Shown here piece after piece: positions 1 through 64,000 of a stretch of DNA of 64,000 nt. The DNA comes from Escherichia phage UGKSEcP2. Positions within the stretch are counted from its first letter, which is position 1. Each line of letters begins with the position of its first letter. Made by a program: the position numbers and the translations under genes. The stretch lies in the sequence record OV876900. The stretch is one strand, 5' to 3'. The notes beneath the pieces were generated by a model, which was not told where the DNA came from, made no database searches, and saw only the letters and a list, made by a program, of their open reading frames with translations.

Positions 1-1202
1 GAGATATAGAAGCACTAGCACAGATCAGTGTTAATAAAAATGACATATCAAATTTAAAGACACTTACTAATGAACACACTGATATATTAACTGGAACTAA
101 TAATACAGTTGACAAAATTATTGCTGATATAGGTCCATTTAATGATGAAGAAAACTCTGTTTACAGAACAATTAGAAATGATTTATTGTGGATTAAACAG
201 GAATTAGGACAATATTCTGATCAAGACATTAACGGTCTTCCTGTTGTTGGTAATGCTAGCACAGGAATGAAACACAGAATAATAACAAATAGTACGTTAT
301 TATCTTCACAAGGCATTCGTTTAAGCGAATTAGAAACTAAATTTACTGAATCTGACGTAGGATCATTAACTGTTGAAGTTGGTAAATTACGCGATGAACT
401 TGGTAATAAACCGGTAGATTTTGGGCCAAATATTTATAATAGATTAAACACCATAGATGATAAACAAACTTTAATAAATTCTGATATAGCAGAAATTAAA
501 TCTTCTATTGGATACCCAGAAAATGTTTCTATAATAACAGAAATTAATAATAACAAAAGTAGCATTGAAGCTATTAATAATGAATTAAATCAGAGTGAAG
601 GTGTTAAACAGCGCTTAACGGCTATTGAAACTTCTATAGGTTCAGATGATATTCCTTCTAGTATTAAAGGAAAAATTAAAAATCACACAACTTCTATTGA
701 GTCTTTAAATGGAATTGTCGGTGAAAACACTTCGTCTGGTTTAAGAGCAAATGTTTCATGGTTAAATCAAATTGTTGGAACTGACTCCAGCGGAGGACAA
801 CCGTCTCCTTCTGGATCTCTATTAAATAGAGTTTCAGTGATTGAAGGAGAAGTTTCAGTTTTAAACAATAATGTTCAAAATATACAAGTTGAAATAGGAA
901 ATAATAGAACAGGAATTAAAGGTCAAGTTATTGAACTTACTTCACTTATAAATGGAAATAATCCTGACGGATCAACTGTTGAAGAACGAGGATTAACTAA
1001 TTCTGTAAAAACGAATGAAACTAACATTGCGGCAGTCACACAGGAAGTAAATACAGTTAAAGAAAATATATCCTCTTTACAGAGTAGCGTTCAAGATCTA
1101 CAAGAAGCAGGTTATATTCCTGAAGCTCCAAAAGATGGCCAAGCTTACGTTCGTAAAGACGGCGAATGGGTATTGCTTTCTACCTTTTTATCACCAGCAT
1201 AA
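1..1202 (+). CDS. wac: fibritin (whisker/neck fibre), 5' end truncated by window edge; frame open from nt 3
   Basis: Reading frame open from nt 3 to stop at 1200-1202; C-terminal foldon motif [27 protein letters not shown]; coiled-coil heptad-rich body; lies immediately upstream of gene 13 as in T4. Confidence 0.9.
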
Positions 1203-1204
1203 CA

Positions 1205-1222
1205 TGGGGCCGCAAGGCCCCA
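1205..1222 (+). other. GCAA-tetraloop hairpin between wac and gene 13
   Basis: tggggcc-gcaa-ggcccca, 7-bp stem; no U-run follows, so more likely an RNA-stability or processing structure than a terminator. Confidence 0.5.
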
Positions 1223-1233
1223 AAGGATTTTAA

Positions 1234-2935
<1,702 letters not shown>

Positions 2936-2976
2936 TAAATATTATAAACTAATTAAAGCCCAGATTAGGAGAAATC

Positions 2977-6117
<3,141 letters not shown>

Positions 6118-6145
6118 TATTAAAGCATATTAAAGAGGATTAAAA

Positions 6146-8125
6146 ATGACTTTATTATCTCCGGGCATTGAGCTCAAAGAAACTACGGTTCAAAGCACCG
6201 TGGTTAATAACTCTACTGGTACAGCAGCTTTGGCCGGTAAATTCCAGTGGGGTCCTGCTTTTCAAATTAAACAGGTTACAAATGAAGTAGATTTAGTTAA
6301 TACTTTTGGTCAACCTACAGCTGAAACTGCTGACTATTTTATGTCTGCAATGAATTTCTTACAATACGGAAATGATTTGCGAGTTGTGCGTGCTGTCGAT
6401 AGAGATACCGCTAAAAACTCATCTCCGATTGCCGGTAATATTGAATACACTATTTCTACCCCAGGTAGTAACTACGTGGTTGGAGATAAAATCACGGTTA
6501 AGTATGTTTCAGAAGATGTTGAAACAGAATGTAAAGTTACCGAAGTAGATGCTGATGGAAAAATTAAGAAAATTAATATTCCCACCGCAAAAATTATCGC
6601 TAAAGCAAAAGAAGTAGGCGAATATCCAGCATTAGGTTCTAATTGGACCGCGGAAATTTCTTCGTCTTCCTCTGGTTTAGCTGCAGTAATAACTCTTGGA
6701 AAAATTATTACTGATTCTGGTATTTTATTAGCTGAAATTGAAAATGCCGAAGCTGCTATGACAGCTGTTGACTTTCAGGCAAATCTCGAAAAATATGGAA
6801 TTCCTGGAGTAGTAGCTCTTTATCCAGGCGAGTTGGGCGATAAAATCGAAATTGAAATCGTATCTAAAGCTGACTACGCAAAAGGTGCTTCTGCATTACT
6901 TCCAATTTATCCAGGTGGCGGAACACGCGCATCTACTGCTAAAGCGGTGTTTGGATATGGACCGCAAACTGATTCACAATACGCTATCATAGTTCGTCGC
7001 AATGATGCTATTGTTCAAAGCGTTGTTCTTTCAACGAAGCGTGGTGAAAAAGATATTTACGATAGTAACATCTATATTGATGACTTTTTCGCAAAAGGTG
7101 GTTCAGAATATATTTTCGCAACTGCGCAAAACTGGCCAGAAGGCTTCTCTGGAATTTTAACTCTGTCTGGTGGATTATCATCAAATGCTGAAGTAACAGC
7201 AGGAGATTTGATGGAAGCTTGGGACTTCTTTGCTGACCGCGAATCTGTTGACGTTCAGTTGTTTATTGCGGGTTCTTGTGCCGGTGAATCTTTAGAAACA
7301 GCATCTACTGTCCAAAAACACGTCGTTTCAATTGGAGATGCTCGCCAAGATTGCTTAGTATTGTGCTCACCACCGCGTGAAACTGTTGTTGGAATTCCTG
7401 TAACTCGTGCTGTTGATAACTTAGTCAATTGGAGAACCGCATCAGGTTCATACACTGATAATAACTTTAATATCAGTTCAACCTACGCAGCAATTGATGG
7501 TAACTACAAGTATCAGTATGACAAATATAATGATGTAAATCGTTGGGTTCCATTAGCAGCTGACATTGCTGGTTTATGCGCGAGAACTGATAACGTTTCT
7601 CAGACTTGGATGTCTCCAGCTGGTTATAATCGTGGCCAGATTCTTAACGTTATTAAACTTGCTATTGAAACTCGCCAAGCTCAGCGCGACCGTTTATATC
7701 AAGAAGCTATCAACCCAGTAACTGGTACAGGTGGTGATGGTTACGTATTATATGGTGATAAAACAGCTACTTCTGTTCCTTCTCCATTTGATCGTATTAA
7801 CGTTCGTCGTCTGTTTAATATGTTGAAAACGAATATCGGACGTAGTTCAAAATATCGTTTGTTCGAATTAAACAACGCGTTTACTCGTTCATCGTTCCGC
7901 ACAGAAACTGCCCAATACTTACAGGGAATTAAAGCTCTCGGTGGAATTTATGAATATCGTGTAGTTTGCGATACAACAAATAACACTCCGTCAGTAATTG
8001 ATAGAAATGAGTTTGTTGCAACATTCTACATTCAACCGGCTAGAAGCATTAACTACATTACCTTAAACTTCGTAGCAACTGCTACTGGTGCAGATTTCGA
8101 TGAGTTAACTGGTCTTGCAGGTTAA
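6146..8125 (+). CDS. 18: tail sheath protein gp18
   Basis: 659 aa, T4 gp18 length; late promoter TATAAATA just upstream. Confidence 0.95.
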   Translation: MTLLSPGIELKETTVQSTVVNNSTGTAALAGKFQWGPAFQIKQVTNEVDLVNTFGQPTAETADYFMSAMNFLQYGNDLRVVRAVDRDTAKNSSPIAGNIEYTISTPGSNYVVGDKITVKYVSEDVETECKVTEVDADGKIKKINIPTAKIIAKAKEVGEYPALGSNWTAEISSSSSGLAAVITLGKIITDSGILLAEIENAEAAMTAVDFQANLEKYGIPGVVALYPGELGDKIEIEIVSKADYAKGASALLPIYPGGGTRASTAKAVFGYGPQTDSQYAIIVRRNDAIVQSVVLSTKRGEKDIYDSNIYIDDFFAKGGSEYIFATAQNWPEGFSGILTLSGGLSSNAEVTAGDLMEAWDFFADRESVDVQLFIAGSCAGESLETASTVQKHVVSIGDARQDCLVLCSPPRETVVGIPVTRAVDNLVNWRTASGSYTDNNFNISSTYAAIDGNYKYQYDKYNDVNRWVPLAADIAGLCARTDNVSQTWMSPAGYNRGQILNVIKLAIETRQAQRDRLYQEAINPVTGTGGDGYVLYGDKTATSVPSPFDRINVRRLFNMLKTNIGRSSKYRLFELNNAFTRSSFRTETAQYLQGIKALGGIYEYRVVCDTTNNTPSVIDRNEFVATFYIQPARSINYITLNFVATATGADFDELTGLAG

Positions 8126-8160
8126 TACGGTGCATTCTAAAGGCCTGTTTCGGCAGGCCA

Positions 8161-8168
8161 TATAAATA
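8161..8168 (+). promoter_or_regulatory. late promoter TATAAATA (18-19 intergenic, distal)
   Basis: Exact TATAAATA. Confidence 0.5.
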
Positions 8169-8219
8169 CACTATATCCTTAATTCTTTAATTCTATATGC
8201 CCTAGGTTAAACATAGGGA

Positions 8220-8227
8220 TATAAATA
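8220..8227 (+). promoter_or_regulatory. late promoter TATAAATA for gene 19
   Basis: Exact TATAAATA 15 nt upstream of ATG. Confidence 0.6.
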
Positions 8228-8241
8228 CTACAGAGGCTAAT

Positions 8242-8733
8242 ATGTTTGTAGATGATGTAACACGAGCGTTTGAATCTGGTGATTTTGCTCGACCTAACTT
8301 ATTCCAAGTAGAAATTTCTTATCTTGGACAAAATTTTACGTTTCAATGTAAAGCCACTGCTTTACCAGCTGGTATTGTAGAAAAAATTCCAGTCGGTTTT
8401 ATGAACCGTAAAATTAACGTAGCAGGCGATCGTACATTCGATGACTGGACTGTTACAGTAATGAACGATGAGGCACATGATGCTCGCCAGAAGTTTGTTG
8501 ATTGGCAAAGCATTGCTGCTGGGCAAGGGAACGAAATTACTGGTGGAAAACCAGCAGAGTATAAAAAGAGTGCTGTTGTTCGCCAATATGCTCGTGACGC
8601 TAAAACTGTAACAAAAGAAGTTGAAATTAAAGGCCTGTGGCCTACTAACGTGGGTGAACTTCAATTAGATTGGGATTCAAACAATGAAATCCAAACCTTT
8701 GAAGTAACTCTCGCTCTCGATTATTGGGAATAA
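8242..8733 (+). CDS. 19: tail tube protein gp19
   Basis: 163 aa, T4 gp19 length; two TATAAATA motifs upstream. Confidence 0.95.
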   Translation: MFVDDVTRAFESGDFARPNLFQVEISYLGQNFTFQCKATALPAGIVEKIPVGFMNRKINVAGDRTFDDWTVTVMNDEAHDARQKFVDWQSIAAGQGNEITGGKPAEYKKSAVVRQYARDAKTVTKEVEIKGLWPTNVGELQLDWDSNNEIQTFEVTLALDYWE

Positions 8734-8765
8734 AATGAATGGGGAGAAATCCCCATCCTGCTTAA

Positions 8766-10390
<1,625 letters not shown>

Positions 10391-10391
<1 letters not shown>

Positions 10392-10630
10392 TGGAAGGTT
10401 TAATTGAAGCTATTAAATCAAACGACCTCGTAGCCGCTCGTAAATTATTTGCTGAAGCCATGGCTGCAAGAACGATTGATTTAATTAAAGAAGAAAAAAT
10501 CGCTATCGCTCGTAATTTCTTAATCGAAGGTGAAGAACCTGAAGATGAAGATGACGAAGATAGCGATGATAAAGACGACAAAAAAGACAAAGACTCTGAT
10601 GAAGATGACGAAGACGAGGATGATGAATAA
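10391..10630 (+). CDS. 67: prohead core protein gp67 (acidic C-terminal tail)
   Basis: 79 aa, D/E-rich tail; TAATG overlap with gene 20 stop; synteny 20-67-68-21. Confidence 0.85.
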
Positions 10631-11055
10631 TGCTTCTGATCCCTGAAACTCATGAATTAGTTCTCGAGAATGTCGAAGCACTTATTCCTGAAGCACAGGG
10701 TCGCTTTGACGAATTGTCTTCTGCTTTAAATAAAGACGATATAAATACAATTGTCGAGAATATGCTTGATGATGAAACTGATTTAGCGGTTGCATTAGCT
10801 TCTATTAATGAAGATATGCCGCTAAATGAATTCATCGTTAAACATGTTTCTGCTCGTGGTGAAATTACACGTACCAAAGACCGCAAAACGCGTGAACGTA
10901 ATGCATTTCAAACCACCGGGCTGTCTAAAGCAAAACGTAGACAAATTGCTCGCAAAGCTACCAAAACGAAGATTGCCAATCCAGCAGGTCAATCTCGTGC
11001 TCAGCGTAAGCGTAAAAAAGCTCTTAAACGCCGTAAAGCATTAGGATTAAGCTAA
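10630..11055 (+). CDS. 68: prohead core protein gp68
   Basis: 141 aa; start overlaps gene 67 stop; basic C-terminus. Confidence 0.85.
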
Positions 11056-11693
11056 TGAATGAACCCCAATTACTAATTGAAACTTGGGGTCAACCTGGCG
11101 AAATTATTGATGGCGTGCCAATGCTTGAATCTCATGATGGAAAAGACCTAGGTTTAAAACCCGGTTTATACATCGAAGGAATATTCATGCAAGCGGAAGT
11201 CGTCAATAGAAATAAACGTCTTTATCCAAAACGCATATTAGAAAAAGCGGTAAAAGACTATATCAATGAGCAAGTTTTAACTAAACAAGCTCTCGGAGAA
11301 TTAAATCATCCTCCACGCGCTAATGTTGACCCGATGCAAGCCGCTATCATTATAGAAGATATGTGGTGGAAAGGAAATGACGTATACGGACGAGCTCGTG
11401 TTATTGAAGGTGACCATGGTCCTGGAGATAAATTAGCAGCTAATATTCGTGCCGGATGGATTCCAGGAGTTTCTTCTCGTGGATTAGGTTCATTGACTGA
11501 CACAAATAAAGGTTATCGTATCGTAAACGAAGGATTCAAATTAACTGTAGGTGTTGATGCAGTATGGGGTCCAAGTGCTCCAGATGCATGGGTAACTCCT
11601 AAGGAAATTACCGAATCACAGACGGCGGAAGCCGATACAAGTGCCGATGACGCCTATATGGCTCTCGCAGAGGCCATGAAAAAAGCGTTATAA
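11055..11693 (+). CDS. 21: prohead core protease gp21
   Basis: 212 aa, T4 gp21 length; TAATG coupling to gene 68. Confidence 0.92.
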   Translation: MNEPQLLIETWGQPGEIIDGVPMLESHDGKDLGLKPGLYIEGIFMQAEVVNRNKRLYPKRILEKAVKDYINEQVLTKQALGELNHPPRANVDPMQAAIIIEDMWWKGNDVYGRARVIEGDHGPGDKLAANIRAGWIPGVSSRGLGSLTDTNKGYRIVNEGFKLTVGVDAVWGPSAPDAWVTPKEITESQTAEADTSADDAYMALAEAMKKAL

Positions 11694-11696
11694 ATA
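11689..11696 (+). promoter_or_regulatory. late promoter TATAAATA for gene 22
   Basis: Exact TATAAATA overlapping gene 21 stop. Confidence 0.6.
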
Positions 11697-11723
11697 TTAT
11701 TATCTAAACAACAGGACTACAAA

Positions 11724-12533
11724 ATGCTTAAAGAACAACTGATTGCTGAAGCGCAAAAAATTGATGCTTCCGTTGCTCTTGATAGTATTTTCGAATCAGT
11801 TAATATTTCTCCGGAAGCAAAAGAAACTTTCGGCACTGTATTCGAAGCTACCGTCAAGCAGCACGCCGTTAAATTAGCTGAATCTCATATCGCTAAAATT
11901 GCTGAAAAAGCAGAAGAAGAAGTAGAAAAAAATAAAGAAGAAGCCGAAGAAAAAGCTGAGAAGAAAATCGCTGAGCAAGCTTCTAAATTCATCGACCATC
12001 TTGCGAAAGAATGGCTCGCTGAAAATAAATTAGCAGTTGATAAAGGCATCAAAGCCGAACTGTTTGAATCCATGCTTGGTGGATTAAAAGAGCTCTTTGT
12101 TGAACACAACGTTGTTGTTCCAGAAGAATCAGTTGATGTTGTAGCTGAAATGGAAGAAGAGCTGCAAGAACATAAAGAAGAATCAGCTCGTCTGTTCGAA
12201 GAACTCAATAAGCGTGACGCATATATCAATTATGTGCAGCGTGAAGTGGCATTGAGCGAAAGTACTAAAGATCTGACTGAGTCTCAAAAAGAAAAAGTCT
12301 CTGCTCTGGTCGAAGGTATGGATTATTCAGATGCATTCTCAAGTAAATTGAGTGCCATCGTAGAAATGGTGAAGAAGTCTAATAAAGATGAAAGCACTAT
12401 TACTGAGGGTATAAATACTCCTGATACTGAAGCAGCCGGACTGAATTTCGTCACTGAAGCTGTAGAAGATAAAACTGCACCTGGTGCAGAAGATATTGTA
12501 AGTGTATATGCGAAAGTCGCATCTCGTTTCTAA
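11724..12533 (+). CDS. 22: prohead scaffold core protein gp22
   Basis: 269 aa, E/K-rich coiled-coil composition; T4 gp22 length. Confidence 0.92.
   Translation: MLKEQLIAEAQKIDASVALDSIFESVNISPEAKETFGTVFEATVKQHAVKLAESHIAKIAEKAEEEVEKNKEEAEEKAEKKIAEQASKFIDHLAKEWLAENKLAVDKGIKAELFESMLGGLKELFVEHNVVVPEESVDVVAEMEEELQEHKEESARLFEELNKRDAYINYVQREVALSESTKDLTESQKEKVSALVEGMDYSDAFSSKLSAIVEMVKKSNKDESTITEGINTPDTEAAGLNFVTEAVEDKTAPGAEDIVSVYAKVASRF
12410..12417 (+). promoter_or_regulatory. late promoter TATAAATA for gene 23, inside 3' end of gene 22
   Basis: Exact TATAAATA about 135 nt upstream of gene 23 ATG; T4 P23 is known to lie in gene 22. Confidence 0.55.
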
Positions 12534-12551
12534 TTTTAAAGGTTAACACAA

Positions 12552-14117
12552 ATGACTATCAAAACTAAAGCTGAACTTTTGAACAAATGGAAGCCATTAC
12601 TGGAAGGTGAAGGTTTACCGGAAATTGCTAATAGCAAACAAGCGATTATCGCTAAAATCTTTGAAAACCAGGAAAAAGATTTCCAGACAGCTCCAGAATA
12701 CAAAGACGAAAAAATCGCTCAGGCGTTCGGTTCTTTCTTAACAGAAGCTGAAATCGGTGGTGACCACGGTTACAACGCTACTAACATCGCTGCTGGTCAG
12801 ACTTCTGGCGCAGTAACTCAGATTGGCCCAGCTGTTATGGGTATGGTACGTCGTGCTATTCCTAACCTGATTGCTTTCGATATTTGCGGTGTTCAGCCGA
12901 TGAATAGCCCGACTGGCCAGGTATTCGCACTGCGTGCAGTATATGGTAAAGACCCAATCGCTGCTGATGCTAAAGAAGCATTCCACCCAATGTATGGTCC
13001 AGATGCAATGTTCTCTGGTCAGGGTGCTGCTAAGAAATTCACTGCTTTAACTGCTGGCGCTACTACTGTCAAAGGTGACATCTATACTTATTTCTTCCAG
13101 GAAACTGGTACTGTATATCTGCAGGCTTCCTCTGTAGTAACAATTAGTTCAAGTGCTGATGATGCAGCTAAATTAGATGCTGAAATTAAGAAACAAATGG
13201 AAGCTGGTGTACTGGTAGAAATCGCTGAAGGTATGGCTACTTCTATCGCTGAACTTCAGGAAGGTTTCAACGGTTCTACCGATAACCCATGGAATGAAAT
13301 GGGCTTCCGTATCGATAAACAAGTTATCGAAGCTAAATCTCGTCAGCTGAAAGCTGCTTACTCTATCGAATTAGCACAAGACCTCCGCGCTGTTCACGGT
13401 ATGGATGCTGATGCTGAACTGTCTGGTATTCTGGCTACCGAAATCATGCTGGAAATCAACCGCGAAGTTGTTGATTGGATTAACTACTCAGCTCAGGTTG
13501 GTAAATCTGGTATGACCCTGACTCCGGGTTCTAAAGCTGGTGTATTTGACTTCCAGGATCCGATTGATATTCGTGGTGCTCGCTGGGCGGGTGAATCCTT
13601 TAAAGCTCTGTTGTTCCAGATTGACAAAGAAGCAGTTGAAATTGCTCGTCAGACCGGTCGTGGTGAAGGTAACTTCATTATCGCTTCCCGTAACGTAGTT
13701 AACGTTCTGGCTTCAGTTGATACTGGCATTTCTTATGCTGCACAGGGTCTGGCTACCGGCTTTAACACTGATACTACCAAGTCAGTATTTGCTGGTGTTC
13801 TGGGTGGTAAATACCGTGTATATATCGACCAGTATGCTAAACAGGATTATTTCACTGTAGGTTATAAAGGTCCGAACGAAATGGATGCTGGTATTTACTA
13901 CGCTCCATATGTAGCTCTGACTCCGCTGCGTGGTTCCGATCCGAAGAACTTCCAACCGGTAATGGGATTCAAAACTCGTTACGGTATCGGTATCAACCCA
14001 TTTGCAGAATCCGCTGCTCAGGCTCCGGCTTCTCGCATCCAGAGCGGTATGCCTTCTATTCTGAATAGCCTTGGTAAAAACGCTTACTTCCGCCGTGTAT
14101 ATGTTAAAGGTATCTAA
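12552..14117 (+). CDS. 23: major capsid protein gp23
   Basis: 521 aa; N-terminus MTIKTKAELLNKWKPLLEGEG and body match recalled T4 gp23; strong terminator hairpin follows. Confidence 0.97.
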   Translation: MTIKTKAELLNKWKPLLEGEGLPEIANSKQAIIAKIFENQEKDFQTAPEYKDEKIAQAFGSFLTEAEIGGDHGYNATNIAAGQTSGAVTQIGPAVMGMVRRAIPNLIAFDICGVQPMNSPTGQVFALRAVYGKDPIAADAKEAFHPMYGPDAMFSGQGAAKKFTALTAGATTVKGDIYTYFFQETGTVYLQASSVVTISSSADDAAKLDAEIKKQMEAGVLVEIAEGMATSIAELQEGFNGSTDNPWNEMGFRIDKQVIEAKSRQLKAAYSIELAQDLRAVHGMDADAELSGILATEIMLEINREVVDWINYSAQVGKSGMTLTPGSKAGVFDFQDPIDIRGARWAGESFKALLFQIDKEAVEIARQTGRGEGNFIIASRNVVNVLASVDTGISYAAQGLATGFNTDTTKSVFAGVLGGKYRVYIDQYAKQDYFTVGYKGPNEMDAGIYYAPYVALTPLRGSDPKNFQPVMGFKTRYGIGINPFAESAAQAPASRIQSGMPSILNSLGKNAYFRRVYVKGI

Positions 14118-14130
14118 TCTTTGACGATTT

Positions 14131-14163
14131 AAGGGACCTTCGGGTCCCTTTAGTTGTTTTTAT
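14131..14163 (+). terminator. rho-independent terminator after gene 23
   Basis: gggacc-ttcg-ggtccc hairpin followed by T-rich tract. Confidence 0.75.
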
Positions 14164-14165
14164 GG

Positions 14166-14173
14166 TATAAATA
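14166..14173 (+). promoter_or_regulatory. late promoter TATAAATA for gene 24
   Basis: Exact TATAAATA. Confidence 0.6.
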
Positions 14174-14200
14174 AATCATATAAACCAAAAGGAAAGCGCA

Positions 14201-15484
14201 ATGGCTAAAATCAACGAACTTCTGCGCGAATCAACCACAACGAATAGCAACTCAATCGGTCGCCCAAATCTCGTTGCTTTGACTCGCGCTACCACTAAAT
14301 TAATATATTCTGACATTGTAGCAACGCAAAGAACTAATCAACCTGTTGCTGCTTTTTATGGTATCAAATACCTTAACCCGGATAACGAATTTACATTTAA
14401 AACTGGTGCTACTTACGCCGGCGAAGCTGGGTATGTAGACCGAGAACAAATCACAGAATTAACAGAAGAGTCTAAATTAACTCTCAATAAAGGCGATTTA
14501 TTCAAATATAATAATATCGTTTATAAAGTATTAGAAGATACACCATTTGCTGATATTGAAGAAAGCGATTTAGAATTAGCTCTTCAGATTGCAATTGTTC
14601 TTTTAAAAGTTCGTCTATTTTCTGATGCTGCAGTAACAAGCAAATTTGAAAGCTCTAATAGTGAAATTGCGGATGCTAGATTCCAGATTAATAAATGGCA
14701 AACCGCAGTTAAATCTCGTAAACTTAAAACTGGCATCACAGTCGAATTAGCACAAGATTTAGAAGCAAATGGATTCGATGCTCCTAATTTCTTGGAAGAT
14801 TTGCTTGCAACTGAAATGGCGGATGAAATCAATAAAGATATTCTACAGTCTTTGATTACAGTATCAAAACGCTATAAAGTTACAGGAATTACTGATACTG
14901 GATTCATTGATTTGAGTTATGCATCTGCACCTGAAGCTGGTCGTTCATTATACCGAATGGTGTGTGAAATGGTTTCACATATCCAAAAAGAATCAACTTA
15001 TACAGCAACGTTCTGTGTTGCTTCAGCTCGTGCCGCTGCGATTCTTGCTGCATCAGGTTGGTTAAAACATAAACCAGAAGATGACAAATATCTTTCACAA
15101 AATGCCTACGGGTTCTTAGCTAATGGTTTACCGCTTTATTGCGATACCAACAGTCCATTAGATTATGTAATCGTTGGCGTAGTAGAAAATATTGGTGAAA
15201 AAGAAATTGTTGGATCAATTTTCTATGCTCCGTATACAGAAGGTCTTGACTTAGATGACCCTGAACATGTAGGTGCATTTAAAGTTGTAGTTGATCCAGA
15301 AAGTTTGCAGCCATCTATCGGTTTATTAGTTAGATATGCTTTATCTGCAAATCCTTACACTGTAGCAAAAGATGAAAAAGAAGCAAGAGTAATTGATGGT
15401 GGAGACATGGATAAAATGGCGGGTCGTTCAGATTTGTCTGTTTTATTAGGTGTTAAGTTACCAAAAATTATCATTGATGAATAA
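14201..15484 (+). CDS. 24: capsid vertex protein gp24
   Basis: 427 aa, T4 gp24 length; TATAAATA 28 nt upstream of ATG. Confidence 0.95.
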   Translation: MAKINELLRESTTTNSNSIGRPNLVALTRATTKLIYSDIVATQRTNQPVAAFYGIKYLNPDNEFTFKTGATYAGEAGYVDREQITELTEESKLTLNKGDLFKYNNIVYKVLEDTPFADIEESDLELALQIAIVLLKVRLFSDAAVTSKFESSNSEIADARFQINKWQTAVKSRKLKTGITVELAQDLEANGFDAPNFLEDLLATEMADEINKDILQSLITVSKRYKVTGITDTGFIDLSYASAPEAGRSLYRMVCEMVSHIQKESTYTATFCVASARAAAILAASGWLKHKPEDDKYLSQNAYGFLANGLPLYCDTNSPLDYVIVGVVENIGEKEIVGSIFYAPYTEGLDLDDPEHVGAFKVVVDPESLQPSIGLLVRYALSANPYTVAKDEKEARVIDGGDMDKMAGRSDLSVLLGVKLPKIIIDE

Positions 15485-15513
15485 AACAAAGGGACCGAAA
15501 GGTCCCTTTTTAT
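15485..15513. terminator. bidirectional terminator between gene 24 and rnlB
   Basis: gggacc-gaaa-ggtccc hairpin flanked by A-run and T-run. Confidence 0.7.
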
Positions 15514-16518
15514 TTAACTTACCAATTCAATCCAAGCCGGACGAAGTACATCTTGTACCATTTTAACTAATTCCTTCTTAATCAAAGAAGGATTATCCGC
15601 TTGAGTTAGAGTAATACCTTCACGAGAAGTTTCTTCCAAAATATCTTGAACAGTTAGTCCCATCACCTTTCCAAAATCTTTTGGACCAATTTCACCAATT
15701 TTAGAAATAACGTTATTTACTCGGTTCAGTGTAACGTAACAAGCTAAAATTCCAACCAATTTGTTATCAGCTTCTGACAGTTCAACTTTAGCTTTAATAG
15801 GCTTATCAGACTTTTTCTTTTCACTAAATTTAGAGTTCTTGTATTTGATAGCTACGCGATTGCCATTAGGCATCCAAGAAGGATAACAAGGTTTCAATAC
15901 ATATCCTTCAGCGGTAAATACTTCGCCTTTTGCTTCAGCATTCCAAACGCATTTATTTGCATCAACTAATCCAGCATGGTCTACCGTAAAATTATAATCC
16001 TGGACGACAGAATCTAAATCATTTGGCAATTTAATAAGCTCTTCAAATTTACCGCGACCTAAAAGTGGAGCCATTTTAAATTTAAATGTATTGCAGAATG
16101 ATTCCATCATATAATCATCGACATAAGTCACATCACCACTTTCTGTAGTAACAATAATGTCAAATACATAAAAATCTTTATCGCCATAATCGACATTCTT
16201 CTGAATGCCAGGTCCGGCGAATTCACCGAAGACTTGATAAGATACAACTGCTGAAGTTTCCATAATATCTTGTACTGCTTTAATGGAATCAGAGTAATTC
16301 TTCAAAATAATTTCATACCCAAAGAAATCTTCAGCAGGAAGAATAAGACCAGTGCGTTTAGCACAAGTTACTTTATCACGCTCAATAATTAATGAGAAAT
16401 TTGTGCCATGAATCTTTTCACGAGCTACCCATTCGCCGCCAGTCAATCCTAAACTGTAAAGTTTTTCAATGAATTTAGAATTGTAATGATTTTCAAGACT
16501 GCTATACTTTTTAAACAT
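15514..16518 (-). CDS. rnlB: RNA ligase 2 (Rnl2)
   Basis: 334 aa; N-terminus [14 protein letters not shown] and nucleotidyltransferase lysine motif region EKIHGTNF match recalled T4 Rnl2. Confidence 0.9.
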
Positions 16519-16527
16519 AATTAATCC

Positions 16528-16806
16528 TCAAAATGTAATTTCTAACCAATCACCATCACGCTGATCACTATTGACTTTAAAACTAAATCCTTCTTTTCTC
16601 AGCCAATCACCAATTTCTTCAGTAATCAATTTATCGCGAGCAGTACAATAATAACTAAAATATGTTTTACCTTGTTCAGCTGCTTTATTAGCAAGTTCCG
16701 AAAAATCTTTAATAAAACACTCTAGCTTAAACTGTTTACTTTTAAGTGCTTTTTCGCGTAATCGATTAGCAAAAGATTCATTTTCATAAAGATCATACTG
16801 TTCCAT
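16528..16806 (-). CDS. hypothetical protein (position of T4 24.2)
   Basis: 92 aa ATG ORF, tight spacing with neighbours on minus strand. Confidence 0.6.
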   Translation of the reverse strand: MEQYDLYENESFANRLREKALKSKQFKLECFIKDFSELANKAAEQGKTYFSYYCTARDKLITEEIGDWLRKEGFSFKVNSDQRDGDWLEITF

Positions 16807-16809
16807 TTT

Positions 16810-17007
16810 TCACCTTTTATTAATATGTCTTTTTCTATAGACAACTTTTTCTCGAGTTTCAAATTTATTCTTAGCAGTCATAGCTCGAGCCCATAATACA
16901 GCCACTTCTTTCGCCTGTAAGTTTAATTCACGAGCAATTTCAATGAATGACTTTCCAGACTCATGAAGAGTAAACACCACAACCTCAGTTCTCATAATCA
17001 ATCTCAT
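16810..17007 (-). CDS. hypothetical small basic protein, possible helix-turn-helix (position of T4 24.3)
   Basis: 65 aa ATG ORF; segment SFIEIARELNLQAKEV resembles an HTH; start could also be the internal ATG 12 nt downstream. Confidence 0.5.
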   Translation of the reverse strand: MRLIMRTEVVVFTLHESGKSFIEIARELNLQAKEVAVLWARAMTAKNKFETREKVVYRKRHINKR

Positions 17008-17067
17008 GTTATCGAGTTGATGCCATTATATACATCATTTTCTGAGTATGTTTTGTGTGCTTTCAAA

Positions 17068-17092
17068 ATGAAGAAAGGGGCCGAAGCCCCTT
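17068..17092 (-). terminator. terminator hairpin downstream of hoc
   Basis: ggggc-cgaa-gcccc with U-rich tract on minus strand; same hairpin motif recurs at 37901..37917. Confidence 0.55.
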
Positions 17093-17102
17093 ATGATTAT
17101 GA

Positions 17103-18815
17103 TTATGGATAGGTATAGATGATACCAGTTTCTAAAGCAGTTTTATGAATGATGTATCCATTACGTGATTCTTGAACATCAACTTCTGGATAGTCTTTCA
17201 TCATCTTCTGAAGAGTGTAACGATGCAGGTAGTATTTACTGTCTGGATCTTCAGTTTTCCAATCTTTACCTTCTTCGGTCATTTTTTGGATTTCATCCAT
17301 AACCCACCAACCGCACCAGATATAAGCTGAAGTACGATGTGGAAGAGGATGAACATAAGGCAATTCACCTTCTGGTTCCGGAGCAACTTTATCAGTTACC
17401 TGAACTTGGCCTGTTGCTTTAACTGTTTTACTATCATAGTCGGTTGCTGTAACGACAGCAGTAACTTCAATAGTTTGACTTCCAATAGATGAGGTGTCAA
17501 CGGTGTATACGTTAGTTGACCCTTCTACAGGAGAAGAATCTTTCTTCCATGAATAAGTAATTTGTGCTGCTTCAGGTGCTCCAGTAACATTAGCCGTAAA
17601 TGTAGCCGAAGCATCTTGCTGAACGTTAATAGAAGGAGGAGTCAATGTAACCTGTGGATTCATTGTCTTCTTATTAACTGTCAATGATACTTCATTAGAA
17701 GTAACTTCCTTTTCATTGTAATTTTCAGCCGTTACTTGGGCTACACACTTAACTGTTTTAGCTCCAACTGTGGTAGGAGTATAGTTAAATGTAGTAGTAG
17801 TTTCTCCATCGACCAGAGAACCGTCAACATACCACTGATACGTAGCAGACGCTCCTGGTGGCTGTGAAGCCAAGGCAGCAGTAAATTGAACTGGGGTTCC
17901 AATTACCCCGGCAGCAGGATTAGCAGGAGTTACGGCTAACGTAGTTGTCTGTGTTTTCTTATTAACTGTTAATGATACTTCATTAGAAGTAACTGTTTTT
18001 GCGTCATAATCTGTTGCTGTTACTTGCGCTACGCATTTAATTCTTTTTACTCCACTTGCAGTTGGAGTATAGCTAAATGTAGCAGAAGTCGCTTCACCAA
18101 TTTGAGAATCATCTACATACCACTGATACGTAGCAGATGCCCCATCAGGTTGAGAAGCTAAGGCAGCAGTAAATTCAACGGCTGTTCCAATCACTCCAGC
18201 TGGAGGACTATCAGGAGTTACTGCCAAGGTAGTCGTCTGCGTCTTTTTATTAACAGTCAATGATACTTCATTAGAAGTAACGCTTAGTGCATCATAATCT
18301 GCCGCAGTTACTTGAGCTACACACTTGATTTTTTTAACTCCGCTTGTGTCAGGAGTGTAATTGAATGTAGCGTCAGTTGCTTCGTCTACAGGAGAACCGT
18401 CAACGTGCCATTGATACGTAGCGTTTGCACCTGATGGCTGTGAAGCTAAGGCAGCGGTAAATTCAATTGGAGTTCCAATCACGCCAGCATCAGGGCTACC
18501 AGGAGTTACAGCTAAAGTAGTTGTTTGTGTCTTATTTTGAACTGTGATAGTTGTCGTAGTTTCTGCTGTTTCAGGTTCAGCTTCAGATTCTGGAACTGTA
18601 TTTGTTGCAACTACTTTAATAGTCTTTTGACCTGCAGGTCCTTTTAGTACATAGCTAAAAGTTGCTTCAGCTCCATCCTGTGGAACATTATCTACACTCC
18701 AAGCATAGGTAATAGTTCCACCTTCAGTTTGACCACTGGGTGTAGCAGTAAACTGCTTGGTTTCATCAATAACTCCTGTTGGGGTTTTAGGAGTTATATC
18801 AACTGTAAAAGTCAT
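17103..18815 (-). CDS. hoc: Hoc outer capsid decoration protein, extended form with three tandem Ig-like repeats
   Basis: 570 aa; N-terminus MTFTVDITPKTPTGVIDETKQF and C-terminal capsid-binding region match recalled T4 Hoc; three tandem 96-aa units between. Confidence 0.9.
   Translation of the reverse strand: MTFTVDITPKTPTGVIDETKQFTATPSGQTEGGTITYAWSVDNVPQDGAEATFSYVLKGPAGQKTIKVVATNTVPESEAEPETAETTTTITVQNKTQTTTLAVTPGSPDAGVIGTPIEFTAALASQPSGANATYQWHVDGSPVDEATDATFNYTPDTSGVKKIKCVAQVTAADYDALSVTSNEVSLTVNKKTQTTTLAVTPDSPPAGVIGTAVEFTAALASQPDGASATYQWYVDDSQIGEATSATFSYTPTASGVKRIKCVAQVTATDYDAKTVTSNEVSLTVNKKTQTTTLAVTPANPAAGVIGTPVQFTAALASQPPGASATYQWYVDGSLVDGETTTTFNYTPTTVGAKTVKCVAQVTAENYNEKEVTSNEVSLTVNKKTMNPQVTLTPPSINVQQDASATFTANVTGAPEAAQITYSWKKDSSPVEGSTNVYTVDTSSIGSQTIEVTAVVTATDYDSKTVKATGQVQVTDKVAPEPEGELPYVHPLPHRTSAYIWCGWWVMDEIQKMTEEGKDWKTEDPDSKYYLHRYTLQKMMKDYPEVDVQESRNGYIIHKTALETGIIYTYP
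17667..18530 (-). repeat. three tandem 288-bp direct repeats inside hoc, each encoding one 96-aa Ig-like unit
   Basis: Protein units TQTTTLAVTP...NEVSLTVNKK repeated three times; DNA unit boundaries at 18242/18243 and 17954/17955. Confidence 0.85.
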
Positions 18816-18824
18816 AAGTTATCC

Positions 18825-19505
18825 TTATTTTAATGTTACGAAAGAAGAATTGCGTGTTTCACGAATTAGAACTGATCCGTCACGATTAATGTAGTAAATT
18901 AAGCTAAATAAAGTTTGATGCGCAGACGCATGTTCAAAACTGGTTGGGCGAGATTTCCAATCTGGAGTTTCAGCAATCCATTGGTAAATCCACCAAGGAA
19001 CAGTGCAGAATCCTGGATTTTTTCCAATCAGCTGAAGATTTGGGCTAAAGTTTTCCGGAAGAGTAAATACAGACGGCTTTTCAGATTCAATAATCTCAGC
19101 TACAGCCTGCTCGAATTTTTCTTCAACAAAAGGAGTATCTTCAATCAAAACATCAGTATTTTCAGGAATTTTATCCATTTCTACTACTTCAATTTTAATG
19201 TCAGATTTAACCGGAGAATCAATCAGAAGTGCTGCCTCTGGATTGACTTCTTCATCGTCATATTTTAATCCGTCTGCGGCATCAGCAGCATCGATTAAGT
19301 CTTTAATAGATAACCCATCAGTCTCTGGCATAGGTTCACTAGCGAGCTTCTGGAGGGCTTCTTCAATATCATTAACGATATTATCAAAAGATTTATTCTT
19401 TTTGACCTTTATACCAAACTGTTCAGCATATTCAGCTAATTTAGCTTTAGCTTCTTTATTATCATCAAGAGCCTTCAGCTCTGCAATATAATCTTTATCT
19501 ATCAT
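18825..19505 (-). CDS. inh: inhibitor of prohead protease (Inh)
   Basis: 226 aa; position between hoc and uvsW as in T4. Confidence 0.7.
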   Translation of the reverse strand: MIDKDYIAELKALDDNKEAKAKLAEYAEQFGIKVKKNKSFDNIVNDIEEALQKLASEPMPETDGLSIKDLIDAADAADGLKYDDEEVNPEAALLIDSPVKSDIKIEVVEMDKIPENTDVLIEDTPFVEEKFEQAVAEIIESEKPSVFTLPENFSPNLQLIGKNPGFCTVPWWIYQWIAETPDWKSRPTSFEHASAHQTLFSLIYYINRDGSVLIRETRNSSFVTLK

Positions 19506-19518
19506 AATATTTCCTCAG

Positions 19519-19526
19519 TATAAATA
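19519..19526 (+). promoter_or_regulatory. late promoter TATAAATA for uvsW
   Basis: Exact TATAAATA about 30 nt upstream of ATG. Confidence 0.6.
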
Positions 19527-19555
19527 TAGATATATTTATTACATGGTATTTAGAC

Positions 19556-21067
19556 ATGACTGACATTAAAGTACATTTTTATGATTTTAGTCACGTGAGA
19601 ATTGATTGTGAAGAAAGTACATTTCATGAACTCCGTGATTTCTTTAGCTTTGAAGCTGATGGGTATCGTTTTAATCCGAAGTACAAATATGGTCACTGGG
19701 ATGGACGAATTCGTCTTTTAGATTATAATCGCCTTCTTCCATTCGGTTTAGTCGGGCAAATTAAAAAGTTCTGTGATAACTTTGGCTATAAAGTCTGGAT
19801 TGACCCGCAAATTAACGAAAAAGAAGAATTATCAAGAAAAGATTTTGATGAATGGCTTTCTAAATTAGAAATCTATTCAGGAAATAAAAGAATTGAACCG
19901 CATTGGTATCAAAAAGATGCAGTGTTCGAAGGATTAGTTAATCGTCGTAGAATTCTTAATCTTCCAACATCCGCAGGTAAATCTTTAATTCAAGCTTTGC
20001 TTGCTCGGTATTATTTGGAAAATTATGAAGGCAAAATTCTTATCATTGTTCCAACAACTGCTCTGACAACTCAAATGGCTGATGACTTTGTTGACTATCG
20101 TTTATTCAGTCATGCAATGATAAAGAAAATCGGCGGTGGAGCATCAAAAGATGATAAATATAAAAATGATGCACCAGTCGTTGTTGGTACATGGCAAACT
20201 GTAGTAAAACAACCAAAAGAATGGTTCTCACAGTTTGGAATGATGATGAATGATGAATGTCATCTTGCTACAGGAAAAAGTATTTCATCTATCATATCAG
20301 GTTTAAATAACTGTATGTTTAAATTTGGTTTGTCTGGTTCATTGCGCGATGGCAAAGCTAATATCATGCAGTATGTTGGAATGTTCGGTGAAATATTTAA
20401 GCCAGTAACGACCTCTAAATTAATGGAAGATGGACAAGTAACTGAGTTAAAAATTAATAGTATTTTTCTTCGCTATCCCGATGAGTTCACTACTAAATTA
20501 AAGGGAAAAACTTACCAAGAAGAAATAAAAATTATTACTGGGCTCAGTAAAAGAAATAAATGGATCGCTAAATTAGCTATTAAGCTTGCGCAAAAAGATG
20601 AAAATGCTTTTGTCATGTTTAAACACGTATCGCACGGTAAAGCTATTTTCGATTTAATTAAAAATGAATACGATAAAGTTTATTACGTATCAGGGGAAGT
20701 TGATACCGAAACCCGCAATGTAATGAAAACCTTAGCTGAAAACGGTAAAGGAATAATTATAGTAGCTAGTTATGGTGTATTTTCTACTGGTATTTCAGTT
20801 AAAAATCTGCATCACGTTGTTTTAGCACACGGTGTTAAATCTAAAATTATTGTATTGCAAACAATAGGTCGCGTATTACGTAAGCATGGTTCTAAAACAA
20901 TCGCAACAGTCTGGGACCTCATAGATGATTGCGGTGTTAAGCCAAAATCTGCTAATACGAAAAAGAAATACGTTCATTTGAACTATCTTTTAAAACACGG
21001 CATTGATCGTATTCAGCGCTACGCAGATGAAAAATTTAATTACGTAATGAAAACAGTTAATTTATAA
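19556..21067 (+). CDS. uvsW: UvsW RNA-DNA / DNA helicase
   Basis: 503 aa; helicase motifs (NLPTSAGKS Walker A, DECH box); matches recalled T4 UvsW. Confidence 0.93.
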   Translation: MTDIKVHFYDFSHVRIDCEESTFHELRDFFSFEADGYRFNPKYKYGHWDGRIRLLDYNRLLPFGLVGQIKKFCDNFGYKVWIDPQINEKEELSRKDFDEWLSKLEIYSGNKRIEPHWYQKDAVFEGLVNRRRILNLPTSAGKSLIQALLARYYLENYEGKILIIVPTTALTTQMADDFVDYRLFSHAMIKKIGGGASKDDKYKNDAPVVVGTWQTVVKQPKEWFSQFGMMMNDECHLATGKSISSIISGLNNCMFKFGLSGSLRDGKANIMQYVGMFGEIFKPVTTSKLMEDGQVTELKINSIFLRYPDEFTTKLKGKTYQEEIKIITGLSKRNKWIAKLAIKLAQKDENAFVMFKHVSHGKAIFDLIKNEYDKVYYVSGEVDTETRNVMKTLAENGKGIIIVASYGVFSTGISVKNLHHVVLAHGVKSKIIVLQTIGRVLRKHGSKTIATVWDLIDDCGVKPKSANTKKKYVHLNYLLKHGIDRIQRYADEKFNYVMKTVNL

Positions 21068-21092
21068 GGGCTTCGGCCCTTTGGAGAAAAAG

Positions 21093-21323
21093 ATGTTACT
21101 AGAATTTAAACAATTTCTTTATGAAGCTTCTATTGATGAATTTATGGGTAAAATTGCCTCTTGTCAAACAATAGAAGGTCTAGAAGAACTTGAAGCTTAT
21201 TATAAGAAAAGAGTTAAAGAAACTGAATTAAAAGATACTGATGACATCTCAGTCAGAGATGCTTTGGCAGGAAAAAGAGCTGAATTAGAAGATTCAGACG
21301 ATGAAGTAGAAGAAAACTTTTAA
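21093..21323 (+). CDS. uvsW.1: UvsW.1 small acidic protein
   Basis: Track start is TTG at 21081; ATG at 21093 with GGAG 6 nt upstream gives 76 aa. Confidence 0.7.
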   Translation: MLLEFKQFLYEASIDEFMGKIASCQTIEGLEELEAYYKKRVKETELKDTDDISVRDALAGKRAELEDSDDEVEENF

Positions 21324-21378
21324 ATTAAAAAAGGCCCAACCAAAAAGGAAGGGCCAAAACTATAGACTAAAGGTCACA

Positions 21379-21546
21379 CTATAGCAAAAGTTGTGTTTCA
21401 TTTAATTGTTCTTCCGAACTTTCTGAAACTGGTAGTTCTTTAATGTAATTATAACAAGGCCCAGGATGTACAGGACCTTTGTCTGTTTCAACAACCAATG
21501 CAGAATCGATTGGAGTTTTACAGACAACACAAATCTTATCTGACAT
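21379..21546 (-). CDS. small Cys-containing protein (CxxC...C), 55 aa; position of T4 uvsY.-2
   Basis: Not in ORF track (below 60 aa); ATG 21546-21544 to TAG 21381-21379; translation MSDKICVVCKTPIDSALVVETDKGPVHPGPCYNYIKELPVSESSEEQLNETQLLL. Confidence 0.5.
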   Translation of the reverse strand: MSDKICVVCKTPIDSALVVETDKGPVHPGPCYNYIKELPVSESSEEQLNETQLLL

Positions 21547-21574
21547 GATTGTCTCCTCTAAATTATATATCTAT

Positions 21575-21799
21575 TTATATAACTCTCATATGCATATCAA
21601 TGCCCATATCTTTGGAATAAAAATATTCATCAAGATATCCGGCAAATTTTCCTTTAACATAAAGTACATCTTCACCACATGGATGATCGGCCAGGATACG
21701 AATATCCTGACGCTTGAGATTATACTTTTTCATTAAGAATTGAATTTCCGTTTCGAATTCTTCTTCATAATTAAAAGCATCATCAATGCTATATTTCAT
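21575..21799 (-). CDS. hypothetical protein (position of T4 uvsY.-1)
   Basis: 74 aa ATG ORF; its start overlaps the uvsY stop by 1 nt. Confidence 0.65.
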   Translation of the reverse strand: MKYSIDDAFNYEEEFETEIQFLMKKYNLKRQDIRILADHPCGEDVLYVKGKFAGYLDEYFYSKDMGIDMHMRVI

Positions 21800-22212
21800 T
21801 ATTTTCCAGCCTCAAATGCTCGCATGTCTTGAATATGCTTAATAGCAAATCCGCGTGATTTAATAGCATCAAGAGCTCCGCTACAGAAATCCAATAAAAT
21901 TCCCCAATACTGCAATGAAGTATCAACTTTTAAAACATCCTTATCAGCTGATAGAACTGTCTTCATTTCTGATTTCTCATAACGGTCCATACTAAATTCA
22001 TCACCATCTCCTCGTCCCGAGTAGTAGTCTAATTTAGCTTTAAGAGCAACTTTTTTCTGTGCTTCAATTCTAAGCATTTCCTTTTTAATACTTGAATGCT
22101 TATTGAGCCATTTACTATATAACATCACATTATTAGCTGCTTCATACTGTAATTTAGTCGAATCTATAAACACATCTTTCTTCAATTCTTCTTGAAGATC
22201 TTCTAATCTCAT
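21799..22212 (-). CDS. uvsY: UvsY recombination mediator
   Basis: 137 aa, T4 UvsY length; MotA-box middle promoter upstream. Confidence 0.9.
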   Translation of the reverse strand: MRLEDLQEELKKDVFIDSTKLQYEAANNVMLYSKWLNKHSSIKKEMLRIEAQKKVALKAKLDYYSGRGDGDEFSMDRYEKSEMKTVLSADKDVLKVDTSLQYWGILLDFCSGALDAIKSRGFAIKHIQDMRAFEAGK

Positions 22213-22252
22213 ATTGTTCTCTATTCAATTGTTATTGGATGGACTTAGATTC

Positions 22253-22278
22253 ATTATACCACGTTTATACGTGAAGCA
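22253..22278 (-). promoter_or_regulatory. MotA-dependent middle promoter for uvsY
   Basis: Minus-strand TGCTTCA (MotA box) followed 13 nt later by TATAAT, about 40 nt upstream of uvsY ATG. Confidence 0.6.
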
Positions 22279-22677
22279 TTATACTCTGTTACTGGAAGCC
22301 AGTTGTAGTTTTATCTGCTCAATATCATCAGGGTTATCGATGACTGAAAAGCGTATTTCTACTATCAGAGTATAATCATCATAAACCGGTATTACATTAA
22401 CTGCTAATTTATCAATACGTGGCTCGTAGTTTCTTACTGCGCTTTCAATGTTACGCTCAACAGTATCAGCAGTAAGAGGAGTCATATTCTCAAAAAGCTG
22501 ATCAGATAAATCGCATCCAAATTCTGGGTCAAATGGCCTTGACCCTTTCCTGGTTGTAATAATTCCTAAAAGGCTATTTTTAATTGACCTTAATCCAAGA
22601 GATCTTGAAACATCTTTGTCCCAATCCATTTTCATTTCTGGGTCAATGTCAGAATAAAGCTTATTAATATTTGCCAT
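22279..22677 (-). CDS. 25: baseplate wedge protein gp25
   Basis: 132 aa, T4 gp25 length; coupled to gene 26 stop. Confidence 0.92.
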   Translation of the reverse strand: MANINKLYSDIDPEMKMDWDKDVSRSLGLRSIKNSLLGIITTRKGSRPFDPEFGCDLSDQLFENMTPLTADTVERNIESAVRNYEPRIDKLAVNVIPVYDDYTLIVEIRFSVIDNPDDIEQIKLQLASSNRV

Positions 22678-23303
22678 TACAATAGCTCAAAGAATTCTTT
22701 GAGTCCTCTTATTACATGAGCGTGAGTTTTTCCACACTCTGGACACTTAATTGGAACAGCCAAATAAACAGTAGGCTTTAAAAGCATATCTTTTATAGCT
22801 ACAATATCTGGCTCTGTGATGATAGAATATAAATCTTCCAGTTCTTTTTCATTTAAGTCTTCAACTGGAATGCTTTCACCGTTAGCATGAATCGTTTCTA
22901 TGCATGATACTATCATGTGGGCTATATTTTTATCATCAAAAATTTTAGGGTAATGGAACTTAATTTTAATGTCACCCAGTGTATACCAGAGGTCTTCTGG
23001 TGCATCTATTTGTGTATGTAATAGATTTATATGGGTTGGTATTTCAGTTCCACAGGTGCACTTCCAGGAGTTTTCATGATTAACTTCTCCAAGAGAATGC
23101 GCCCATAAATGAATCAGCAGTAGTTCTGATTCTTGACGGTTTAAATCTTTTGCATTTGTGCATTCTTTGATTAGCTTTTTAACGATCTCTTCTACTGAAC
23201 CGTTCTTTTTAGCAGTAATAAGCTCTAGATATTCTTTAAGAGTAAATGCGCGACAGTTGATTATTTTAGAACCAACTCTCACATCAAATTTGTATTCATA
23301 CAT
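22677..23303 (-). CDS. 26: baseplate hub protein gp26
   Basis: 208 aa, T4 gp26 length; divergent from gene 51. Confidence 0.9.
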
Positions 23304-23324
23304 ATTTAGCTCCTTTATTTATCA

Positions 23325-23336
23325 TATTTATAAATA
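23325..23336. promoter_or_regulatory. overlapping divergent late promoters for genes 26 (minus) and 51 (plus)
   Basis: Palindrome-like tatttataaata contains TATAAATA on both strands. Confidence 0.6.
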
Positions 23337-23353
23337 GAATAAAAGGAGCATCT

Positions 23354-24106
23354 ATGGCAAACATTATTCGTTGTAAATTACCAGATGGTGTTCATCGTTT
23401 TAAACCATTTACGGTAGAAGATTATCGAGATTTTTTGTTAGTTCGAAACGATATAGAACATCGGTCACCACAAGAACAAAAAGAAATAATTGCTGATTTA
23501 ATTGCCGATTATTTTGGAGACTATCCGAAGACTTGGCAACCATTTATATTTTTGCAGGTATTTGTAGGGTCAATAGGTAAAACTAAAGTACCGGTCACAT
23601 TTGTATGTCCAAAATGCAAAAAAGAAAAGACAGTTCCATTTGAAATATATCAAAAAGAATTAAAGGAACCTATTTTTGACGTAGCTAATGTTAGAATTAA
23701 ATTAAATTTTCCTTCTGAGTTTTATGAAAATAAAGCAAAGATGATTACTGAAAATATTCATTCTGTTCAAGTAGATGAAATATGGTATGATTGGAAGGAA
23801 ATTAGTGAATCAAGTCAAATAGAACTTGTTGACGCCATTGAGATAGAAACATTAGAAAAAATTCTCGATGCAATGAATCCTATTAATTTAACACTGCATA
23901 TGTCGTGTTGTAATAAGTATGTAAAAAAATACACTGATATAGTAGATGTGTTTAAGCTATTAGTTAATCCAGATGAGATATTTACTTTTTATCAAATTAA
24001 TCACACACTTGTAAAAAGTAATTATAGCTTAAATTCAATAATGAAAATGATTCCTGCTGAGCGCGGATTCGTATTAAAACTGATTGAGAAGGATAAACAA
24101 CAATGA
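23354..24106 (+). CDS. 51: baseplate hub assembly catalyst gp51
   Basis: 250 aa; synteny 26/51/27/28/29. Confidence 0.9.
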
Positions 24107-25278
24107 GTATGTTGCAACGCCCCGGATATCCAAATCTCAGCGTTAAATTATTTGAGAGTTATGACGCTTGGAGTAATAATAGATTTGTTGAATTAGCTGC
24201 TACTATTACCACATTAACTATGCGGGATTCTCTTTATGGTCGAAATGAAGGAATGCTGCAGTTTTATGATTCTAAAAATATCCATACAAAAATGGATGGA
24301 AATGAAATAATTCAGATTTCTGTAGCTAATGCAAACGATATTAATAATGTTAAAACACGAATTTATGGATGTAAGCACTTTTCCGTATCGGTAGATTCAA
24401 AGGGTGATAACATCATTGCTATTGAATTGGGAACTATTCATTCTATAGAAAATCTTAAATTTGGCAGACCGTTTTTCTCTGATGCAGGTGAATCTATAAA
24501 GGAAATGCTTGGTGTCATTTATCAGGATCGCACGTTATTAACTCCAGCAATAAATGCTATAAATGCTTATGTTCCTGATATTCCATGGACTAGCACATTT
24601 GAAAACTATTTGTCGTATGTCAGAGAAGTTGCTCTAGCTGTAGGAAGTGACAAATTTGTATTTGTATGGCAAGACATCATGGGAGTTAACATGATGGACT
24701 ATGATATGATGATAAATCAAGAACCGTATCCAATGATTGTCGGTGAGCCATCTTTAATAGGTCAATTTGTTCAAGAATTAAAATATCCATTAGCATATGA
24801 TTTCGTTTGGTTGACTAAATCGAATCCTCATAAACGCGACCCAATGAAAAATGCTACTATCTATGCGCATTCATTTTTAGATTCTTCATTGCCAATGATT
24901 ACTACAGGAAAGGGCGAAAACTCTATTGTAGTGTCAAGGTCAGGTGCTTATTCTGAAATGACTTATAGGAATGGATATGAAGAAGCTATTCGTCTTCAAA
25001 CTATGGCGCAATATGACGGCTATGCTAAATGTTCTACTGTCGGTAATTTTAACTTGACTCCTGGCGTTAAAATTATTTTTAATGATAGTAAAAACCAATT
25101 TAAAACAGAATTTTACGTTGATGAAGTTATCCATGAATTATCCAATAATAATTCAGTAACTCATCTATATATGTTCACTAATGCAACGAAACTGGAAACA
25201 ATAGACCCAGTTAAGGTTAAAAATGAATTTAAATCTGATACTACCACTGAAGAAAGTAGTTCTTCCAATAAGCAATAA
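24103..25278 (+). CDS. 27: baseplate hub protein gp27
   Basis: 391 aa, T4 gp27 length. Confidence 0.92.
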
Positions 25279-25756
25279 AGAAGTTTCTATTCCTAAAATG
25301 GGTCTTAAACATTATAACATTTTAAAAGATGTTAAAGGTCCTGATGAAAATTTAAAACTTCTTATTGATTCTATTTGTCCGAATTTATCACCAGCAGAAG
25401 TTGATTTCGTTTCCATTCATTTATTGGAATTTAATGGAAAGATTAAATCCCGTAAAGAAATAGATGGTTATACTTATGACATTAATGATGTTTATGTGTG
25501 CCAAAGATTAGAATTTCAATACCAAGGAAATACATTTTATTTTAGACCTCCTGGAAAATTTGAGCAATTTTTGACAGTAAGCGATATGTTATCTAAATGC
25601 TTGCTTAAGGTCAATGATGAAGTTAAAGAAATTAATTTTCTTGAGATGCCAGCATTTGTATTAAAATGGGCAAATGATATTTCTACAACTTTAGCAATTC
25701 CTGGCCCTAATGGTCCAATAACTGGAATTGGCAATATTATTGGATTATTTGAATGA
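25223..25756 (+). CDS. 28: baseplate hub distal protein gp28
   Basis: 177 aa; overlaps end of gene 27 in another frame. Confidence 0.88.
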
Positions 25757-27525
25757 AAAAGCCACAAGAAATGCAAACGATGCGTAGAAAAGTTATTTCA
25801 GATAATAAACCAGTTCAGGAAGCGGCTAAATCCGCTTCTAACACTTTATCTGGGCTTAATGACATTTCTACAAAATTGGATGATGCTCAAGCTGCTTCTG
25901 AATTAATAGCTCAAACCGTTGAAGAAAAATCGAATGAAATAATTGGAGCAATTGACAATGTAGAAAGCGCAGTGAGTGATACTACTGCTGGTTCTGAGTT
26001 AATTGCTGAAACTGTAGAAATTGGCAACAATATTAATAAAGAAATTGGCGAATCGCTCGGAAGTAAATTAGATAAATTAACGAGTTTACTAGAGCAAAAA
26101 ATTCAAACAGCTGGAATTCAACAGACAGGAACCAGCTTAGCTGTAGTCGAAAGTGCTATTCCCGTTAAAGTTGTTGAGGATGATACAGCTGAATTTGTTG
26201 GTCCATTATTACCAGCTCCTGAAGCAGTTAATAATGATCCTGACGCTGATTTTTTCCCTGCCCCTCAACCAGTTGAACCTAAGCGAGAGTCACCGGAAGA
26301 AAAACAGAAAAAAGAAGCATTTAATTTAAAATTATCTCAAGCTTTAGATAAATTAACAAAGACTGTTGATTTTGGATTTAAAAAATCCATTTCAATTACT
26401 GATAAAATATCAAGCATGCTATTTAAGTATACTGTCAGTGCTGCTATTGAAGCTGCTAAAATGGTTGCATTAATAATGGCTGTTGTTATTGGAATAGACC
26501 TACTGATGGTTCATTTTAAATATTGGTCAGATAAATTTTCAAAAGCCTGGGATTTGTTTAGCACTGATTTTAAAACTTTTTCAAGCGAAACCGGAACTTG
26601 GGGTCCTTTATTACAGAGCATCTTTGAATCTATTGATGAAATTAAAAAGTTCTGGGAAGCGGGAGATTGGGGCGGTTTGACGGTAGCTATTGTAGAAGGG
26701 CTTGGAAAGGTTCTTTATAATTTAGGAGAACTTATTCAGCTTGGAATGGCTAAATTATCAGCAGCAATTCTTCGAGTTATTCCTGGTATGAAAGATACTG
26801 CTGACGAAGTAGAAGGAAGAGCACTGGAAAATTTCCAAAATTCTACTGGAGCATCTCTCAATAAAGAAGACCAGGAAAAAGTTGCGAATTATCAAGATAA
26901 ACGAATGAATGGAGACCTTGGTCCGATAGCAGAAGGACTAGACAAAATTGCGAACTGGAAAACTCGTGCATCTAACTGGATTCGTGGTGTTGATAATAAA
27001 GAAGCATTGACAACTGATGAAGAACGCGCAGCAGAAGAAGAAAAATTAAAGCAGCTTTCACCAGAAGAAAGAAAAAATGCTTTAATGAAGGCTAATGAAG
27101 CCCGTGCCGCGATGATTCGTTTTGAAAAATATGCTGATTCAGCTGATATGAGTAAAGACTCAACGGTTAAATCAGTTGAAGCTGCCTATGAAGACCTTAA
27201 AAAACGGATGGATGACCCGGATTTAAATAATTCACCGGCAGTTAAAAAAGAACTTGCTGCTAGATTTTCTAAAATTGATGCTACTTATCAAGAGCTCAAG
27301 AAAAATCAGCCTAATGCCAAACCTGAAACTTCTGCTAAATCGCCAGAAGCAAAACAAGTCCAGGTAATAGAAAAGAACAAAGCACAGCAAGCTCCTGTTC
27401 AACAAGCATCTCCTTCAATCAATAATACTAATAATGTTATTAAGAAAAATACTGTCGTTCATAATATGACACCCGTAACGAGCACAACTGCTCCTGGTGT
27501 ATTTGGCGCGACTGGAGTTAATTAA
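25753..27525 (+). CDS. 29: baseplate hub / tail length determinator gp29
   Basis: 590 aa, T4 gp29 length. Confidence 0.92.
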   Translation: MKKPQEMQTMRRKVISDNKPVQEAAKSASNTLSGLNDISTKLDDAQAASELIAQTVEEKSNEIIGAIDNVESAVSDTTAGSELIAETVEIGNNINKEIGESLGSKLDKLTSLLEQKIQTAGIQQTGTSLAVVESAIPVKVVEDDTAEFVGPLLPAPEAVNNDPDADFFPAPQPVEPKRESPEEKQKKEAFNLKLSQALDKLTKTVDFGFKKSISITDKISSMLFKYTVSAAIEAAKMVALIMAVVIGIDLLMVHFKYWSDKFSKAWDLFSTDFKTFSSETGTWGPLLQSIFESIDEIKKFWEAGDWGGLTVAIVEGLGKVLYNLGELIQLGMAKLSAAILRVIPGMKDTADEVEGRALENFQNSTGASLNKEDQEKVANYQDKRMNGDLGPIAEGLDKIANWKTRASNWIRGVDNKEALTTDEERAAEEEKLKQLSPEERKNALMKANEARAAMIRFEKYADSADMSKDSTVKSVEAAYEDLKKRMDDPDLNNSPAVKKELAARFSKIDATYQELKKNQPNAKPETSAKSPEAKQVQVIEKNKAQQAPVQQASPSINNTNNVIKKNTVVHNMTPVTSTTAPGVFGATGVN

Positions 27526-27533
27526 GGAATAAT

Positions 27534-28628
27534 ATGGCAATTGTTAAAGAAATAACTGCTGATTTAATTAAAAAGTCCGGTGAGAAAATTTCAGCCGGAC
27601 AGAGTACTAAATCAGAAGTAGGAACTAAAACATACACAGCCCAGTTTCCAACTGGGCGTGCTAGTGGGAATGACACTACAGGGGACTTCCAGGTAACAGA
27701 TCTATATAAGAATGGATTATTATTTACTGCATACAATATGTCATCTAGGGATTCTGGAAGTCTCAGAACGATGAGATCTAACTACTCTTCTTCATCTTCT
27801 AGTATTTTACGTACAGCCAGAAACACTATCAGTAATACAGTATCAAAACTATCAAATGGATTAATATCAGATAATAATTCAGGAACAATAAGTAAAGTTC
27901 CTGTTGCAAATATTCTTTTACCGAGATCTAAATCCGATGTTGATACATCATCACATAGATTTAACGATGTTCAAGATAGTCTTATTACAAAAGGTGGAGG
28001 TACTGCTACTGGCGTGTTAAGCAATATGGCTTCAACTGCAGTATTTGGAGCACTGGAAAGTATAACACAAGGTATAATGGCTGATAATAATGAACAGATT
28101 TATACGACAGCCAGAAGTATGTATGGTGGTGCTGAGAATAGAACTAAAGTGTTCACTTGGGATTTGACTCCGCGTTCCACAGAAGATTTAATGGCTATTA
28201 TTAATATCTATCAATATTTTAACTATTTTTCTTACGGTGAAACGGGTAAATCTCAATATGCTGCTGAAATAAAAGGATATCTAGATGAGTGGTATCGCTC
28301 TACTTTTATTGAGCCATTAACTCCAGAAGATGCAGTTAAAAATAAGACGTTATTTGAGAAAATGACATCGAGTTTAACTAACGTTCTTGTAGTTTCAAAC
28401 CCGACAATTTGGATGGTTAAAAACTTTGGCGCAACTTCTAAATTTGACGGAAAAACAGAAGTGTTTGGACCGTGTCAAATTCAAAGTATTAGATTTGATA
28501 AAACTCCGAATGGTAATTTTAACGGATTAGCTATTGCTCCAAACCTCCCTAGTACATTTACTCTTGAGATTACTATGAGAGAAATTATCACGTTAAATCG
28601 TGCTTCTTTATATGCGGGGACTTTTTAA
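27534..28628 (+). CDS. 48: baseplate tail tube cap gp48
   Basis: 364 aa, T4 gp48 length. Confidence 0.92.
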   Translation: MAIVKEITADLIKKSGEKISAGQSTKSEVGTKTYTAQFPTGRASGNDTTGDFQVTDLYKNGLLFTAYNMSSRDSGSLRTMRSNYSSSSSSILRTARNTISNTVSKLSNGLISDNNSGTISKVPVANILLPRSKSDVDTSSHRFNDVQDSLITKGGGTATGVLSNMASTAVFGALESITQGIMADNNEQIYTTARSMYGGAENRTKVFTWDLTPRSTEDLMAIINIYQYFNYFSYGETGKSQYAAEIKGYLDEWYRSTFIEPLTPEDAVKNKTLFEKMTSSLTNVLVVSNPTIWMVKNFGATSKFDGKTEVFGPCQIQSIRFDKTPNGNFNGLAIAPNLPSTFTLEITMREIITLNRASLYAGTF

Positions 28629-29593
28629 TGTATTCTTTAGAGGAATTTAATAATCAAGCAATAAACGCAGATTTCCAACGTAATAATATGTTTAGCTGCG
28701 TTTTTGCGACAACTCCATCAACTAAAAGCTCTTCGTTGATAAGTTCAATTAGCAACTTTTCTTATAATAATTTGGGTCTAAATTCAGACTGGTTAGGATT
28801 GTCTCAAGGCGATATTAATCAGGGAATTACCACGCTAATTACTGCTGGCACACAAAAACTGATAAGAAAATCAGGGGTTAGTAAATATCTTATTGGTGCC
28901 ATGAGTCAACGTACAGTTCAAAGTTTATTGGGCTCATTTACAGTTGGTACATATTTAATTGACTTCTTTAACATGGCATATAACTCATCTGGGTTGATGA
29001 TATATTCTGTAAAAATGCCAGAGAATAGATTATCCTATGAAACTGACTGGAACTATAATTCTCCTAATATTCGTATAACTGGGAGAGAATTAGACCCTTT
29101 GGTTATTTCATTTAGAATGGATTCAGAAGCTTGTAACTATCGTGCAATGCAAGACTGGGTTAACGCTGTTCAAGACCCAGTAACTGGACTGCGTGCTTTG
29201 CCACAAGATGTCGAGGCAGATATTCAGGTTAATCTTCATGCTCGTAATGGATTACCTCATACTGCGGTGATGTTCACCGGATGCATTCCAGTGTCAGTGA
29301 GCGCTCCTGAGTTATCATATGATGGAGATAACCAAATAACTACATTTGATGTTACTTTTGCGTATAGAGTCATGCAGGCTGGAGCAGTTGATAGACAAGC
29401 TGCCCTTGAATGGCTTGAATCTGCTGCTATAAACGGTATTCAAAGCGTTCTCGGAAATAGTGGAGGCGTTACTGGATTATCTAATTCGCTTTCACGACTT
29501 AGTAGATTAGGGGGAACTGCTGGAAGCATTTCAAACATTAATACTATGACAGGAATTGTCAATTCGCAAAGTAAAATATTAGGAGCAATATAA
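28628..29593 (+). CDS. 54: baseplate tail tube initiator gp54
   Basis: 321 aa; start overlaps gene 48 stop. Confidence 0.92.
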   Translation: MYSLEEFNNQAINADFQRNNMFSCVFATTPSTKSSSLISSISNFSYNNLGLNSDWLGLSQGDINQGITTLITAGTQKLIRKSGVSKYLIGAMSQRTVQSLLGSFTVGTYLIDFFNMAYNSSGLMIYSVKMPENRLSYETDWNYNSPNIRITGRELDPLVISFRMDSEACNYRAMQDWVNAVQDPVTGLRALPQDVEADIQVNLHARNGLPHTAVMFTGCIPVSVSAPELSYDGDNQITTFDVTFAYRVMQAGAVDRQAALEWLESAAINGIQSVLGNSGGVTGLSNSLSRLSRLGGTAGSISNINTMTGIVNSQSKILGAI

Positions 29594-29595
29594 CA

Positions 29596-29625
29596 ATGGG
29601 GACCGAAAGGTCCCCATATTTTTAT
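29596..29625. terminator. bidirectional terminator between gene 54 and the alt region
   Basis: ggggacc-gaaa-ggtcccc followed by tatttttattt. Confidence 0.7.
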
Positions 29626-29912
29626 TTACGGAATGAAATAAAAGCAGCAACTGAAGCGACTAAACTGTCTTCAATATAAACTTCAATTTTTACCGGAGCT
29701 TCTGACTCAAATTTACCTGTTACTACACCTTGGAAAATGCTTTCAGTCTGTTCTGGCTTTGAAAAATTTTCAGAAGGAAAAATTCCGAACTTTTTATCTG
29801 TTCCAAAAATTTTGATAAATTCATCATAAACTGCTTCATTAAAAGCGTTATCAGCAGGAATAACGCCTTCAACTACAAGTTCTTGACCTAAAAAGCGTAA
29901 AGAAGATTTCAT
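29622..29912 (-). CDS. hypothetical protein (position of T4 alt.-3)
   Basis: 96 aa ATG ORF preceded by early promoter and GAGGA. Confidence 0.6.
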   Translation of the reverse strand: MKSSLRFLGQELVVEGVIPADNAFNEAVYDEFIKIFGTDKKFGIFPSENFSKPEQTESIFQGVVTGKFESEAPVKIEVYIEDSLVASVAAFISFRK

Positions 29913-29920
29913 TTTGTGTT

Positions 29921-29973
29921 CCTCATGTTATGTCAGTAAGATTATTATAACACAGCACGAGGGACTTGTAAAC
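29921..29973 (-). repeat. 53-bp early promoter/leader cassette, copy 1 (copy 2 at 45437..45489, 52 of 53 identical)
   Basis: cctcatgttatgtcagtaagattattataacacagcacgagggacttgtaaac compared with the copy upstream of alc, one mismatch. Confidence 0.8.
29944..29973 (-). promoter_or_regulatory. T4-type early promoter (GTTTAC-N18-TATAAT with TG extension)
   Basis: Minus-strand GTTTACAagtccctcgtgctgtgtTATAAT upstream of 96-aa ORF. Confidence 0.6.
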
Positions 29974-32030
29974 TACATCTTGAACTTTTTAGACATTCCG
30001 TTGATGTTAACCAAAGAAGCCAAGATTTGAGAAACTTCGTTTTCCTCTTCTTTTGATTCTTCTACAAGGAATTGATTAAACCCAGCCATTGGACGAACTT
30101 CACCAGTTTCCATTAGATGATCGCCATCATATACCGATTCTTCTAATTGTTCAGAAGGAGGAACGATTGTGCCTTCGATTAGATACTTGTTATAAGCAGT
30201 TTCTTTCATCATGTACGTGCTTACTTTATTAATCTTCAGCAAAATTCCACGCGGTAGAATAACTTCAGCTTCTGATGGAAATCCTGATAAATGACCTGGA
30301 ACGATAACTTTGATTCGCTCAGCCCCTTTAATTACCATACCTACGCTAGTTTCAGCATCTTCATTCGCATAAGCAGAATGACTGCCCATATGCATTAAAT
30401 CTTCAGCATCAACAGAACCTTCTCCTTCACCAGAAAATACTGCGCCGGAATCATCTAGAGCCATATAGTTTTTACCATGCTCACCGAAGATATTTGGTTT
30501 AAGCGATGTTGATACGAAGTTCTTGAAATAGAACATTTTATTTTCAATATTATGGCGTAAAGTTTTAAAAGTAACTTCTTGACCACGATAAAGCGTAGTT
30601 CCCGGAGGAAGAACTGATCCTTTGGCGAATGCAGAATCCATTGTCTCGATGTGTTTAATAGCTCGTTCCATGTATTCTTCACGGGTAGAATCCGGTTTAC
30701 CTAAAAGGAACGAGTTCATTTCAACATATGAATCTGCACAATAATCTTCAATTACATCAGACTCAGCCTGAGTTAATCCTTTTGGAGTTACTTCGGTGCT
30801 TGCGTATTCATATGCCTGAGCAGCAGATTCATTAATCAATTTATAAATGCTATTCATGACAAATTGAATAATAGCTACTTTTTCGTCTGGCGTGGCTTTA
30901 GAACCTTTAACTAAATCATTGATAATTTTCTTAATAACATCAAAGCTATTAGAAATATTAATGTCAGCGAGATCGCTCAAAATTTTATCGGTTTTATAAT
31001 CAAAGAATTCTTTATTCTTTAAATATTCTTGAGAACCTTGATATGTTATATCGCTCTGCAGTCTGATAGACGGATCACGTAAACGTGCATGGGCCAATGC
31101 AATATGATTTCGGAAGCTTTCTAGTTCATAATCGTTAGATTTAAAACGAGAAGCACTTCTCATACCACCGATAGCTCCTTTGCTGAAGTTTGAACCAATC
31201 TGAATAACGCCAGAGTTCATTGGTCCTTCTGCTTTATATACTGGAACTTTAGATTCAAACTCTTGATATTTCTTAGCAGCGAAGCTATCGCCCTGGAGTG
31301 AAGCATCGACAGTAGAATATTGAGCTTGTGCTGCTAATCGACGACTAATTTTAGTTTTCTGAATAACAGCTTGATCCGTGCGCTTATCATTTTCTAAAGC
31401 AATAGAAGCAGCAACAGCAACAGCTTTAGGAACAGCATTACCTGTTTTAACATCTACATAAACATCACCAACCTTTGATTCAACTTTTGTGAATAACTCA
31501 GTTGAAATAGGAGGTACACCTGGAATGTCTTCTAAATTGGCATTTTTACGGTAAACCATAATATATGCATACTTTTTATCATAATCCCAGATTTCCTTTA
31601 AAAGAACATATCGACCTGCTCCTTTAGTACGTACTAAACGGTCAGCAATAACTTGCATCTGACGAGCAGCGCCATTTGTTTTACTTTTTAGTACGCGGAA
31701 TAGGCATGCGTCAATTTTATACTGTTTCATTGTTTGAAGAGCAGTATCAAAAACCGCATTAATGACACCAATTGGATTTCCACCCAAGTTTTTAAGTTTA
31801 ACTAATGATAGTTTCTCATTAACACCTATCATTACGATATGCATCATTTTATCGCCTGGCTTAACGTTTTTATTTGTATCACCGCCAGAGGTGTATGTAC
31901 AAAATCTAAATCCAGGAAGCACGCTTTCTTCACCGGCTTGAATAGCAAAAATTTGAGGTATTTTATGCTTAGGATTTAAGTTAACAACCGGCGCCGAAGC
32001 GCCGTCAAATAATTCTGTAATAAGTTCCAT
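29973..32030 (-). CDS. alt: Alt-family ADP-ribosyltransferase, paralog A (685 aa)
   Basis: N-terminus MELITELFD; C-terminal R-S-EXE motifs (YRGQ, FVSTSL, EAEVILPRG); T4 Alt is about 682 aa. Confidence 0.85.
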   Translation of the reverse strand: MELITELFDGASAPVVNLNPKHKIPQIFAIQAGEESVLPGFRFCTYTSGGDTNKNVKPGDKMMHIVMIGVNEKLSLVKLKNLGGNPIGVINAVFDTALQTMKQYKIDACLFRVLKSKTNGAARQMQVIADRLVRTKGAGRYVLLKEIWDYDKKYAYIMVYRKNANLEDIPGVPPISTELFTKVESKVGDVYVDVKTGNAVPKAVAVAASIALENDKRTDQAVIQKTKISRRLAAQAQYSTVDASLQGDSFAAKKYQEFESKVPVYKAEGPMNSGVIQIGSNFSKGAIGGMRSASRFKSNDYELESFRNHIALAHARLRDPSIRLQSDITYQGSQEYLKNKEFFDYKTDKILSDLADINISNSFDVIKKIINDLVKGSKATPDEKVAIIQFVMNSIYKLINESAAQAYEYASTEVTPKGLTQAESDVIEDYCADSYVEMNSFLLGKPDSTREEYMERAIKHIETMDSAFAKGSVLPPGTTLYRGQEVTFKTLRHNIENKMFYFKNFVSTSLKPNIFGEHGKNYMALDDSGAVFSGEGEGSVDAEDLMHMGSHSAYANEDAETSVGMVIKGAERIKVIVPGHLSGFPSEAEVILPRGILLKINKVSTYMMKETAYNKYLIEGTIVPPSEQLEESVYDGDHLMETGEVRPMAGFNQFLVEESKEEENEVSQILASLVNINGMSKKFKM

Positions 32031-32033
32031 GAT

Positions 32034-34130
32034 TTATCCTTGAACGAACTTGTAAGGCATGTTTGCAATATCTATGCAAGATGCAATAATTCCAAGAGAT
32101 GATTCTACTTTTTGTTTAACATTTGATGAAACAAATGATGCAAAGTCAACTCTGTCTTCTATTTCAATATCATCTGTCATTGCAACTACTTCACCAGTTT
32201 CCATTAGACGGTCACCGTCATAAATTACCGATTCGGTGAGTTCTTCCGTAGTCATAACTTCAGCTTGAATGAGTTTTGTATTATTAGATGTTGTTCCGTC
32301 ATTATTAGAAGCATCAGTTATTTTATTAACTTTGACCATCAATCCGCGTGGTAGAATAACTTCAGCTTCTGTTGCTATTCCGAGACTTCCTGGATATACA
32401 ACATTAACTTTATGAGCTCCATCAATTGCCCATCCTATTTGAACTTTAACGTATTCAGGATTTTCTTTATACGCTCTTATTTCATTTGGATTAATAGTTA
32501 TTCCTTCTTCATTTTTATCAACTGTTAATTCATTACGAGCTTCTGGTTCTAAAAGACCAATACCAGCATGCGTAATTCCAAAACGTCCAAAAATGATAGG
32601 AGTTAAAGAAGTAGATACAAAATTTCTGAAATAGAACACTTTATTTTTAACTAGTGCTTCGTATATAGGAGCAGTCATGCTTTGAGCACGATAAACTGTA
32701 ATGCCTTCTGGTATACGGTCACCATTTTCAAAGGCTGAATCTAAATTATTTATCGCAGATTCAATTTCTTTTTCACTCATTACCTCATATCGTTCTGGAT
32801 TGTAGCGACCTAAAAGAAGATTATTGATGTCAGTATATCCTGAACCACAATACTCTCTAATGCCGCGCTTTTGTGATGGAGTATATTTAGAACCATCACG
32901 AGCAATAGTAATATCAATCATTGGACCTGCACCAATTCCAGAAAAACTATAAATCATTCTTTTGAGGAATTTAGTTTTTGCTGCATTCCAGGAATTTTTA
33001 GTTATTTCTTCCCAGACTTCATCTGTCTGTCCTTTACGAGTTTTATTATGTTTATCAAGCCAGTTATCTTTATATTCTTCAAATAATTGATTAACAACTG
33101 TTGCGTATTTCTCTAAACATTTTATTGAAGTAGTTGGTTCATTTTTAATCGCATTAAGAATTACATCTTTAATTTTTTCAGAAACTTCATTAACCTCACT
33201 TTTTGAAAAGAATTTATAGTCATAATGAAGTTCATCTGCAGTTCCTTCAGCAATAATTTTTGCTGCCTTAGTTTTAGAAGCTAATGAATTAATTCCAAGC
33301 TTCATTTCTTCTGCTTCGGGAATTAAAGGAGCTGTAGCAGGTTTATTGAAATTAGCTGCGGTAGATTCATACTTCTGGAATAATTCACTTTCAAATCTAG
33401 AAGATTCCAATGATTGACTTTGTGCAATTGCTCTACGGGAAATTTTAACTTTAACGATTACAGCTTGGTCAGAACGTTTATCATTTTCTTGTGCAATAGA
33501 TGCTGCAATTGCCTCATTTTTAGTTACTTGAGCTCCAGTATCTTTATTGATATAAACATCACCGACTTTCGATTCAACTTTAGTAAAGAGCTCGGTACTA
33601 ATTTCTGGAACTCCTGGAATGTCTTCTAATGATACATTTTTGCGATGTATAAGAATATATGCGTACTTTTTATCGTAATCCCAGAGTTCCTTAAGAAGGA
33701 CGTATCTGCCACCTGAACGACTGCGGATAAGTCTATCAGCAATAAGTTGAATTTGTCGAGCTTGACCAGCAGTTTTAGACTTAAGAATACGGAGCATACA
33801 GGCATCAATTTTATACTGACGCATCGTTTGCATTGCAACTGTAAAAACTGAATTGATATAATTAATTGGGCTTGGACCGAGACCTTTTAATTTAGCAATT
33901 GAACCTTTAGCAGTTAATGTAAAAGGAACAATATGCATCATTTTATCGCCCATCTTTAAATCGCGATTAGTATCACCTCCAGATGTATAGGTACATAAAC
34001 GAAAGCCTGGTTGTTCAATTGCGTCATCAACATGAACTGAAAAAATTTGCGGTATTTTCTTCTTTGGATTTAAGTTTGTAATCGGAAGAGTAGTATCTTC
34101 GTCAAATAATTCTGTAATGAGTTCCATCAT
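32034..34130 (-). CDS. Alt-family ADP-ribosyltransferase, paralog B (698 aa)
   Basis: N-terminal 230 aa about 70 percent identical to paralog A; C-terminal YRAQ, FVSTSL, EAEVILPRG motifs; own TATAAATA late promoter. Confidence 0.85.
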   Translation of the reverse strand: MMELITELFDEDTTLPITNLNPKKKIPQIFSVHVDDAIEQPGFRLCTYTSGGDTNRDLKMGDKMMHIVPFTLTAKGSIAKLKGLGPSPINYINSVFTVAMQTMRQYKIDACMLRILKSKTAGQARQIQLIADRLIRSRSGGRYVLLKELWDYDKKYAYILIHRKNVSLEDIPGVPEISTELFTKVESKVGDVYINKDTGAQVTKNEAIAASIAQENDKRSDQAVIVKVKISRRAIAQSQSLESSRFESELFQKYESTAANFNKPATAPLIPEAEEMKLGINSLASKTKAAKIIAEGTADELHYDYKFFSKSEVNEVSEKIKDVILNAIKNEPTTSIKCLEKYATVVNQLFEEYKDNWLDKHNKTRKGQTDEVWEEITKNSWNAAKTKFLKRMIYSFSGIGAGPMIDITIARDGSKYTPSQKRGIREYCGSGYTDINNLLLGRYNPERYEVMSEKEIESAINNLDSAFENGDRIPEGITVYRAQSMTAPIYEALVKNKVFYFRNFVSTSLTPIIFGRFGITHAGIGLLEPEARNELTVDKNEEGITINPNEIRAYKENPEYVKVQIGWAIDGAHKVNVVYPGSLGIATEAEVILPRGLMVKVNKITDASNNDGTTSNNTKLIQAEVMTTEELTESVIYDGDRLMETGEVVAMTDDIEIEDRVDFASFVSSNVKQKVESSLGIIASCIDIANMPYKFVQG

Positions 34131-34150
34131 ATCCTCTCTAGTGTTTATTC

Positions 34151-34158
34151 TATTTATA
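34151..34158 (-). promoter_or_regulatory. late promoter TATAAATA for Alt paralog B
   Basis: Minus-strand TATAAATA about 21 nt upstream of ATG 34130. Confidence 0.55.
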
Positions 34159-34179
34159 AAATTAAAGGCCCGAAGGCCT

Positions 34180-34368
34180 TTAATAATCTATTGGTAAGAG
34201 AGTACGATATATTTCAAACTTTGGACCTTTTTCATAGGCATCAAATGTTTCTGTGAATTTATTATAAGCATATGCATCTATAAATTCAATCATAATTTGT
34301 GATACAGAAGTAGAAACATCTCCACCTTCTTTTTGAGCCACGACAATTGTTTCTAAGTAAGCTTTCAT
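34180..34368 (-). CDS. hypothetical protein, 62 aa
   Basis: ATG overlaps ligase stop (ATGA); stop lies inside a UUCG hairpin. Confidence 0.5.
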   Translation of the reverse strand: MKAYLETIVVAQKEGGDVSTSVSQIMIEFIDAYAYNKFTETFDAYEKGPKFEIYRTLLPIDY

Positions 34369-35825
34369 AGACCAGTTACCTCATGAAAATCACCAAATAC
34401 ATCCTCGAATGTATTAGCTTTAGTTTTATCTTCACGTAAACGAATCGCAATCGGAAGAAATAATTTAACGTAATCAGTGCGGCCATCAGATTTTAACCAA
34501 CCGTTGCATTCGCACTCTAGAATTTTTCCAATATAATAATTTTGGTTTTCCATAATGCGAGTACGGTCAAGTTCATGCGATTTTACACCGGCTTTATCTT
34601 TTAAGCCTGAACCAGCATTTACTTTAATTTTTCCACACTCTGATTCAAGAATAAATCCACCTGCTTTAGTAGGGTCTTTACGGTGAGGATAAATTCCTAC
34701 AATTTTTAAATCAACATCAATTACTTCTTTAAATTTATAAAGATTTTTTGAACGAGCATTTTCCCACAATCCATCGGTATTTTTGAGAATAATACCTTCA
34801 AGACCTTGGTCAATATACTTTTTATAAATTACCTTAGCTTCATCTAGGTTATTTACTACCTGGTTTTCAATTAAAATTACTTTATCATATCCTGATGTCA
34901 TTTGTTCTAGTTTAGAAAAACGTACATCATATTTTAAACGAAACGCCGGAAGACCGTATATTTCTACCAACGGGACATAATCCCAGACCTGAAACTTCAT
35001 GCATTGAGCTTCTTTTTCTGAAATAGTTCCCTTTAAAGATTTATTGGCGATTCCATTAGAAGCAGTACGCGATTCAGCTACTTCGGAAAACTCTTTAGCT
35101 TTACTGATTTCAGGAGCATCAAAAAGAAAATCTAGGCCTTCTGGCTCCTTTTCAACCTGCTCATGGTATACCAATTCGCCATCAATTAACACGCCTTCTG
35201 GATGAATCTGGCGAGCTTCAGCAGTCATTTTGATTAACTCTTCCTTAAGAAGATCTAATCCTAGATATTCATTACCAGCTCGTGATAAAAGACGAACATC
35301 ATCTAATTCATCACCTCGGACTTCAGCAAAACACCGAGCTCCATCTGCTTTTAACTGTGCAAAAGCTGGAAATTTGATATTCTTACTAATGCCTTTTTCA
35401 TCATAAGAACTTGCCAGCATTTGAGGCTGTTCAGGAATTAAACCTGGCCAAACTTTATTTGCGATAGATACTGAAGCACCGCATTCAAGATCTCGCATCA
35501 TAACTCGACGCAAAACTTCAACATCATCCTTTTTACCATCAGTGATATATCCAGTTAATTCCTCAATTGCAGCATTTCCAGTCAATTTCCGAGTAGCTAA
35601 CGTGAATTCAATGAAGTCAAGCATATCGGTAATAGTCAGCATTCCAAAACTCTGGGTAGCAATACCAGGTTTAGGCCATTTCTTGATATAATACTGTAAC
35701 CCACGAGAATAAGTCAGACGATATACTCGTTTAAGCAATTCATTATCTTTATTCTTTTCAAGAATTGCTTGCTTCTGCTTAGTTGATCCAATAGATGCTA
35801 TTTCATTCAGAATTTTAAGAATCAT
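34365..35825 (-). CDS. 30: ATP-dependent DNA ligase gp30
   Basis: 486 aa; N-terminus MILKILNEIASIGSTKQKQ and adenylation lysine motif AQLKADGARC match recalled T4 DNA ligase. Confidence 0.95.
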   Translation of the reverse strand: MILKILNEIASIGSTKQKQAILEKNKDNELLKRVYRLTYSRGLQYYIKKWPKPGIATQSFGMLTITDMLDFIEFTLATRKLTGNAAIEELTGYITDGKKDDVEVLRRVMMRDLECGASVSIANKVWPGLIPEQPQMLASSYDEKGISKNIKFPAFAQLKADGARCFAEVRGDELDDVRLLSRAGNEYLGLDLLKEELIKMTAEARQIHPEGVLIDGELVYHEQVEKEPEGLDFLFDAPEISKAKEFSEVAESRTASNGIANKSLKGTISEKEAQCMKFQVWDYVPLVEIYGLPAFRLKYDVRFSKLEQMTSGYDKVILIENQVVNNLDEAKVIYKKYIDQGLEGIILKNTDGLWENARSKNLYKFKEVIDVDLKIVGIYPHRKDPTKAGGFILESECGKIKVNAGSGLKDKAGVKSHELDRTRIMENQNYYIGKILECECNGWLKSDGRTDYVKLFLPIAIRLREDKTKANTFEDVFGDFHEVTGL

Positions 35826-36091
35826 TGCTCATCCTTCAAGGTTTGGTTTACAGCTCTATTATAAATCAATTCATCATTAAGCTCAGGCAAAGACCTATGA
35901 TATGTAGTTCTAACTTTATTTCCTTGCATCCAGTGCTTAACGTAAATGAAACCTTGCTCTACACATTTTTTAAAAATTCGTTCGTCTTTTTGAGCTCGGA
36001 ATTCTGGATTACATCTAAAAAATTGATTTACGTGACCGTAATCACGTGTAGTATTACCTTCATTTTCATAAATAGTGTGAACGACAAACAT
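35822..36091 (-). CDS. hypothetical protein (position of T4 30.1)
   Basis: 89 aa; ATGA overlap with ligase start; the antisense plus-strand ORF 35825..36094 has low-complexity F/I/L/S composition and is rejected. Confidence 0.6.
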   Translation of the reverse strand: MFVVHTIYENEGNTTRDYGHVNQFFRCNPEFRAQKDERIFKKCVEQGFIYVKHWMQGNKVRTTYHRSLPELNDELIYNRAVNQTLKDEQ

Positions 36092-36930
36092 TAGAATGCT
36101 CCTTGGAAAATATTATCACCGCTAGTAGGTCTATTATACAAATACTCTATGCCACCAGGTTTAATATAGTTCCATGTCTGAAATGGATGTGTCTGATATG
36201 GATGATATAGATGATTATAAGGATTAAATCCAGGCGTTCTCCAGGTAGTGTTCCAAGTAAAAGAATCGTTTTTAACCATCTTCTCAATTAAATCTTTTAT
36301 AGCTTTTTCACTATCAAAACTTTCTTTATTTTCCTTCGGCGAAAAAAGCTTATTTTCTACATCATTCCATGTATAAACTCGCTGGGCAGTTTTTGGAATA
36401 TTGTCACGCTCTCCTCGAGCCATCCAATAAACTGGAACATTTAATATTTCACTCGCATGATCGCAGTGGTGAGCGAGATCGTCAATATAACAAATTACGT
36501 TATATTTCTCTTTTGCCTTTTTGAACAGCTCTTCTTTTGAAGAATCATGACCACACATCATTACTTCTGAGAAGGCACCAGGAAAAAGAGCATTCAAATT
36601 AAATTGACGATTCAGCAGAGCGTCAATAGAATCACCCAATGCTGTAACAGCTACAAAATTATAATCTTCTTTTAATTTATTAATTACACACAGGGCATCT
36701 TTATATGGAGACAAGTAACGAATAAAATCTGATCGATTATATTTTTCAATTAGCTTGACACCGAGTTCTTCATCACAATTAAAGAGTTTACCTGGAGAAA
36801 TAAATTTCTCATCTTGGATCATTTTTAAAATATGTTCTAACGGAAGATTATATTTCTGAGCAAAATAAGGAAGACCTGATTGCCAGCTTAAACATACTCC
36901 ATCAATATCAGTTAAAATAGTAGGCTTCAT
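36091..36930 (-). CDS. HAD-superfamily hydrolase-like protein (position of T4 30.2)
   Basis: 279 aa; N-terminal DIDGV motif typical of HAD motif I. Confidence 0.65.
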   Translation of the reverse strand: MKPTILTDIDGVCLSWQSGLPYFAQKYNLPLEHILKMIQDEKFISPGKLFNCDEELGVKLIEKYNRSDFIRYLSPYKDALCVINKLKEDYNFVAVTALGDSIDALLNRQFNLNALFPGAFSEVMMCGHDSSKEELFKKAKEKYNVICYIDDLAHHCDHASEILNVPVYWMARGERDNIPKTAQRVYTWNDVENKLFSPKENKESFDSEKAIKDLIEKMVKNDSFTWNTTWRTPGFNPYNHLYHPYQTHPFQTWNYIKPGGIEYLYNRPTSGDNIFQGAF

Positions 36931-37385
36931 AGAGAGTCTCTTAATAGGTTTAACACATCAATAAATTCAGCTTCGGTTAGTATTGTATCATCTTTTGTTA
37001 GACCACTAGCCATGCTGTGCTTCAAAACTTTTCCTTTCGAGGCTTGTAATGCATCACGAAAGCCCCTGTTTTGGAACGCTGCTTCAAAATATGCATTTGT
37101 GTATAATTCTTTCCACGCTGGAGAGTATCTTGAAAACGGAACTCCAAGCCAGAAGAGGGTCCCACGGTCCTGAGCTCTAGCATAAGCTCGTCCAGCTTGT
37201 TGGGCGGCAAGCCCGGATAACCCAAATATACGATGTTGCTGTTCAACATTTTTCACCTTGCATCCTTGGAGGAATCCTTCGAGACCTCCAAATTGGATAC
37301 CATCCATAACAAAAGGCCATTGGGCGAAATTACTTAATGCACATGATGGCCATCTAAAATTGCTTCTAATCTCTAACTCAGACAT
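36927..37385 (-). CDS. NADAR (YbiA-like, DUF1768) family protein (position of T4 30.3)
   Basis: Track start is TTG at 37391; ATG at 37385; motif LSNFAQWP...DG...EGFLQGCK resembles YbiA FSNFAAWP...EHYFQAQK from memory. Confidence 0.6.
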   Translation of the reverse strand: MSELEIRSNFRWPSCALSNFAQWPFVMDGIQFGGLEGFLQGCKVKNVEQQHRIFGLSGLAAQQAGRAYARAQDRGTLFWLGVPFSRYSPAWKELYTNAYFEAAFQNRGFRDALQASKGKVLKHSMASGLTKDDTILTEAEFIDVLNLLRDSL

Positions 37386-37593
37386 TTTCAATACTTATAA
37401 TTTCAACATCAGCCCAATGACCGTAACTTGGTAAACGGTCTTCAATAGATAATCCGCCATCATATTTAAGCATTTTAATTGTCATAATATATGGCTCTAA
37501 ATGGTCTTCAGTGAGCGGAGAGACATCAGTCACACGATAAGTAACTTCGACCATTTCCGTGCCCAGTAATTTCTTGATTAATTTCTTAAACAT
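37378..37593 (-). CDS. hypothetical protein, 71 aa
   Basis: ATG ORF overlapping stop of upstream gene. Confidence 0.5.
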   Translation of the reverse strand: MFKKLIKKLLGTEMVEVTYRVTDVSPLTEDHLEPYIMTIKMLKYDGGLSIEDRLPSYGHWADVEIISIENV

Positions 37594-37597
37594 TTTA

Positions 37598-37885
37598 TTA
37601 GAACCTCATCTGAAAACCGTGCGATTTAACACTACCGCCGCCAATATCAGAAATATTAATTTCACGCGCAATTGAAGGGTCAATGTCAATTTCACGATTG
37701 AGTTTAGTGATAGCTAAAGTATCGCGGCCATTTACAGTACGGAACTCTAAAGGGCAGACTACATTAACATAGTTTTTAATCGATTCACTGGTAGGTTGCA
37801 AATGAGCAGGAAGGTCTTTAGGCGCCTTAGAGAAAACCACTTCACAGAAATTTTTGCGGGTGTCAAAATAAGTAGTCATAAACAT
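37598..37885 (-). CDS. hypothetical protein, 95 aa
   Basis: ATG ORF with GAGGA upstream. Confidence 0.55.
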   Translation of the reverse strand: MFMTTYFDTRKNFCEVVFSKAPKDLPAHLQPTSESIKNYVNVVCPLEFRTVNGRDTLAITKLNREIDIDPSIAREINISDIGGGSVKSHGFQMRF

Positions 37886-37926
37886 AGTATTTTCCTCAGT
37901 AAGGGGCCGAAGCCCCTCATTTTATT

Positions 37927-38292
37927 TTAAATATCAAATTCGTTAAGAACTACATCAAAGATTGCTTCAAGATGCTCAGGTTTAGCTCTGTTACTCAGAA
38001 TATGACGAATCCAAGTTTTAACCAGAAGCTTGCGATTAACGCCATTCCAGCAAGGATGAGTCCCTAAATCGCGTTGACGAAAATCATCATCCAAAGCGAT
38101 TTTGAAGTTGGAACCTTCCATTGTGATTGAAACCGTGATGCCATTTTCAAATCGCATATAAACGTAGTTAGGAGTCATATACTGTTCAATTTCGCATACT
38201 GATCCATTTTGATGTTTCCAAAGGCAAATAGTATCAATAGAACCTGCAATACCGTTAGAAACATATTTACGTTCAAAGTTGATGTAGTTCAT
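37927..38292 (-). CDS. hypothetical protein, 121 aa
   Basis: ATG ORF downstream of an early promoter with stem-loop. Confidence 0.55.
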   Translation of the reverse strand: MNYINFERKYVSNGIAGSIDTICLWKHQNGSVCEIEQYMTPNYVYMRFENGITVSITMEGSNFKIALDDDFRQRDLGTHPCWNGVNRKLLVKTWIRHILSNRAKPEHLEAIFDVVLNEFDI

Positions 38293-38318
38293 TTTTATTC
38301 TCCGAGATGTTTAATTGC

Positions 38319-38358
38319 GGTACAGGTATATAATATCATATCCTGTACCAAAGTAAAC
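38319..38358 (-). promoter_or_regulatory. early promoter with -10 inside a stem-loop (PeSL-like)
   Basis: GTTTAC-N17-TATTAT; inverted repeat ggtacagg / cctgtacc flanks the -10. Confidence 0.5.
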
Positions 38359-38360
38359 AA

Positions 38361-38693
38361 TTATTTTACTACTTTCCAGTGCTGCATGTCAAGTTTACCA
38401 ACTTTTTTCATCTTCTCAATTAAGCGTTCGGCGCGTTGGCGAGCTGTAACATAATACCATTCACCCAATTCATTTTGTTCAATTTTTCCAACGATTACTG
38501 TATTCAATTCATAAATCCAACCAGTAAAGAAATTATGAACTTGAATTGTAAAGGTGAAATCTGTTCCCATACCTTCTGTTGTTTCTACTTCAATAATATC
38601 ACCTTCAACTGCCATTAAGAACCACATAGTTTCATCATATTTACCGTTGAAGCATTTAGTTTTAACTGCAGCGTTCAGATTAATTGTTTTCAT
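38361..38693 (-). CDS. hypothetical protein, 110 aa
   Basis: ATG ORF with GGAG upstream, downstream of early promoter. Confidence 0.55.
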   Translation of the reverse strand: MKTINLNAAVKTKCFNGKYDETMWFLMAVEGDIIEVETTEGMGTDFTFTIQVHNFFTGWIYELNTVIVGKIEQNELGEWYYVTARQRAERLIEKMKKVGKLDMQHWKVVK

Positions 38694-38701
38694 TTTATTC
38701 T

Positions 38702-38750
38702 CCTTTGTTTGTGTAAGATAATACTATCACAAAGGAACTATACTGTAAAC
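38702..38750 (-). promoter_or_regulatory. early promoter with stem-loop (PeSL-like)
   Basis: GTTTAC-N18-TAGTAT; inverted repeat cctttgt / acaaagg flanks the -10. Confidence 0.5.
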
Positions 38751-38770
38751 AACTTTGTGCAATCTTTGGA

Positions 38771-38798
38771 AAATAAAAAAGGACTCCCGAAGGAGTCC
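38771..38798 (-). terminator. terminator downstream of small basic protein gene
   Basis: ggactcc-cgaa-ggagtcc hairpin followed by U6 on minus strand. Confidence 0.65.
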
Positions 38799-38803
38799 TC
38801 AAC

Positions 38804-39022
38804 TTATGCTTTCTGCTTACCAAAACGAGAAGCATCATCTCGAAGAACCGCACGTGCTCGGCGCATGATCTTCTCAACAGTTTGATTGATACGAGAGTTC
38901 GACCCACGCTTGTAACCAGCGCGTTTAGAATCACCAACTTTCTTTTCAACTGCTTTCTTTGCTTTAGCTTGTTTTGCCATTATAAATTCTCTTTTAAATG
39001 AAAATGCAGGACTTATTGGCAT
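38804..39022 (-). CDS. small highly basic protein (58-72 aa depending on start)
   Basis: Lys/Arg-rich; alternative ATG at 38980 gives MAKQAKAKKAVEKK...; terminator hairpin directly downstream. Confidence 0.5.
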   Translation of the reverse strand: MPISPAFSFKREFIMAKQAKAKKAVEKKVGDSKRAGYKRGSNSRINQTVEKIMRRARAVLRDDASRFGKQKA

Positions 39023-39100
39023 TGCCTGCGCAAGCCCTCAAGGGGAACATAGGTTTTTGAATATTTAACGACCAGGATAACCATAAACCCGTCATCATAC

Positions 39101-39349
39101 TTACTTCAGTGTTACCACAAAATGACGAACTGCTTTTCGTGCAGCAGAAGCCAGTGGCTTAGCATATTTAAGTTCATCTTTTTCCTGAAGCTCAGCAGCT
39201 AATGCAGTTTGAGCAGGATTTAGATGTTTGAAATAACGCAGGATTTCAAGAGCTTCGGCTTCAACATCAATAGATGCGCCATAGTTTTCGTGACCATTAT
39301 TCCATGCGTTTCGTTGCAGTTCAAGAGCGTGTTGTAATTGTTTAATCAT
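39101..39349 (-). CDS. rIII: rIII lysis inhibition accessory protein
   Basis: 82 aa, T4 rIII length; position next to gene 31. Confidence 0.8.
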   Translation of the reverse strand: MIKQLQHALELQRNAWNNGHENYGASIDVEAEALEILRYFKHLNPAQTALAAELQEKDELKYAKPLASAARKAVRHFVVTLK

Positions 39350-39496
39350 TTAAAAATTCTCGTTAGAGATTAAAACTCGGTAGTCACGTTCTTCTGAATT
39401 TCATCTTCTTTCGACAGATCTCTCAGTTGTAGACTACCACATAGAATTGTTCGGTTAACTTATTATTCCGACACCCAATTCATATTATTATTTATA

Positions 39497-39832
39497 TCAC
39501 TTATAAAGACACGGAATAGCTTTATAGTGACAGGTAACGAATTTTTGTTTAATTTCTTTTGGCTGCTTAAGACCCAGAGCTACAAAAGGATGCGGAACGT
39601 TTCGAATTTGACCAACTGGAAGAGAAGTCAAATCACCAACTTCGCAGAAACCTTCAGGAACATCAGGACCAACGGAGTGAACTACACACAGTTCAGGAAC
39701 TTCACCTTGAACACGTTTACCGATAATAAGTCCTGATTCTGTAACTTCTTCATCACCGGCTTGTGCAGGTTCAGAAACTAAAATAACATATTCACCGACA
39801 GCACGAATTGGTAGCTGTTGTACTTCAGACAT
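39497..39832 (-). CDS. 31: co-chaperonin gp31 (GroES analogue)
   Basis: 111 aa, T4 gp31 length; N-terminus [19 protein letters not shown]. Confidence 0.92.
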
Positions 39833-39888
39833 CGTTTTTCCTTTTTGTTAACAGATGAATTAATAATAACAAATAATTCTTAAAGCAT

Positions 39889-40197
39889 TTATTTACCAAT
39901 AAATTGAAGCAAATGCTCAGCTTTCATACCATTAACGGAAATCAATTTGTCAATAGAAAAACCTCGCCATGCACCAAGCTCAACATCAAATACTGGAATC
40001 ATATCAGTAGATTCTTTCCGAGCAGATTCAGTCAATTTACCAGTTTGCATGGTTGGCATAAAGTCCGCATCACGAGTGCCTTTCATAGTACGAATAGTAC
40101 CATCAGACTTTTCAAAAACTACGTTTGAAATCCCCATGGACAATTTAGTTTTCAAAATTTCACGAATTGCTACTTTTTGTTCAGTCGTTAGTTTCAT
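39889..40197 (-). CDS. hypothetical protein (position of T4 31.1)
   Basis: 102 aa ATG ORF. Confidence 0.6.
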   Translation of the reverse strand: MKLTTEQKVAIREILKTKLSMGISNVVFEKSDGTIRTMKGTRDADFMPTMQTGKLTESARKESTDMIPVFDVELGAWRGFSIDKLISVNGMKAEHLLQFIGK

Positions 40198-40434
40198 TTA
40201 TTTACCTATTACAGTTTTAATATGGGTTGTTCCACGTTCTTTAAGAGTGGAAAGCAATTTTTGGCATTTTTCTAAATCAGATTTCCAACTATACGGCCTA
40301 TCAATACTAGTCCAATCAGTTTTATAATACTGTTTCCATTTAGAGAAAAAATACTTCTTATACTCTACAGCAAATGAAATGTTCTCATTAGAATAAGAAC
40401 TAATTGCTGTGAGCTGTACCAAACGAAATTTCAT
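40198..40434 (-). CDS. hypothetical protein (position of T4 31.2)
   Basis: 78 aa ATG ORF; start overlaps cd stop. Confidence 0.6.
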   Translation of the reverse strand: MKFRLVQLTAISSYSNENISFAVEYKKYFFSKWKQYYKTDWTSIDRPYSWKSDLEKCQKLLSTLKERGTTHIKTVIGK

Positions 40435-41015
40435 TATTCACCACAGAATTCGTTGATGTTTTCCCAGTTTAACTTATTCAAGTTTTTCTTAGGAACATTA
40501 AACACTTCAATACCTGCATTTCGCAGAATATCATCCCAGCCAGGTTTATTTTTATCGTATGTTTCGCAATAAACCAGCTTTTTAATACCAGATTGAGCTA
40601 TCGCTTTTGCACAATCTGGGCAAGGAGAAAGTGTTACATACATAGTAGCACCTTCAATTGAAGAACCGTTTCGTGCAGCAAACAAAATCGCATTTAGTTC
40701 AGCATGAATTTCATTTTTAGACGACCATTCAGAGTGCGCGCTACGGTGTTCTTTCGCCAAGACAAAACGATCAGTTGAACCAAATGATACGCATTCAGGC
40801 TTATGACCTTGAATGATAGTATGTTTAGGCTTATTCAGCAACCAACCTTGCTCAGCAGCATAATCACAGCAATTCACACCACCTGCAGGTGAACCATTAT
40901 ATCCGGTAGAAATAATACGTCCATTCTTTTCAATTACTGCTCCTACCTTCCAGGAGCAACATTTTGATTCTTGCGATACTAAATATGCAATTTGAAGTAC
41001 TGTACTCGCTTTCAT
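40434..41015 (-). CDS. cd: dCMP deaminase
   Basis: 193 aa; zinc-binding HAE and PCxxC deaminase motifs (HAELNAILF, SPCPDCAKAI). Confidence 0.93.
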   Translation of the reverse strand: MKASTVLQIAYLVSQESKCCSWKVGAVIEKNGRIISTGYNGSPAGGVNCCDYAAEQGWLLNKPKHTIIQGHKPECVSFGSTDRFVLAKEHRSAHSEWSSKNEIHAELNAILFAARNGSSIEGATMYVTLSPCPDCAKAIAQSGIKKLVYCETYDKNKPGWDDILRNAGIEVFNVPKKNLNKLNWENINEFCGE

Positions 41016-41350
41016 TTCATAATCACCAAATAAGCAGATTTAGCAGTTTCAACACGATAAATTTCGTGACGAAGTTTAGTTATACTTTTAATAACAGAAC
41101 TAATTATATTCTGCCCATCTTTAAAGCGGTTTTTCTTATCAATAAAAATTGCGCCAACCATCTTTTTGTGAAGCTCAACTGGATACTTCGTCACAATAAT
41201 AGCATCATACACAGAAGGATGAATACTATTCACTAGAGTGTCATTCATTAAAGTTATTCTAATAAACTGTGCTGTTTCAGAGTCAAGCGCTCTATGATCG
41301 CCAGTATCATTTTCAAGACAATTATCAATTATATCAGTTAAATTCATCAT
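41012..41350 (-). CDS. hypothetical protein, 112 aa
   Basis: ATG ORF, ATGA-type coupling. Confidence 0.55.
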   Translation of the reverse strand: MMNLTDIIDNCLENDTGDHRALDSETAQFIRITLMNDTLVNSIHPSVYDAIIVTKYPVELHKKMVGAIFIDKKNRFKDGQNIISSVIKSITKLRHEIYRVETAKSAYLVIMK

Positions 41351-41583
41351 AGTACGCCATACACCCTTTGTGCTTCAACTAATCCATCAAAATCCAATTT
41401 GAGATGTGTTATTTGGTCACCATCACCTGGATTCACAATTACTAATACTGAACGAGGAGTTTCGGTAATAACGCGAACCGATGTTTCTGGAAATCGTTCA
41501 GAAACCTTATTTACCAATTCCTGAGCAAATAGTTTAACTTTTTCTTGGAATTCTTTAACAGTAATTGGTTTTTCACTTAGCAT
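41347..41583 (-). CDS. hypothetical protein, 78 aa
   Basis: ATG ORF, coupled. Confidence 0.55.
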   Translation of the reverse strand: MLSEKPITVKEFQEKVKLFAQELVNKVSERFPETSVRVITETPRSVLVIVNPGDGDQITHLKLDFDGLVEAQRVYGVL

Positions 41584-42107
41584 GTTGATCCCAGCTCCTT
41601 ACTTTCAACGTTTTTAACTAATTTAACAGAAACTAATTCAGCATCTTGTGTAATCATTACCGGGCCTTCTTCATACTCTTCAAGATATTCTAGAGCTTTC
41701 TTTTTAGCTTCTTCCTTCGTATCAGTTTGAGCATAGATATAAAACATGCAACCACCAGTAATACCTACTACTTTCCACTTAATTTCTTTATCAGTTTTAA
41801 TTTCAAATTTACTGACAGAATCATCTTTTTGAACTTCTTCGAAAAAAGAATATTCTAACATATAAGCAATTGAAAATAACGGGCTAACTTTATAAGATTC
41901 GCCCATTACATCAACAGCTTTATACCAGCGGTCATCAATTTCGCGTTTAATGCTAATAACATTTTTCGCAGGATCTATTTTTACTTTAAATGAATTTTCC
42001 CCAATAAACTGGGCAATTCGTTTATTAGCACCACAGGTTTCATTAAAAATATCTTTATATCCAGCTTTAAAGCGATAAACCTTATCTTCTTCAAACCATT
42101 CGCTCAT
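41577..42107 (-). CDS. hypothetical protein, 176 aa
   Basis: ATG ORF downstream of early promoter with stem-loop. Confidence 0.55.
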   Translation of the reverse strand: MSEWFEEDKVYRFKAGYKDIFNETCGANKRIAQFIGENSFKVKIDPAKNVISIKREIDDRWYKAVDVMGESYKVSPLFSIAYMLEYSFFEEVQKDDSVSKFEIKTDKEIKWKVVGITGGCMFYIYAQTDTKEEAKKKALEYLEEYEEGPVMITQDAELVSVKLVKNVESKELGSTC

Positions 42108-42127
42108 TTCAATTTCCTCATTTGTTT

Positions 42128-42166
42128 TGGTAGAGCTATAATATCACAACTCTACCGTAAAGTAAA
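42128..42166 (-). promoter_or_regulatory. early promoter with stem-loop (PeSL-like)
   Basis: GTTTAC-N18-TATTAT; inverted repeat ggtagag / ctctacc flanks the -10. Confidence 0.5.
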
Positions 42167-42169
42167 CTA

Positions 42170-42445
42170 TTAAAATGCTTTGAATTCTGATGTCTGCGAT
42201 TCAAAGCAAATATCGCCTTTGATGACTAGCTCAGCATCAAGACCAAATACGACAATGATATGCGCAGAACCTGGATACAACGTAATGGCAATAGAATCCA
42301 CCTGGTCTGGAAGCAAAGTGTTCAATACATGAGTCACTTGAGCATGAATTCGAAGCTCGGCAGCGTTATCAAGCTTTTCAAACATATTATTAGCAATAAT
42401 TTGGCTAAACACTACTTCTACGATTTTAGAATAAGTCGGAAACAT
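42170..42445 (-). CDS. hypothetical protein, 91 aa
   Basis: ATG ORF. Confidence 0.55.
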   Translation of the reverse strand: MFPTYSKIVEVVFSQIIANNMFEKLDNAAELRIHAQVTHVLNTLLPDQVDSIAITLYPGSAHIIVVFGLDAELVIKGDICFESQTSEFKAF

Positions 42446-42447
42446 AT

Positions 42448-42648
42448 TTACCTCACATAATTTTCTTCAAGCCAATCAATAACATCCAACGCATTATCAA
42501 AAGTTGAACCATCTACTTTGTCTTCTGTTTCATAATCAAGAACATCTAAGCCTACTCTTCCATCAACAATAGGCCATAAACAAAATAGATATTTCTTTTC
42601 TTTTTCAATTTTATCACAAAGCCGATAAATCTTTTCTATGTTATTCAT
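42448..42648 (-). CDS. hypothetical protein, 66 aa
   Basis: ATG ORF. Confidence 0.5.
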   Translation of the reverse strand: MNNIEKIYRLCDKIEKEKKYLFCLWPIVDGRVGLDVLDYETEDKVDGSTFDNALDVIDWLEENYVR

Positions 42649-42834
42649 AAGTTTTCCATGGTAAAGGCAGTTTAGTTTTCTTTACTGTTAGTTCAACATC
42701 AGGATTCTTTTCTCTTAATTTAAGGCATTCCTCCCAAGCTCTGATTTCACTAGTGAATACACAAAATTGCCCATTACTAGTACCAACTAAACCGCTATTT
42801 ACAATAATAGCCCAAGTTTCATGATGCCACGCCA

Positions 42835-42835
<1 letters not shown>
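42641..42835 (-). CDS. hypothetical protein, about 64 aa
   Basis: Track ORF runs to 42865, overlapping pseT by 30 nt; internal ATG at 42835 forms TAATG coupling with pseT stop, so shorter form preferred. Confidence 0.45.
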
Positions 42836-44060
<1,225 letters not shown>

Positions 44061-44063
44061 TTA

Positions 44064-44288
44064 TTATTTCTCAACCAATGATTGAATATAATCATGTAAG
44101 TCTTTAGATGCTTTACCCCACTTATTTTGGTATTCATTTTTAAGATTAGCACGAGATTGAGCTAATAAAACATCATTAGTTGGAGGTAAAGATTCTAACC
44201 GCTGAATCTGGCGTCCGTAAATCATTGCAGCCATCTCGGATTCATAAATCAATCCTTTGAGATGTTCAAATTGATGCCATGAAATCAT
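44064..44288 (-). CDS. hypothetical protein, 74 aa
   Basis: ATG ORF. Confidence 0.5.
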   Translation of the reverse strand: MISWHQFEHLKGLIYESEMAAMIYGRQIQRLESLPPTNDVLLAQSRANLKNEYQNKWGKASKDLHDYIQSLVEK

Positions 44289-44584
44289 TTACATTTATCC
44301 TCTTTTAACTCTTGACGATAATAACATATCATAGTTTTCTGATCATGTACATATCGTTTTACATCATTAAGCCAAATACGAAATTCCTGGGAATCTTCGA
44401 ATGGCATACCGACCCAAGCTTTACCATCAATAACTTTAACTTGCCAAGATAGTTTAGCTTCATCGTATGACTTTATTTGTACAGGCCAATTAGGATGAAC
44501 TGTTTCTTTCTTTACTTCTAGAGGCTTTGTCGAACAACCAACTAGAATACCAATAGATAATATTACTGCTGATAGTTTAATCAT
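44285..44584 (-). CDS. outer-membrane spanin lipoprotein (o-spanin; T4 pseT.2-like)
   Basis: 99 aa; signal peptide with lipobox LVGC (MIKLSAVILSIGILVGCS); start overlaps end of i-spanin. Confidence 0.7.
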   Translation of the reverse strand: MIKLSAVILSIGILVGCSTKPLEVKKETVHPNWPVQIKSYDEAKLSWQVKVIDGKAWVGMPFEDSQEFRIWLNDVKRYVHDQKTMICYYRQELKEDKCK

Positions 44585-44934
44585 TTAGAAAGGTCCTGGA
44601 TGTCTTCTGCGAACTTGTTGAAGGAGTTGTTGATTTGTTTTTCAACCAATCCTGGCTTATGAGCCACCACATCCGCCTTCTTTGCGTCTTTGCGCAGTTT
44701 TTCATTTTCACGCTCAATAGCAGCAATTGCCTCACGATTTTTATTATTCATCGCATCAATATAATTATACTGAATTCGCAAATTATTTAATGCTAAAGCG
44801 TTTTCATTGGCCGTTTTTGTAATTTCTATAACAGACGTTTCTAATCTTTCAATTTTATTTTTTAAAATTAAAGAAGTTCCGCCCAATGCAATTACAATTA
44901 ATAACAAGCCTGTTGTCGTATTACTTAATTGCAT
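44581..44934 (-). CDS. inner-membrane spanin (i-spanin; T4 pseT.3-like)
   Basis: 117 aa; N-terminal transmembrane helix TTGLLLIVIALGGTSLIL followed by coiled-coil. Confidence 0.7.
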   Translation of the reverse strand: MQLSNTTTGLLLIVIALGGTSLILKNKIERLETSVIEITKTANENALALNNLRIQYNYIDAMNNKNREAIAAIERENEKLRKDAKKADVVAHKPGLVEKQINNSFNKFAEDIQDLSK

Positions 44935-45428
44935 AAAGTTTTAATAACCTCTATAATATCGTCTTGAGAAAGACCGTTAATTAAAATATGATGTTCAGCC
45001 GGAGATTTAGAAATTTTAAAGCATGCCTCAACATCTTCTGCCATATCTGATGCGCTACGATTTGGATTACTAATTCCAAGACGATGTTTTCCCGTTAAAG
45101 GATTAACGATGATATAGCATTTACAGTTGTTAATATGAACATTAGGTTGAGTCTGATTAATGAACACATCACAATCATATTTCGCAAGCTGATTTTCTAA
45201 AAAGACTTTCATCTCCTCAACCGCATCAGGAAGCATATCACGGGCTTGCTCAAGACGACGATTTCGATATTCTTTAATGGTCGTTTTCCGCTTGACTTGC
45301 TTAGCTAAATCTTTCTTAAGATCGGTGATATATCCAACTCGACGATTTCCTTTAAATACAGAAATCCCATCTGTAGTATCACCGTATGCTTCAACGACCA
45401 TCTCAGTAGTAATAAGCTGCAAATCCAT
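44925..45428 (-). CDS. alc: Alc, inhibitor of host transcription on cytosine DNA
   Basis: 167 aa, T4 Alc length; position between spanins and rnlA; early promoter upstream. Confidence 0.8.
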   Translation of the reverse strand: MDLQLITTEMVVEAYGDTTDGISVFKGNRRVGYITDLKKDLAKQVKRKTTIKEYRNRRLEQARDMLPDAVEEMKVFLENQLAKYDCDVFINQTQPNVHINNCKCYIIVNPLTGKHRLGISNPNRSASDMAEDVEACFKISKSPAEHHILINGLSQDDIIEVIKTLCN

Positions 45429-45436
45429 TATAAAGT

Positions 45437-45489
45437 CCTCATGTTATGTCAGTAAGATTACTATAACACAGCACGAGGGACTTGTAAAC
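45437..45489 (-). repeat. 53-bp early promoter/leader cassette, copy 2
   Basis: Near-identical to 29921..29973; lies between rnlA stop and alc start. Confidence 0.8.
45460..45489 (-). promoter_or_regulatory. T4-type early promoter upstream of alc
   Basis: Minus-strand GTTTAC-N18-TATAGT. Confidence 0.55.
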
Positions 45490-45492
45490 AGC

Positions 45493-47080
<1,588 letters not shown>

Positions 47081-47107
47081 AATAAAATGGGCCTTGCGGC
47101 CCACTCC
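47081..47107 (-). promoter_or_regulatory. structured translation initiation region of denA: hairpin between Shine-Dalgarno and AUG
   Basis: mRNA uaaGGAGu-GGGCCGCAAGGCCC-auuuuauu-AUG; the hairpin would shorten a 23-nt SD-AUG spacing to about 9 nt. Confidence 0.5.
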
Positions 47108-48286
47108 TTAAAAATATTTTTTAAAACTCATCATAACTTTATCATCAACATCATTATCAATCTGTGCTACAAGATAAGATGACAGTTCTACTTCTTGTGG
47201 CGCGGATTGAACATTATCAGAATTAAGATATTCACGAATCCAAGGATACGGATGTTTAACCGGAGCATCGGTAATTGGGCATGGAAGACCACACTGTTTC
47301 ATACGAGATACAGTTAAGTAATCAATAAAGTTCCACATGCTATTTGTATTTAATCCAGGAACATCGCCATCTTTAAATAAATGAACTGCCCAGTCTTTTT
47401 CTTGACGGTTAACTTCCATGAAAATATCAACTGCTTCTTGTTCACACTCTTGGGCGATTTTAACCCATTCATCACCATCAGTGCCAAGTTGAAGTTGACG
47501 AATAATATATTGGGTGCCTTTAAGGTGAAGCTGCTCATCACGTGCAATGAACTTCATAATCTTGGCATTACCTTCCATGATTTCCATGTTCTTATGGAAG
47601 TTAAAGGTACATGCGAAAGATACATAAAAACGAATAGCTTCCAATGCGTTGATTACATGCAGACAAAGGTAAAGAGAACGCATTAGTTCGTATTTGCATT
47701 CTTCTACATGCATAAGGCTATTTGAATATGCGTCCAAATCATATTCATTCTCTGAAAAACACCTAAAAATTTCTTTTGCGTTTTCCCATTCACGAGTTTT
47801 CTCAATAACATCATCATAATAACGACCAATAGATTCAGCACGTTTCATGATAGCTTTATCTAATACAATCTCATCAAATACCTTTGACGGATCAGTATAA
47901 AGATTTCGCATGATATGAGTATATGAACGACTGTGAATAGTTTCGCTAAAAGTCCATGTAGCAACCCATGTATCAAGGCTTGGATCTGAAATTAATGACA
48001 TAAGTACAGCAGACGGTGCACGACCCTGAATGCTATCCAAAAGTGATTGATACTTCAGGTTATTAGTAAAAATATCTTGCTGATACTGGGGAAGCTTGTT
48101 AAATTGTGCAGCATCCATCATCAAGTTTACTTCTTCAGGACGCCAGAAAAATGACAACTGCTTTTCGGTTAAATCTTCAAAAACTTTATGACGTTGAATA
48201 TCATAACGCGCAATACCAAGACCTGAACCGAAGAACATAGGTTCTTTTAAAACATCAACTGGATTTGTATTAAAAACTGTGCTCAT
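47108..48286 (-). CDS. nrdB: ribonucleotide reductase small subunit
   Basis: 392 aa continuous ORF (no intron); di-iron ligand regions. Confidence 0.95.
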   Translation of the reverse strand: MSTVFNTNPVDVLKEPMFFGSGLGIARYDIQRHKVFEDLTEKQLSFFWRPEEVNLMMDAAQFNKLPQYQQDIFTNNLKYQSLLDSIQGRAPSAVLMSLISDPSLDTWVATWTFSETIHSRSYTHIMRNLYTDPSKVFDEIVLDKAIMKRAESIGRYYDDVIEKTREWENAKEIFRCFSENEYDLDAYSNSLMHVEECKYELMRSLYLCLHVINALEAIRFYVSFACTFNFHKNMEIMEGNAKIMKFIARDEQLHLKGTQYIIRQLQLGTDGDEWVKIAQECEQEAVDIFMEVNRQEKDWAVHLFKDGDVPGLNTNSMWNFIDYLTVSRMKQCGLPCPITDAPVKHPYPWIREYLNSDNVQSAPQEVELSSYLVAQIDNDVDDKVMMSFKKYF

Positions 48287-48337
48287 AAATTTTCCGCTTA
48301 GTTAATAGATAGTGACTCGTCCGTGAGTCAAATTATA

Positions 48338-50602
48338 TCATAATTTACAGGATGAACAATCTTCAGCTTTTGGAGTTTCTATTTCATAATCATCAGTACC
48401 AGAACCGTCACGGGTATTATGATAATAGAAATTTTTTCCGCCAAAATACCAAAAATACAAAAGGTCATCAATCATTATTGACATTGGAACCTTTCCTTTT
48501 GGAAAAATCTGCGGGTCATAATATGTATTCGCTGAAGCTGATTGACACACCCATTTCAGCATAATAGCTACTTGCGTAAGATAAGGTTTATTGCCTTTCT
48601 TAGCTAATTTCCATGTATAATCATAGAGGTCTATGTTGTGCTCAATATTGGGCACGACTTGATTAAAGGAGCCCTCTTTTGATTCTTTAACAGAGACTGG
48701 TCCACGTGGAGGCTCGATACCGTTTGTACTGTTAGAAACTTGGGAAGATGACTCACATGGCATAAGTGCTGATAATGTGCTATTACGGATGCCAAAGAGC
48801 TTAAGGTCTTCCCGCAGCGACGACCAGTCACAAACGTATTTTGGAGCTGCGATTTGGTCAATCTTTTTATTGTACCAGTCGATAGGTAATTCGCCTCGAG
48901 ACCAACGAGTGTCTGAATAATATTCGCAAGGTCCTTTTTCTTTGGCGAGCTTAATGGATGCTTTAATGAGTCCATACTGTAGTCTCTCAAATAGTTCATG
49001 TGTTAAATCGTTAGCATCTTCATAAGAAGCAAAATTACTTGCCAGCCAAGCTGCATAGTTAGTAACACCTACGCCAAGGTTTCGACGTTTTTTAGCTTTT
49101 TCTGCTTCAGGAACTGGATATCCTTGGTAATCCAAAAGATTATCAAGAGCACGAACTTGGACTTCTGCCAATTCATTAATTTTATCTTGGTCTTGCCAAT
49201 CGAAGTTATCTAACACAAATGCAGATAACGTACACAATCCAATTTCAGCATCAGGACTATTCACATCATTTGTTGGAATAGCAATTTCACAACACAAGTT
49301 GCTCTGACGAATAGGTGCCTTTTCACGAATAAACGGAGTATAGTTATTCGTATTATCAATGAACTGTACATAAATCCTTGCTGTTCCTGAGCGTTCAGTC
49401 ATGAGCAATTCAAACAGTTCACGGGCTTTAATACGCTTTTTACGAATATTAGGGTCTTTTTCTGCAGCTTCGTATAATTCACGGAAACGGTCTTGGTCTT
49501 TAAAATAAGAATAGTAAAGTTCGCCACCCATTTCATGCGGACTGAACAAAGTAATGTAATCATTCTTTCCAAATCGTTCCATCATCAAATCATTCAGCTG
49601 GACGCCATAATCCATATGACGGATACGGTTTTCTTCTACACCTTTGTTATTTTTCAAAACGAGAAGATTTTCAACTTCCAAATGCCAAATAGGATAATAA
49701 GCAGTAGCAGCGCCGCCACGAATTCCACCCTGTGAGCATGATTTAACAGCAGTTTGAAAATGTTTCCAAAAAGGAATAACACCAGTATGACGTACTTCAC
49801 CTGTGCCAATCTTAGAACCTTCGGCACGAATCATACCAACGTTAATACCAATTCCAGCGCGTTTGGAGATATATTCAACAATTGAAGCGGAAGCCTTATT
49901 GATAGACTTTAATGAATCACCTGCCTCAATAACAACGCATGAACTAAACTGCCGAGTTGGAGTACGGCAACCGGCCATAATAGGAGTTGGCAGTGAAATC
50001 TGTCGAGTAGATACTGCTTCATAAAAACGAATAACATGTTTTAATCTATCAACAGGTTCATCTTGATGCAATGCCATTCCAATAGTCATAAATGCAAACT
50101 GTGGAGTTTCATAAATTTGACCAGTGGTTTTATCTTTAACTAGATATTTTTCTTTTAATTGCATCGCCCCGGAATAAGTAAATTCCATATCCCGTTCGTG
50201 CTTAATTTTTGATTCTAAAAATGTAATTTCTTCTGCTGAATATTTTGACAACAATTCAGGGTCGTATTTACCTTCATTTACACAGTAAGAAATATGGTCA
50301 ATAAATGAACGTGGTTCATACTGCCCGTAAACATGCTTACGAAGAGCGAACATTAAGCAGCGTGCAGCTACATATTGATAATCAGGCTCTTCAACTGAAA
50401 TAGAATTCGCAGCAGCCTTAATTACAATGGTTTGAATGTCATCAGTTGTCATTCCATCACGGAGATATGATTTAATATTTTCATATAATTCATAAGGATC
50501 TACAGATGTTCCTTCAGCTGCCCAAGATAAAACTTTAATAATTTTTTGTGGGTCAAAGCTCTGAGAAACACCACTACTTTTGATAACATTAATTAATTGC
50601 AT
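48338..50602 (-). CDS. nrdA: ribonucleotide reductase large subunit
   Basis: 754 aa, T4 NrdA length. Confidence 0.95.
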   Translation of the reverse strand: MQLINVIKSSGVSQSFDPQKIIKVLSWAAEGTSVDPYELYENIKSYLRDGMTTDDIQTIVIKAAANSISVEEPDYQYVAARCLMFALRKHVYGQYEPRSFIDHISYCVNEGKYDPELLSKYSAEEITFLESKIKHERDMEFTYSGAMQLKEKYLVKDKTTGQIYETPQFAFMTIGMALHQDEPVDRLKHVIRFYEAVSTRQISLPTPIMAGCRTPTRQFSSCVVIEAGDSLKSINKASASIVEYISKRAGIGINVGMIRAEGSKIGTGEVRHTGVIPFWKHFQTAVKSCSQGGIRGGAATAYYPIWHLEVENLLVLKNNKGVEENRIRHMDYGVQLNDLMMERFGKNDYITLFSPHEMGGELYYSYFKDQDRFRELYEAAEKDPNIRKKRIKARELFELLMTERSGTARIYVQFIDNTNNYTPFIREKAPIRQSNLCCEIAIPTNDVNSPDAEIGLCTLSAFVLDNFDWQDQDKINELAEVQVRALDNLLDYQGYPVPEAEKAKKRRNLGVGVTNYAAWLASNFASYEDANDLTHELFERLQYGLIKASIKLAKEKGPCEYYSDTRWSRGELPIDWYNKKIDQIAAPKYVCDWSSLREDLKLFGIRNSTLSALMPCESSSQVSNSTNGIEPPRGPVSVKESKEGSFNQVVPNIEHNIDLYDYTWKLAKKGNKPYLTQVAIMLKWVCQSASANTYYDPQIFPKGKVPMSIMIDDLLYFWYFGGKNFYYHNTRDGSGTDDYEIETPKAEDCSSCKL

Positions 50603-50919
50603 AAGTCCTCAACTTGAAAATCGTCTTTAAACAATCGGTTAACTATATGAGCTATTATATCACCATGACACGGCTTTGGTTTACATGTGCATCCTAGCCT
50701 CATTCCACGTAAAGGCTCTAAATGTGCTTTAGTTATTTCTCCGGATTTAATTCGACGTATAAAATCTTTTTTGAATAATTCAATGGCAGCCTCCCGGCTG
50801 CCAGCATCTTTACCGACGTAATTTCCCCAAAATGTACCACGGTGAATATTAACATCAAAGTCGGATTTATATTTATTCACTACCTGGCATAGACGGCCCG
50901 CGCGGTGATAATTCGTCAT
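50593..50919 (-). CDS. hypothetical Cys/His-containing protein, 108 aa (position of T4 nrdA.1)
   Basis: ATG ORF; motif [13 protein letters not shown]. Confidence 0.55.
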
Positions 50920-51136
50920 ATTGTTTTTCCGTTAAAACAGTAATATCATAATAACAGTCAGAAGAAGTTTTAACTGTGGAAATTTTATTATCAAAATACT
51001 CACGAGTCATTTTATGAGTATAATATTTTTTGCCATAAATGATAATAGGCTGATTTGGTCCTGGAACTTCTAACTCGCTTGGATTAGGAAGTGTAAAAAG
51101 AACTACACCAGAAGTATCCTTAAATCGTAAAATCAT
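50873..51136 (-). CDS. hypothetical protein, about 87 aa (position of T4 nrdA.2)
   Basis: Track start is TTG at 51148; ATG at 51136 with GAGGA; 3' end overlaps next ORF by 47 nt. Confidence 0.5.
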
Positions 51137-51159
51137 ATATCCTCTCAATTAAATTAAAA

Positions 51160-52019
51160 TTACACCGCCATCTTTCCTTTAATTGGCGGGTGAGATACAT
51201 AGTTGTTAAGAACAAAATTATGCGGCTTTGCGAATTGACTCAACCAAAATACCTGCGATTCTGTGTCCCATTCATCAAATTCATCTGGAAATTTTAATTG
51301 TAATTCGCATAAATCCATAGGTTCACGACGCAAAATTTCTTTACATTGTTCTACGTGATTCATATAGATATGAGTATTACCACCAGAAAATATCAAATCT
51401 CCAGGAATAAGTTTACACATCTTAGCTACAATATGAACTAACGTAGCATATGATGCAATATTAAATGGAAGACCGAGGAAAACATCTACCGAACGTTGAT
51501 ACCACTGCAAATCCAAATAGCCATTACGCACATTAAATTGATAGAACATATGACAAGGTGGTAATGCCATTTGCTTGAGTTCAGCTGGATTCCATGCTGA
51601 AACAATTTGACGTCTATCATTTGGCAGTTTTTTAATACGATCAACAACTTCTATAATTTGGTCTACACCACCAAAATCACGCCACTGTTTTCCATAAATT
51701 GGACCAAGTTCACCACTATGGTATCCTAAATCTTTTGCTTGATTTTCGTAATTTTCATCCCAGACTGTTTTGCCTTGAATTAATGAATCATGTTGAATTA
51801 ATCGCAAATCATTGACATTTGTGCTTCCCGATAAAAACCATATTAGCTCAGCAATGCAAGCTTTCCAGGCAAGCTTCTTAGTCGTTACTGCAGGAAAACC
51901 TTTAGTTAAATCCCAGCGTAATTTAGTACCGAACAAAGCAATTGTTCCTGTGCCTGTTCGGTCATCGGTTTCATAACCGTTTTCCAGGATATCTTTAATT
52001 AAAAATTGGTATTGTTTCA

Positions 52020-52020
<1 letters not shown>
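51160..52020 (-). CDS. td: thymidylate synthase
   Basis: 286 aa from ATG (MKQYQ...); track start is TTG at 52032; continuous ORF, no intron. Confidence 0.95.
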
Positions 52021-53049
<1,029 letters not shown>

Positions 53050-53057
53050 ATTATCTC

Positions 53058-53393
53058 CTAATATAAAGGATCGGGAACATATCCACTGGCTTTAATCATT
53101 TTGATTAACGTTAGCAGTCCTTTATTAACTGCTTGTGAGATTTCATTAAAAACTTCATCACTAAAAAGTTCTAACACTCCCTTCTGAACTTTTAATTTAC
53201 AACCAACAATTTCATCATCGCCTATAGTAAATTCGTTTCCGCCAATTCCACCGAAAAACTTAATTACACCAGTTAACTGTGTTCCACGAGAATATGGGTC
53301 GTGTGATAAAGTAATATGAGTCACCCCAGGTACAGTTTTAAATTGGCAGCGAATGTTTACTTGGGAAATTCCAGTTACATGAATGTCAGACAT
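53058..53393 (-). CDS. hypothetical protein, 111 aa
   Basis: ATG ORF. Confidence 0.55.
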   Translation of the reverse strand: MSDIHVTGISQVNIRCQFKTVPGVTHITLSHDPYSRGTQLTGVIKFFGGIGGNEFTIGDDEIVGCKLKVQKGVLELFSDEVFNEISQAVNKGLLTLIKMIKASGYVPDPLY

Positions 53394-53403
53394 AATATTT
53401 TCC

Positions 53404-53646
53404 TCAAACAGACTTTTTCACAATTTTCCAATCAGCTTTAAACTGATCAACGTCAGAATGGTAAATCCAGAATCCTGCGCTTTCTCCATCCTCATAAAGA
53501 GGGCATCCATCGCATTCATCTTCCCATCCCATATCACGCAAAAGATGTTCAGCTTTTTCAACAAGTTCAGAATCTTTACCGATGATATTAAAATACCATT
53601 TACCTCTAACTTCTGAATCTTTAATGCTCTGACGTTGTAATCTCAT
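53404..53646 (-). CDS. hypothetical protein, 80 aa
   Basis: ATG ORF with GGAG upstream. Confidence 0.55.
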   Translation of the reverse strand: MRLQRQSIKDSEVRGKWYFNIIGKDSELVEKAEHLLRDMGWEDECDGCPLYEDGESAGFWIYHSDVDQFKADWKIVKKSV

Positions 53647-53749
53647 TTTATTCTCCTTAGCAAGCTTTAATCAAAAGGTATAAGCAAACTAACATAACTG
53701 CTGCCATAATATAAGGTGCGAACATTTTCTTTTCTCCATTAGTTTTGAT

Positions 53750-53785
53750 AGGGTAATAGTATCACACTACTACCCTTCTGTAAAC
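53750..53785 (-). promoter_or_regulatory. early promoter (GTTTAC-N18-TACTAT)
   Basis: Motif match; short inverted repeat agggta / taccct around the -10. Confidence 0.45.
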
Positions 53786-54171
53786 TACTTTTTGAAAGTT
53801 TTTCGCAAAAGTTCAATGATTTCATCTACATTGTTTTCGTCAACAATGCAGTGAATTTTTGTCACGCCAGAAACTATACCTTCATTAGCGGATTGAGGCT
53901 TTTCTAAAGTTACCTCAGTAAAGTATTTGAATTCTTCAGAGTAAATCTCAAAATACGTCTCAAGTGGGCCACCTGCCATGTATTCAGTGCCATCTTCCAT
54001 AGTTACACGTACCACACATTCACCAGCGTAATCATCACTTTCCATTTCATCTACAACAAAACTAGGCCCGTGCTTCTCTATTAAATTTAGCATCATTACA
54101 TTGCAACAGCACTCGTTAGCAAAGTCATTTTTAAATAAAGGGTTAATGATATAAGTTTTTCCAACTTCCAT
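53785..54171 (-). CDS. hypothetical protein, 128 aa
   Basis: ATG ORF. Confidence 0.55.
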   Translation of the reverse strand: MEVGKTYIINPLFKNDFANECCCNVMMLNLIEKHGPSFVVDEMESDDYAGECVVRVTMEDGTEYMAGGPLETYFEIYSEEFKYFTEVTLEKPQSANEGIVSGVTKIHCIVDENNVDEIIELLRKTFKK

Positions 54172-54217
54172 TTTGATTTCCTCATTTTAACGGGGCTGTA
54201 ATAGCCCCCTTTGATAA

Positions 54218-54445
54218 TTATTGTTCAATCAGTCCCATGTAAAATTCTACGTCTTCAGAATCCATACCGTCACAATACTCATTAGCCATAAAGCGGGTAA
54301 GGTCTTCAAGAGGACCTTCAATAACGATTTGAATACTCCAAAACTTAGAATCTTGCACACTTGTGATACTAAGTTCAGGATAACGATTACGAACAATTTC
54401 TTCAATGTATTCAAAATCAACGATGTCAATATCAACTTTAGCCAT
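54218..54445 (-). CDS. hypothetical acidic protein, 75 aa
   Basis: ATG ORF downstream of early promoter. Confidence 0.55.
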
Positions 54446-54488
54446 ATCATTTTCCTCTTTAATTATCAGTAGTATTGCCGATAGTTGT

Positions 54489-54518
54489 ATAGTACCACAG
54501 AAGAACAGGGGTGTAAAC
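54489..54518 (-). promoter_or_regulatory. early promoter (GTTTAC-N18-TACTAT)
   Basis: Motif match upstream of 75-aa ORF. Confidence 0.45.
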
Positions 54519-54540
54519 AGTTTTGTGAAAAAATTTTTAA

Positions 54541-54568
54541 AATAAAAAAGGGGACCTCTAGGGTCCCC
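54541..54568 (-). terminator. gene 32 terminator
   Basis: ggggacc...ggtcccc hairpin followed by U-run on minus strand, directly after gene 32 stop. Confidence 0.7.
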
Positions 54569-54590
54569 AATTAATTAGTAATATAATCTA

Positions 54591-55499
54591 TTAAAGGTCA
54601 TTCAAAAGGTCATCCAGGTCCGTGTCATCAGCACTAGATGAACTGCCAGAGCTTGAGCTCATAAAATCATCTTCAGTTTTTGTATTGAAGTCATCAACAT
54701 TGAATGCATCCAAATCATCAGCAACTTTATCAGCTTTCTTAGCGGCAGTCGCTGCGGCACCACCCATAGCAGCAGTTCCCATAACTTGACTGAACTTAGT
54801 GCTCAGTTCTTCAAACGATTTGAATTTATCTTTAGAAGTCATTTCAGAAAGGTCAACCATTTGTTCAAACAGTTCTTTCTGGAAAGATTCATCATCGATG
54901 TTTGGAATCGCAGATTGATTCAGGAATTTAGATTCGTCGTAGTTACTAAAACCAGAAACTTGTTTAACTTTCAGTACAAAGTTAGCACCTTCCCACGGAC
55001 AAGTTACATCAACCGGAGTTTCACCCATTTCAACATCAACTGCAATCATTGCATTGATTTTATCCCAGATTTTCTTACCGAAACGGTATTTAAATACTTT
55101 ACCTTCATTTTCTGGAGCAGCTGGGTCTTTTACTACAAGAATGTTAGCCCAGTAAGAAGTTTTACGTTTAACAAGACCATATTCTTTATTGTCAGTGTTG
55201 TACAAATCATTTTTACTGATGTACTGACATACTGGACAGGAATCGTAATCACCGTGGGTAGATGAACAGTTTTCAATATACCATTTACCATTTTTCTTGA
55301 AACCGTGATTTACAAGAATTGCAAATGGCGCTTGTTCATCATTTTTAGACGGAAGAAAACGAATTACTGCTTGACCGTTACCCGCATTATCGAGTTTCAG
55401 TTTCCACTCGCCTTTATCTTCAGAAGAAAAACCACCTTTATTTCCAGCCAGTTTAGCCATTTGCGCAGCGAGTTCAGCAGTAGATTTACGTTTAAACAT
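54591..55499 (-). CDS. 32: single-stranded DNA-binding protein gp32
   Basis: 302 aa; [17 protein letters not shown]... and acidic C-terminal tail match recalled T4 gp32. Confidence 0.95.
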
Positions 55500-55566
55500 T
55501 TTTATTTCCTTTTTAATTTAATTAACAGTTGGTGCTATGACGATGTATGACCTCATAGCTGGTCAG
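55500..55566 (-). promoter_or_regulatory. gene 32 autoregulatory translational operator: leader pseudoknot plus AU-rich tract
   Basis: mRNA sense tgaccagctatgaggtcatacatcgtcatagc forms interleaved stems (tgacc/ggtca and gctatga/tcatagc), followed by ttaattaaattaaaaaggaaataaaa-ATG. Confidence 0.65.
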
Positions 55567-55582
55567 TGAGATAATTATAATC

Positions 55583-55590
55583 TATTTATA
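55583..55590 (-). promoter_or_regulatory. late promoter TATAAATA for gene 32
   Basis: Minus-strand TATAAATA upstream of gene 32 leader. Confidence 0.55.
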
Positions 55591-55598
55591 ATAAGCAA

Positions 55599-56252
55599 TT
55601 AATACTTGCAAGATTTCACAGTTTCAATAAAAACACTTTTAGCTTTCTGTGAATCAATATTTAAAATTTTTCTATAAGCCTTTAACTTTATAGAATAATT
55701 ATTCCAGACTAAATTATCAGTCTGTTCATCATGTTTATCGATTATATTTAAAAACGAATCAAGCAAGATAAACGTTTCAAACGAAATTATATTCGATTGA
55801 AGTAGTTTAAAAATATAACTTGATTGGACTTTTGGATTATACTCAAAGATTTCTTTAAAAGCAGAAACTTCAACTTTTTTACTAAAATAATAAATGTTGC
55901 GAATATCTTCTTCAAACTTAAATTTAATTTGCTTTAAGCGTCCGATATATTCACGATAAAACACAAGTGCATCAGCGTCAGAGATGTCACCAATCCAAGC
56001 ATCTTGGTTAGCAACAAGATTGCTTATAAAGATTAAAGCAAGTTCCTTTAATTTATATTTTTCTGATAACTTCTGGAAAAAATACTTATCCCTTCGCTTT
56101 TGATAAGCGGCATCAGACACCCGCATGCACCAATTATACTTAATTACATCATACTTTCCATTCATATGTTGTTTTATCATTAAGTATAATTTATAAACTG
56201 ATTTACCATCAATGTATCTTTCACCACCAGCAGGCATGCGGAGTTTAATCAT
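55599..56252 (-). CDS. 59: helicase loader gp59
   Basis: 217 aa, T4 gp59 length. Confidence 0.93.
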   Translation of the reverse strand: MIKLRMPAGGERYIDGKSVYKLYLMIKQHMNGKYDVIKYNWCMRVSDAAYQKRRDKYFFQKLSEKYKLKELALIFISNLVANQDAWIGDISDADALVFYREYIGRLKQIKFKFEEDIRNIYYFSKKVEVSAFKEIFEYNPKVQSSYIFKLLQSNIISFETFILLDSFLNIIDKHDEQTDNLVWNNYSIKLKAYRKILNIDSQKAKSVFIETVKSCKY

Positions 56253-56587
56253 AGTAGAAAATCTAATGTATTAGTTTTTTCACAACGAACAACAGAAGGA
56301 CGTAAAAGATTTTCGTCAATAGCTTCTGACTGAATTTTTTCAATTATACCCGAAGGAATAAATTTAGCAAATTGAGTTTCAGGAATAGAATTTTCTTCTA
56401 AGAATGCTGTTGTAGCTTCAAGATAACTCATTCCAAACTCTTCTACCATTTTTTCAATAATAAATCCATTTTCTTGACGATCAAGAAGCTTTGCAATTTC
56501 ATCTTTTTCTTTCTTAATTGAAAGTTCTTTTTCTGAAAGACCGGTCTCATCGACCGGACGAATATCATTTAGAGAAAACTGTGTCAT
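56249..56587 (-). CDS. 33: late transcription co-activator gp33
   Basis: Track start is TTG at 56596; ATG at 56587 gives 112 aa MTQFSLNDIRPVDE. Confidence 0.9.
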   Translation of the reverse strand: MTQFSLNDIRPVDETGLSEKELSIKKEKDEIAKLLDRQENGFIIEKMVEEFGMSYLEATTAFLEENSIPETQFAKFIPSGIIEKIQSEAIDENLLRPSVVRCEKTNTLDFLL

Positions 56588-56834
56588 AAAGTTCAACTAC
56601 CTCTTCAGTTTCAGCTTCAAACACATCACGGTTATCTTTATGATACAAAGCTAACAGACGATTAAACATCTTGCCATCAACGCCAAGTTCATCTTTGGCA
56701 CGAATTCGAATATCTTTAATCAATTCATTATAACCAGAAATTTTCAGTTTATGATCAGATGCTTCTTTAATAAATTTAGCCAAATCTTCGCCATGGATAG
56801 CTTCATCAAATTCAACCATTTCTTTTTTAGCCAT
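56565..56834 (-). CDS. dsbA: DsbA, double-stranded DNA-binding protein
   Basis: 89 aa; 3' end overlaps gene 33 start. Confidence 0.85.
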   Translation of the reverse strand: MAKKEMVEFDEAIHGEDLAKFIKEASDHKLKISGYNELIKDIRIRAKDELGVDGKMFNRLLALYHKDNRDVFEAETEEVVELYDTVFSK

Positions 56835-56842
56835 TATTCACC

Positions 56843-57760
56843 TCAAAATTCATTAATGCTATTAGTTAATTTAGAAAGACCCGCTTTTACAAAATATGAA
56901 TAAATTTTGCCACGCGGTGGTAATTTATATGAATTATAGTAATTCACAATGTTTGAAGCAATATTATCAGGAATATAATCAAAATCAATTAGAACTAAAT
57001 TTTCTTTATATCGATTATATTCAGATTCGGTAAGAAGCACCTTAGCTTGCTCACGGTCATTAGCAATAGCTTCAACAATAGAGGTTTTCATTGAAGGAGT
57101 TCGTTCACCTTCAACTCTAGTAAACCAAAAGTCAGATCGTACTTTAACTGAAGCAACGTTATCCTTTTTGTCGCCTTTAAGGATTTTAGTCATACAGTCA
57201 ATTTCAGCAGAACCGCTTTTAATTTTAACCCATTTCTTGTGCATCGGTGACCATTGCTTAACATTTGGGTATTTGTGAAGTTGAGTAAAGTCACCATCCG
57301 ACGAAATGATTAAAATCTTGTGTCCTTCTAAAGAGAACTTTTTAACAAGAACAGCGATATGATCATCTGCTTCATACTTATCAATATCCATAACGATGTA
57401 TGGCATATAAGCTTTCAATTCATCTATAACTTTATGACTGGATTCAAAATAACCTTCCCAGTCCCAAGTAGATTCTTCTCGTGCTTTTCCGCGGTTTTTC
57501 TTATAATAATAAGCGAAATCACGACGCCAGTATCCAGATTTCGCGTTATCAATACACAATACAATTTTAGTGTATCCAAGAGTTTTTGCTTTTTTAACAT
57601 TGAACTTAATTGAGTTCAATATCAAATGACGAACCATTGATAAATTAATTTTTTCTTTATCTGGGAAGTTTACCAGAGCAGTTGAAAGCGCAATCTGACT
57701 AAAGTCAATTAAGCAAATTCCTTCTTTGTAATCTTCATCCAGCATCATTTCTAAATCCAT
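56843..57760 (-). CDS. rnh: RNase H (5'-3' exonuclease / flap endonuclease)
   Basis: 305 aa from ATG (MDLEMMLDEDYKEG); track start is TTG at 57775. Confidence 0.93.
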   Translation of the reverse strand: MDLEMMLDEDYKEGICLIDFSQIALSTALVNFPDKEKINLSMVRHLILNSIKFNVKKAKTLGYTKIVLCIDNAKSGYWRRDFAYYYKKNRGKAREESTWDWEGYFESSHKVIDELKAYMPYIVMDIDKYEADDHIAVLVKKFSLEGHKILIISSDGDFTQLHKYPNVKQWSPMHKKWVKIKSGSAEIDCMTKILKGDKKDNVASVKVRSDFWFTRVEGERTPSMKTSIVEAIANDREQAKVLLTESEYNRYKENLVLIDFDYIPDNIASNIVNYYNSYKLPPRGKIYSYFVKAGLSKLTNSINEF

Positions 57761-57822
57761 ATGAACCTCGTTCAATTAGTGAGATTTCTATTATATACTA
57801 TCTAAATCTTAAAGTAAACAAG

Positions 57823-57830
57823 TATAAATA
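57823..57830 (+). promoter_or_regulatory. late promoter TATAAATA for gene 34
   Basis: Exact TATAAATA about 35 nt upstream of ATG. Confidence 0.6.
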
Positions 57831-57864
57831 CTTATTATTGAAAACACAATAGGAGCCCGGGAGA

Positions 57865-60800
57865 ATGGCCGAGATTAAAAGAAAGTTCAGAGCAGAAGAT
57901 GGTCTGGACGCAGGTGGCGATAAAATAATCAACGTAGCTTTAGCTGATCGTACCGTAGGAACTGACGGTGTTAACGTTGATTACTTAATTCAAGAAAACA
58001 CAGTTCAACAATATGATCCAACTCGTGGATATTTAAAAGATTTTGTAATCATTTATAATAATCGTTTTTGGGCAGCAACGGATAATATTCCAAAACCTGC
58101 TGGAAGTTTTAATAGAATTCGTTGGAAAGCATTACGTACTGATGCTGTATATACAACCGTATCATCTGGACCGTATCAATTAAAATCCGGAGAAGCAATT
58201 TCAGTAGATACATCAGTTGGTAATGACATTGAGTTTACTTTACCACCTTCTCCGCTCGATGGAGAAACAGTAATAATTCAAGATATCGGTGGAAAACCTG
58301 GTATAAATCAGGTTAAAATAAGTTCTTCAAATCAGAGCATTGTTAATTTTAGAGGTGAACAAGTACGTTCAGTTTTAATGACTCATCCAAAGTCACAGAT
58401 GATATTCATTTTTAATAATCGTTTGTGGCAAATGTATGTTGCTGATTATAGCAGAGAAGCTGCAATTGTTACTCCATCGACTGCATATCAAGCACAATCT
58501 AATGATTTTATCGTGCGTAGATTTACTTCCGCAGCGCCGATTAATATTAAACTTCCGAGATTTGCTAATCATGGCGATATTATTAATTTCGTTGATTTAG
58601 ATAAATTAAATCCACTTTATCATACAATTGTCACGACATATGATGAAACAACTTCAGTACAAGAAGTTGGAACTCATTCCATTGAAGGCCGTACATCGAT
58701 TGACGGTTTCTTGATGTTTGATGATAGTGAAAAATTATGGAGATTGTTTGACGGGGATAGTAAAGCACGTTTACGCATTATAACGACTAATTCAAACATT
58801 CGTCCAAATGAAGAAGTTATGGTATTTGGTGCGAATAATGGAACAACTCAAACAATTGAGCTTCAGCTTCCAACTAATATTTCTGTTGGTGATACTGTTA
58901 AAATTTCCATGAATTACATGAGAAAAGGACAAACAGTTAAAATCAAAGCTGCCGGTGAAGATAAAATTGCTTCTTCAGTTCAATTGCTGCAATTCCCAAA
59001 ACGCTCAGAATATCCACCTGAAGCTGAATGGGTGACTGTTCAAGAATTAGTTTTTAACGGTGAAACTAATTATGTTCCAGTTTTACAGCTTGCTTATATT
59101 GAAGATTCTGACGGAAAATACTGGGTTGTACAGCAAAACGTTCCAACTGTTGAAAGAGTCGATTCTTTAAATAATTCTACTAGAGCAAGATTAGGCGTAA
59201 TTGCTTTAGCTACACAAGCCCAAGCTAACGTCGATTTAGAAAATTCTCCACAAAAAGAATTAGCAATTACTCCAGAAACATTAGCTAACCGTACTGCTAC
59301 AGAAACTCGTAGAGGTATCGCAAGAATAGCAACTACTGCTCAAGTAAATCAGAACACTACATTCTCTTTTGCTGATGACCTTATCATCACTCCTAAAAAG
59401 CTGAATGAAAGAACTGCTACAGAAACTCGCAGAGGTGTTGCTGAAATTGCTACGCAACAGGAAACTAATGCAGGTACTGATGATACTACAATCATCACTC
59501 CTAAAAAGCTTCAAGCTCGACAAGGTTCTGAATCATTATCTGGTATTGTAACCTTTGTATCTACCGCAGGAGCTACTCCAGCTTCTAGTCGTGAATTAAA
59601 TGGTACAAATGTTTATAATAAAAATACTAATAATTTAGTTGTTTCGCCTAAAGCACTGGATCAGTATAAAGCTACTCCAACGCAACAAGGTGCAGTAATT
59701 TTAGCAGTTGAAAGTGAAGTAATTGCTGGACAAAGCCAAGAAGGATGGGCAAATGCGGTTGTAACACCAGAAACGTTACATAAAAAGACATCAACTGATG
59801 GAAGAATTGGTTTAATTGAAATTGCTACGCAAAGCGAAGTTAATACAGGAACTGATTATACTCGCGCAGTCACTCCTAAAACTTTAAATGACCGTAGAGC
59901 AACTGAAAGTTTAAGTGGTATAGCTGAAATTGCTACGCAAGTTGAATTCGACGCAGGCGTCGACGATACTCGTATCTCTACACCATTAAAAATTAAAACT
60001 AGATTTAATAGTACTGATCGTACTTCTGTTGTTGCTCTATCTGGATTAGTTGAATCAGGAACTCTCTGGGACCATTATACCCTTAATATTCTTGAAGCAA
60101 ATGAGACACAACGTGGTACACTTCGTGTAGCTACACAAGTTGAAGCTGCTGCAGGAAAATTAGATAATGTTTTAATAACTCCTAAAAAGCTTTTAGGTAC
60201 TAAATCTACCGAATCGCAAGAAGGTGTTATTAAAGTTGCAACTCAGTCTGAAACCGTGACTGGAACGTCAGCAAATACTGCTGTATCTCCAAAAAATTTA
60301 AAATGGATTGTGCAGAGTGAACCTACTTGGGCAGCCACTCCAGCCATAAGAGGATTTGTTAAAACTTCATCCGGTTCAATTACATTCGTTGGTAATGATA
60401 CAGCTGGTTCTACGCAGGACTTAGAGCTATACGAGAAAAATAGTTATGCAGTATCACCATATGAATTAAACCGTGTATTAGCAAATTATTTGCCGTTAAA
60501 AGCAAAAGCTGCTGACGCAAATTTATTAGATGGTCTAGATTCATCTCAGTTCATTCGTAGGGATATTGCCCAGACAGTTAATGGTTCACTAACCTTAACC
60601 AAACAAACGAACCTGAGTGCCCCTCTTGTATCATCTAGTACTGCTACGTTTGGTGGATCAGTTTCAGCAAATAGTACACTAACTATTTCTAATACTGGAA
60701 CGGCAACTCAATTAATTTTTGAGAAAGGACCTCAAACTGGAACAAACCCGACTCAAACAATGACTGTAAAAGTGTGGGGAAATCAATTTAGTGGGGGGTC

Positions 60801-61734
60801 AGACACAACACGTTCTACTGTATTTGAAGTTAGTGATGAAACTTCTAGTCATTTTTATTCTCAGCGTAATAAAGCTGGTAATATAACATTTAATATCAAC
60901 GGTACAGTAACACCGATAAATGTGAATGCTTCAGGAACATTGAATGCGAATGGCGTTGCAACATTTGGTAATTCAGTCACTGCAACTGGTGAAATTATTT
61001 CTCGAAGCGCAAATGCTTTCCGTGCTATTAATGGAAATTACGGTTTCATTATTCGTAATGACGGGTCAGTAACGAATTTTATGCTTACTGCATCAGGCAA
61101 TCAAACTGGTGGATTTAATGGATTGCGTCCATTGTCCATTAATAATCAATCTGGGCAGGTCACAATTGGTGAAAGCTTGATCATTGCTAAAGGTGCTACT
61201 ATAAATTCAGGTGGTTTAACTGTTAACTCGAGAATTCGTTCTCAAGGTGTTAAAACATCTGATTTATATACCCGCGCGCCGACATCTGATACCGTAGGAT
61301 TCTGGTCAATCGATATTAATGATTCAGCCACTTATAACCAGTTCCCGGGTTATTTTAAAATGGTTGAAAAAACTAATGAAGTTACTGGACTTCCATACTT
61401 AGAACGTGGCGAAGAAGTTAAATCTCCTGGTACATTGACTCAGTTTGGTAACACACTTGATTCACTTTACCAAGATTGGATTACTTATCCAACGACTCCA
61501 GAAGCACGTACCACTCGCTGGACACGTACATGGCAAAAAACTAAAAACTCTTGGTCAAGTTTTGTTCAGGTATTTGATGGAGGTAACCCTCCTCAACCTT
61601 CGGATATAGGAGCAATTCCATCTGATAATGGAATAATAGGTAATCTTACTATTCGTGATTTCTTACGAATTGGTAATGTTCGCATTATTCCTGACCCAGT
61701 GAATAAAACTGTTAAATTTGAGTGGATTGAATAA
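57865..61734 (+). CDS. 34: long tail fibre proximal subunit gp34
   Basis: 1289 aa, T4 gp34 length; late promoter upstream. Confidence 0.95.
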   Translation: MAEIKRKFRAEDGLDAGGDKIINVALADRTVGTDGVNVDYLIQENTVQQYDPTRGYLKDFVIIYNNRFWAATDNIPKPAGSFNRIRWKALRTDAVYTTVSSGPYQLKSGEAISVDTSVGNDIEFTLPPSPLDGETVIIQDIGGKPGINQVKISSSNQSIVNFRGEQVRSVLMTHPKSQMIFIFNNRLWQMYVADYSREAAIVTPSTAYQAQSNDFIVRRFTSAAPINIKLPRFANHGDIINFVDLDKLNPLYHTIVTTYDETTSVQEVGTHSIEGRTSIDGFLMFDDSEKLWRLFDGDSKARLRIITTNSNIRPNEEVMVFGANNGTTQTIELQLPTNISVGDTVKISMNYMRKGQTVKIKAAGEDKIASSVQLLQFPKRSEYPPEAEWVTVQELVFNGETNYVPVLQLAYIEDSDGKYWVVQQNVPTVERVDSLNNSTRARLGVIALATQAQANVDLENSPQKELAITPETLANRTATETRRGIARIATTAQVNQNTTFSFADDLIITPKKLNERTATETRRGVAEIATQQETNAGTDDTTIITPKKLQARQGSESLSGIVTFVSTAGATPASSRELNGTNVYNKNTNNLVVSPKALDQYKATPTQQGAVILAVESEVIAGQSQEGWANAVVTPETLHKKTSTDGRIGLIEIATQSEVNTGTDYTRAVTPKTLNDRRATESLSGIAEIATQVEFDAGVDDTRISTPLKIKTRFNSTDRTSVVALSGLVESGTLWDHYTLNILEANETQRGTLRVATQVEAAAGKLDNVLITPKKLLGTKSTESQEGVIKVATQSETVTGTSANTAVSPKNLKWIVQSEPTWAATPAIRGFVKTSSGSITFVGNDTAGSTQDLELYEKNSYAVSPYELNRVLANYLPLKAKAADANLLDGLDSSQFIRRDIAQTVNGSLTLTKQTNLSAPLVSSSTATFGGSVSANSTLTISNTGTATQLIFEKGPQTGTNPTQTMTVKVWGNQFSGGSDTTRSTVFEVSDETSSHFYSQRNKAGNITFNINGTVTPINVNASGTLNANGVATFGNSVTATGEIISRSANAFRAINGNYGFIIRNDGSVTNFMLTASGNQTGGFNGLRPLSINNQSGQVTIGESLIIAKGATINSGGLTVNSRIRSQGVKTSDLYTRAPTSDTVGFWSIDINDSATYNQFPGYFKMVEKTNEVTGLPYLERGEEVKSPGTLTQFGNTLDSLYQDWITYPTTPEARTTRWTRTWQKTKNSWSSFVQVFDGGNPPQPSDIGAIPSDNGIIGNLTIRDFLRIGNVRIIPDPVNKTVKFEWIE

Positions 61735-61742
61735 GAGGTATT

Positions 61743-62858
61743 ATGGAAAAATTTATGGCAGAGTTTGGACAAGGATATGTCCAAACGCCATTTTTATCGG
61801 AAAGCAATTCAGTAAGATATAAAATAAGCATAGCGGGCTCTTGCCCGCTTTCTACTGCAGGGCCATATGTTAAATTTCAGGATAATCCCGTTGGAAATCA
61901 AACATTTAGTGCAGGTCTTCATTTAAGAGTTTTTGACCCTTCTACGGGAGCATTAGTTGATAGTAAGTCATATGCTTTTTCTGCTTCAAACAATACAACA
62001 TCTGCCGCTTTTGTCAGTTTTATGAATTCTTTGTCAAACAATAGACTTGTTGCTATATTAACTAGCGGAAAGGTTAATTTTCCTCCTGAAGTGGTATCTT
62101 GGTTAAGGGGAGCAGGAACTTCAGTTTTTCCATCAGATTCAGTATTGTCAAGATTTGACGTATCATATGCTGCTTTTTACACTTCTTCTAAAAGAGCTAT
62201 TGCATTAGAGCATGTTAAACTAAGTAATAGAAAAAGCACAGATGATTATCAAACTATTTTAGATGTTGTATTTGATAGTTTAGAAGACGTCGGAGCTACG
62301 GGATTTCCTAAAAGAACATATGAAAGTGTCGAGCAATTTATGTCAGCGGTTGGTGGAACTAACAACGAAATTGCGCGATTGCCAACTTCAGCTGCTATAA
62401 GTAAACTATCTGATTATAATTTAATTCCTGGTGATGTTCTTTATCTTAAAGCACAGTTATATGCTGATGCTGATTTACTTGATCTTGGAACTACAAATAT
62501 ATCTATCCGTTTTTATAATGCATCAAATGGATATATTTCTTCAACACAGGCTGAGTTTACTGGGCAAGCTGGGTCATGGGAATTAAAGGAAGATTATGTA
62601 GTTGTTCCTGAAAATGCAGTCGGATTTACTATATATGCGCAGAGAACTGCTCAAGCTGGTCAAGGCGGACTGAGGAATTTAAGCTTTTCTGAAGTATCAA
62701 GAAATGGCGGCATTTCAAAACCTGCCGAATTTGGCGTCAACGGTATTCGCGTTAATTATGTCTGTGAATCGGCTTCACCTCCAGATATAATGGTACTTCC
62801 TACACAAGCCTCTTCTAAAACTGGCAAAGTGTTTGGGCAAGAATTTAGAGAAGTTTAA
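61743..62858 (+). CDS. 35: long tail fibre hinge gp35
   Basis: 371 aa; synteny 34-35-36-37. Confidence 0.92.
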   Translation: MEKFMAEFGQGYVQTPFLSESNSVRYKISIAGSCPLSTAGPYVKFQDNPVGNQTFSAGLHLRVFDPSTGALVDSKSYAFSASNNTTSAAFVSFMNSLSNNRLVAILTSGKVNFPPEVVSWLRGAGTSVFPSDSVLSRFDVSYAAFYTSSKRAIALEHVKLSNRKSTDDYQTILDVVFDSLEDVGATGFPKRTYESVEQFMSAVGGTNNEIARLPTSAAISKLSDYNLIPGDVLYLKAQLYADADLLDLGTTNISIRFYNASNGYISSTQAEFTGQAGSWELKEDYVVVPENAVGFTIYAQRTAQAGQGGLRNLSFSEVSRNGGISKPAEFGVNGIRVNYVCESASPPDIMVLPTQASSKTGKVFGQEFREV

Positions 62859-62861
62859 ACT

Positions 62862-62890
62862 GAGGGAGCCTTCGGGTTCCCTTTTTCTTT
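62862..62890 (+). terminator. terminator after gene 35
   Basis: gggagcc-ttcg-ggttccc hairpin followed by tttttcttt. Confidence 0.65.
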
Positions 62891-62897
62891 ATAAATA
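62890..62897 (+). promoter_or_regulatory. late promoter TATAAATA for gene 36
   Basis: Exact TATAAATA 24 nt upstream of ATG. Confidence 0.6.
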
Positions 62898-62920
62898 ATA
62901 TTAAAATAAAGGGGCATATA

Positions 62921-63571
62921 ATGGCTGATTTAAAAGTAGGTTCAACTGTGGGTGGATCTGTCATTTGGCATCAAGGAAATTTTCCATTGAATTCAGCCGG
63001 TGACGATGTACTCTACAAATCATTTAAAATATATTCAGAATATAATAAACCACAGGCAGCTGATAACGATTTCGTTTCTAAAGCTAATGGTGGTACTTAT
63101 ACCGGTCCAATTACTATTAATTACGGGGTAAATAGTTATCTTCAATTAAGTAATAATGAAACCCCCATTCGAATTCGTTCTGGTGGCGGTACCGGCAATA
63201 CTCTTGTAGTTGGCGGCTCTTCTGGCGGTATTAGTTTTAGACCTGCAGGTAGTGAAATCACTATTGGACAAATTACTATTACGCCAGAAGGTTTGACAAC
63301 ATTTACCAGGGCTGTAACGGCTCCATCTGTAACTGTTACATCTACTCCTTCAGCAGCATCTGATGTTACTCGTAAAGATTATGTCGATGGAGCAATAAAT
63401 ACTGTTACGGCAAATGCGAATTCTAGAGTTTTGCGTAAAGGTGACACCATGACAGGTAATTTAACAGCGCCAAACTTTTTCTCGCAGAATCCTGCATCTC
63501 AACCCTCGCATGTTCCACGATTTGACCAAATCGTGATTAAGGATTCTGTTCAAGATTTCGGCTATTATTAA
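62921..63571 (+). CDS. 36: long tail fibre distal connector gp36
   Basis: 216 aa; TATAAATA upstream. Confidence 0.92.
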
Positions 63572-63579
63572 GAGGACTT

Positions 63580-64000
63580 ATGGCTACTTTAAAACAAATA
63601 CAATTTAAAAGAAGCAAAACTGCAGGTCAACGTCCTGCTGCTTCAGCATTAGCCGAAGGTGAATTGGCTATTAATTTAAAAGATAAAACAATTTTCACAA
63701 AAGATGACTCAGGCAGTGTTATAGAATTAGGTTTAAAATATGGAGGAACAATTGATGGTTCTTTAACTGTTAATGGAAATATAATTGGAAATTTAACAGG
63801 TAACGCTGCAACTGCAACGAAATTGCAAACACCTAGGAAAATTAACGGTATATCTTTTGATGGGTCAAAGGACATTACCTTAACTCCATCTGACATAAAT
63901 GTCAATAGCACAACATTTATAAAAAATAACGGCGAATTACCTGTTGACGCTAATTTAGATGAGTATGGACCCACTGAAGAGTATCTTGGTGTTTGGTCGA
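63580..64000 (+). CDS. 37: long tail fibre distal subunit gp37, 5' portion only (3' end beyond window)
   Basis: Frame open from ATG 63580 to window end; N-terminus [13 protein letters not shown]...AGQRPAA...[12 protein letters not shown]. Confidence 0.9.

Follow-up and report, generated by a model that had tools for sequence, protein, structure and literature searches.

The hoc gene and its locus

The window analysed here, a stretch of 64,000 nucleotides from Escherichia phage UGKSEcP2 (record OV876900), carries on its minus strand a hoc gene (17103..18815) encoding the highly immunogenic outer capsid (head decoration) protein, 570 amino acids followed by a stop codon. Its product aligns with T4 Hoc at E=1.4e-254 and, in the protein search, is 100% identical to the public entry P0001, "Hoc-like head decoration [Escherichia phage UGKSEcP2]". 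The gene occupies its conserved Tevenvirinae position between 24.3 and inh, and the order rnlB-24.2-24.3-hoc-inh-uvsW is the same as in T4, with the neighbouring ORFs rnlB (15514-16518) on the 24.2/24.3 side and inh (18825-19505), then uvsW, on the other. An earlier note on this DNA had put the length of the protein at 570 amino acids and that of T4 Hoc at 376; both lengths were confirmed, the first by the list of ORFs and the second by the T4 reference, which has a single unit of the kind described below (PDB 5vf3_Z; NC_000866 110187..111317, 1131 bp).

As read from the sequence, the expression signals of hoc appear intact. A Shine-Dalgarno motif, AAGGA (18822..18826, minus strand), which overlaps the inh stop codon, is placed 6 nt upstream of the start codon (ATG) of hoc. 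At the other end of the gene, 13 nt past the hoc stop codon, lies GGGGC-TTCG-GCCCC, a terminator-like hairpin with a T-rich run after it (17065..17090, minus strand); a terminator is annotated downstream of hoc in Yersinia phage fPS-90. The list of ORFs in the window holds no opposite-strand ORF of 60 or more amino acids inside hoc, and an explanation by an overlapping gene was dropped for this reason.

Domain organization and capsid anchor

Hoc is a dispensable fibre at the centre of each gp23 hexamer. The UGKSEcP2 protein comprises an N-terminal string of Ig-like domains and a C-terminal capsid-binding domain, all encoded on the minus strand, and alignment to T4 Hoc bore out the proposal of the earlier note that T4-like N-terminal, distal Ig and capsid-binding domains flank a repeated central region. 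The N-terminal Ig-like domain 1 (D1; amino acids 1-95; 18531..18815) aligns to T4 Hoc 1-93 and is modelled by AlphaFold2 as a β-sandwich (pLDDT about 83-91), as is the capsid-proximal Ig-like domain 3 (D3; amino acids 384-476; 17388..17666), which matches Pfam I-set/Ig_3 and aligns to T4 190-282. Overall, AlphaFold2 predicts five confident β-sandwich domains (pLDDT about 85-94; whole-model mean 83.6) and, with low confidence, a capsid-binding domain at the C-terminus (pLDDT 41-64). Pfam matches above the gathering cut-off were PKD, Ig_2, Ig_3 and I-set. Together with the per-unit comparison, these predictions agree with the count of five Ig-like domains, as opposed to three in T4, that had been expected from the repeat. 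The whole five-domain model matched multi-Ig/MG strings in Foldseek at E about 1e-14 with TM-scores of only 0.14-0.21, which are low because inter-domain angles differ, and these matches indicate no more than that the protein is predicted to be a chain of Ig-like domains.

Residues 290-570 align to T4 Hoc 96-376 with 538 bits. The capsid-binding domain and stop codon (amino acids 477-570; 17103..17387) are near-identical to T4 Hoc 283-376; only two positions in the last ~95 amino acids differ from T4, and PYVHPLPHR, WCGWW and QESRNG are all retained. The residues of Hoc reported to contact gp23 are YxH, R300, WW309-310, D313 and ESRNG355-359 (PMC10385173), and the UGKSEcP2 domain carries gp23-contact residues. 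Such near-identity of the binding domain suggests that UGKSEcP2 Hoc would also sit on the mature capsid with a single copy for every gp23 hexamer, and would be dispensable.

An array of three diverged units

Residues 96-383 consist of three in-frame 96-amino-acid units (3 x 288 bp) that fill exactly 17667-18530, with no indels between units, each starting with TQTTTLAVTP and ending with SNEVSLTVNKK. Unit 1 (cassette A; amino acids 96-191; 18243..18530) is a D2-type Ig/PKD-like domain, unit 2 (cassette B; amino acids 192-287; 17955..18242) is nearest to the single D2 of T4, with 89% DNA identity, and unit 3 (cassette C; amino acids 288-383; 17667..17954) is likewise of the D2 type. The three consecutive units with common boundaries described in the earlier note were recovered both by the unit alignment and by Tandem Repeats Finder, which reported a period of 288 at 17664-18545 (3.1 copies, 77% matches, score 985); a separate repeat search gave three copies at a spacing of 288 bp. 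In-register identity was 76% at a shift of 288 and 79% at a shift of 576; other shifts gave 25% (sd 4%), and none of 1000 shuffles exceeded 32%. No further copy of the unit was found outside the hoc array within the 64-kb window.

The high DNA identity that had been claimed for the units did not hold. It is moderate, 75-79% in DNA and 74-80% in protein, with the DNA differences mostly at third codon positions and a longest exact in-register run between units of 23-26 bp. Between-unit dS is 0.63-1.30 and dN/dS is 0.10-0.25; each cassette is under purifying selection, and the variable residues fall mostly between predicted strands. The array is an old, selectively maintained set of three distinct cassettes, A-B-C. 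With perfect homology between units limited to 23-26 bp, the array is unlikely to slip rapidly, and expansion or contraction within the UGKSEcP2 genome is probably rare.

Copy number in related phages

Comparison of Hoc lengths across T4-like phages revealed one to four units. Among the 120 clusters listed in the protein search, length classes agree exactly with unit counts: proteins of 376-379 amino acids have one unit (80 clusters), those of 439, 468 or 472 two (31 clusters) and those of 568-570 three (8 clusters), and the remaining cluster, a protein of 567 amino acids, has five Ig-like domains, the extra units being more diverged. Four-unit proteins of 664 amino acids (slur03/08/14, FJ1, Sfk20) surfaced via the nucleotide collection only, with nothing above 570 amino acids among the best 120 protein matches, so that the protein census is incomplete. 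Of the relatives sampled, about 60% carry a single unit and about 37% carry two, multi-unit alleles making up ~40% of records. Three-unit hoc was found in at least 14 other phage records (15 in all, from ~14 phages), with UGKSEcP1 and UGKSEcP2 both of this class, and four-unit hoc in 7. Four close loci in IMG/VR, too few for a census, comprise three with one unit and one with two, and more distant T4-like contigs there encode Hoc proteins of 282, 373-377, 471-472 and 996 amino acids. Copies at least 95% identical to cassettes A, B and C occur in 53, 22 and 41 phage records, respectively, and close relatives with the same cassettes differ in copy number (one to four units; LF73P3 vs UGKSEcP2). 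Finally, hoc is apparently frameshifted or split in vB_Eco_EL, FriedrichMiescher ("Hoc part 1/part 2") and PM107.

For UGKSEcP1 and UGKSEcP2, the genome assemblies were built solely with SPAdes on Illumina 2x250 reads (PMC11317518), a setting in which a short-read assembler could inflate a repeat count. However, 21-25% of positions differ between units, and exact matches between them extend over no more than 26 bp, so that an assembler could not confuse them; the reading frame is intact, with every unit under purifying selection, and the three-unit form recurs in 15 records, representing ~14 phages from different countries and laboratories. The divergence of the units and the ~14 independently assembled three-unit genomes effectively refute an assembly artefact, whose probability we regard as negligible. 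UGKSEcP2 hoc is a real but fairly ordinary variant.

Cassette order and recombinant junctions

Arrays are collinear across phages (A-D-B-C, A-B-C, A-D-C, F-D-B, A-B, A-C, C and E), although this collinearity could be partly a sampling effect, because the cassettes were painted with UGKSEcP2's own units as references onto ~20 phages picked for similarity. In this painting, units group by cassette type across phages and not by genome. In the multi-unit arrays among the 120 clusters listed, cassettes of the A family stand first and never in position 2 or 3. Cassette C makes up the whole array in Ec_MI-02 and comes second in Killian, ECP2301 and HP3.

Several units in relatives are hybrids of the kind expected from in-register unequal recombination. 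Unit 1 of Killian joins A (1-224; 1 mismatch) to B (225-288; 0 mismatches) and is followed by C, unit 2 of T4_ev151 joins D (1-216) to B (217-288) with 0 mismatches in either segment, and unit 1 of HP3 joins A (1-239) to B (240-288) with 0-3 mismatches per segment. LF73P3 has D1 and D3 100% identical to those of UGKSEcP2 (D1 in DNA) and flanks 98-99.7% identical, and its single unit is a mosaic of A (1-31), C (32-216) and a B-type patch. Such chimeric units mark in-register recombination, and these junctions, together with the series of one to four units, support the earlier suggestion that copy number shifts by recombination.

Origin of the array

We consider it highly probable that UGKSEcP2 carries an intact A-B-C allele of hoc, belonging to a Tequatrovirus D2 array of one to four cassettes whose order is fixed and whose length changes by in-register recombination. 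The D2 region would then be a tandem array of diverged 288-bp cassettes in the order A, D, B, C, and its length would shift via in-register homologous recombination, in the form of unequal crossing-over or of gene conversion, for which co-infecting phages or replicating genomes are the most plausible partners, with crossovers placed in short conserved stretches, especially near the unit ends. In UGKSEcP2, the product has three D2-type domains between D1 and D3 and keeps the capsid-binding domain unchanged; its fibre would be roughly 8 nm longer than the roughly 18 nm of T4 and would present three D2 surfaces.

The earlier note had instead spoken of a triplicated Ig-like module, which would imply a T4-like D2 triplicated in the UGKSEcP2 lineage. 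A recent triplication in situ, via slippage or unequal crossing-over between identical copies, could account for boundaries that are perfectly in register and for the conserved unit ends. However, the between-unit dS exceeds that of the flanking domains between UGKSEcP2 and T4 (0.23-0.47), each unit has 99% identical orthologues at the matching array position elsewhere, and the cassette types are common to 1-, 2-, 3- and 4-unit arrays. Given this dS and orthologous cassettes in other phages that group by type rather than by genome, the units are three old, distinct cassette types, and we reject recent triplication as very improbable.

The direction of change can be weighed within the recombination model. 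The UGKSEcP2 allele is clearly mosaic, because its cassettes and flanking domains match different phages: A (99.7%) and B (99.3%) match phiD1, a two-unit A-B phage, C (99.3%) matches Killian, also of two units, and for D1 and D3 the match is yet another phage, LF73P3. It is possible, if somewhat unlikely, that A-B-C arose in this way by expansion, through unequal crossing-over of shorter alleles (for instance, phiD1-like A-B and Killian-like A-C) in a mixed infection, and expansions must occur, since the products of unequal crossing-over are reciprocal. However, each of the clean chimeras recovered is a deletion-type product, and the collinearity and position-specific cassette families are most simply read as descent from a long array. 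Furthermore, unit 2 resembles a D/B hybrid, as contraction from four units to three predicts: over its bp 1-59, cassette D of four-unit arrays gives 3-7 mismatches and cassette B 8-13, and its bp 60-288 equal the B unit of those arrays. The UGKSEcP2 array itself may be a contraction of a four-unit array, a direction that these mismatches suggest. Expansion and contraction are not mutually exclusive.

Possible consequences for adhesion

A longer and more multivalent Hoc fibre would follow from the modelled domains, and an effect of its length on mucin or cell adhesion, as had been proposed, is plausible; antigenicity could likewise change. Binding to mucin glycans (MUC2 / fucose) has been reported for the Hoc proteins of T4, PhiPNJ-6 and PhiPNJ-9 (PMC9271167, PMC11853027). 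For D2 of a related Hoc, MUC2 binding has been reported, and in PhiPNJ-9 Hoc the D2 residues S183-L184-T185 (T4/PNJ-9 numbering) were reported to be necessary for it (PMC11853027). All three UGKSEcP2 units retain these residues within a NEVSLT motif (amino acids 182-187, 278-283 and 374-379), although this conservation may be structural rather than ligand-related, because the motif lies in the last β-strand, the most conserved part of the unit.

The variation in copy number could be read in two ways. First, it may be a length polymorphism that is close to neutral in a dispensable protein and has no consequence for adhesion, which is quite conceivable while falling short of probable: hoc is non-essential (PMC10580926), several relatives have an apparently frameshifted or split hoc, and one-unit alleles predominate. 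Neutrality is harder to reconcile with the purifying selection on every cassette, with the persistence of multi-unit alleles at ~40% of the records sampled, with the placement of variable residues mostly between predicted strands and with the reported MUC2 binding by D2. Second, and more tentatively still, the D2 array could be a selected rheostat of length and valency for the capsid surface, switched by in-register recombination in mixed infections; we think this rather doubtful. Were it so, the number of cassettes (1-4) and their types (A, B, C, D, E and others) would tune the reach of the fibre, the strength of binding to mucin or epithelial glycans or recognition by antibodies would be tuned as well, and phages would have in the array an equivalent of the variation in repeat number known from bacterial adhesins.

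Hoc is invoked to explain how phages adhere to mucus, and T4 nanoparticle vaccines use it as their main display scaffold. The hoc alleles found in nature, which encode 1, 2, 3 or 4 D2 domains on near-identical backbones and bear clear recombination footprints, form a ready-made allelic series suited to questions on fibre length and valency in mucus adherence, aggregation, immunogenicity and display capacity. LF73P3 (one unit) and UGKSEcP1/P2 (three units) provide a natural near-isogenic pair with which the bacteriophage-adherence-to-mucus model would be testable for fibre length. The 3-Ig Hoc of T4 is only one state of a polymorphic locus, and cassette count accounts for the 376/472/568-570/664-amino-acid length classes in databases.

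Comparison with known systems

UGKSEcP2 hoc was already deposited and annotated, and variable Ig numbers in Hoc homologues are published, so the surprise value of the locus is modest. No description of the Tequatrovirus D2 copy-number series or cassette array was found in the literature searched, and an earlier mention in Sathaliyawala 2010 or Fokine 2011 is possible; the paper on UGKSEcP1/P2 (PMC11317518) does not mention Hoc.

T4 Hoc (376 amino acids; PDB 5vf3, 8t1x and others) represents the same gene, locus and domain types, and its D1, D3 and capsid-binding domain align end to end with UGKSEcP2 at high identity. The differences are a single D2 unit in T4 (cassette E, 89% DNA identity to unit 2) as opposed to three, a 2-amino-acid insertion in D1 of UGKSEcP2 and the absence of segE downstream of inh in UGKSEcP2. 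The Hoc proteins of Escherichia phage slur03/slur08/slur14, vB_EcoM_FJ1 and Shigella phage Sfk20 (664 amino acids) share the cassette system and order and carry an extra cassette D between A and B (A-D-B-C), so that the genus contains longer alleles than that of UGKSEcP2.

The number of Ig-like domains strung together in Hoc homologues is known to vary (Fokine et al. 2023, PMC10385173), from the single Ig domain of Enterobacter phage PG7 to the 10 in Serratia phage Muldoon (1174 amino acids), which has a second Hoc with 2 (PMC10385173), and PhiPNJ-9 Hoc is without D3 (PMC11853027). Like UGKSEcP2 Hoc, the Muldoon/PG7-type homologues combine a conserved C-terminal capsid anchor with a varying number of Ig-like domains. 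In contrast to them, the Tequatrovirus variation lies within one genus, on near-identical backbones, affects D2 only and shows a fixed order and visible junctions.

Bacterial surface adhesins (Alp/Rib, SasG/Aap, Bap) also have tandem Ig-like or similar domains of varying repeat number; the DNA of these repeats is often almost identical, and their number changes at high frequency. Tandem repeats of BACON domains in crAss-like phages were reportedly described by de Jonge et al. in 2019. In all of these, as in Hoc, β-sandwich modules would be repeated in frame, with recombination changing their number and altering the reach of the fibre. The likeness of Hoc to adhesins is an analogy, and no homology is claimed. 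Unlike adhesin repeats, the Hoc cassettes are 21-25% diverged, and changes in their copy number would for that reason be expected to be rare and to occur mostly between genomes.

Results

The ORF at 17103..18815 on the minus strand encodes 570 aa and can be identified from its sequence as hoc. The length difference from T4 claimed in the earlier note holds, T4 Hoc having 376 aa (PDB 5vf3_Z) and its gene 1131 bp (NC_000866 110187..111317). Residues 1-192 and 290-570 of the window Hoc match T4 Hoc 1-190 and 96-376 (E = 1.4e-254), and the capsid-binding domain, D4 (last ~95 residues), has just two differences from T4 Hoc and keeps PYVHPLPHR, WCGWW and QESRNG, all of which are among the gp23 contacts of Hoc (Fokine et al. 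2023, PMC10385173). The gene order rnlB, 24.2, 24.3, hoc, inh, uvsW is that of T4, a Shine-Dalgarno AAGGA lies 6 nt upstream of the hoc ATG, and a strong hairpin resembling a terminator (GGGGC-TTCG-GCCCC, UUCG tetraloop, then a T-rich run; 17065-17090, minus strand) stands right after the hoc stop, before gene 24.3. The deposited UGKSEcP2 "Hoc-like head decoration" protein is 100% identical to the 570-aa product, so the sequence was already in the public databases under the right name. At the DNA level, hoc of UGKSEcP1 shares 99.7% identity with that of the window.

A 6-bp (2-aa) indel in an acidic loop of the N-terminal domain, D1 (~18575-18600, aa ~74-80; VPESEAEPETAE versus L--SEGGPETAE in T4), separates the window Hoc from that of UGKSEcP1 (568 aa); the 285-bp D1 form of the window is shared by LF73P3 and wV7. 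The homing endonuclease gene segE, which lies between inh and uvsW in T4 (NC_000866 112057-112674), is missing in the window and UGKSEcP1, where in the window 50 bp (19506-19555) separate inh (18825-19505) from uvsW (19556-21067). Its presence or absence beside hoc could have affected local recombination and co-conversion.

With Tandem Repeats Finder, a single array is detected at 17664-18545 (period 288, 3.1 copies, 77% matches, score 985), and a second repeat search finds three copies spaced 288 bp apart. In translation, units 1, 2 and 3 span aa 96-191 (18243-18530), 192-287 (17955-18242) and 288-383 (17667-17954), all on the minus strand, each starting with TQTTTLAVTP and ending with SNEVSLTVNKK. 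In-register identity is 76% at a shift of 288 and 79% at 576, against 25% (sd 4%) at other shifts and 32% in the highest of 1000 shuffles; no additional unit copy occurs anywhere in the 64-kb window. Translation, repeat searches and shift identity thus bear out to the nucleotide the three 96-aa units with shared boundaries that the earlier note placed at 17667-18530. The high DNA identity that it attributed to them does not stand, as unit-by-unit alignment gives 75-79% at the DNA and 74-80% at the protein level, and the longest exact in-register run between units is 23-26 bp (GTTACTTCTAATGAAGTATCATT, toward the unit 3' end).

Differences among the units fall mostly at third codon positions, and the highly variable residues lie mostly between predicted strands. 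Between units, dS is 0.63-1.30 and dN/dS 0.10-0.25, and every unit is kept under purifying selection. Between the window and T4, dS is 0.47 in the capsid-proximal domain, D3, and 0.23 in D4, which indicates that the unit copies predate the divergence of the two hoc alleles. A recent triplication is ruled out by the divergence and dS between units, and an assembler artefact is implausible given this divergence and a longest exact repeat of 26 bp.

With a profile HMM made from the three units, the units themselves score 182-188 bits, and D1 and D3 score 33-36 bits, so the extra modules are of the type of the middle domain, D2, and not foreign. Pfam matches comprise PKD, Ig_2, Ig_3 and I-set. AlphaFold2 (36-sequence alignment; mean pLDDT 83.6) predicts five all-beta domains, at residues 1-95, 96-191, 192-287, 288-383 and 384-476 (block pLDDT mostly 85-94), followed by a C-terminal domain modelled at low confidence (pLDDT 41-64). 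Together these predictions are in line with the five Ig-like domains proposed earlier. Foldseek against the PDB returned strings of Ig/MG domains (complement C3, CEA, Dscam, ICAM) at E ~1e-14, with low TM-scores because inter-domain angles differ.

Related phages carry one to four such units, T4 itself having one. Among the best 120 protein clusters, Hoc length class equals unit count: 376-379 aa for one unit (80 clusters), 439, 468 or 472 aa for two (31) and 568-570 aa for three (8), the last cluster (567 aa) having two scored D2-type units and five Ig-like domains in total, the extra ones more diverged. Hoc-matching GenBank phage records number 680; in an even 60-row sample of their ranking, 32 of the 52 classifiable genes have one unit, 19 have two and one has three. 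The three-unit gene (~1707 bp) occurs in 15 records from ~14 phages (UGKSEcP1, KMB26, EC101, YUEEL01, TOPO13, ECML-123-2, OMNI12, ESh16/26/34/36, T4_ev151, vB_Eco_EL, where it is disrupted, and A6-6), and a four-unit gene (1995 bp, 664 aa) in seven (slur03/08/14, FJ1, Sfk20); no longer one was seen. The window allele is uncommon, yet neither unique nor the longest.

In several deposited Tequatrovirus genomes hoc is broken up into at least two CDS (with annotations such as 'Hoc part 1 / part 2') or has spans off by 1 bp or 31 bp (1418, 1420, 1738 bp): vB_Eco_EL (OZ034682; 301-2038 of the extracted locus), FriedrichMiescher (MZ501066), PM107 (MZ234042), UPWr_E2 (PP418986) and UFV05 (OP572230). 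Either sequencing errors or true frameshifts, hoc being dispensable, could account for these. The taxonomy lines of HP3 (NC_041919; Rosemountvirus) and mobillu (MN850622; Mosigvirus) clash with their Tequatrovirus-like hoc loci, which have 87-90% identity to the window and unchanged gene order, pointing either to mosaic genomes or to mistakes in database taxonomy.

At a DNA distance cut-off of 12%, 41 units taken from 18 phages fall into cassette types A-H (91-97% identity within, 73-87% between types). The arrays read A-D-B-C (slur03), A-B-C (window, UGKSEcP1, KMB26, ESh16, ESh26), A-D-C (T4_ev151), F-D-B (A6-6), A-B (phiD1), A-C (HP3, ECP2301, Killian), F-E (mobillu), G-E (wV7), C (LF73P3, Ec_MI-02), E (T4) and H (RB32), and cassette order is collinear in every one. 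In a wider protein set the A family comes first in 8/8 three-unit and 31/32 two-unit proteins, or is the sole unit, and was never seen in second or third position. All three window cassettes are common in other phages, with copies at least 95% identical in 53 (A), 22 (B) and 41 (C) records.

We compared every unit against reference cassettes. Killian unit 1 is A over bp 1-224 (1 mismatch) and B over 225-288 (0 mismatches), followed by C, which is precisely what the loss of one 288-bp register from A-B-C yields. Unit 2 of T4_ev151, D over bp 1-216 and B over 217-288 (0 mismatches each), is the product of a four-to-three contraction of A-D-B-C. In HP3, unit 1 reads A(1-239)+B(240-288), and unit 2 is C with an internal B-type patch. 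The T4 D2 (in hoc at 1688-2818 of the extracted T4 locus) reads C(1-67), B(68-101), D(102-158), B(159-210) and A(211-288), with 0 mismatches in 68-101 and 102-158, a patchwork that matches the cassette types at lower identity; T4 reference Hoc may therefore itself descend from recombination among multi-cassette arrays.

The most telling recombination case is LF73P3, whose D1 and D3 are 100% identical to those of the window, with 300-bp flanks at 98% and 99.7%, and which has one unit. Bp 1-31 of that unit are identical to window unit 1, bp 32-~216 match unit 3 (3 mismatches; identical over bp 97-~224), and bp ~225-250 form a patch of unit-2 type.

The window allele is itself mosaic. Its A and B share 99.7% and 99.3% identity with units of phiD1 and KMB26, phages whose D1 is only 86-92% identical to that of the window, and its C is 99.3% identical to Killian C. 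Over bp 60-288, unit 2 has 2 mismatches to the B unit of slur03 and FJ1; over bp 1-59 it has 3-6 mismatches to their D unit versus 8-13 to their B unit, which suggests that A-B-C was itself contracted from A-D-B-C.

Discussion

The best-supported view is that diverged D2 cassettes form an old array in fixed order, in which the unit number changes when cassettes undergo homologous recombination in register, by unequal crossing-over or gene conversion. The earlier suggestion that such repeats expand or contract by recombination is supported by the hybrid units and by the one-unit relative LF73P3; the footprints actually observed are of the contraction type. Within one genome such events are probably rare, because perfect homology there extends only ~25 bp. 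Going by T4 biology in general, they would be likelier in mixed infection and recombination-dependent replication.

Because its capsid anchor is unchanged, the window Hoc should sit on gp23 hexamers like T4 Hoc. We estimate its fibre at ~26 nm, allowing ~4 nm for each of two added Ig domains, compared with ~180 A for T4 Hoc (PMC10385173). D2 of PhiPNJ-9 Hoc binds MUC2 and requires S183/L184/T185 (PMC11853027). Each of the three window units contains the same NEVSLT motif (aa 182-187, 278-283 and 374-379), so a higher valency is conceivable; however, the motif sits in the final beta-strand, where conservation is highest, and may be conserved for structure rather than for ligand binding.

As stated, the finding is the already deposited Hoc, and variable Ig number in Hoc homologues is already published, with one to ten Ig-like domains (PMC10385173) and a previously studied 2-Ig variant (PMC11853027). 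Hoc lengths of 282, 367-377, 471-472 and 996 aa in distant T4-like contigs (IMG/VR; D3/D4 anchor 47-71% identical) imply parallel gain or loss of ~95-aa Ig-like domains in other Tevenvirinae lineages. In the searchable literature, which left out two key older Hoc papers, we found no account of the Tequatrovirus pattern, in which D2 cassettes number one to four, keep a fixed order and show clean recombinant junctions. Beside the domain variation already known in Hoc homologues, the comparative cassette pattern is a modest, useful addition.

Follow-up and report, generated by a model that had tools for sequence, protein, structure and literature searches.

Why should two distant genes of a T4-type phage be preceded by one and the same promoter and leader, alike from end to end? 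The window analysed here (the whole stretch of 64,000 nucleotides) raises this question through a sequence that the original prediction had described as 53 bp long and present twice, about 15.5 kb apart, with one mismatch. A repeat search of the window bore this out and lengthened the unit by one base: two 54-nt copies on the minus strand (29920–29973 and 45436–45489), 98% identical and 15,516 nt apart, formed the sole long near-perfect non-coding repeat within the 64 kb. In a pattern search, the 53-nt query matched the window exactly twice (29921–29973 with no mismatch and 45437–45489 with one), leaving no further copy there, and chance matches were seen in 0 of 100 dinucleotide-preserving shuffles. 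When the copies were aligned with 150-nt flanks, identity spanned the whole unit, from the G of GTTTAC to the A of GAGGA, and the flanks were unrelated; the similarity is thus not confined to the hexamers and, as had been claimed, extends past what the promoter hexamers need. The lone mismatch gives TATAAT in copy A and TATAGT in copy B. No Rfam family was found at either copy, and direct reading of the 54-nt unit revealed no MotA box, late promoter or RegB site (GGAG). The two copies and the genes around them were located as follows.

29920..29973, minus strand: 54-nt cassette, copy A; its first base is the G of the TAG that ends the Alt-like gene, and its closing GAGGA stands 7 nt ahead of the alt.-3 start codon.
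45436..45489, minus strand: copy B of the 54-nt cassette, starting 3 nt past the rnlA TAA stop codon and ending 7 nt before the alc ATG.
29622..29912, minus strand: alt.-3 homologue, 96 aa, DUF5498, served by copy A (Pfam; PMC11618068).
44925..45428, minus strand: alc, 167 aa, Pfam ALC (PF17527), served by copy B.
29973..32030, minus strand: Alt-like ADP-ribosyltransferase paralogue, 685 aa, ADPrib_exo_Tox (Pfam), upstream of copy A.
45493..46653, minus strand: rnlA (gene 63, RNA ligase 1), upstream of copy B (ORF at the locus and comparison with T4).

The domain assignments confirmed the 96-aa ORF (a DUF5498 alt.-3 homologue) and alc (PF17527) as the downstream genes that had been named. The copies occupy the space that separates one gene's stop codon from the following gene, Alt-like/alt.-3 for copy A and rnlA/alc for copy B. 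Copy A adjoins alt.-3 (DUF5498) and a variable region of Alt paralogues, and copy B sits between rnlA and alc, whose order persists across genera. Of the genes served, alc is an early gene (PMC2988021), and C-terminal extensions of Alt.-3 escape the CmdTAC defence system (PMC11618068).

A consensus scan placed a promoter with a TG extension in each copy on the minus strand: TTTACA-17-TATAAT in copy A (11/12 consensus, 29972–29944) and TTTACA-17-TATAGT in copy B (10/12 consensus, 45488–45460). The GTTTAC-N18-TATAAT or TATAGT given by the original prediction denotes the same site, with the count begun one base upstream, and the scan and the layout agree with its description of each copy as an early promoter followed by an SD-ending leader. 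This leader is about 25 nt long in each cassette and ends in a GAGG Shine–Dalgarno (SD) sequence. Parts of the unit (GTTTAC and TGTG-TATAAT) are plain T4 early-promoter consensus; neither T4 record (AF158101, NC_000866) annotates a promoter at the two sites. A terminator scan detected no terminator between the upstream gene and the cassette at either copy. The promoter elements lie at these positions.

29967..29972, minus strand: -35 hexamer TTTACA of copy A (promoter scan).
29944..29949, minus strand: -10 hexamer TATAAT of copy A, after TGn, in the upper part of the hairpin described below (promoter scan and fold).
45483..45488, minus strand: -35 hexamer TTTACA of copy B (promoter scan).
45460..45465, minus strand: -10 hexamer TATAGT of copy B (promoter scan).
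29937, minus strand: predicted transcription start of copy A, an A 7 nt past the -10 (from promoter geometry).
45453, minus strand: predicted transcription start of copy B (from promoter geometry).

In T4 coordinates, the predicted starts 29937 and 45453 correspond to about 123,021 and 136,300.

RNA folding pointed to a reason for the extended likeness. In read-through RNA, the spacer (cassette positions 9–24) is complementary to the leader (positions 41–56), and a small inner stem (positions 27–31 with 36–40) takes in part of the -10. The predicted hairpin comprises about 20 bp with an energy of -17 to -27 kcal/mol and would bury the SD of the read-through RNA. Its arms are the following.

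29950..29965, minus strand: 5′ arm of hairpin A (positions 9–24), in the spacer and present only in upstream-started RNA (fold).
29918..29933, minus strand: 3′ arm of hairpin A (positions 41–56), with the SD GAGG at 29921–29924 (fold).
45466..45483, minus strand: 5′ arm of hairpin B (positions 7–24) (fold).
45433..45449, minus strand: 3′ arm of hairpin B (positions 41–57), with the SD GAGG at 45437–45440 (fold).

The 91-nt read-through RNA of copy A gave an MFE of -20.6 kcal/mol (z = -3.2), that of copy B -23.5 kcal/mol (z = -2.1), and copy A of two other Tequatroviruses gave -26.9 and -25.7 kcal/mol (z = -5.2 and -4.6). In the predicted folds of both copies, all four nucleotides of the SD GAGG were paired; the outermost pairs of hairpin B (AAG/CUU) fall outside the repeat. 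Conversely, RNA running from the predicted start to the start codon (29909–29937 and 45425–45453) had an MFE of 0 kcal/mol, the predicted starts, near position 37, falling within the hairpin's 3′ half. These results suggest that the 54-base promoter-plus-leader probably folds into an SD-hiding hairpin in read-through RNA and that this hairpin can form only there, the own-promoter RNA being predicted to be unstructured. The conservation would then run from end to end because spacer and leader are the two arms of an SD-covering hairpin. The extended conservation reported in the original prediction was thus confirmed; its proposed basis, a spacer/leader hairpin over the SD, was missing from that account.

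We then considered variation within the T4 genus. Across 22 Tequatrovirus haplotypes, 93% of cells were paired, compared with at most 56% in slid registers. Pair 15–50 occurs within the genus as a series of C-G, U·G and U-A, and pair 16–49 changes from G·U to A-U. Because the genus holds too little diversity, covariation within Tequatrovirus was not significant (66–85 of 500 shuffles reached the observed values). Variants that break pairs also occur (A12, A13, C19 and A29), and C19 is present in both copies of the window.

Comparison across genera was more informative at alc. Alc homologues were located across Tevenvirinae, and in Karam-, Gelderland-, Jiaoda- and Dhakavirus as well as in several IMG/VR lineages, GTTTACA directly follows the rnlA stop codon, the first part of the 17-nt spacer is complementary to the region of the alc SD, and the distance from the -35 to the ATG is 60–64 nt throughout. 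The arm sequences differ between lineages yet stay complementary, as in TCTCCATTTGGTT, ATCCTCATCAG, CCTCTCGTTTTTG and CCTCGTTTGTT. MAFFT with RNAalifold on 24 cassettes across genera returned no consensus structure, as the register of the arms shifts from one genus to another; the sequence-only alignment was therefore replaced by a test of cognate against non-cognate duplexes and by a covariance-model alignment. Cognate arm1/arm2 duplexes averaged -19.2 kcal/mol versus -11.0 kcal/mol for non-cognate ones, a difference reached in 0 of 20,000 permutations. The SD was paired at 4/4 nt in 16 of 18 cassettes and at 3/4 nt in the remaining two, and the own-promoter RNAs of these related cassettes folded at 0 to -2 kcal/mol.

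A covariance model built solely from Karam- and Gelderlandvirus cassettes recovered the alc cassettes of other genera as well as both copies in T4, T2, another Tequatrovirus and the window. In the resulting alignment, which is fitted to the structure so that its pair counts are inflated, canonical pairs filled 92.3% of cells compared with 72.4% in shuffles (0 of 1000 shuffles reached the observed value), and compensatory changes were present at 10 of 17 pairs. The arms therefore covary across genera, and the design is conserved at alc. The stems are almost all Watson–Crick across genera, and the sense and antisense folds are equally stable; since their energies are indistinguishable, the cassette may act at the DNA level or as an antisense element. 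The SD-covering design is also not obligatory for alc, because some lineages have other designs there: Mosigvirus-like phages and lineages L085 and L086 place a short hairpin within the spacer, where it does not cover the SD, and in L066, L073 and L083 the hairpin lies over the -10 alone.

The window holds a third early-promoter cassette with the same design and an unrelated sequence.

38693..38749, minus strand: third early-promoter cassette, upstream of a 30.8 homologue (fold).

In this cassette, the spacer TTCCTTTGT pairs with ACAAAGGAG, the SD included, and the covariance model from the other genera recovered it as well (38693–38743). Three other early promoters in the window have hairpins over the spacer and -10 that stop short of the SD, so the primary role of such hairpins may differ from SD masking.

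The sequence history of the two copies was examined in 20 Tequatrovirus genomes, mostly taken singly from a phage collection; pattern scans of IMG/VR and JGI metagenomes gave 9 and 12 stretches. The 20 genomes share the same consensus at both loci and show no fixed difference between copies A and B. Eight derived alleles (A12, T15, A16, C19, C27, A32, A33 and T34) were found at both loci, and six of the eight are carried by both copies at once within individual genomes: A16 in three, C27 in two, A33 in BF15, A12 in ZCEC14, and C19 and A32 in the window, with A32 also in T2. The mean distance between copies A and B was 1.95 within genomes compared with 2.69 between genomes (permutation p = 5e-5), and this within-genome paralogue distance of 1.95 was not above the orthologue distances (2.92 for copy A and 1.95 for copy B). 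Since independent evolution would need many identical parallel mutations, the simplest account is that repeated gene conversion has homogenised the two copies; we infer recombination as the homogenising process. A trans-acting factor common to both copies, for instance, may also keep them alike through selection for matching sequence.

Dhaka-, Gelderland-, Karam- and Gaprivervirus provide alt.-3 with a separate early promoter that follows the Alt stop codon directly; the cassette there has a short in-spacer hairpin with an AAGGA/GGAAG-type loop and does not duplicate the one at alc. Over the stretch between -35 and ATG, the alc and alt.-3 cassettes of the same genome showed these identities, against a background of about 66–67%.

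Tequatrovirus: 91%.
One Dhakavirus-like contig: 87%.
Mosigvirus-like phage: 80%.
Typical Dhakavirus: 72%.
Karamvirus: 66%.
Gelderlandvirus: 59%.

In the Dhakavirus-like contig, the final 30 nt of both leaders are identical, unlike in its relatives. The Mosigvirus-like phage has the short-hairpin type at both alc and alt.-3; because its alc cassette is 78% identical to the Dhakavirus alt.-3 cassette, the evidence for conversion within this phage is modest. As judged from the sequences compared, the duplication of the cassette is specific to the T4 genus, exchange between the two loci recurs, and cassette types have moved between the alc and alt.-3 loci more than once, apparently in both directions. 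The pointers to the source locus in Tequatrovirus are an SD-covering design typical of alc and a 3′ motif, ACATGAGGA, typical of alt.-3 leaders, and the direction of transfer there is uncertain.

The original prediction had likened the unit to the promoter-early stem-loop (PeSL) cassettes of T4-type phages (Arbiol et al. 2010, PMC2839356; Comeau et al. 2014, PMC4122927), seen as mobile elements that mediate modular shuffling. The window belongs to Tequatrovirus (the T4 genus), and its two loci match about 498 phage records at 95–100% identity, all of them Tequatrovirus. A search with the 54-mer returned 997 places in 499 records, with two places in each of the 60 records listed, T4 and T2 included; in T4 (NC_000866), one copy precedes alc and the other alt.-3. 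Since the two loci are fixed, being the same in essentially all Tequatrovirus records, the cassette is not mobile within the genus, and the claim of mobility did not hold. A universal leader at both genes, which the original prediction had named as the finding that would speak against it, was seen within the T4 genus, but most other sampled genera differ at alt.-3. A search with artificial recombinant junctions (rnlA end, repeat and alt.-3 start; Alt-like end, repeat and alc start) detected a deletion or duplication junction in 0 of 499 records. The indel that separates T4 from the window beside copy A proved to be an internal deletion of a second Alt paralogue between two CTAAAAAGT microhomologies, with its junction at CTAAAAAGT, 17 nt upstream of the repeat, and not at the repeat. 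Thus, the suggestion that the direct repeats could recombine stood as far as gene conversion is concerned, given the shared derived variants, but not for reciprocal recombination.

Taking these observations together, we propose that promoter-dependent unmasking of the SD makes the translation of either gene, alc or alt.-3, depend on that gene's own early promoter, a reading to which we assign slightly better than even odds (about 0.55). We infer the start site, the read-through RNA, the translational effect and the timing; a literature search found no transcript or translation data for either locus. Polymerase coming from the Alt-like gene or rnlA would read through the cassette and transcribe both arms, because no terminator precedes it, and the read-through RNA would fold so that the SD is buried and alc or alt.-3 is poorly translated. 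RNA from the cassette's own promoter would start inside the hairpin, at about position 37, without the 5′ arm, and its SD would be free because this arm is absent and the RNA is predicted to be unstructured. With the SD masked in one RNA and free in the other, the synthesis of Alc and Alt.-3 would therefore track their own early promoter, following the immediate-early burst and stopping when early promoters are shut off. In the ancestor of Tequatrovirus, one locus would have been overwritten by the other, and repeated gene conversion across the 54-nt homology would have homogenised both loci since. The fuller account, in which an early-only gate of Tevenvirinae (translation from own RNA only) was copied to alt.-3 and the copies were kept alike by conversion throughout the history of the genus, is held more tentatively, at somewhat less than an even chance.

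The main rival to SD unmasking is an insulator or attenuator at the level of transcription, which we regard as unlikely: the stem-loop of a PeSL-type unit would terminate or attenuate the incoming polymerase, the embedded promoter would restart transcription, and SD masking would be incidental. According to the published accounts, PeSL stem-loops between or over the -35 and -10 of RB49 and phi1 cut downstream lacZ about as much as a strong terminator. Several other early promoters of the window likewise have hairpins over the spacer and -10 that leave out the SD, and the hairpin starts immediately past the upstream stop codon in all lineages. However, no T-run follows either hairpin, the terminator scan was empty at both copies, and the stems are AU-rich, unlike the G-run/C-run stems described for RB49; nor would an insulator account for a 3′ arm whose end coincides exactly with the SD in 18/18 cassettes of this type. 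The closeness of the stop codon to the stem lends itself to another explanation, that the hairpin protects the 3′ end of the rnlA or Alt-like mRNA or couples downstream translation to upstream ribosomes that melt the stem. Intercistronic hairpins commonly stabilise upstream RNA, and because the stop codon lies 0–6 nt from GTTTAC in all lineages, with the 5′ arm beginning at cassette position 7–9, a terminating ribosome would reach the base of the stem. As the spacing indicates, though, a ribosome standing on the stop codon would melt no more than about 0–3 of some 20 pairs, and protection of a 3′ end needs neither an SD in the stem nor an embedded promoter; we therefore consider these roles distinctly improbable.

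We give very little weight to the possibility that the structure has no function at all, the unit being a recent duplicate of a strong promoter and leader with a fortuitous inverted repeat. The non-significant covariation within the genus and the presence of T4 early-promoter consensus in part of the unit would suit it, but arm complementarity is kept at alc across genera despite different sequences, the duplicate occurs throughout the genus and is therefore not recent, and polymorphisms common to both loci need ongoing exchange. Least credible of all is an actively mobile PeSL that excises and integrates through inter-copy recombination, by way of mini-circles, and shuffles adjacent genes. 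Mini-circles between nearby PeSLs are reported for RB49 and phi1, and in the course of evolution the alc and alt.-3 loci have traded cassette types; yet the near-universal occupancy of the same two loci, the lack of any deletion or duplication junction among the 499 records and the position of the neighbouring T4 indel at a microhomology rather than the repeat all argue against it. Moreover, the 15.5 kb between the copies holds genes 30 and 31. Both genes are essential in T4, so excision between the copies would be lethal.

The proposed unmasking of the SD and the exchange between loci each have known counterparts. Dispersed repeats such as the bacterial tuf genes and rRNA operons show concerted evolution by gene conversion, and the twin cassettes resemble them in that the paralogues are closer than their age predicts and carry the same derived variants at both loci. 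They differ in that the homogenised tract is just 54 nt long and is a regulatory cassette rather than a gene. Singer et al. reportedly put the minimum homology for T4 recombination at about 50 bp in 1982, and the 54-nt tract is close to this length. If gene conversion is indeed at work, the twin copies would lend themselves, as a natural system, to measurements of ectopic conversion at the minimal T4 homology length, and their 54-bp direct repeat is relevant to phage engineers.

The comparison with PeSL cassettes is closer, and the likeness seen by the original prediction fits the published description. There, a PeSL consists of an upstream stop codon, a sigma-70-like promoter, a stem-loop (in five positional subclasses), an SD and a start codon. 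The cassette, too, is bounded by an upstream stop codon and a downstream SD and start codon, both promoters match the consensus TTTACW-N17-TAYWAT given there for PST/T4 PeSLs, the stem-loop overlaps the spacer and the -10 box and includes G-T pairs, the copies are similar enough for recombination, and copy A lies beside a variable region and the small gene alt.-3. In contrast, its stem reaches the SD without terminator features, and the stem-loops of PST/T4 PeSLs are described as lying just upstream of the promoter. Its two copies are the only ones and occupy fixed loci throughout the genus, copy B between the conserved rnlA and alc, and their exchange appears to proceed by gene conversion with no indels seen (0/499 recombinant junctions). 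That PeSL-type cassettes would exchange between distant loci supports the core premise of the modular-shuffling model, in an arrangement whose reciprocal products would be lethal.

The nearest relatives of the proposed mechanism are the hairpins at T4 ribosome-binding sites that contain an internal late promoter, namely those of e, soc, I-TevI/II/III, segB and Aeh1 mobE (PMC2988022). The known hairpin-sequestered T4 cases are described as "all late genes", with a late (or middle) promoter inside the hairpin (PMC2988022). Within the literature searched, no early-promoter hairpin at alc was described, and a T4 omics paper gives no timing for alc or alt.-3. As in the e/soc/I-TevI type, the hairpin is predicted only on upstream-started RNA, with the SD paired, and the shorter RNA from the internal promoter, whose start is predicted, would lack the 5′ arm and leave the SD free. 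Unlike in that type, the internal promoter is a sigma-70 early promoter and not a late one (TATAAATA), and alc is itself early. Because the internal promoter is early, the design would restrict translation to the early period instead of delaying it.

If this holds, the classic hairpin design of T4 late genes extends to early genes as a so far undescribed early-only gate. Such a gate would help to explain how individual early proteins such as Alc stop being made though later transcripts cross their genes, in a phage whose shut-off of early expression has been described as not completely understood (PMC3014915), and Alt.-3 is predicted to share the promoter and leader of alc for its expression. 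Set beside the PeSL cassettes, the late-gene hairpins and the dispersed repeats, the cassette comes out as an interesting variation on regulatory designs already known from T4, and not as a mobile element.

Besides the copy A and copy B cassettes, the early-promoter and leader sequences that serve the alt.-3 homologue and alc, further early promoters in the window carried hairpins, with the 5′ arm lying within the spacer and the 3′ arm directly past the -10 element.

Early promoters with such hairpins
38300-38357, minus strand
38693-38749, minus strand
42110-42166, minus strand
53730-53784, minus strand

In the hairpin upstream of the 30.8 homologue, the Shine-Dalgarno sequence (SD) was paired too; three of these other promoter hairpins stopped short of the SD. 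An Rfam search also returned a weak match to the Rhizobiales sRNA Atu_C8 at 38765-38848 on the minus strand (31 bits vs a gathering score of 50; E = 0.006), which most likely arose by chance.

Outside Tequatrovirus, we found a second type of cassette, consisting in order of GTTTACA, a short hairpin contained entirely within the spacer, the -10 element, and a leader ending in ACATGAGGA. Its hairpin loop was an SD-like AAGGA, GGAAG or ATGGAA. In most of the sampled genera other than Tequatrovirus, it was the alt.-3 cassette that had this form; Mosigvirus-like phages, along with two more lineages, had it at alc.

Occurrences of the second cassette type (L-numbers are handles of the compared sequences)
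L045, 1017-1080
L046, 6856-6920
L095-L108, about 540-600
L040, 238-300
L085/L086, about 1140-1200
L109, 4207-4280

The alc and alt.-3 leaders shared an identical last 30 nt, ACCTTACACAAACATGAGGAGAACATTATG, in one Dhakavirus-like genome (IMG/VR contig 2706795356).

Regions with the shared leader end in this contig
L072, 1144-1203
L095, 543-603

The last 30 nt of the leader were not alike in this way in other Dhakaviruses; in contig 2706795356, a partial conversion linking the alc and alt.-3 loci seems to have occurred independently.

Gapriverviruses carried an additional short ORF immediately upstream of alc that resembled the N-terminal part of Alc and had its own stem containing the SD, CCATCAACTACTGATGAGGA; tblastn placed two Alc-like regions in the Gaprivervirus ECML-359 record.

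Extra Alc-like short ORF
L039 (Gaprivervirus ECML-359), 54-287; also in L057, L058 and L087

In the Tequatrovirus vB_EcoM_Shinka, alc was annotated as two CDSs of 120 nt and 456 nt (L035, 15406-16039), suggesting a broken alc gene or a sequencing error; the copy A and copy B cassettes were both intact in this phage.

Copy A serves alt.-3 (29622-29912). In T4, mutants escaping the CmdTAC defence system have Alt.-3 extended at its C-terminus, and the protein itself is dispensable (PMC11618068). A GC-rich tetraloop hairpin, GGGACCGAAAGGTCCC, occurred twice in the window (15491-15537 and 29596-29645), and its copy at 29596-29617, scored as a terminator in both orientations, separates gene 54 from alt.-3, which converge on it.

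Further genes of the window

17103-18815, minus strand, 570-aa ORF with Ig and PKD domain matches
29973-32030, minus strand, Alt-type ADP-ribosyltransferase gene, 685 aa
32034-34130, minus strand, Alt-type ADP-ribosyltransferase gene, 698 aa

The 570-aa ORF, which contains three 288-nt tandem repeats (17665-18540; 78% identity), seems to encode a head decoration protein of the Hoc type, longer than T4 Hoc (376 aa). The two Alt-type genes lie in tandem and account for repeat families D2-D5, D12 and D16, spaced by ~2094 nt. T4 alt.-1/alt.-2 (L001, 30887-31272) matched nt 1-346 of the 685-aa gene at 335 of 346 positions, after which the T4 region continued with the last 17 nt of that gene, the junction being a CTAAAAAGT microhomology. 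The small T4 ORFs alt.-1 and alt.-2 are what is left of the second Alt gene, and the join corresponds to the loss of ~1.7 kb from its interior.

Follow-up and report, generated by a model that had tools for sequence, protein, structure and literature searches.

Gene 30.3 of a T4-like Escherichia phage encodes an orthologue of the anti-DarTG1 protein AdfN and adjoins gene 30.2, encoding an HAD-type enzyme with a very probably independent function

The closest described system is that of phage T4. The resistance of T-even phages to DarTG1 has been mapped to gene 30.3, renamed adfN (Johannesman, Carlson & LeRoux 2024; PMC11257639). T4 AdfN is required for escape from DarTG1 and is also sufficient for it, the substitutions E36A and K43A lead to loss of its function, the purified protein strips ADP-ribose from DarT1-modified DNA in vitro, and the RB69 allele, in which a frameshift removes the last 15 residues, is inactive (PMC11257639). 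Hydrolysis of guanine-ADP-ribose by T4 gp30.3 in vitro has also been reported by Cihlova et al. 2024 (PMC11125620). In a transposon screen of T4, HIDEN-SEQ, adfN proved conditionally essential when the host carried DarTG1, insertions in 30.3 being lost on such hosts with log2FC −7.25 and adjusted p 0 according to the supplementary table (10.1101/2025.11.20.689424). In the last strand of the fold, His is the hallmark of phage NADARs, the corresponding residue being Glu or Asp in other NADARs (PMC11125620, PMC11257639). In the absence of infection, T4 AdfN does not relieve E. coli of DarT1 toxicity (PMC11125620), and it only weakly helps phages T5 and Bas25, for which the authors have offered two explanations, namely, a preference for hydroxymethylcytosine DNA or the need for another phage factor (PMC11257639, PMC11125620).

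The stretch of DNA analysed here (the window), 64,000 nucleotides of Escherichia phage UGKSEcP2 (OV876900), belongs to a T4-like phage (Tequatrovirus), with the region 35800-37600 showing 99.3% identity to Escherichia phage Killian and 95-99% identity to hundreds of Tequatrovirus genomes. The order of the minus-strand genes reproduces the T4 map, that is, cd, 31.2, 31.1, 31, rIII, 30.9 to 30.6, 30.4, 30.3, 30.2, 30.1, 30 (ligase), alt.1, and alt; the features discussed below are listed in Table 1. The 3' end of the 30.4 homologue overlaps the start of adfN by 8 nt, and the stop codon of 30.3 and the start codon of 30.2 overlap in ATGA at 36927-36930. In a scan for promoters and terminators, the counts were near shuffle expectation, and no specific regulatory feature was found for 30.3/30.2. 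Gene 30.2 is fixed beside the ligase gene across T4-like phages.

Table 1. Coordinates, strands and supporting evidence for the features of the 30.4–alt region of the window.
Feature	Coordinates	Strand	Basis or remark
Gene 30.4 homologue, 71 aa	37378..37593	-	53% identity to T4 gp30.4; PHROG 2042
Gene 30.3 (adfN), 152 aa, NADAR-superfamily DNA ADP-ribosylglycohydrolase (predicted), phage gp30.3 branch	36927..37385	-	T4 identity, PF08010, AF2 fold, T4 literature
E36 to K43 codons (EGFLQGCK), catalytic Glu and Lys of AdfN	37257..37280	-	Conservation, YbiA alignment, T4 mutants
H123 codon, last-strand histidine marking phage gp30.3-type NADARs	37017..37019	-	Invariant in the alignment of 39 homologues; model strand 120-123
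AdfN C-terminal helix, residues 138-152, intact	36928..36972	-	Identical to T4 C-terminus; model helix 138-151
Gene 30.2, 279 aa, NT5C-like C1-capped HAD phosphatase domain (predicted; ~1-200), short helical segment, disordered tail (~221-279)	36091..36930	-	
HAD motif I DIDGV, putative D8 nucleophile and D10 general acid/base	36895..36909	-	D8, D10, G11 invariant in 37 family members
IEYLY, residues 261-265 of the disordered gp30.2 tail, within GGIEYLY	36136..36150	-	Resembles LDFLF; hypothesis only
Gene 30.1, 89 aa, DUF3045, between 30.2 and the ligase gene	35822..36091	-	PF11243, E 1.6e-63
Gene 30, ATP-dependent DNA ligase	34365..35825	-	PF01068
Ligase internal clamp-binding motif GLDFLF	start ~35135	-	Motif search and PMC6212786
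Two tandem Alt ADP-ribosyltransferase paralogues	29973..32030 and 32034..34130		Mutual identity 41%

Both reading frames that had been singled out by an earlier sequence-only reading of this DNA, now assigned to genes 30.3 and 30.2, are present on the minus strand at the positions it gave, and neither of them is a chance reading frame; homologues of gp30.3 and gp30.2 were found by tblastn in approximately 1,500 and 1,450 phage records, respectively. That reading had placed the two genes directly upstream of the DNA ligase gene and near the Alt ADP-ribosyltransferases: they do lie upstream, but not directly so, as gene 30.1 intervenes, and the plural is borne out by the two tandem Alt paralogues. 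The ORF lister had started gene 30.3 at an in-frame TTG at 37391, giving 154 aa; the ATG at 37385, two codons downstream, gives 152 aa, in exact match to the T4 annotation. The resulting protein is identical to T4 gp30.3 at 147 out of 152 positions (97%), and the five substitutions, H51R, A67S, F104I, R107K, and M125I (window residue, position, T4 residue), are conservative and fall outside all invariant columns. The strings that had suggested a NADAR hydrolase, LSNFAQWP (residues 17-24), DG (28-29), and EGFLQGCK (36-43), are all found in the 152-aa protein, as is DIDGV in its neighbour. In the alignment of 39 gp30.3 homologues, the catalytic residues are conserved, E36 being invariant and K43 retained in at least 90%, and both are present in the window protein; other invariant positions of the family include S18, N19, F20, G37, F38, Q40, and H123.

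The resemblance of gp30.3 to NADAR proteins holds for the family and for the fold, though not at the level of a direct profile match. The window protein matches Pfam family PF08010 (Phage_30_3) with E 1.7e-68 (229 bits, cut-off 36), whereas the NADAR profile PF08719 yields no direct match to it at E<=1; NCBIfam and PADLOC also yield no match for gp30.3. PF08719 is matched by five out of 39 homologues themselves (best E 1.5e-7), and the profile built from the 39 homologues reaches E. coli YbiA (2b3w) with E 0.003, placing LSNF on FSNF and EGFLQ..K on EHYFQ..K, with E36 and K43 falling on the Glu and Lys of YbiA. Hence, the absence of a significant NADAR profile hit, which the sequence-only reading had put forward as a refutation, would wrongly reject the assignment, because gp30.3 matches PF08010 only, not PF08719. 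Single-sequence searches against the PDB with gp30.3 and gp30.2 gave nothing useful. The AF2 model of gp30.3 (pLDDT 93.2, pTM 0.88) has the NADAR fold, and the only PDB entries retrieved with it by Foldseek below E=1 are the three solved NADARs, namely, YbiA (2b3w), the NADAR of P. nicotianae with ADP-ribose (8bau), and the DarG1-type NADAR of G. lovleyi (8bat), all with probability 1.00 and with query TM-scores of 0.57-0.68. Some gp30.3 homologues are labelled "YbiA (DUF1768 family)" by JGI.

Comparison with the described proteins shows the following. T4 AdfN and the window gp30.3 have the same length and the same genomic position (30.4-30.3-30.2-30.1-30-alt), and E36, K43, H123, and the C-terminal helix are intact; the differences are the five conservative substitutions and the fact that activity has been established for the T4 allele. 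The DarG1-type and BC4488-type NADAR antitoxins (8bat) and YbiA (2b3w) share with gp30.3 the fold and the LSNF and E-x-x-x-Q-x-x-K motifs, and, according to the literature, the NADAR antitoxins and T4 gp30.3 catalyse the same reaction, hydrolysis of guanine-ADP-ribose. However, the identity between gp30.3 and these proteins is 15-18%, and gp30.3 has His instead of the acidic residue of the last strand; moreover, unlike the DarG1-type antitoxins, gp30.3 is encoded by an orphan gene without an adjacent DarT and has no antitoxin action in uninfected cells. We also considered C-terminally truncated adfN alleles, as many Tequatrovirus tblastn matches span residues 1-144 only; at one of these loci (L014) the translation is full-length and has the same C-terminus, and the 1-144 coverage there is an alignment artefact rather than a truncation.

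By its sequence, the window gp30.3 is an orthologue of T4 AdfN and, as such, a predicted single-domain guanine-ADP-ribose DNA glycohydrolase. The allele is intact and probably active, since its identity to T4 AdfN is high enough (97%) for activity to be expected to carry over; here, orthology, residues, and fold come from the present analysis, and activity and phenotype, from the T4 literature. When the phage infects a host that carries DarTG1, guanines in its DNA would be ADP-ribosylated by the DarT1 toxin, and replication would be blocked; AdfN would cleave the linkage between ADP-ribose and guanine via E36, K43, and the phage-specific H123, so that ADP-ribose would be released, the base restored, and replication could proceed.

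The neighbouring product, gp30.2, is 97% identical to T4 gp30.2. The sequence-only reading had called it HAD-like by DIDGV (residues 8-12); this call is upheld by the motifs and the fold, and not by direct profile matches. Neither Pfam nor NCBIfam contains a family matching gp30.2 at E<=1, hence no curated HAD profile match, PADLOC gives no match for it either, and its sole strong family match is PHROG 420, a family of unknown function; the curated HAD-type profiles PF00702, PF13419, and PF06941 are matched by relatives only. The HAD motifs themselves are present, namely, motif I (D8-I-D10-G-V12), motif II (T96), motif III (K132), and motif IV (D150-D151). Among 37 members of the gp30.2 family, there is no variation at D8, D10, G11, and K132, and conservation is at least 90% at T96, D150, and D151; among 48 remote relatives, D8, D10, R108, and K132 likewise do not vary, while T96 and D151 again reach at least 90%. 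A profile search of the whole library with the gp30.2 family yielded 1,331 clusters at E<=1e-3, and among the matches listed most are single-domain proteins of 190-220 aa. The AF2 model of gp30.2 has a Rossmann-like HAD core fold, with pLDDT >90 for residues 1-190; a helical insertion of ~70 residues (helices 16-86) between the strands of motifs I and II forms a C1 cap, and the tail is disordered, with pLDDT <50 for residues 245-279. We conclude with high confidence that gp30.2 is a catalytically competent HAD phosphatase. It would act as a Mg2+-dependent phosphomonoesterase, with D8 as the nucleophile, D10 as the acid/base, T96 and K132 binding the phosphate, and D150/D151 binding the metal.

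In the Foldseek search with the gp30.2 model, cdN, mdN, and 3bwv came out best both by rmsd (lowest) and by target TM-score (highest), although the fold by itself is a weak guide to the HAD subfamily, as the scores of many HAD families are about equal. NT5C (PF06941) is also the Pfam family most often matched by the relatives of gp30.2 (six out of 37 close and 18 out of 48 remote ones, best E 4.2e-10), and the profile of the gp30.2 family aligns weakly with mouse cdN (2jao, E 0.07), placing DGV-x3-W-Q-S-G-L on DGV-x3-F-E-S-G-L. In this alignment, the invariant W16 corresponds to the Phe of cdN (DGVLADFESGL) located eight positions past the nucleophile Asp, which we take to be the base-stacking aromatic residue. 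The 5'(3')-deoxyribonucleotidases of the NT5C family (human/mouse cdN/mdN, S. epidermidis 3bwv) and gp30.2 have in common the HAD core, the C1 helical cap, and DxDGV followed by aromatic-x-S-G-L; they differ in that the identity is 14-21%, gp30.2 itself lacks a PF06941 match, and, unlike NT5C, it has an extra C-terminal region of ~80 residues, of which the last 35 to 60 are predicted to be disordered. With moderate confidence, gp30.2 may be regarded as NT5C-like and acting on nucleotides. A substrate of small size is suggested by the helical C1 cap, and with NT5C as the nearest family, it would most probably be a (deoxy)nucleoside monophosphate; the fold and motifs are results of the present analysis, and the substrate and the biological role are inferred. 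A literature search for gp30.2 found no biochemical or genetic paper on it.

Alternatively, gp30.2 could be a 3'-phosphatase that heals nucleic-acid ends, as does the HAD domain in the polynucleotide kinase of T4, and so makes nicks ready for the DNA ligase encoded nearby. We consider this unlikely. C1 caps are mostly seen in HAD phosphatases acting on small molecules and tend to keep the ends of macromolecules out, and such a cap, ~70 residues long, is seen in the gp30.2 model between motifs I and II; moreover, NT5C is closer to gp30.2 than Pnk is, both by sequence and by structure, and T4-like phages already encode PseT.

Another possible connection with replication is a peptide in the disordered tail of gp30.2 (KPGGIEYLYNRPT), which may be compared with a ligase peptide (KKEPEGLDFLFDA). 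The LDFLF loop of the ligase is a crystallographically defined motif binding the gp45 clamp and is common to the C-terminus of gp43; in T4, both ligase and polymerase contact the clamp through LDFLF (PMC6212786). The pattern [LIVM][DE][FYW][LIVM][FYW] has only three occurrences in the six-frame translation of the window (stop-free stretches of at least 60 codons), one of them being GLDFLF of the ligase; by a rough estimate, ~1.5 chance matches of the clamp-like pattern are expected in the window proteome. A broader motif, G-I-E-Y-[LWY]-x-x-Q/R-P-T, is present in approximately 20 out of 59 long-tailed representatives of the gp30.2 family. The strict LDFLF-like pattern is found in one out of 100 cluster representatives, the tail motif mostly lacks its third hydrophobic position and is disrupted in some close Tequatroviruses, and no co-variation between the tail motif and the ligase clamp motif was observed across genera. 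We regard it as quite improbable that gp30.2 is a nucleotide phosphatase tethered to the replication fork by binding of gp45 to G-I-E-Y-L-Y, a conservative variant of LDFLF, in its disordered tail. Should the tail indeed contact gp45, or else some other protein of the replisome, gp30.2 would join the clients of the clamp as a new one, and it could clean up or adjust nucleotides at the fork or counter a nucleotide-based defence.

Two lines of data bear on the possible functional pairing of 30.2 and 30.3. The first is synteny. In a sample of 80 IMG/VR loci carrying a gp30.3 homologue, a gp30.2-type HAD gene was sought within 8 kb and found in 22; wherever both HAD and ligase genes were present, the order was NADAR, HAD, (30.1), ligase (20 out of 20 loci). 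In 57 of the 80 loci, some of them on short contigs, neither an HAD gene nor a ligase gene was found nearby. As for individual genomes, an Acinetobacter (Twarogvirinae) phage keeps the arrangement 30.3-30.2-ligase-Alt, in phage ECD7 gene 30.3 directly precedes the ligase gene with no HAD gene, in JD18 and Aeromonas phage CC2 the NADAR gene is located elsewhere, adjoining the genes for PRPP synthetase and NAMPT in CC2, and a distant metagenomic phage locus (L005) has an HAD gene beside the ligase gene and no NADAR gene. From the locus survey and these genomes, it follows that the HAD gene goes with the ligase gene rather than with the NADAR gene.

The second is the HIDEN-SEQ screen, of which the relevant sheet was taken, from the file layout and the text, to be Data S6, Control vs DarTG1. 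On DarTG1 hosts, insertions in 30.2 are neutral (71 TA sites, log2FC −0.12, p 0.61), as are those in 30.1 by their log2FC of −0.01; gene 30.2 is also non-essential in LB, with 72 out of 72 TA sites hit, and neutral in M9, with log2FC −0.10 (10.1101/2025.11.20.689424).

These data are relevant to the suggestion of a counter-defence module with two components, AdfN and gp30.2, in which the latter, as the "other phage factor", would, e.g., dispose of or process ADP-ribose once it is released, or a phosphorylated intermediate. Such a module would agree with the overlap of 30.3 and 30.2 at ATGA and with their probable co-transcription, the latter being suggested by the lack of minus-strand terminator-like sites between 38779 and the ligase gene; with the NADAR-then-HAD order being kept in Tevenvirinae and in the Acinetobacter Twarogvirinae phage; and with the failure of AdfN to protect uninfected E. 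coli and its weak effect for T5 and Bas25, where "another factor" is one of the explanations named by the authors. However, insertions in 30.2 are neutral on the same DarTG1 hosts where those in 30.3 are lost, an HAD gene is missing from the 8-kb surroundings of most NADAR loci in the sample, NADAR occurs without HAD in ECD7 and HAD without NADAR in L005, and AdfN acts alone in vitro (PMC11257639, PMC11125620). The module is thus highly improbable, and a role of gp30.2 as an AdfN cofactor is rejected for T4 and DarTG1 on the strength of HIDEN-SEQ and synteny. No HAD enzyme is involved in the NARP3 paper. The link between the HAD, Alt, and NADAR proteins implied by the sequence-only reading likewise finds no support in the synteny survey and HIDEN-SEQ.

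Very probably, then, the locus comprises two independent early genes, 30.3 encoding the AdfN glycohydrolase directed against DarTG1, and 30.2 encoding an HAD phosphomonoesterase outside the anti-DarT mechanism. The remaining possibility, that gp30.3 has a housekeeping role, be it as a metabolic N-glycosidase of the YbiA type (riboflavin-intermediate damage control) or otherwise, would fit with YbiA being its best PDB match by structure and sequence and with the JGI label of some homologues, but it can be practically dismissed, as the T4 orthologue acts directly against DarTG1 according to both genetics and biochemistry and is dispensable otherwise, and as phage NADARs have His where the YbiA type has Glu (PMC11125620). 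The counter-defence role that the sequence-only reading had proposed in place of a housekeeping one has been demonstrated for the 97%-identical T4 AdfN (PMC11257639, PMC11125620; HIDEN-SEQ, 10.1101/2025.11.20.689424), and it is an already known function, not a new one.

The reversal of DNA guanine ADP-ribosylation by a phage NADAR, by which DarT1 is defeated, is an established result, and for gp30.3 the window adds annotation only, that is, an intact, probably active adfN allele, with which the phage should resist DarTG1. For gp30.2, one idea is closed off: it is not the missing "other factor" behind AdfN working only in T-even infection, and it is an as yet uncharacterised enzyme from a known superfamily, with no link to the anti-DarT mechanism. 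At the same time, gp30.2 is near-universal in T4-like phages, clearly a catalytic HAD protein, and syntenic with the ligase, and no phenotype has been seen for it in LB or M9 or with DarTG1 hosts; it is thus a defined target for enzymology and for defence-panel screens.

The reading frame under selection at gene 30.3 appears to be that of adfN, encoding the NADAR-family DNA ADP-ribosylglycohydrolase, rather than that of the out-of-frame internal ORF 30.3'. The sequence comparison suggests this because the 30.3' product is only 88% identical to its T4 copy, compared with 97% overall for the overlapping AdfN protein.

Features of the adfN–ligase–alt region (window coordinates)
Feature	Position	Strand	Remark
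Alt-like ADP-ribosyltransferase paralogue	29973..32030	-	685 aa; one of tandem pair
Alt-like ADP-ribosyltransferase paralogue	32034..34130	-	698 aa; other of tandem pair
LDFLF in ligase loop (EPEGLDFLFD)	about 35120..35137	-	gp45-clamp-binding motif; ligase gene two genes downstream of 30.2
IEYLY in gp30.2 disordered tail	36136..36150	-	likeness to gp45-clamp-binding LDFLF
ORF 30.3', 75 aa	37022..37249	-	internal to adfN, out-of-frame; open in window; annotated in T4
30.4 homologue	37378..37593	-	53% identity to T4 gp30.4
Sigma-70-like promoter	38363..38392	-	near-consensus, 11/12 matches
Terminator-like hairpin, strong	38779..38800	-	upstream of 110-aa ORF 38361..38693

At its 3' end the 110-aa ORF overlaps the predicted promoter, which lies approximately 70 nt upstream of 30.7. 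From the hairpin to the ligase gene no minus-strand terminator-like site was found, which is consistent with genes 30.7 through 30 forming a single transcription unit.

Judging by sequence, the tail motif of the HAD phosphatase-like protein gp30.2 resembles the clamp-binding motif of the ligase loop; its conserved form, G-I-E-Y-L-x-x-Q-P-T, is present in a subset of gp30.2 homologues, and no co-variation of the tail motif with the ligase motif was seen.

In Aeromonas phage CC2 (4001..8447 of the compared locus), the gp30.3-type NADAR gene is found away from the ligase gene, in the same block as the NAD+ salvage genes for ribose-phosphate pyrophosphokinase and nicotinamide phosphoribosyltransferase. 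In Acinetobacter phage Konradin, nudE, encoding a Nudix ADP-ribose pyrophosphatase (903..1427 of its locus), precedes the 30.3-30.2-ligase-Alt block by approximately 2.5 kb, and thus several ADP-ribose-related genes are clustered in this phage.

The two tandem Alt-like paralogues of the window share 41% identity, whereas T4 has one Alt; in related IMG/VR genomes the copy number ranges from one to three. T4 Alt counters Mokosh type I in an allele-specific manner, according to the recent preprint on HIDEN-SEQ, a transposon-insertion screen of T4 (10.1101/2025.11.20.689424).

No 30.5 homologue was found in the window between the 30.4 homologue and 30.6. In the same screen, growth of T4 on DarTG1 hosts led to a mild loss of 30.4 insertions (log2FC -1.79, adjusted p 0.014; HIDEN-SEQ, 10.1101/2025.11.20.689424). 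Polarity on adfN, whose start overlaps 30.4, probably accounts for this depletion, but 30.4 itself may contribute on DarTG1 hosts.

Follow-up and report, generated by a model that had tools for sequence, protein, structure and literature searches.

Inverted repeats in early promoters of a T4-like phage: promoter cassettes of the PeSL kind with a hairpin predicted in read-through RNA

For phage gene regulation, T4 serves as the reference system; its ~40 early promoters form long same-direction arrays in which one promoter fires into another, and reviews describe the extra conservation of these promoters and the control of early expression as incompletely understood (PMC2988021, PMC3014915). Promoter-early stem-loop (PeSL) cassettes were published in 2010 (Arbiol et al., PMC2839356) and 2014 (Comeau et al., PMC4122927). 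According to PMC2839356, their stem-loops fall into five positional subclasses, overlap with -10 among them, and in the commonest subclasses the stem-loop lies between -35 and -10 or overlaps -10; a terminating function was proposed and tested for the phi1 stem-loops. The same paper describes, for the internal-protein (IP) loci only, the elements of the T-even IP locus (Repoila et al. 1994). A further family comprises the T4 hairpins that sequester a ribosome-binding site and contain an internal promoter, known for genes e, soc, 49 and I-TevI: long transcripts fold and hide the Shine-Dalgarno sequence (SD) and AUG, whereas transcripts from the internal promoter, which lack the 5' strand, are translated (PMC3014915).

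The window, i.e., the whole 64,000-nt stretch of Escherichia phage UGKSEcP2 (OV876900) analyzed here, represents a T4-like (Tequatrovirus) genome. The first-pass annotation had proposed inverted repeats around the -10 hexamer of at least three minus-strand early promoters, and all three repeats that it listed were found at the coordinates it gave; the P2 repeat, reported as 7 bp, is one pair longer. These sites are the early promoters 5' of gene 30.7 (P1), of gene 30.8 (P2) and at Pe133295 (cd.3/cd.2; P3). Sequence comparison showed that T4 shares the promoter and repeat sequences at P1, P2 and P3. Their assignment as T4-type early promoters agrees with these identical T4 sequences, with the naming of Pe133295 in the T4 record, and with the fPS-90 record, in which the P1 and P2 sites are both annotated as predicted early promoters. 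The promoter layouts, TTTACT-16-TATTAT (P1), TTTACA-17-TAGTAT (P2) and TTTACT-17-TATTAT (P3), follow the T4/PST pattern TTTACW-N17-TAYWAT. As had been proposed, a small ORF follows each site, with the SD and ATG of gp30.7, gp30.8 and the 176-aa ORF, respectively. An Rfam scan of the whole window matched no family. The coordinates are collected in Table 1.

Table 1. Early promoters, repeat arms and neighboring features in the window
Feature	Position	Strand	Details
P1 early promoter of gene 30.7	38330..38358	-	-35 GTTTAC-T 38358-38352; -10 TATTAT 38335-38330
P1 5' arm GGTACAGG	38342..38349	-	untranscribed -35/-10 spacer, -26..-19
P1 3' arm CCTGTACC	38319..38326	-	across predicted start site, -3..+5
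P1 extended hairpin, predicted in read-through RNA	38308..38359	-	22 pairs, 4-nt apical loop
Gene 30.7 (121 aa), downstream of P1	37927..38292	-	Pfam PF06919, E 1.8e-52; T4 annotation
P2 early promoter of gene 30.8	38721..38750	-	-35 GTTTACA from 38750; -10 TAGTAT 38726-38721
P2 5' arm TCCTTTGT, anti-Shine-Dalgarno	38729..38736	-	in promoter spacer, -22..-15
P2 3' arm ACAAAGGA, SD region of 30.8	38701..38708	-	AAGGAG, also GGAG RegB-type motif
Gene 30.8 (110 aa)	38361..38693	-	Pfam PF06019
Canonical intrinsic terminator just upstream of P2	38779..38800	-	GAGGACTCC-TTCG-GGAGTCCTT and T-run
P3 early promoter, homologue of T4 Pe133295	42138..42167	-	-35 GTTTACT from 42167; -10 TATTAT 42143-42138
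P3 5' arm GGTAGAG	42150..42156	-	-25..-19
P3 3' arm CTCTACC	42129..42135	-	-4..+3
176-aa ORF downstream of P3, function unknown	41577..42107	-	PHROG 3710
Early promoter, class A repeat AGATTT/AAATCT (6 bp) around TATAAT	57782..57819	-	
Early promoter, class A repeat AGGGTA/TACCCT (6 bp) around TACTAT	53750..53785	-	
Early promoter, class B repeat AAGTCC(C)TC/GAGGACTT	45433..45489	-	spacer pairs with SD
Second copy of the 54-nt promoter-to-SD cassette	29920..29973	-	98% identical, 15.5 kb apart (family D5)

The three repeats fall into two classes. The 3' arm in class A (P1 and P3) lies across the predicted start site, at about -6..+5, whereas in class B (P2) the promoter spacer is an anti-Shine-Dalgarno sequence and the 3' arm is the Shine-Dalgarno sequence itself. 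The first-pass annotation had missed this separate class, as well as the genome-wide occurrence of the feature and its publication as PeSL.

Among the described systems, the sites are built like PeSL cassettes: upstream sequence rich in AT, an early promoter of the sigma-70 type with an associated stem-loop, and the SD and start codon of a small ORF of unknown function. Like PeSL, they are concentrated in hyperplastic regions, and in some comparisons they lie near indels and replacements; five indels were counted between the window and T4 over 17 kb. The phi1/RB49 PeSL stems are made of G-runs and C-runs and were shown to terminate, whereas the repeats at P1-P3 are AT-rich and have no U-tracts. 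For PST/T4 cassettes, the 2014 figure legend (PMC4122927) puts the stem-loop immediately 5' of the promoter, and its counterpart here is the terminator at 38800-38779; judging by that legend, repeats bracketing -10 or joining spacer and SD were apparently not what was scored in T4/PST. The IP elements, as summarized in PMC2839356, resemble the sites in that they are repeats based on T4 early promoters, have weaker, AT-rich stem-loops that vary in size, and flank highly exchangeable small genes.

P2 and the other class B promoters have exactly the geometry of e, soc, 49 and I-TevI, with the promoter inside the 5' strand region of the hairpin. Those genes use late promoters (TATAAATA), which delay translation until late in infection; here, the internal promoters are of the early sigma-70 type with the anti-SD in the -35/-10 spacer. 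Moreover, P1 and P3 are not predicted to sequester the SD. The sites would work like this family without being strict members of it. Since the repeats belong to already described PeSL cassettes and likely fold in read-through RNA, they are a refinement of these cassettes and not a new system; the sole new part may be a genome-wide anti-leader/anti-SD logic.

To quantify complementarity between promoter spacers and leaders, spacers were re-paired with the leaders of other promoters, shuffled and slid, and random genomic windows were sampled. In the window, a repeat of at least 7 bp is present in 3 of 8 strict GTTTAC promoters, compared with ~7% expected per promoter. In Tequatrovirus LF73P3, such repeats occur in 14 of 39 promoters (2.7 expected; maximum 7-8 in 200-300 nulls), and those of at least 8 bp in 9 of 39 (0.6-0.9 expected). 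Repeats of at least 8 bp were likewise detected in 8 of 41 promoters of the Mosigvirus-like EP02SG (1.3 expected) and in 9 of 37 promoters of SH-1 (0.85 expected). Random windows of the same geometry gave 5.6-7.5% at 7 bp or more and 1.9-2.8% at 8 bp or more; slid controls stayed near this background (2-15% and 0-5%, respectively). Among 42 non-redundant IMG/VR promoters, 11 carry at least 7 bp (3.3 expected) and four at least 10 bp (0.18 expected), counts attained in none of 500 nulls. Across the three genomes and the independent IMG/VR sample, a spacer complementary to its own leader is 4-10 times commoner than in controls, with the limit that paralogous promoters within these counts are not fully independent; in the IMG/VR sample, the enrichment persists after near-duplicates are collapsed. 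In T4-like early promoters, the complementarity is thus conserved and present across the genome, with arm sequences that differ by promoter and by phage. Repeats of 7 bp or more are confined to about one third of early promoters.

That the repeats arise by chance, or follow from the promoter consensus and from copying between paralogues without any function of their own, is hardly credible, and the controls largely refute it. The TGn/-10 consensus does account for some of the upper stem (UGUG with UAUA), and several promoters are paralogues with a palindromic core, such as TAGGACT-atgt-TATAGT-AGTCCTA, present three times in EP02SG. However, re-pairing that preserves the consensus yields 3-10 times fewer repeats, the enrichment outlasts the collapse of near-duplicates, and the arms are kept where loop and leader diverge.

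Folding of the three sites as RNA and as DNA was then predicted. Read-through RNA folds at -20.1 kcal/mol at P1 (z -4.55, 0/200 shuffles), at -16.9 kcal/mol in the P3 region (z -4.0) and at -12.1 kcal/mol at P2 (z -2.0), and the corresponding DNA z-scores are -5.4, -2.7 and -2.8 for P1, P2 and P3, so that a stem-loop of the PeSL kind is predicted at each. The transcripts of P1-P3 themselves, with start sites inferred from promoter geometry, are predicted to fold at 0 to -0.8 kcal/mol, that of P2 at 0 kcal/mol. With these inferred starts, the 5' arms, at -30..-15, lie upstream of transcription and each promoter is internal to the folded region. The claim that -10 sits in the loop holds for the perfect repeats, which leave a loop of 14-20 nt; in the folded RNA, and at P1 also in single-stranded DNA, part of the -10/TG region is paired and the apical loop shrinks to 4 nt.

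The predicted structures differ between the classes. The extended P1 hairpin also pairs GUUUA of the -35 element with UAAAC and leaves the SD unpaired. In P3 RNA, a 12-bp stem closed by a 4-nt loop extends over 42156-42129, and the SD is paired only by a weak outer helix in the minimum free energy (MFE) structure that is absent from the centroid. Of the three sites, only P2 is predicted to sequester the SD, with UUCCUUUGU pairing ACAAAGGAG; its 9-bp helix (38737-38729 / 38708-38700) takes in the whole SD. Genome-wide, the read-through MFE structure pairs the entire SD at 17 of 39 and 16 of 41 promoters, as against 4 and 0 for the promoters' own transcripts.

Conservation of the arms was assessed across genera. 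The 30.7-30.8 region has matches in more than 700 Tequatrovirus/Mosigvirus genomes. The P1 5' arm does not vary in eight distinct orthologues from three genera, and the sole variants seen in its 3' arm are C->T changes yielding G·U; in the P1 alignment, 87.5% of cells are paired, compared with 34-47% in slid controls, and the covariation score was exceeded by 2 of 500 shuffles. At P3, the 5' arm reads GGTGGAG in EP02SG and L020, forming G·U with an unchanged partner. Protein-anchored retrieval from IMG/VR recovered 9 and 6 loci with arms that vary little. The repeats are therefore real, stable on folding and conserved in Tequatro-, Mosig- and Dhakavirus, and the lack of conservation and of stability that the first-pass annotation had named as grounds for rejection was not seen.

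Elsewhere, the stems often change as a whole, and several keep their architecture with a new sequence. TGATGAG/CTCATCA of the LF144981 promoter becomes TGATAGGACT/AGTCCTATCA in EP02SG between identical flanks, the LF132375 stem (12 bp, one G·U) is a 14-bp anti-SD stem there, and three phages each place the 5' complement of TACCCTATC at another position in the spacer. IMG/VR yielded new and independent arms, 8-11 bp long, and the repeat is lost altogether in some orthologues (LF54122 in EP02SG; LF123471 in SH-1). Clean base-by-base compensation across genera was accordingly rejected, with stems often replaced, register-shifted or switched between classes A and B: a strict, register-mapped position-by-position comparison of LF73P3 with SH-1/EP02SG gave 19 one-sided mismatches, 3 double changes keeping Watson-Crick pairing and a G·U:A·C ratio of 5:4. 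Because stems are replaced rather than compensated, a G·U bias is claimed for otherwise intact helices only, as modest evidence. There, every single substitution gives G·U, and non-Watson-Crick positions in composite helices comprise six sense G·U, one A·C and one other, against a null of ~0.57:0.56:1.3. Sense-strand folds are also stronger in LF73P3 (MFE -13.7 vs. -10.3 kcal/mol antisense), with a small difference in EP02SG (-11.6 vs. -10.7). Together, the G·U substitutions and the stronger sense fold modestly favor a structure in the sense strand. A G·T bias would also fit a hairpin in the non-template DNA strand.

We incline to the view that P1-P3 are T4-type early (sigma-70) promoter/leader cassettes of the PeSL kind with a hairpin in read-through RNA; according to the predicted folds, the repeats most likely form only in RNA reading through from upstream genes. 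Each promoter would start transcription about 7 nt past -10, and for this reason its own mRNA would lack the 5' arm and be unstructured, whereas read-through RNA from an upstream promoter would hold both arms and form the hairpin. Since both arms would occur only in read-through RNA, the repeat could tell it from promoter-proximal RNA. In class B, the hairpin would conceal the SD and the GGAG RegB-type motif, so that translation of gene 30.8 would depend almost entirely on the transcript of its own promoter; T4 genes e, soc, 49 and I-TevI follow the same logic, except that here an early promoter lies inside the hairpin. Little read-through may reach P2, however, because a good terminator already precedes it. 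In class A, the hairpin would lie ~12 nt past the previous stop codon and leave the next SD free, most likely acting as an intercistronic insulator or as a structure protecting the 3' end of the upstream cistron; of all the steps in this reading, this class A role is the weakest. The regulatory role suggested by the first-pass annotation is thus plausible from sequence and predicted folds.

The main alternative is that the repeats are recombination signals at the DNA level, in which a hairpin, a cruciform or a binding protein targets exchange, excision (as mini-circles) or inversion. This is the main reading of the PeSL authors (PMC2839356, PMC4122927) and was also put forward in the first-pass annotation, and it would explain why repeats mark the edges of accessory genes, since DNA hairpins would target exchange there; for the present sites we consider it unlikely. 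Homology to EP02SG stops exactly at the G of the P1 -35 element and at the ATG after P3, a 176-aa ORF is inserted in the P3 leader relative to T4, the 54-nt promoter cassette exists in two copies, gene 30.8 of Dhakavirus C6 and of the L008 group is flanked by a ~40-nt leader common to P1 and P2, and PeSL mini-circles were demonstrated for phi1/RB49 (PMC2839356). The two cassette copies and the leader common to P1 and P2 in C6 are direct repeats that would suit such excision. The breakpoints themselves, however, fall on the borders of cassettes (-35, SD/ATG) and never touch the arms, and three of the five indels between the window and T4 in 17 kb lie away from such promoters. Flanking ORFs do change at the P1 -35 and in the P3 leader; the proposed recombinogenic modules at island boundaries are partly supported, with breakpoints at cassette edges in some comparisons. 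Ends of high-scoring segment pairs (HSPs) against EP02SG fall inside a promoter cassette in ~3 of 54 cases (raw count). Arm sequences are unlike between promoters, so the arms offer no mutual homology; perfect arms of 7-8 bp set 14-20 nt apart are poor for cruciform extrusion, and the single-stranded DNA hairpins reach just -5 to -8.4 kcal/mol. Class B arms aim at the SD, which is sensible in RNA only, the G·U bias lies on the sense strand, and T4 recombines anywhere at microhomologies of 2-10 bp (PMC9391042).

A second alternative, that the stem-loops are terminators or attenuators halting RNA polymerase arriving from upstream and so isolating each promoter, appears still less probable. The P3 and P1 hairpins are stable as RNA (-17 to -20 kcal/mol) and, like intrinsic terminators, the hairpins are intergenic and just past the upstream stop codon; the phi1 PeSL stem-loop cut lacZ expression about as much as rrnB T1 (PMC2839356). 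Unlike terminators, the repeats have 3' arms that overlap the next gene's start site or SD and are followed by gcaatt, gagaat and aaaaca; with no U-tract after any of them and none flagged by the terminator scan, which does flag the separate canonical terminator at 38800-38779, they were ruled out as intrinsic terminators. In addition, the T4-type stems are AT-rich, in contrast to the G/C-run stems of phi1, and class B helices span loops of 20-30 nt and end in the SD. It is more improbable again that a DNA hairpin near -12 aids the promoter itself, e.g., by pre-melting -10 in supercoiled DNA, by analogy with the hairpin early promoters of coliphage N4. The N4 early-promoter hairpins, read by a dedicated virion RNA polymerase, have 5-7 bp stems, 3-nt loops and conserved sequences. 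The present inverted repeats are similarly centered near -12, with a class A symmetry center at -11.5 to -14.5, but the T4-type sites are canonical sigma-70 promoters whose -35/TGn/-10 elements serve duplex recognition, and arm sequence and position in the spacer vary among promoters, even among orthologues. In class B, the partner of the spacer is an SD located 20-30 nt downstream, perfect DNA arms leave a large stretch of 10-16 nt unpaired between them, and a repeat of 7 bp or more is missing from about two thirds of early promoters that are just as good. The exceptional strength of T4 early promoters and their unexplained extra consensus (PMC2988021) would fit such an aid.

Returning to the read-through hairpin, we tentatively extend it to the whole early gene set: at least one third of T4-type early promoters may carry in their spacer a complement of their own leader or SD, and tandem early units would be systematically insulated at the RNA level, with the ribosome-binding site (class B) or the intercistronic junction (class A) behaving differently in read-through and own mRNA. 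If true, this would carry the paradigm of a late promoter in a hairpin (e, soc, 49, I-TevI) over to early genes as a genome-wide rule, explain in part why T4 early promoters have variable spacers and an extra consensus so far unaccounted for, provide a simple, testable rule for early genes translated only from their own promoter, and give a reason why promoter cassettes travel as intact units. For the engineering of therapeutic T4-like phages, an ORF swapped without its cassette would then be translated differently in read-through RNA. If not, the sites are one further illustration of published PeSL elements.

Whole cassettes, from -35 to SD, are repeated and conserved, which suggests that ORF modules are exchanged at the cassette edges; this is partly shown, and the arms themselves would not be the recombination sites. 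The promoter at 45433..45489 is one copy of the duplicated 54-nt cassette, and a T4 homology block ends 19 nt upstream of the other copy. The 53750..53785 promoter has paralogues in LF73P3 at 123471 and 50093. The cassette of terminator, P2 and gene 30.8 is highly divergent between genera, seen as HSP gaps against EP02SG, whereas its flanks are 87-94% identical; the gene 30.8 product has 37-45% amino acid identity in other genera, and a hairpin of different sequence stands in place of the terminator in JS09, C6, Boboto and PWKp18. The 176-aa ORF, without a Pfam match, sits as an insertion between the P3 SD and the cd.2 ATG relative to T4; it is absent from T4, L019, L020 and EP02SG, where cd.2 directly follows P3.

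In the T4 GenBank record, the 14 nt exactly between the P3 arms are noted as earlier reported in inverted complement, an observation that would suit recombination and is as likely a cloning or sequencing artefact. An invertible promoter switch was considered and rejected, the arms being 7-8 bp around 14-20 nt, and we know of no dedicated recombinase for inverting the P1-P3 promoter segments. The stem_loop features in the TuIa record AJ621579, considered as candidates for these repeats, proved instead to be the upstream terminator and, past 30.7, a GC hairpin.

The region containing the three sites shares 95–99.5% identity with hundreds of Tequatrovirus (T4-like) genomes, and comparison with T4 (AF158101) identified its minus-strand ORFs as 30.6–30.9, rIII, 31, cd, cd.1–cd.5 and pseT. 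The first-pass annotation had described inverted repeats bracketing the -10 element of three early promoters, designated here P1 (intergenic, upstream of 30.7), P2 (upstream of 30.8) and P3 (downstream of cd.3). This observation is confirmed: on minus-strand reading, arms and coordinates are as reported, except that the P2 repeat, present at its place, comprises 8 bp rather than 7. The interpretation attached to it is partly supported. The sites are indeed T4-type early promoters, as their promoter and repeat sequences are identical in T4, where P3 is named Pe133295, and P1 and P2 are annotated as predicted early promoters in the phage fPS-90 record. The ORFs following P1 and P2 encode gp30.7 (PF06919) and gp30.8 (PF06019), respectively. 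Homologues of gp30.8 (37–45% amino acid identity) occur far beyond the T-even genera, in Jiaodavirus, Karamvirus and Marfavirus, as well as in phages of 140–160 kb, AV125 and Melville among them; in one record the homologue is annotated as 'Imm63 domain-containing protein'.

Promoters, repeats and other features of the window
Feature	Position	Strand	Description
P1	ATG at 38292	minus	GTTTACT-ttGGTACAGGatatga-TATTAT-ata-CCTGTACC, then GGAG
P2	ATG at 38693	minus	GTTTACA-gtatagtTCCTTTGTga-TAGTAT-tatcttacacaa-ACAAAGGA-gaataaaATG
P3	ATG at 42107	minus	GTTTACT-ttacGGTAGAGttgtga-TATTAT-ag-CTCTACC, then GAGG
P3 loop	42136–42149		14 nt; T4 133300–133313 (13301–13314 in L001, the T4 sequence)
Candidate sigma-70 promoter	38363–38392	minus	near-consensus TTGACA-18 nt-TAAAAT, 11/12 matches; within 30.8 end, ~35 nt upstream of P1
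Canonical terminator	38800–38779		upstream of P2
GC-rich hairpin	37902–37917		AGGGGC-CGAA-GCCCCT, between 30.7 and 30.6
176-aa ORF	41577–42107	minus	between P3 and cd.2; PHROG 3710 (unknown function)
106-aa ORF	43740–44060	minus	directly upstream of pseT
54-nt direct repeat	29920–29973; 45436–45489	same strand	98% identical, 15.5 kb apart
570-aa ORF	17103–18815	minus	PKD/Ig-like domains (Hoc-like)
Repeats in 570-aa ORF	17665–18540		three tandem 288-nt units, 78% identity
Spaced direct repeats	about 30080–34130		several, ~2.09 kb apart, 70–94% identity (families D2–D4, D7, D9)

Early promoters were defined mechanically (GTTTAC, 16–18 nt, TAnnnT agreeing with TATAAT at four or more of the six positions, then SD and ATG). 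Each was scored by the length of the longest uninterrupted stretch of its spacer that is complementary to the first 50 nt following the -10 element. Among the 39 promoters of LF73P3, a complete Tequatrovirus, 14 carried repeats of at least 7 bp (null 2–3, maximum 7–8 in 200–300 shuffles or re-pairings) and 9 of at least 8 bp (null 0.6–0.9). At the latter threshold, 8 of 41 promoters were positive in the Mosigvirus-like EP02SG (null 1.3) and 9 of 37 in a second Tequatrovirus, SH-1 (null 0.85). A scan of IMG/VR for GTTTAC-N13-TGTGATAYTAT yielded 42 non-redundant promoters, 11 with at least 7 bp (null 3.3) and 4 with at least 10 bp (null 0.18), counts reached by 0/500 nulls. Repeats of at least 7 bp were found at 24–36% of promoters versus 5.6–7.5% of genomic windows of matching geometry drawn at random, and those of at least 8 bp at 20–23% versus 1.9–2.8%; when either segment was slid by -30, +40 or +60 nt, the fractions were 2–15% and 0–5%, respectively, near background. 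Given the enrichment over nulls, random windows and slid controls, the repeats are real, and the three sites exemplify a general feature of T4-type early promoters.

Two classes can be distinguished. In class A (P1, P3 and, e.g., the LF73P3 promoters at 144981, 140251, 123471 and 92380), the spacer contributes the 5' arm (about -30..-17), and the 3' arm, directly adjoining the -10 element at -6..+5, spans the predicted start site. In class B (P2 and, e.g., LF73P3 135929 with 10 bp, 122029/70750 with 9 bp, 132375 and 41785), the SD of the downstream gene serves as the 3' arm, and its complement, an anti-Shine-Dalgarno sequence, is located in the spacer. Since the predicted start lies downstream of the 5' arm in both classes, a promoter's own transcript should be unable to form the hairpin. 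With start sites as predicted, the structure would be possible only in RNA coming from upstream.

Such read-through RNA was folded from -38 to the ATG, with 200 shuffles per site. The hairpins of P1 (-20.1 kcal/mol, z -4.55), P3 (-16.9 kcal/mol, z -4.0) and P2 (-12.1 kcal/mol, z -2.0) were predicted to be stable, bearing out the proposed stem-loops at the RNA level; 0/200 shuffles were as good at P1 and P3, and 7/200 at P2. Own transcripts from the predicted +1 gave 0 to -0.8 kcal/mol. The predicted P2 helix, UUCCUUUGU/ACAAAGGAG, covers the entire SD. In the P1 and P3 folds, the TGn/-10 region contributes G·U-rich upper pairs, which draws part of the -10 into the stem and leaves a loop of 4 nt; P1 additionally pairs its -35 (UGUUUA) with the leader UAAACA. 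Genome-wide, 20/39 promoter regions had sense-strand z below -2, and the SD was fully paired in the read-through MFE structure in 17/39 (LF73P3) and 16/41 (EP02SG) cases, compared with 4 and 0 for own transcripts. RNA from the candidate sigma-70 promoter would start about the P1 -35 and include the full P1 hairpin.

Alternatively, the hairpin could form in the non-template DNA strand instead of RNA; single-stranded DNA hairpins are predicted to be weak (-5 to -8.4 kcal/mol). The non-Watson-Crick positions within composite helices comprise 6 sense G·T, 1 A·C and 1 other (null ratio about 0.57:0.56:1.3), and single substitutions found in otherwise intact helices all lead to sense G·U. The sense fold is stronger than the antisense one in LF73P3 (-13.7 vs -10.3 kcal/mol), with a small gap in EP02SG (-11.6 vs -10.7), and the class B target, the SD, is meaningful only in RNA. 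Together, the G·U bias, the stronger sense fold and SD targeting moderately favour a sense-strand RNA structure. The three repeats are not canonical intrinsic terminators: all three 3' arms lack a following U-tract, and a consensus terminator scan flagged none of them and only the canonical terminator upstream of P2. A mechanism acting through read-through RNA, proposed from sequence and predicted folds, is the best-supported reading, and we consider it somewhat probable. The separate GC-rich hairpin corresponds to the stem_loop of TuIa record AJ621579 (521–538), with no T-run after it on the minus (coding) strand.

The repeats are kept in homologous promoters of related phages. The P1 arms are unchanged in eight distinct orthologues (Tequatro-, Mosig- and Dhakavirus), aside from C->T changes giving G·U, while loop, leader and flanking genes vary; in the flanking pairs, U-A alternates with U·G and A-U with U·G, and 87.5% of alignment cells pair versus 34–47% in slid controls. 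At P3, EP02SG and the related genome L020 have the 5' arm GGTGGAG (G·U), and one inner U·G becomes U-A. At other orthologous promoters, sequence comparison indicates that the architecture is kept with changed sequence: with identical flanks, TGATGAG/CTCATCA is exchanged for TGATAGGACT/AGTCCTATCA, a 12-bp anti-SD helix is replaced by a different 14-bp helix, the complement of TACCCTATC occupies three different spacer positions in three phages, and switches between class A and class B occur. Changes are not, as a rule, compensated base by base; register-mapped comparisons show many pairs that are plainly broken, and the repeat has been lost from some orthologues.

Promoter-early stem-loop cassettes (PeSLs) were defined in phi1/RB49 by Arbiol et al. 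2010, with stem-loops most commonly between -35 and -10 or overlapping -10, read as terminators/attenuators and recombination linkers; weaker AT-rich analogues were noted at T-even IP loci (PMC2839356). Comeau et al. 2014 added PST/T4 to the phages with PeSLs, gave TTTACW-N17-TAYWAT as the consensus and located the stem-loop immediately 5' of the promoter (PMC4122927). Our finding matches these elements and is therefore a rediscovery of the PeSL type. In Uzan and Miller 2010, hairpins that sequester the RBS and contain a late promoter are listed for e, soc, 49 and I-TevI only (PMC3014915), and the Hinton review of prereplicative T4 transcription contains neither 'symmetry' nor 'palindrom' and mentions hairpins only with terminators (PMC2988021). 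The genome-wide anti-leader/anti-SD geometry appears to be unstated in the PeSL papers and T4 reviews cited here, as does what it implies, namely a hairpin confined to read-through RNA.

The proposal that these elements are recombinogenic boundary modules is supported for cassette edges at some junctions but not for the arms themselves. Homology with EP02SG ends exactly at the G of the P1 -35 (38358) and at the start codon following P3 (42105), and the terminator, P2 and 30.8 form a divergent cassette between flanks 87–94% identical to that phage. The 176-aa ORF replaces 10 nt between the P3 SD and the cd.2 ATG of T4; it occurs in LF73P3, SH-1 and several contigs from IMG/VR and is absent from T4, EP02SG and two other related genomes (L019, L020), which have the T4 arrangement. 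It has no Pfam match; a weak match to the goF mRNA-metabolism-modulator family was found (phrog_2980, E 3.6e-4). The 54-nt direct repeat is exactly one early promoter cassette, from GTTTAC (-35) to SD, and resembles the portable cassette predicted by the PeSL model; the T4 homology block stops 19 nt upstream of its 29920–29973 copy. No junction falls inside any repeat arm in the EP02SG and T4 comparisons, and three other window-versus-T4 indels, at 37422–37592, 39098 and 43740–44054, have no such promoter. The cassettes thus appear to be module edges in some cases, in line with the PeSL papers' proposal. The 106-aa ORF is an insertion relative to T4 (~313 extra nt in the window), with no Pfam match and no GTTTAC promoter at its junction with pseT.

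The T4 GenBank entry describes 133300–133313, exactly the loop between the P3 arms GGTAGAG/CTCTACC, as 'inverted complement of previously reported sequence; corrects the early promoter Pe133295'. In the older T4 sequence, the loop carrying the -10 thus lay in the opposite orientation between the arms. The P3 repeat has therefore given rise at least once to an inversion or to something resembling one, whether through a cloning or sequencing error or through genuine template switching. In Dhakavirus C6 and a ~170.5-kb IMG/VR group (L008–L012), P1 and P2 have an identical ~40-nt leader, gtaccaaataatacgaaaacaaactggagaataaaatg, forming direct repeats either side of 30.8 that would be ideal substrates for its excision or replacement; in their P2, the -35 variant (T/A)GTACAT pairs with ATGTAC after the -10.

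Elsewhere in the window, LF73P3 has one unit fewer at the same place in the tandem repeats of the 570-aa ORF. The ~2.09-kb-spaced repeats, together with patchy homology to T4 alt, alt.-1 and alt.-2, point to a tandem pair of alt-like genes at the place occupied in T4 by alt and truncated remnants.

Follow-up and report, generated by a model that had tools for sequence, protein, structure and literature searches.

The interval from position 41012 to 42835 of the window (the whole stretch of 64,000 nucleotides from Escherichia phage UGKSEcP2, sequence record OV876900) very probably represents the cd-pseT segment of a Tequatrovirus genome, in which orthologues of the T4 genes cd.1 to cd.5 are accompanied by an optional gene for a 176-residue protein of the GoF/Frd.2 family with a candidate role at the level of RNA. 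The region is already known as a hyperplastic one, in which T4-like phages carry small, non-essential early genes, and what is added here is a single, modest family assignment that is new. The DNA is 98.7% identical to that of Tequatrovirus genomes, and six genes, all on the minus strand, were located in the interval, encoding proteins of 112, 78, 176, 91, 66 and 64 amino acids. These correspond to the orthologues of cd.1 (41012-41350) and cd.2 (41347-41583), a 176-aa accessory gene of the RB32ORF214c type (41577-42107), and the orthologues of cd.3 (42170-42445), cd.4 (42448-42648) and cd.5 (42641-42835), while the sole intergenic gap in the block, 62 nt at 42108-42169, holds a promoter-hairpin cassette of the PeSL type on the same strand. 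The junctions across the block comprise ATGA, ATGCTAA and TAATG motifs, an 8-nt overlap and a 2-nt spacer: ATGA overlaps join cd.1 both to cd.2 and to cd, the ATG of cd.2 overlaps the stop codon of the 176-aa gene in ATGCTAA, cd.4 and the stop codon of cd.5 overlap by 8 nt, and the stop codon of pseT overlaps the ATG of cd.5 in TAATG. The six tightly coupled minus-strand ORFs of a preliminary description of this DNA were upheld by their coordinates, overlaps, dN/dS values and tblastn matches.

As judged from their pattern of sequence conservation, all six ORFs are genuine protein-coding genes. Long ORFs are frequent in AT-rich DNA, and as the DNA of this interval is AT-rich and several of the ORFs are short (64-91 aa), some of the small ones could be regarded as chance reading frames rather than genes. 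However, dN/dS was far below 1 in six of six (0.00-0.25 in the closer comparisons), protein identity of 30-45% is kept between genera, start and stop codons are tightly coupled with Shine-Dalgarno motifs present, and the T4 orthologues have been seen by mass spectrometry. Searches of 50,697 phage records with tblastn gave 614 matches for cd.1, 926 for cd.2, 302 for the 176-aa gene, 895 for cd.3, 689 for cd.4 and 509 for cd.5. Chance reading frames were rejected on the grounds of this conservation and of the T4 proteomics, their probability being considered negligible.

The assignment of five of the genes as orthologues of cd.1 to cd.5 is based on their location between cd and pseT in the same gene order as in T4, and on high identity to the T4 proteins combined with shared Pfam and PHROG families. 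Amino acid identity to T4 was 97-98% for the five; identity and dN/dS were 98% and 0.15 for cd.1, 97% and 0.04 for cd.3, 97% and 0.11 for cd.4, 97% and 0.09 for cd.5, and a dN/dS of 0.10-0.16 for cd.2. The preliminary description had found no recognisable motifs in these ORFs, a statement that does not hold for four of them, as cd.2 matches the Pfam family PF24005 (DUF7320) at 3.4e-34, cd.3 matches PF24051 (DUF7355) at 4.9e-32 and cd.5 matches PF25744 (T4_Y13H) at 1.8e-30, and the 176-aa ORF has relatives in GoF/Frd.2. The PHROG families of the five cd.x orthologues are phrog_2063 (cd.1), phrog_1504, phrog_1695, phrog_2360 (cd.4, at 8e-42) and phrog_2430. The T4_Y13H match covers residues 12-71 of a mechanically called cd.5 ORF of 74 aa, which begins 30 nt upstream of the ATG used for the 64-aa protein. 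The T4 reference NC_000866 was found to carry one extra G at the start of cd.2, and owing to this the annotated cd.2 start in that record is probably wrong. In T4, cd.1 to cd.5 are transcribed as early RNA and all have been detected as protein, cd.2 specifically as early RNA and early protein (PMC9697503 supplement), and the T4 record annotates the five as 'hypothetical'. A literature search by cd.x, Pfam and UniProt names did not retrieve a functional study of any cd.x gene. PDB sequence searches with single cd.1 and with profiles of cd.1, cd.2 and cd.3 returned chance-level matches only, and the AF2 model of cd.1 was unreliable (pLDDT 49).

Among the 23 loci compared, cd.2 and cd.3 were present in all, with cd.3 always directly upstream of cd.2, and cd.1 was present in 21, while cd.4, cd.5 and the 176-aa gene were each absent from about half or more; a narrower cd.2 alignment recovered 11 related loci. 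Because they are always adjacent, cd.2 and cd.3 probably work together. The proteins of cd.1 to cd.5 are small, soluble and mostly acidic, cd.4 having a pI of 4.35, and some related genera lack homologues of them; our best guess is that they bind host or phage partners and are not enzymes. For cd.2 in particular, a DinI-like function, in which the protein would modulate RecA or UvsX filaments, has been implied by the label 'putative DinI' in GenBank record MZ502379, and a weak Pfam DinI match was indeed obtained at residues 16-48 (E 0.048, 14.4 bits). This score, however, falls short of the 24.2 bits set as the family cut-off, and comparison by hhalign of a profile of 19 cd.2 homologues with E. 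coli DinI (a sequence that matched Pfam DinI at 2.1e-29) gave a probability of 0.6%. Moreover, a 9-sequence cd.2 profile did not find a DinI chain in the PDB at E-values up to 10, and the first strand and the acidic C-terminal helix of DinI seem, from the sequence, to be missing from cd.2. With a sub-threshold Pfam score, an hhalign probability of this order and a PDB search devoid of DinI, the label is unsupported and not worth propagating, and a DinI-like role for cd.2 is very unlikely.

The preliminary description had also noted an internal stem-loop early promoter, and this proved to be real. The promoter, GTTTACT-N17-TATTAT, has its -35 element at 42167-42161 and its -10 element at 42143-42138, the latter being enclosed by a 12-bp hairpin (42129-42156), and is followed by a Shine-Dalgarno sequence, GAGG, at 42119-42116 and then by an ATG. 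A stretch of 86 nt folds at -20.2 kcal/mol (z = -3.6), with 1 in 200 shuffled sequences being equally stable. The PeSL consensus, TTTACW-N17-TAYWAT combined with a stem-loop and adjoining indels (Arbiol et al. 2010, PMC2839356; Comeau et al. 2014, PMC4122927), is represented here by TTTACT-N17-TATTAT at 42138-42166; the window contains five matches to this promoter pattern, each of them on the minus strand, as compared to 0.4 expected. The cassette recurs unchanged in T4, annotated as Pe133295 in the record, and four genus-level relatives conserve its -35, -10, Shine-Dalgarno and ATG elements. The hairpin was kept in four of five relatives, with 86.7% of pairs retained and three pairs changed on both sides, a covariation that is not significant in these 5 sequences, the observed level of pairing being attained by 35 of 500 shuffles. 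As the hairpin is not followed by a U-tract it does not represent a canonical intrinsic terminator, and a search of 39000-45500 against Rfam did not find an RNA family.

From the anatomy of the block, a long early transcript originating upstream of pseT would read through all of its genes, with translation being handed from gene to gene where start codons overlap stop codons. Transcription would be restarted ahead of the 176-aa gene, cd.2, cd.1 and cd by the promoter at 42138-42167; a strict early-promoter match was absent between 42167 and 53756. A transcript starting some 7 nt past the -10 element would begin within the 3′ arm of the hairpin, in which case the whole hairpin would be carried only by read-through RNA from upstream, which it could attenuate or stabilise by analogy with what has been reported for PeSL cassettes.

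The slot of the 176-aa gene is bounded precisely by the internal early promoter on one side and cd.2 on the other. Approximately 61% of Tequatrovirus genomes carry the gene (phrog_3710); T4 lacks it, and relative to T4 it constitutes a 531-bp indel that begins at the ATG behind the cassette and whose boundaries run exactly from start codon to start codon. PeSL cassettes are known to mark indel hot spots (PMC4122927, PMC2839356); as only a single cassette is present at this slot, recombination between two PeSLs alone does not explain the indel. In the PaulHMueller variant an in-frame deletion of 270 bp removes the N-terminal domain of the protein, and diverged homologues of the gene occupy the equivalent slot in Gaprivervirus and Dhakavirus. 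These natural variants, which differ in having the gene, lacking it or having lost a domain of it, provide ready isogenic comparisons. When the 176-aa protein was used as query for HMMER against 1.84 billion representatives, near-identical fragments and one artefact were recovered and nothing else; the artefact, a perfect tandem-repeat protein of 1345 aa for which 17 weak repeat matches had been summed, was discarded.

The 176-aa gene bears the label 'putative homing endonuclease' in the BASEL-collection phages FriedrichZschokke and PaulHMueller, and the mobility of a free-standing homing endonuclease would explain its presence in some genomes and absence from others. The seg and mob genes of T4 are gene-sized indels, and the precise gene-sized indel between two conserved genes observed here would agree with such an origin. 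Searches of Pfam, NCBIfam and PHROGs, however, did not find an HNH, GIY-YIG or other nuclease family in the protein, a nuclease fold was not among its PDB matches, and HNH proteins appeared in BFVD only at probabilities of 0.3 or less. In addition, the N-terminal half is homologous to GoF/Frd.2, and the diverged homologues in the same slot of two other genera fit better with vertical descent and loss than with homing. With neither a nuclease motif nor a nuclease fold found, the label is largely refuted, and we hold it highly improbable that the gene encodes a homing endonuclease.

By profile comparison the 176-aa protein is instead a member of the GoF/ComC-alpha–Frd.2 family over its N-terminal ~100 residues (codons 1 to ~100, 41808-42107), which are followed by a linker and by a C-terminal domain (41580-41789). 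PHROG matches between the 176-aa family and GoF/Frd.2 run in both directions, with T4 GoF matching phrog_3710 at 8.1e-12 and the frd.2 gene of the window (53785-54171), a paralogue of the 176-aa gene, matching it at 2.1e-7. The link with frd.2 emerges only when PHROG profiles are used; plain HMMER within the window did not find paralogues of the six genes at a meaningful E-value. Comparison of the 176-aa family by hhalign gave a probability of 69.5% with GoF alone and 91.3% (E 9.5e-7, 98 columns) with GoF and Frd.2 combined. In the predicted structure, five strands at the N-terminus are connected to a C-terminal domain, itself a separate unit, by a linker of low confidence (pLDDT below 50 at residues 97-106), as fits a flexible-linker architecture, and the N-terminal part may adopt an LSm-like (SH3/FeoA-like) beta-barrel. 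The PDB neighbours of the model were FeoA and IdeR, while BFVD gave 21 matches at E-values of 1e-3 or below, all of them uncharacterised proteins from T4-like and other large myoviruses. The C-terminal domain is predicted to be beta-beta-alpha-beta-beta at residues 111-162 and is family-specific; relatives of it were not found in Pfam or PDB, and PDB sequence searches with the 176-aa protein alone and with a C-terminal-domain profile returned chance-level matches only.

The function of the GoF family is an old question of T4 biology, known as the rho(nusD)/comC-alpha problem. GoF (ComC-alpha), Frd.2 and MotB.1 have been described as early proteins of Tevenvirinae with an LSm-like fold, and stabilisation of a reporter RNA was observed only with the GoF D25Y mutant (Kim et al. 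2025, PMC12152347). By analogy, the 176-aa protein may act at a post-transcriptional level, on how stable phage early RNA is or how far it is extended, via RNA or an RNA-handling host protein, a role that we put forward tentatively as a reasonable possibility short of an even chance. The gene can now be assigned to the GoF/Frd.2 proteins of LSm-like fold, to which it adds an optional subfamily, and this filing replaces both 'hypothetical' and the mislabel 'homing endonuclease'.

On a further reading, the six proteins include at least one factor for anti-defence or host takeover, which would bind directly to, and thereby inhibit, a protein of host immunity or a housekeeping protein. Partial presence is a pattern typical of adaptive accessory genes, and the region varies between genera, with the 176-aa gene occurring in only part of the genus; furthermore, these are small early proteins, most of them acidic. 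Nevertheless, PADLOC and NCBIfam gave no matches for the six proteins, the Pfam families concerned are without function, and the 176-aa family and the T4 antitoxin Dmd were related by hhalign with a probability of just 0.07%. The occurrence of cd.2 and cd.3 in 23 of 23 loci and of cd.1 in 21 of 23 is more like that of genes with a housekeeping accessory role, and an experimental link of cd.x genes to a defence system was not found in the searchable literature. Overall we regard an anti-defence or host-takeover function as unlikely. The preliminary description had derived it from what such regions commonly carry, a prior expectation that the sequence does not show to apply here, and its ranking of the island as the likeliest site of undescribed functions overstates the novelty, as the same genes occur in ~500 relatives at 90% identity or more. 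It was correct in seeing here a variable region of a T-even genome with small early genes of no established function, given that five are 'hypothetical' in T4, the sixth is without a T4 orthologue and gene content varies. The interval carries little weight for discovery, its genes being found near-unchanged in hundreds of T4-like phages and five of them having been annotated in T4 for decades.

A more specific proposal, and in our estimation a distinctly improbable one, is that the 176-aa protein constitutes a two-part counter-defence factor, in which the LSm-like domain would engage RNA or an RNA-handling host factor and the C-terminal domain would block an RNA-targeting toxin or nuclease, in analogy to Dmd, which blocks RnlA and LsoA, or, more broadly, that cd.1 to cd.5 include one or more undescribed inhibitors of host systems. 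If counter-defence were true, the ~61% presence of the gene and the allele encoding only the C-terminal domain would reflect selection by hosts with the matching defence. For the 176-aa protein, Dmd is at most a lead, from a model of low confidence.

Among known systems, Dmd (PDB 5HY3 chain B) has no sequence relationship to the 176-aa protein. The closest counterpart of the block is T4 cd.1 to cd.5 (NC_000866 T4p218-T4p222; UniProt P32287, P39498-P39501), which is likewise flanked by cd and pseT and shares the internal early promoter; unlike T4, the window has one added gene between this promoter and cd.2, and its cd.5 is better read as 64 aa, as compared to the 75 aa annotated in T4. The added gene does not differ in substance from RB32ORF214c of phrog_3710, present in RB32, PST, RB5 and ~300 other Tequatrovirus genomes, with which it shares its position and 90-100% identity. 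The cassette resembles the PST/T4-type PeSL in its TTTACW-N17-TAYWAT promoter, the stem-loop overlapping the -10 element and the Shine-Dalgarno sequence and start codon at its 3′ end, and also in its location in a hyperplastic region adjoining an indel between close relatives. It differs from flanking PeSL pairs in being single, and A-U and G-U pairs abound in its stem, whereas the RB49 PeSL has G/C tracts. Similarly to GoF and Frd.2, the 176-aa protein is predicted to have a beta-barrel N-terminal domain that a flexible linker joins to a C-terminal domain of variable type, its model has FeoA and IdeR as PDB neighbours, and its gene, like those of the GoF family, is early and lies downstream of an early promoter. 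In contrast to GoF and Frd.2, which belong to phrog_622, its subfamily comprises phrog_3710 and phrog_5804, and unlike GoF it is not encoded by T4, is optional within the genus and possesses a C-terminal domain of its own.

The minus-strand gene order, which in annotated relatives and T4 runs pseT, cd.5, cd.4, cd.3, the optional RB32ORF214c, cd.2, cd.1, cd, 31.2, 31.1, 31 and rIII, coupled with the 98.7% identity of 40500-43500 to Escherichia phage vB_Eco_ZCEC15 and matches in 625 phage records, nearly all T4-like, placed 41012-42835 between cd and pseT in a Tequatrovirus genome. The six minus-strand ORFs listed in the preliminary description were all present where it had placed them: cd.1 (41012-41350, 112 aa), cd.2 (41347-41583, 78 aa), an RB32ORF214c-type gene (41577-42107, 176 aa), cd.3 (42170-42445, 91 aa), cd.4 (42448-42648, 66 aa) and cd.5 (42641-42835, 64 aa), the last read from an ATG overlapping the stop codon of pseT, which is also where the Pfam and PHROG profiles for cd.5 start. 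Junctions within the block comprise ATGA, ATGCTAA, TAATG, an 8-nt overlap and a 2-nt spacer, the sole gap being 42108-42169. All six ORFs are genuine genes, with dN/dS values of 0.04-0.15 against T4 for cd.1, cd.3, cd.4 and cd.5, 0.10-0.16 against other genera for cd.2, and 0.00-0.09 against close relatives for the 176-aa gene. A tblastn search of 50,697 phage records returned 614 for cd.1, 926 for cd.2, 302 for the 176-aa gene, 895 for cd.3, 689 for cd.4 and 509 for cd.5. In T4, all five of cd.1-cd.5 belong to the early RNA class and all five proteins have been detected, cd.2 early, cd.1, cd.3 and cd.4 in the middle period, and cd.5 late (PMC9697503 supplement). An Rfam scan of 39000-45500 identified no RNA family.

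The block is a known and widely sequenced hyperplastic segment. Comparison of 23 loci, from Tequatrovirus, Gaprivervirus, Dhakavirus, Karamvirus, Gelderlandvirus, Winklervirus, Kanagawavirus, Jiaodavirus, one Mosigvirus-like phage (LF82-1, so classed by our own reading as its record states no genus) and IMG/VR contigs, revealed a conserved cd.3-cd.2(-cd.1) core with variable edges: cd.2 and cd.3 were adjacent in all 23, while cd.1 was found in 21, cd.5 in 12, cd.4 in 11 and the 176-aa family in 5. A gene for DAHP synthase, of the aromatic amino-acid pathway, lies between cd and cd.2 in LF82-1 (4358-5350 of its locus), Serratia phage LC53 (4231-5247) and Edwardsiella phage PEi20 (4262-5257), two of these three loci lacking cd.1. 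In other genera ORFs of 71-74 aa, without counterpart in the window or T4, sit directly upstream of cd.3 (loci L005, 2602-2817; L006, 2654-2869; L007, 3276-3491; L008, 3266-3481; LF82-1, 3435-3659; PEi20, 3500-3715); the one in VR26 is labelled 'similar to VR7 gp234'. Between pseT and pseT.1 the window carries a 106-aa ORF (43740-44060, minus strand) of RB32ORF217c type (phrog_2364), which T4 lacks; it also occurs in the Gaprivervirus, Dhakavirus and LF82-1 loci, with remoter matches in Karamvirus-type loci, and is termed a 'putative homing endonuclease' in BASEL records, but the ORF matches no nuclease family.

The interpretation offered in the preliminary description holds in part, as the functions remain without assignment, while its suggestion of anti-defence genes found no direct support. 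No functional study of cd.1-cd.5 was found in the literature searched. None of these five has a clear membrane segment, the most hydrophobic 19-residue stretch of cd.3 being borderline (Kyte-Doolittle 1.73). Acidic proteins in the block are cd.3, cd.4 and the 176-aa product. Fold matches for cd.1 were set aside owing to an unreliable model (pLDDT 49). The 'putative DinI' label given to cd.2 in one record was rejected, as the Pfam match falls under threshold, the family profile matches DinI at a probability of 0.6%, and a PDB search retrieved no DinI chain. In the T4 reference NC_000866 one additional G stands near the start of cd.2 (GTTAAAGGAATTCC versus GTTAAAGAATTCC; 6241-6262 of the T4 locus, window 41550-41583), and consequently cd.2 is annotated there as 76 aa from a GTG. 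The independent T4 assembly OZ209023.1 lacks this G and encodes a 79-aa cd.2 from an ATG behind promoter and SD; the extra G is probably a reference error.

The internal stem-loop early promoter previously described was located in the 42108-42169 gap, where GTTTACT-N17-TATTAT is accompanied by a 12-bp hairpin (42129-42156) enclosing the -10 hexamer, followed 3' by GAGG and then the 176-aa gene's ATG. The 86-nt region has a folding energy of -20.2 kcal/mol (z = -3.6). In T4 the promoter-hairpin is identical, its promoter being annotated as the early promoter Pe133295, which lies between cd.2 and cd.3. The -35, -10, SD and ATG are all retained in the five genus-level sequences compared, where 86.7% of hairpin pairs are kept and three pairs are changed on both sides, a covariation short of significance with five sequences (35 of 500 shuffles equal it); in one relative the stem is placed elsewhere. 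Lacking a U-tract, the hairpin is not a classical terminator. A transcript starting some 7 nt past the -10 would begin in the 3' arm, so that the full hairpin would form only on read-through RNA from upstream. The window contains five copies of TTTACW-N17-TAYWAT (0.4 expected) and six of GTTTAC-N18-TAnnAT (0.29 expected), in both cases on the minus strand only. The latter sites (29944, 38721, 42138, 53756, 54489 and 57790) are, judging by motif, probably its T4-type early promoters; none lies within 42167-53756, and thus no promoter feeding pseT and cd.5-cd.3 was found.

The one new result concerns the optional 176-aa gene, which, contrary to the earlier statement that the ORFs lack recognisable motifs, can be assigned to the GoF/Frd.2 family. 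The protein matches goF PHROG families weakly, but the comparison in the other direction was clear: T4 GoF, a member of phrog_622, also matches two further families, phrog_3710 (8.1e-12), to which the 176-aa gene itself belongs, and phrog_5804 (1.6e-5). Window frd.2 (53785-54171, minus strand; Pfam FRD2, phrog_622) matches phrog_3710 at 2.1e-7 and is, by sequence comparison, a paralogue of the N-terminal domain; early-promoter motifs lie just downstream of frd.2 (53756-53785) and, at 54489-54518, upstream of the gene before it. Profile-profile comparison using a 45-sequence alignment gave a probability of 69.5% against GoF alone and 91.3% against GoF plus Frd.2 (E 9.5e-7, 98 columns). In members of this family an LSm-like (SH3/FeoA-like) fold at the N terminus is joined by a flexible linker to a C-terminal domain that varies, and the genes are non-essential with no established wild-type function, although GoF(D25Y) stabilises RNA with the gene 41 leader (Kim et al., PMC12152347). 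The AF2 model, though weak (pLDDT 59, pTM 0.50), has the same layout; no relatives of the protein's C-terminal domain were detectable, and the 21 BFVD matches at E <=1e-3 come from T4-like and other large myoviruses, none being a characterised protein. No nuclease family or fold backs the 'putative homing endonuclease' label in BASEL records. T4 grows defectively on rho(nusD) hosts, and suppressors of this defect map to GoF, proposed to be an antiterminator or RNA protector (PMC2988021). From this history we would guess that the 176-aa protein might act on early RNA.

All 302 records of the 176-aa gene are at >=90% identity, as compared to approximately 497 with cd.1 at that identity, placing it in some 61% of the genus. 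Word-indexed and exhaustive HMMER searches retrieved near-identical copies only, one further match being a tandem-repeat artefact. In PaulHMueller the gene (2483-2740 of its locus) has an in-frame 270-bp deletion of codons ~13-102, the LSm-like domain, bounded by two TTAAA(G/A)CTG repeats and leaving the C-terminal domain behind an unchanged promoter. A 114-aa metagenomic ORF (P0004, 644-bp contig), with a precomputed PF08993 match, carries residues 5-52 amid other sequence and is probably an assembly chimera or recombinant fragment. In Gaprivervirus VR26 and a Dhakavirus phage a distant homologue of 180-184 aa occupies the same slot, and a subsequent profile search gathered 50 proteins in three subfamilies. 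T4 differs from the window by a precise indel of the 176-aa gene, with promoter, SD and ATG common to both, and in T4 this ATG runs directly into cd.2; the homologues in the equivalent slot make it more likely that the gene is old and was lost in T4 than that it was recently inserted.
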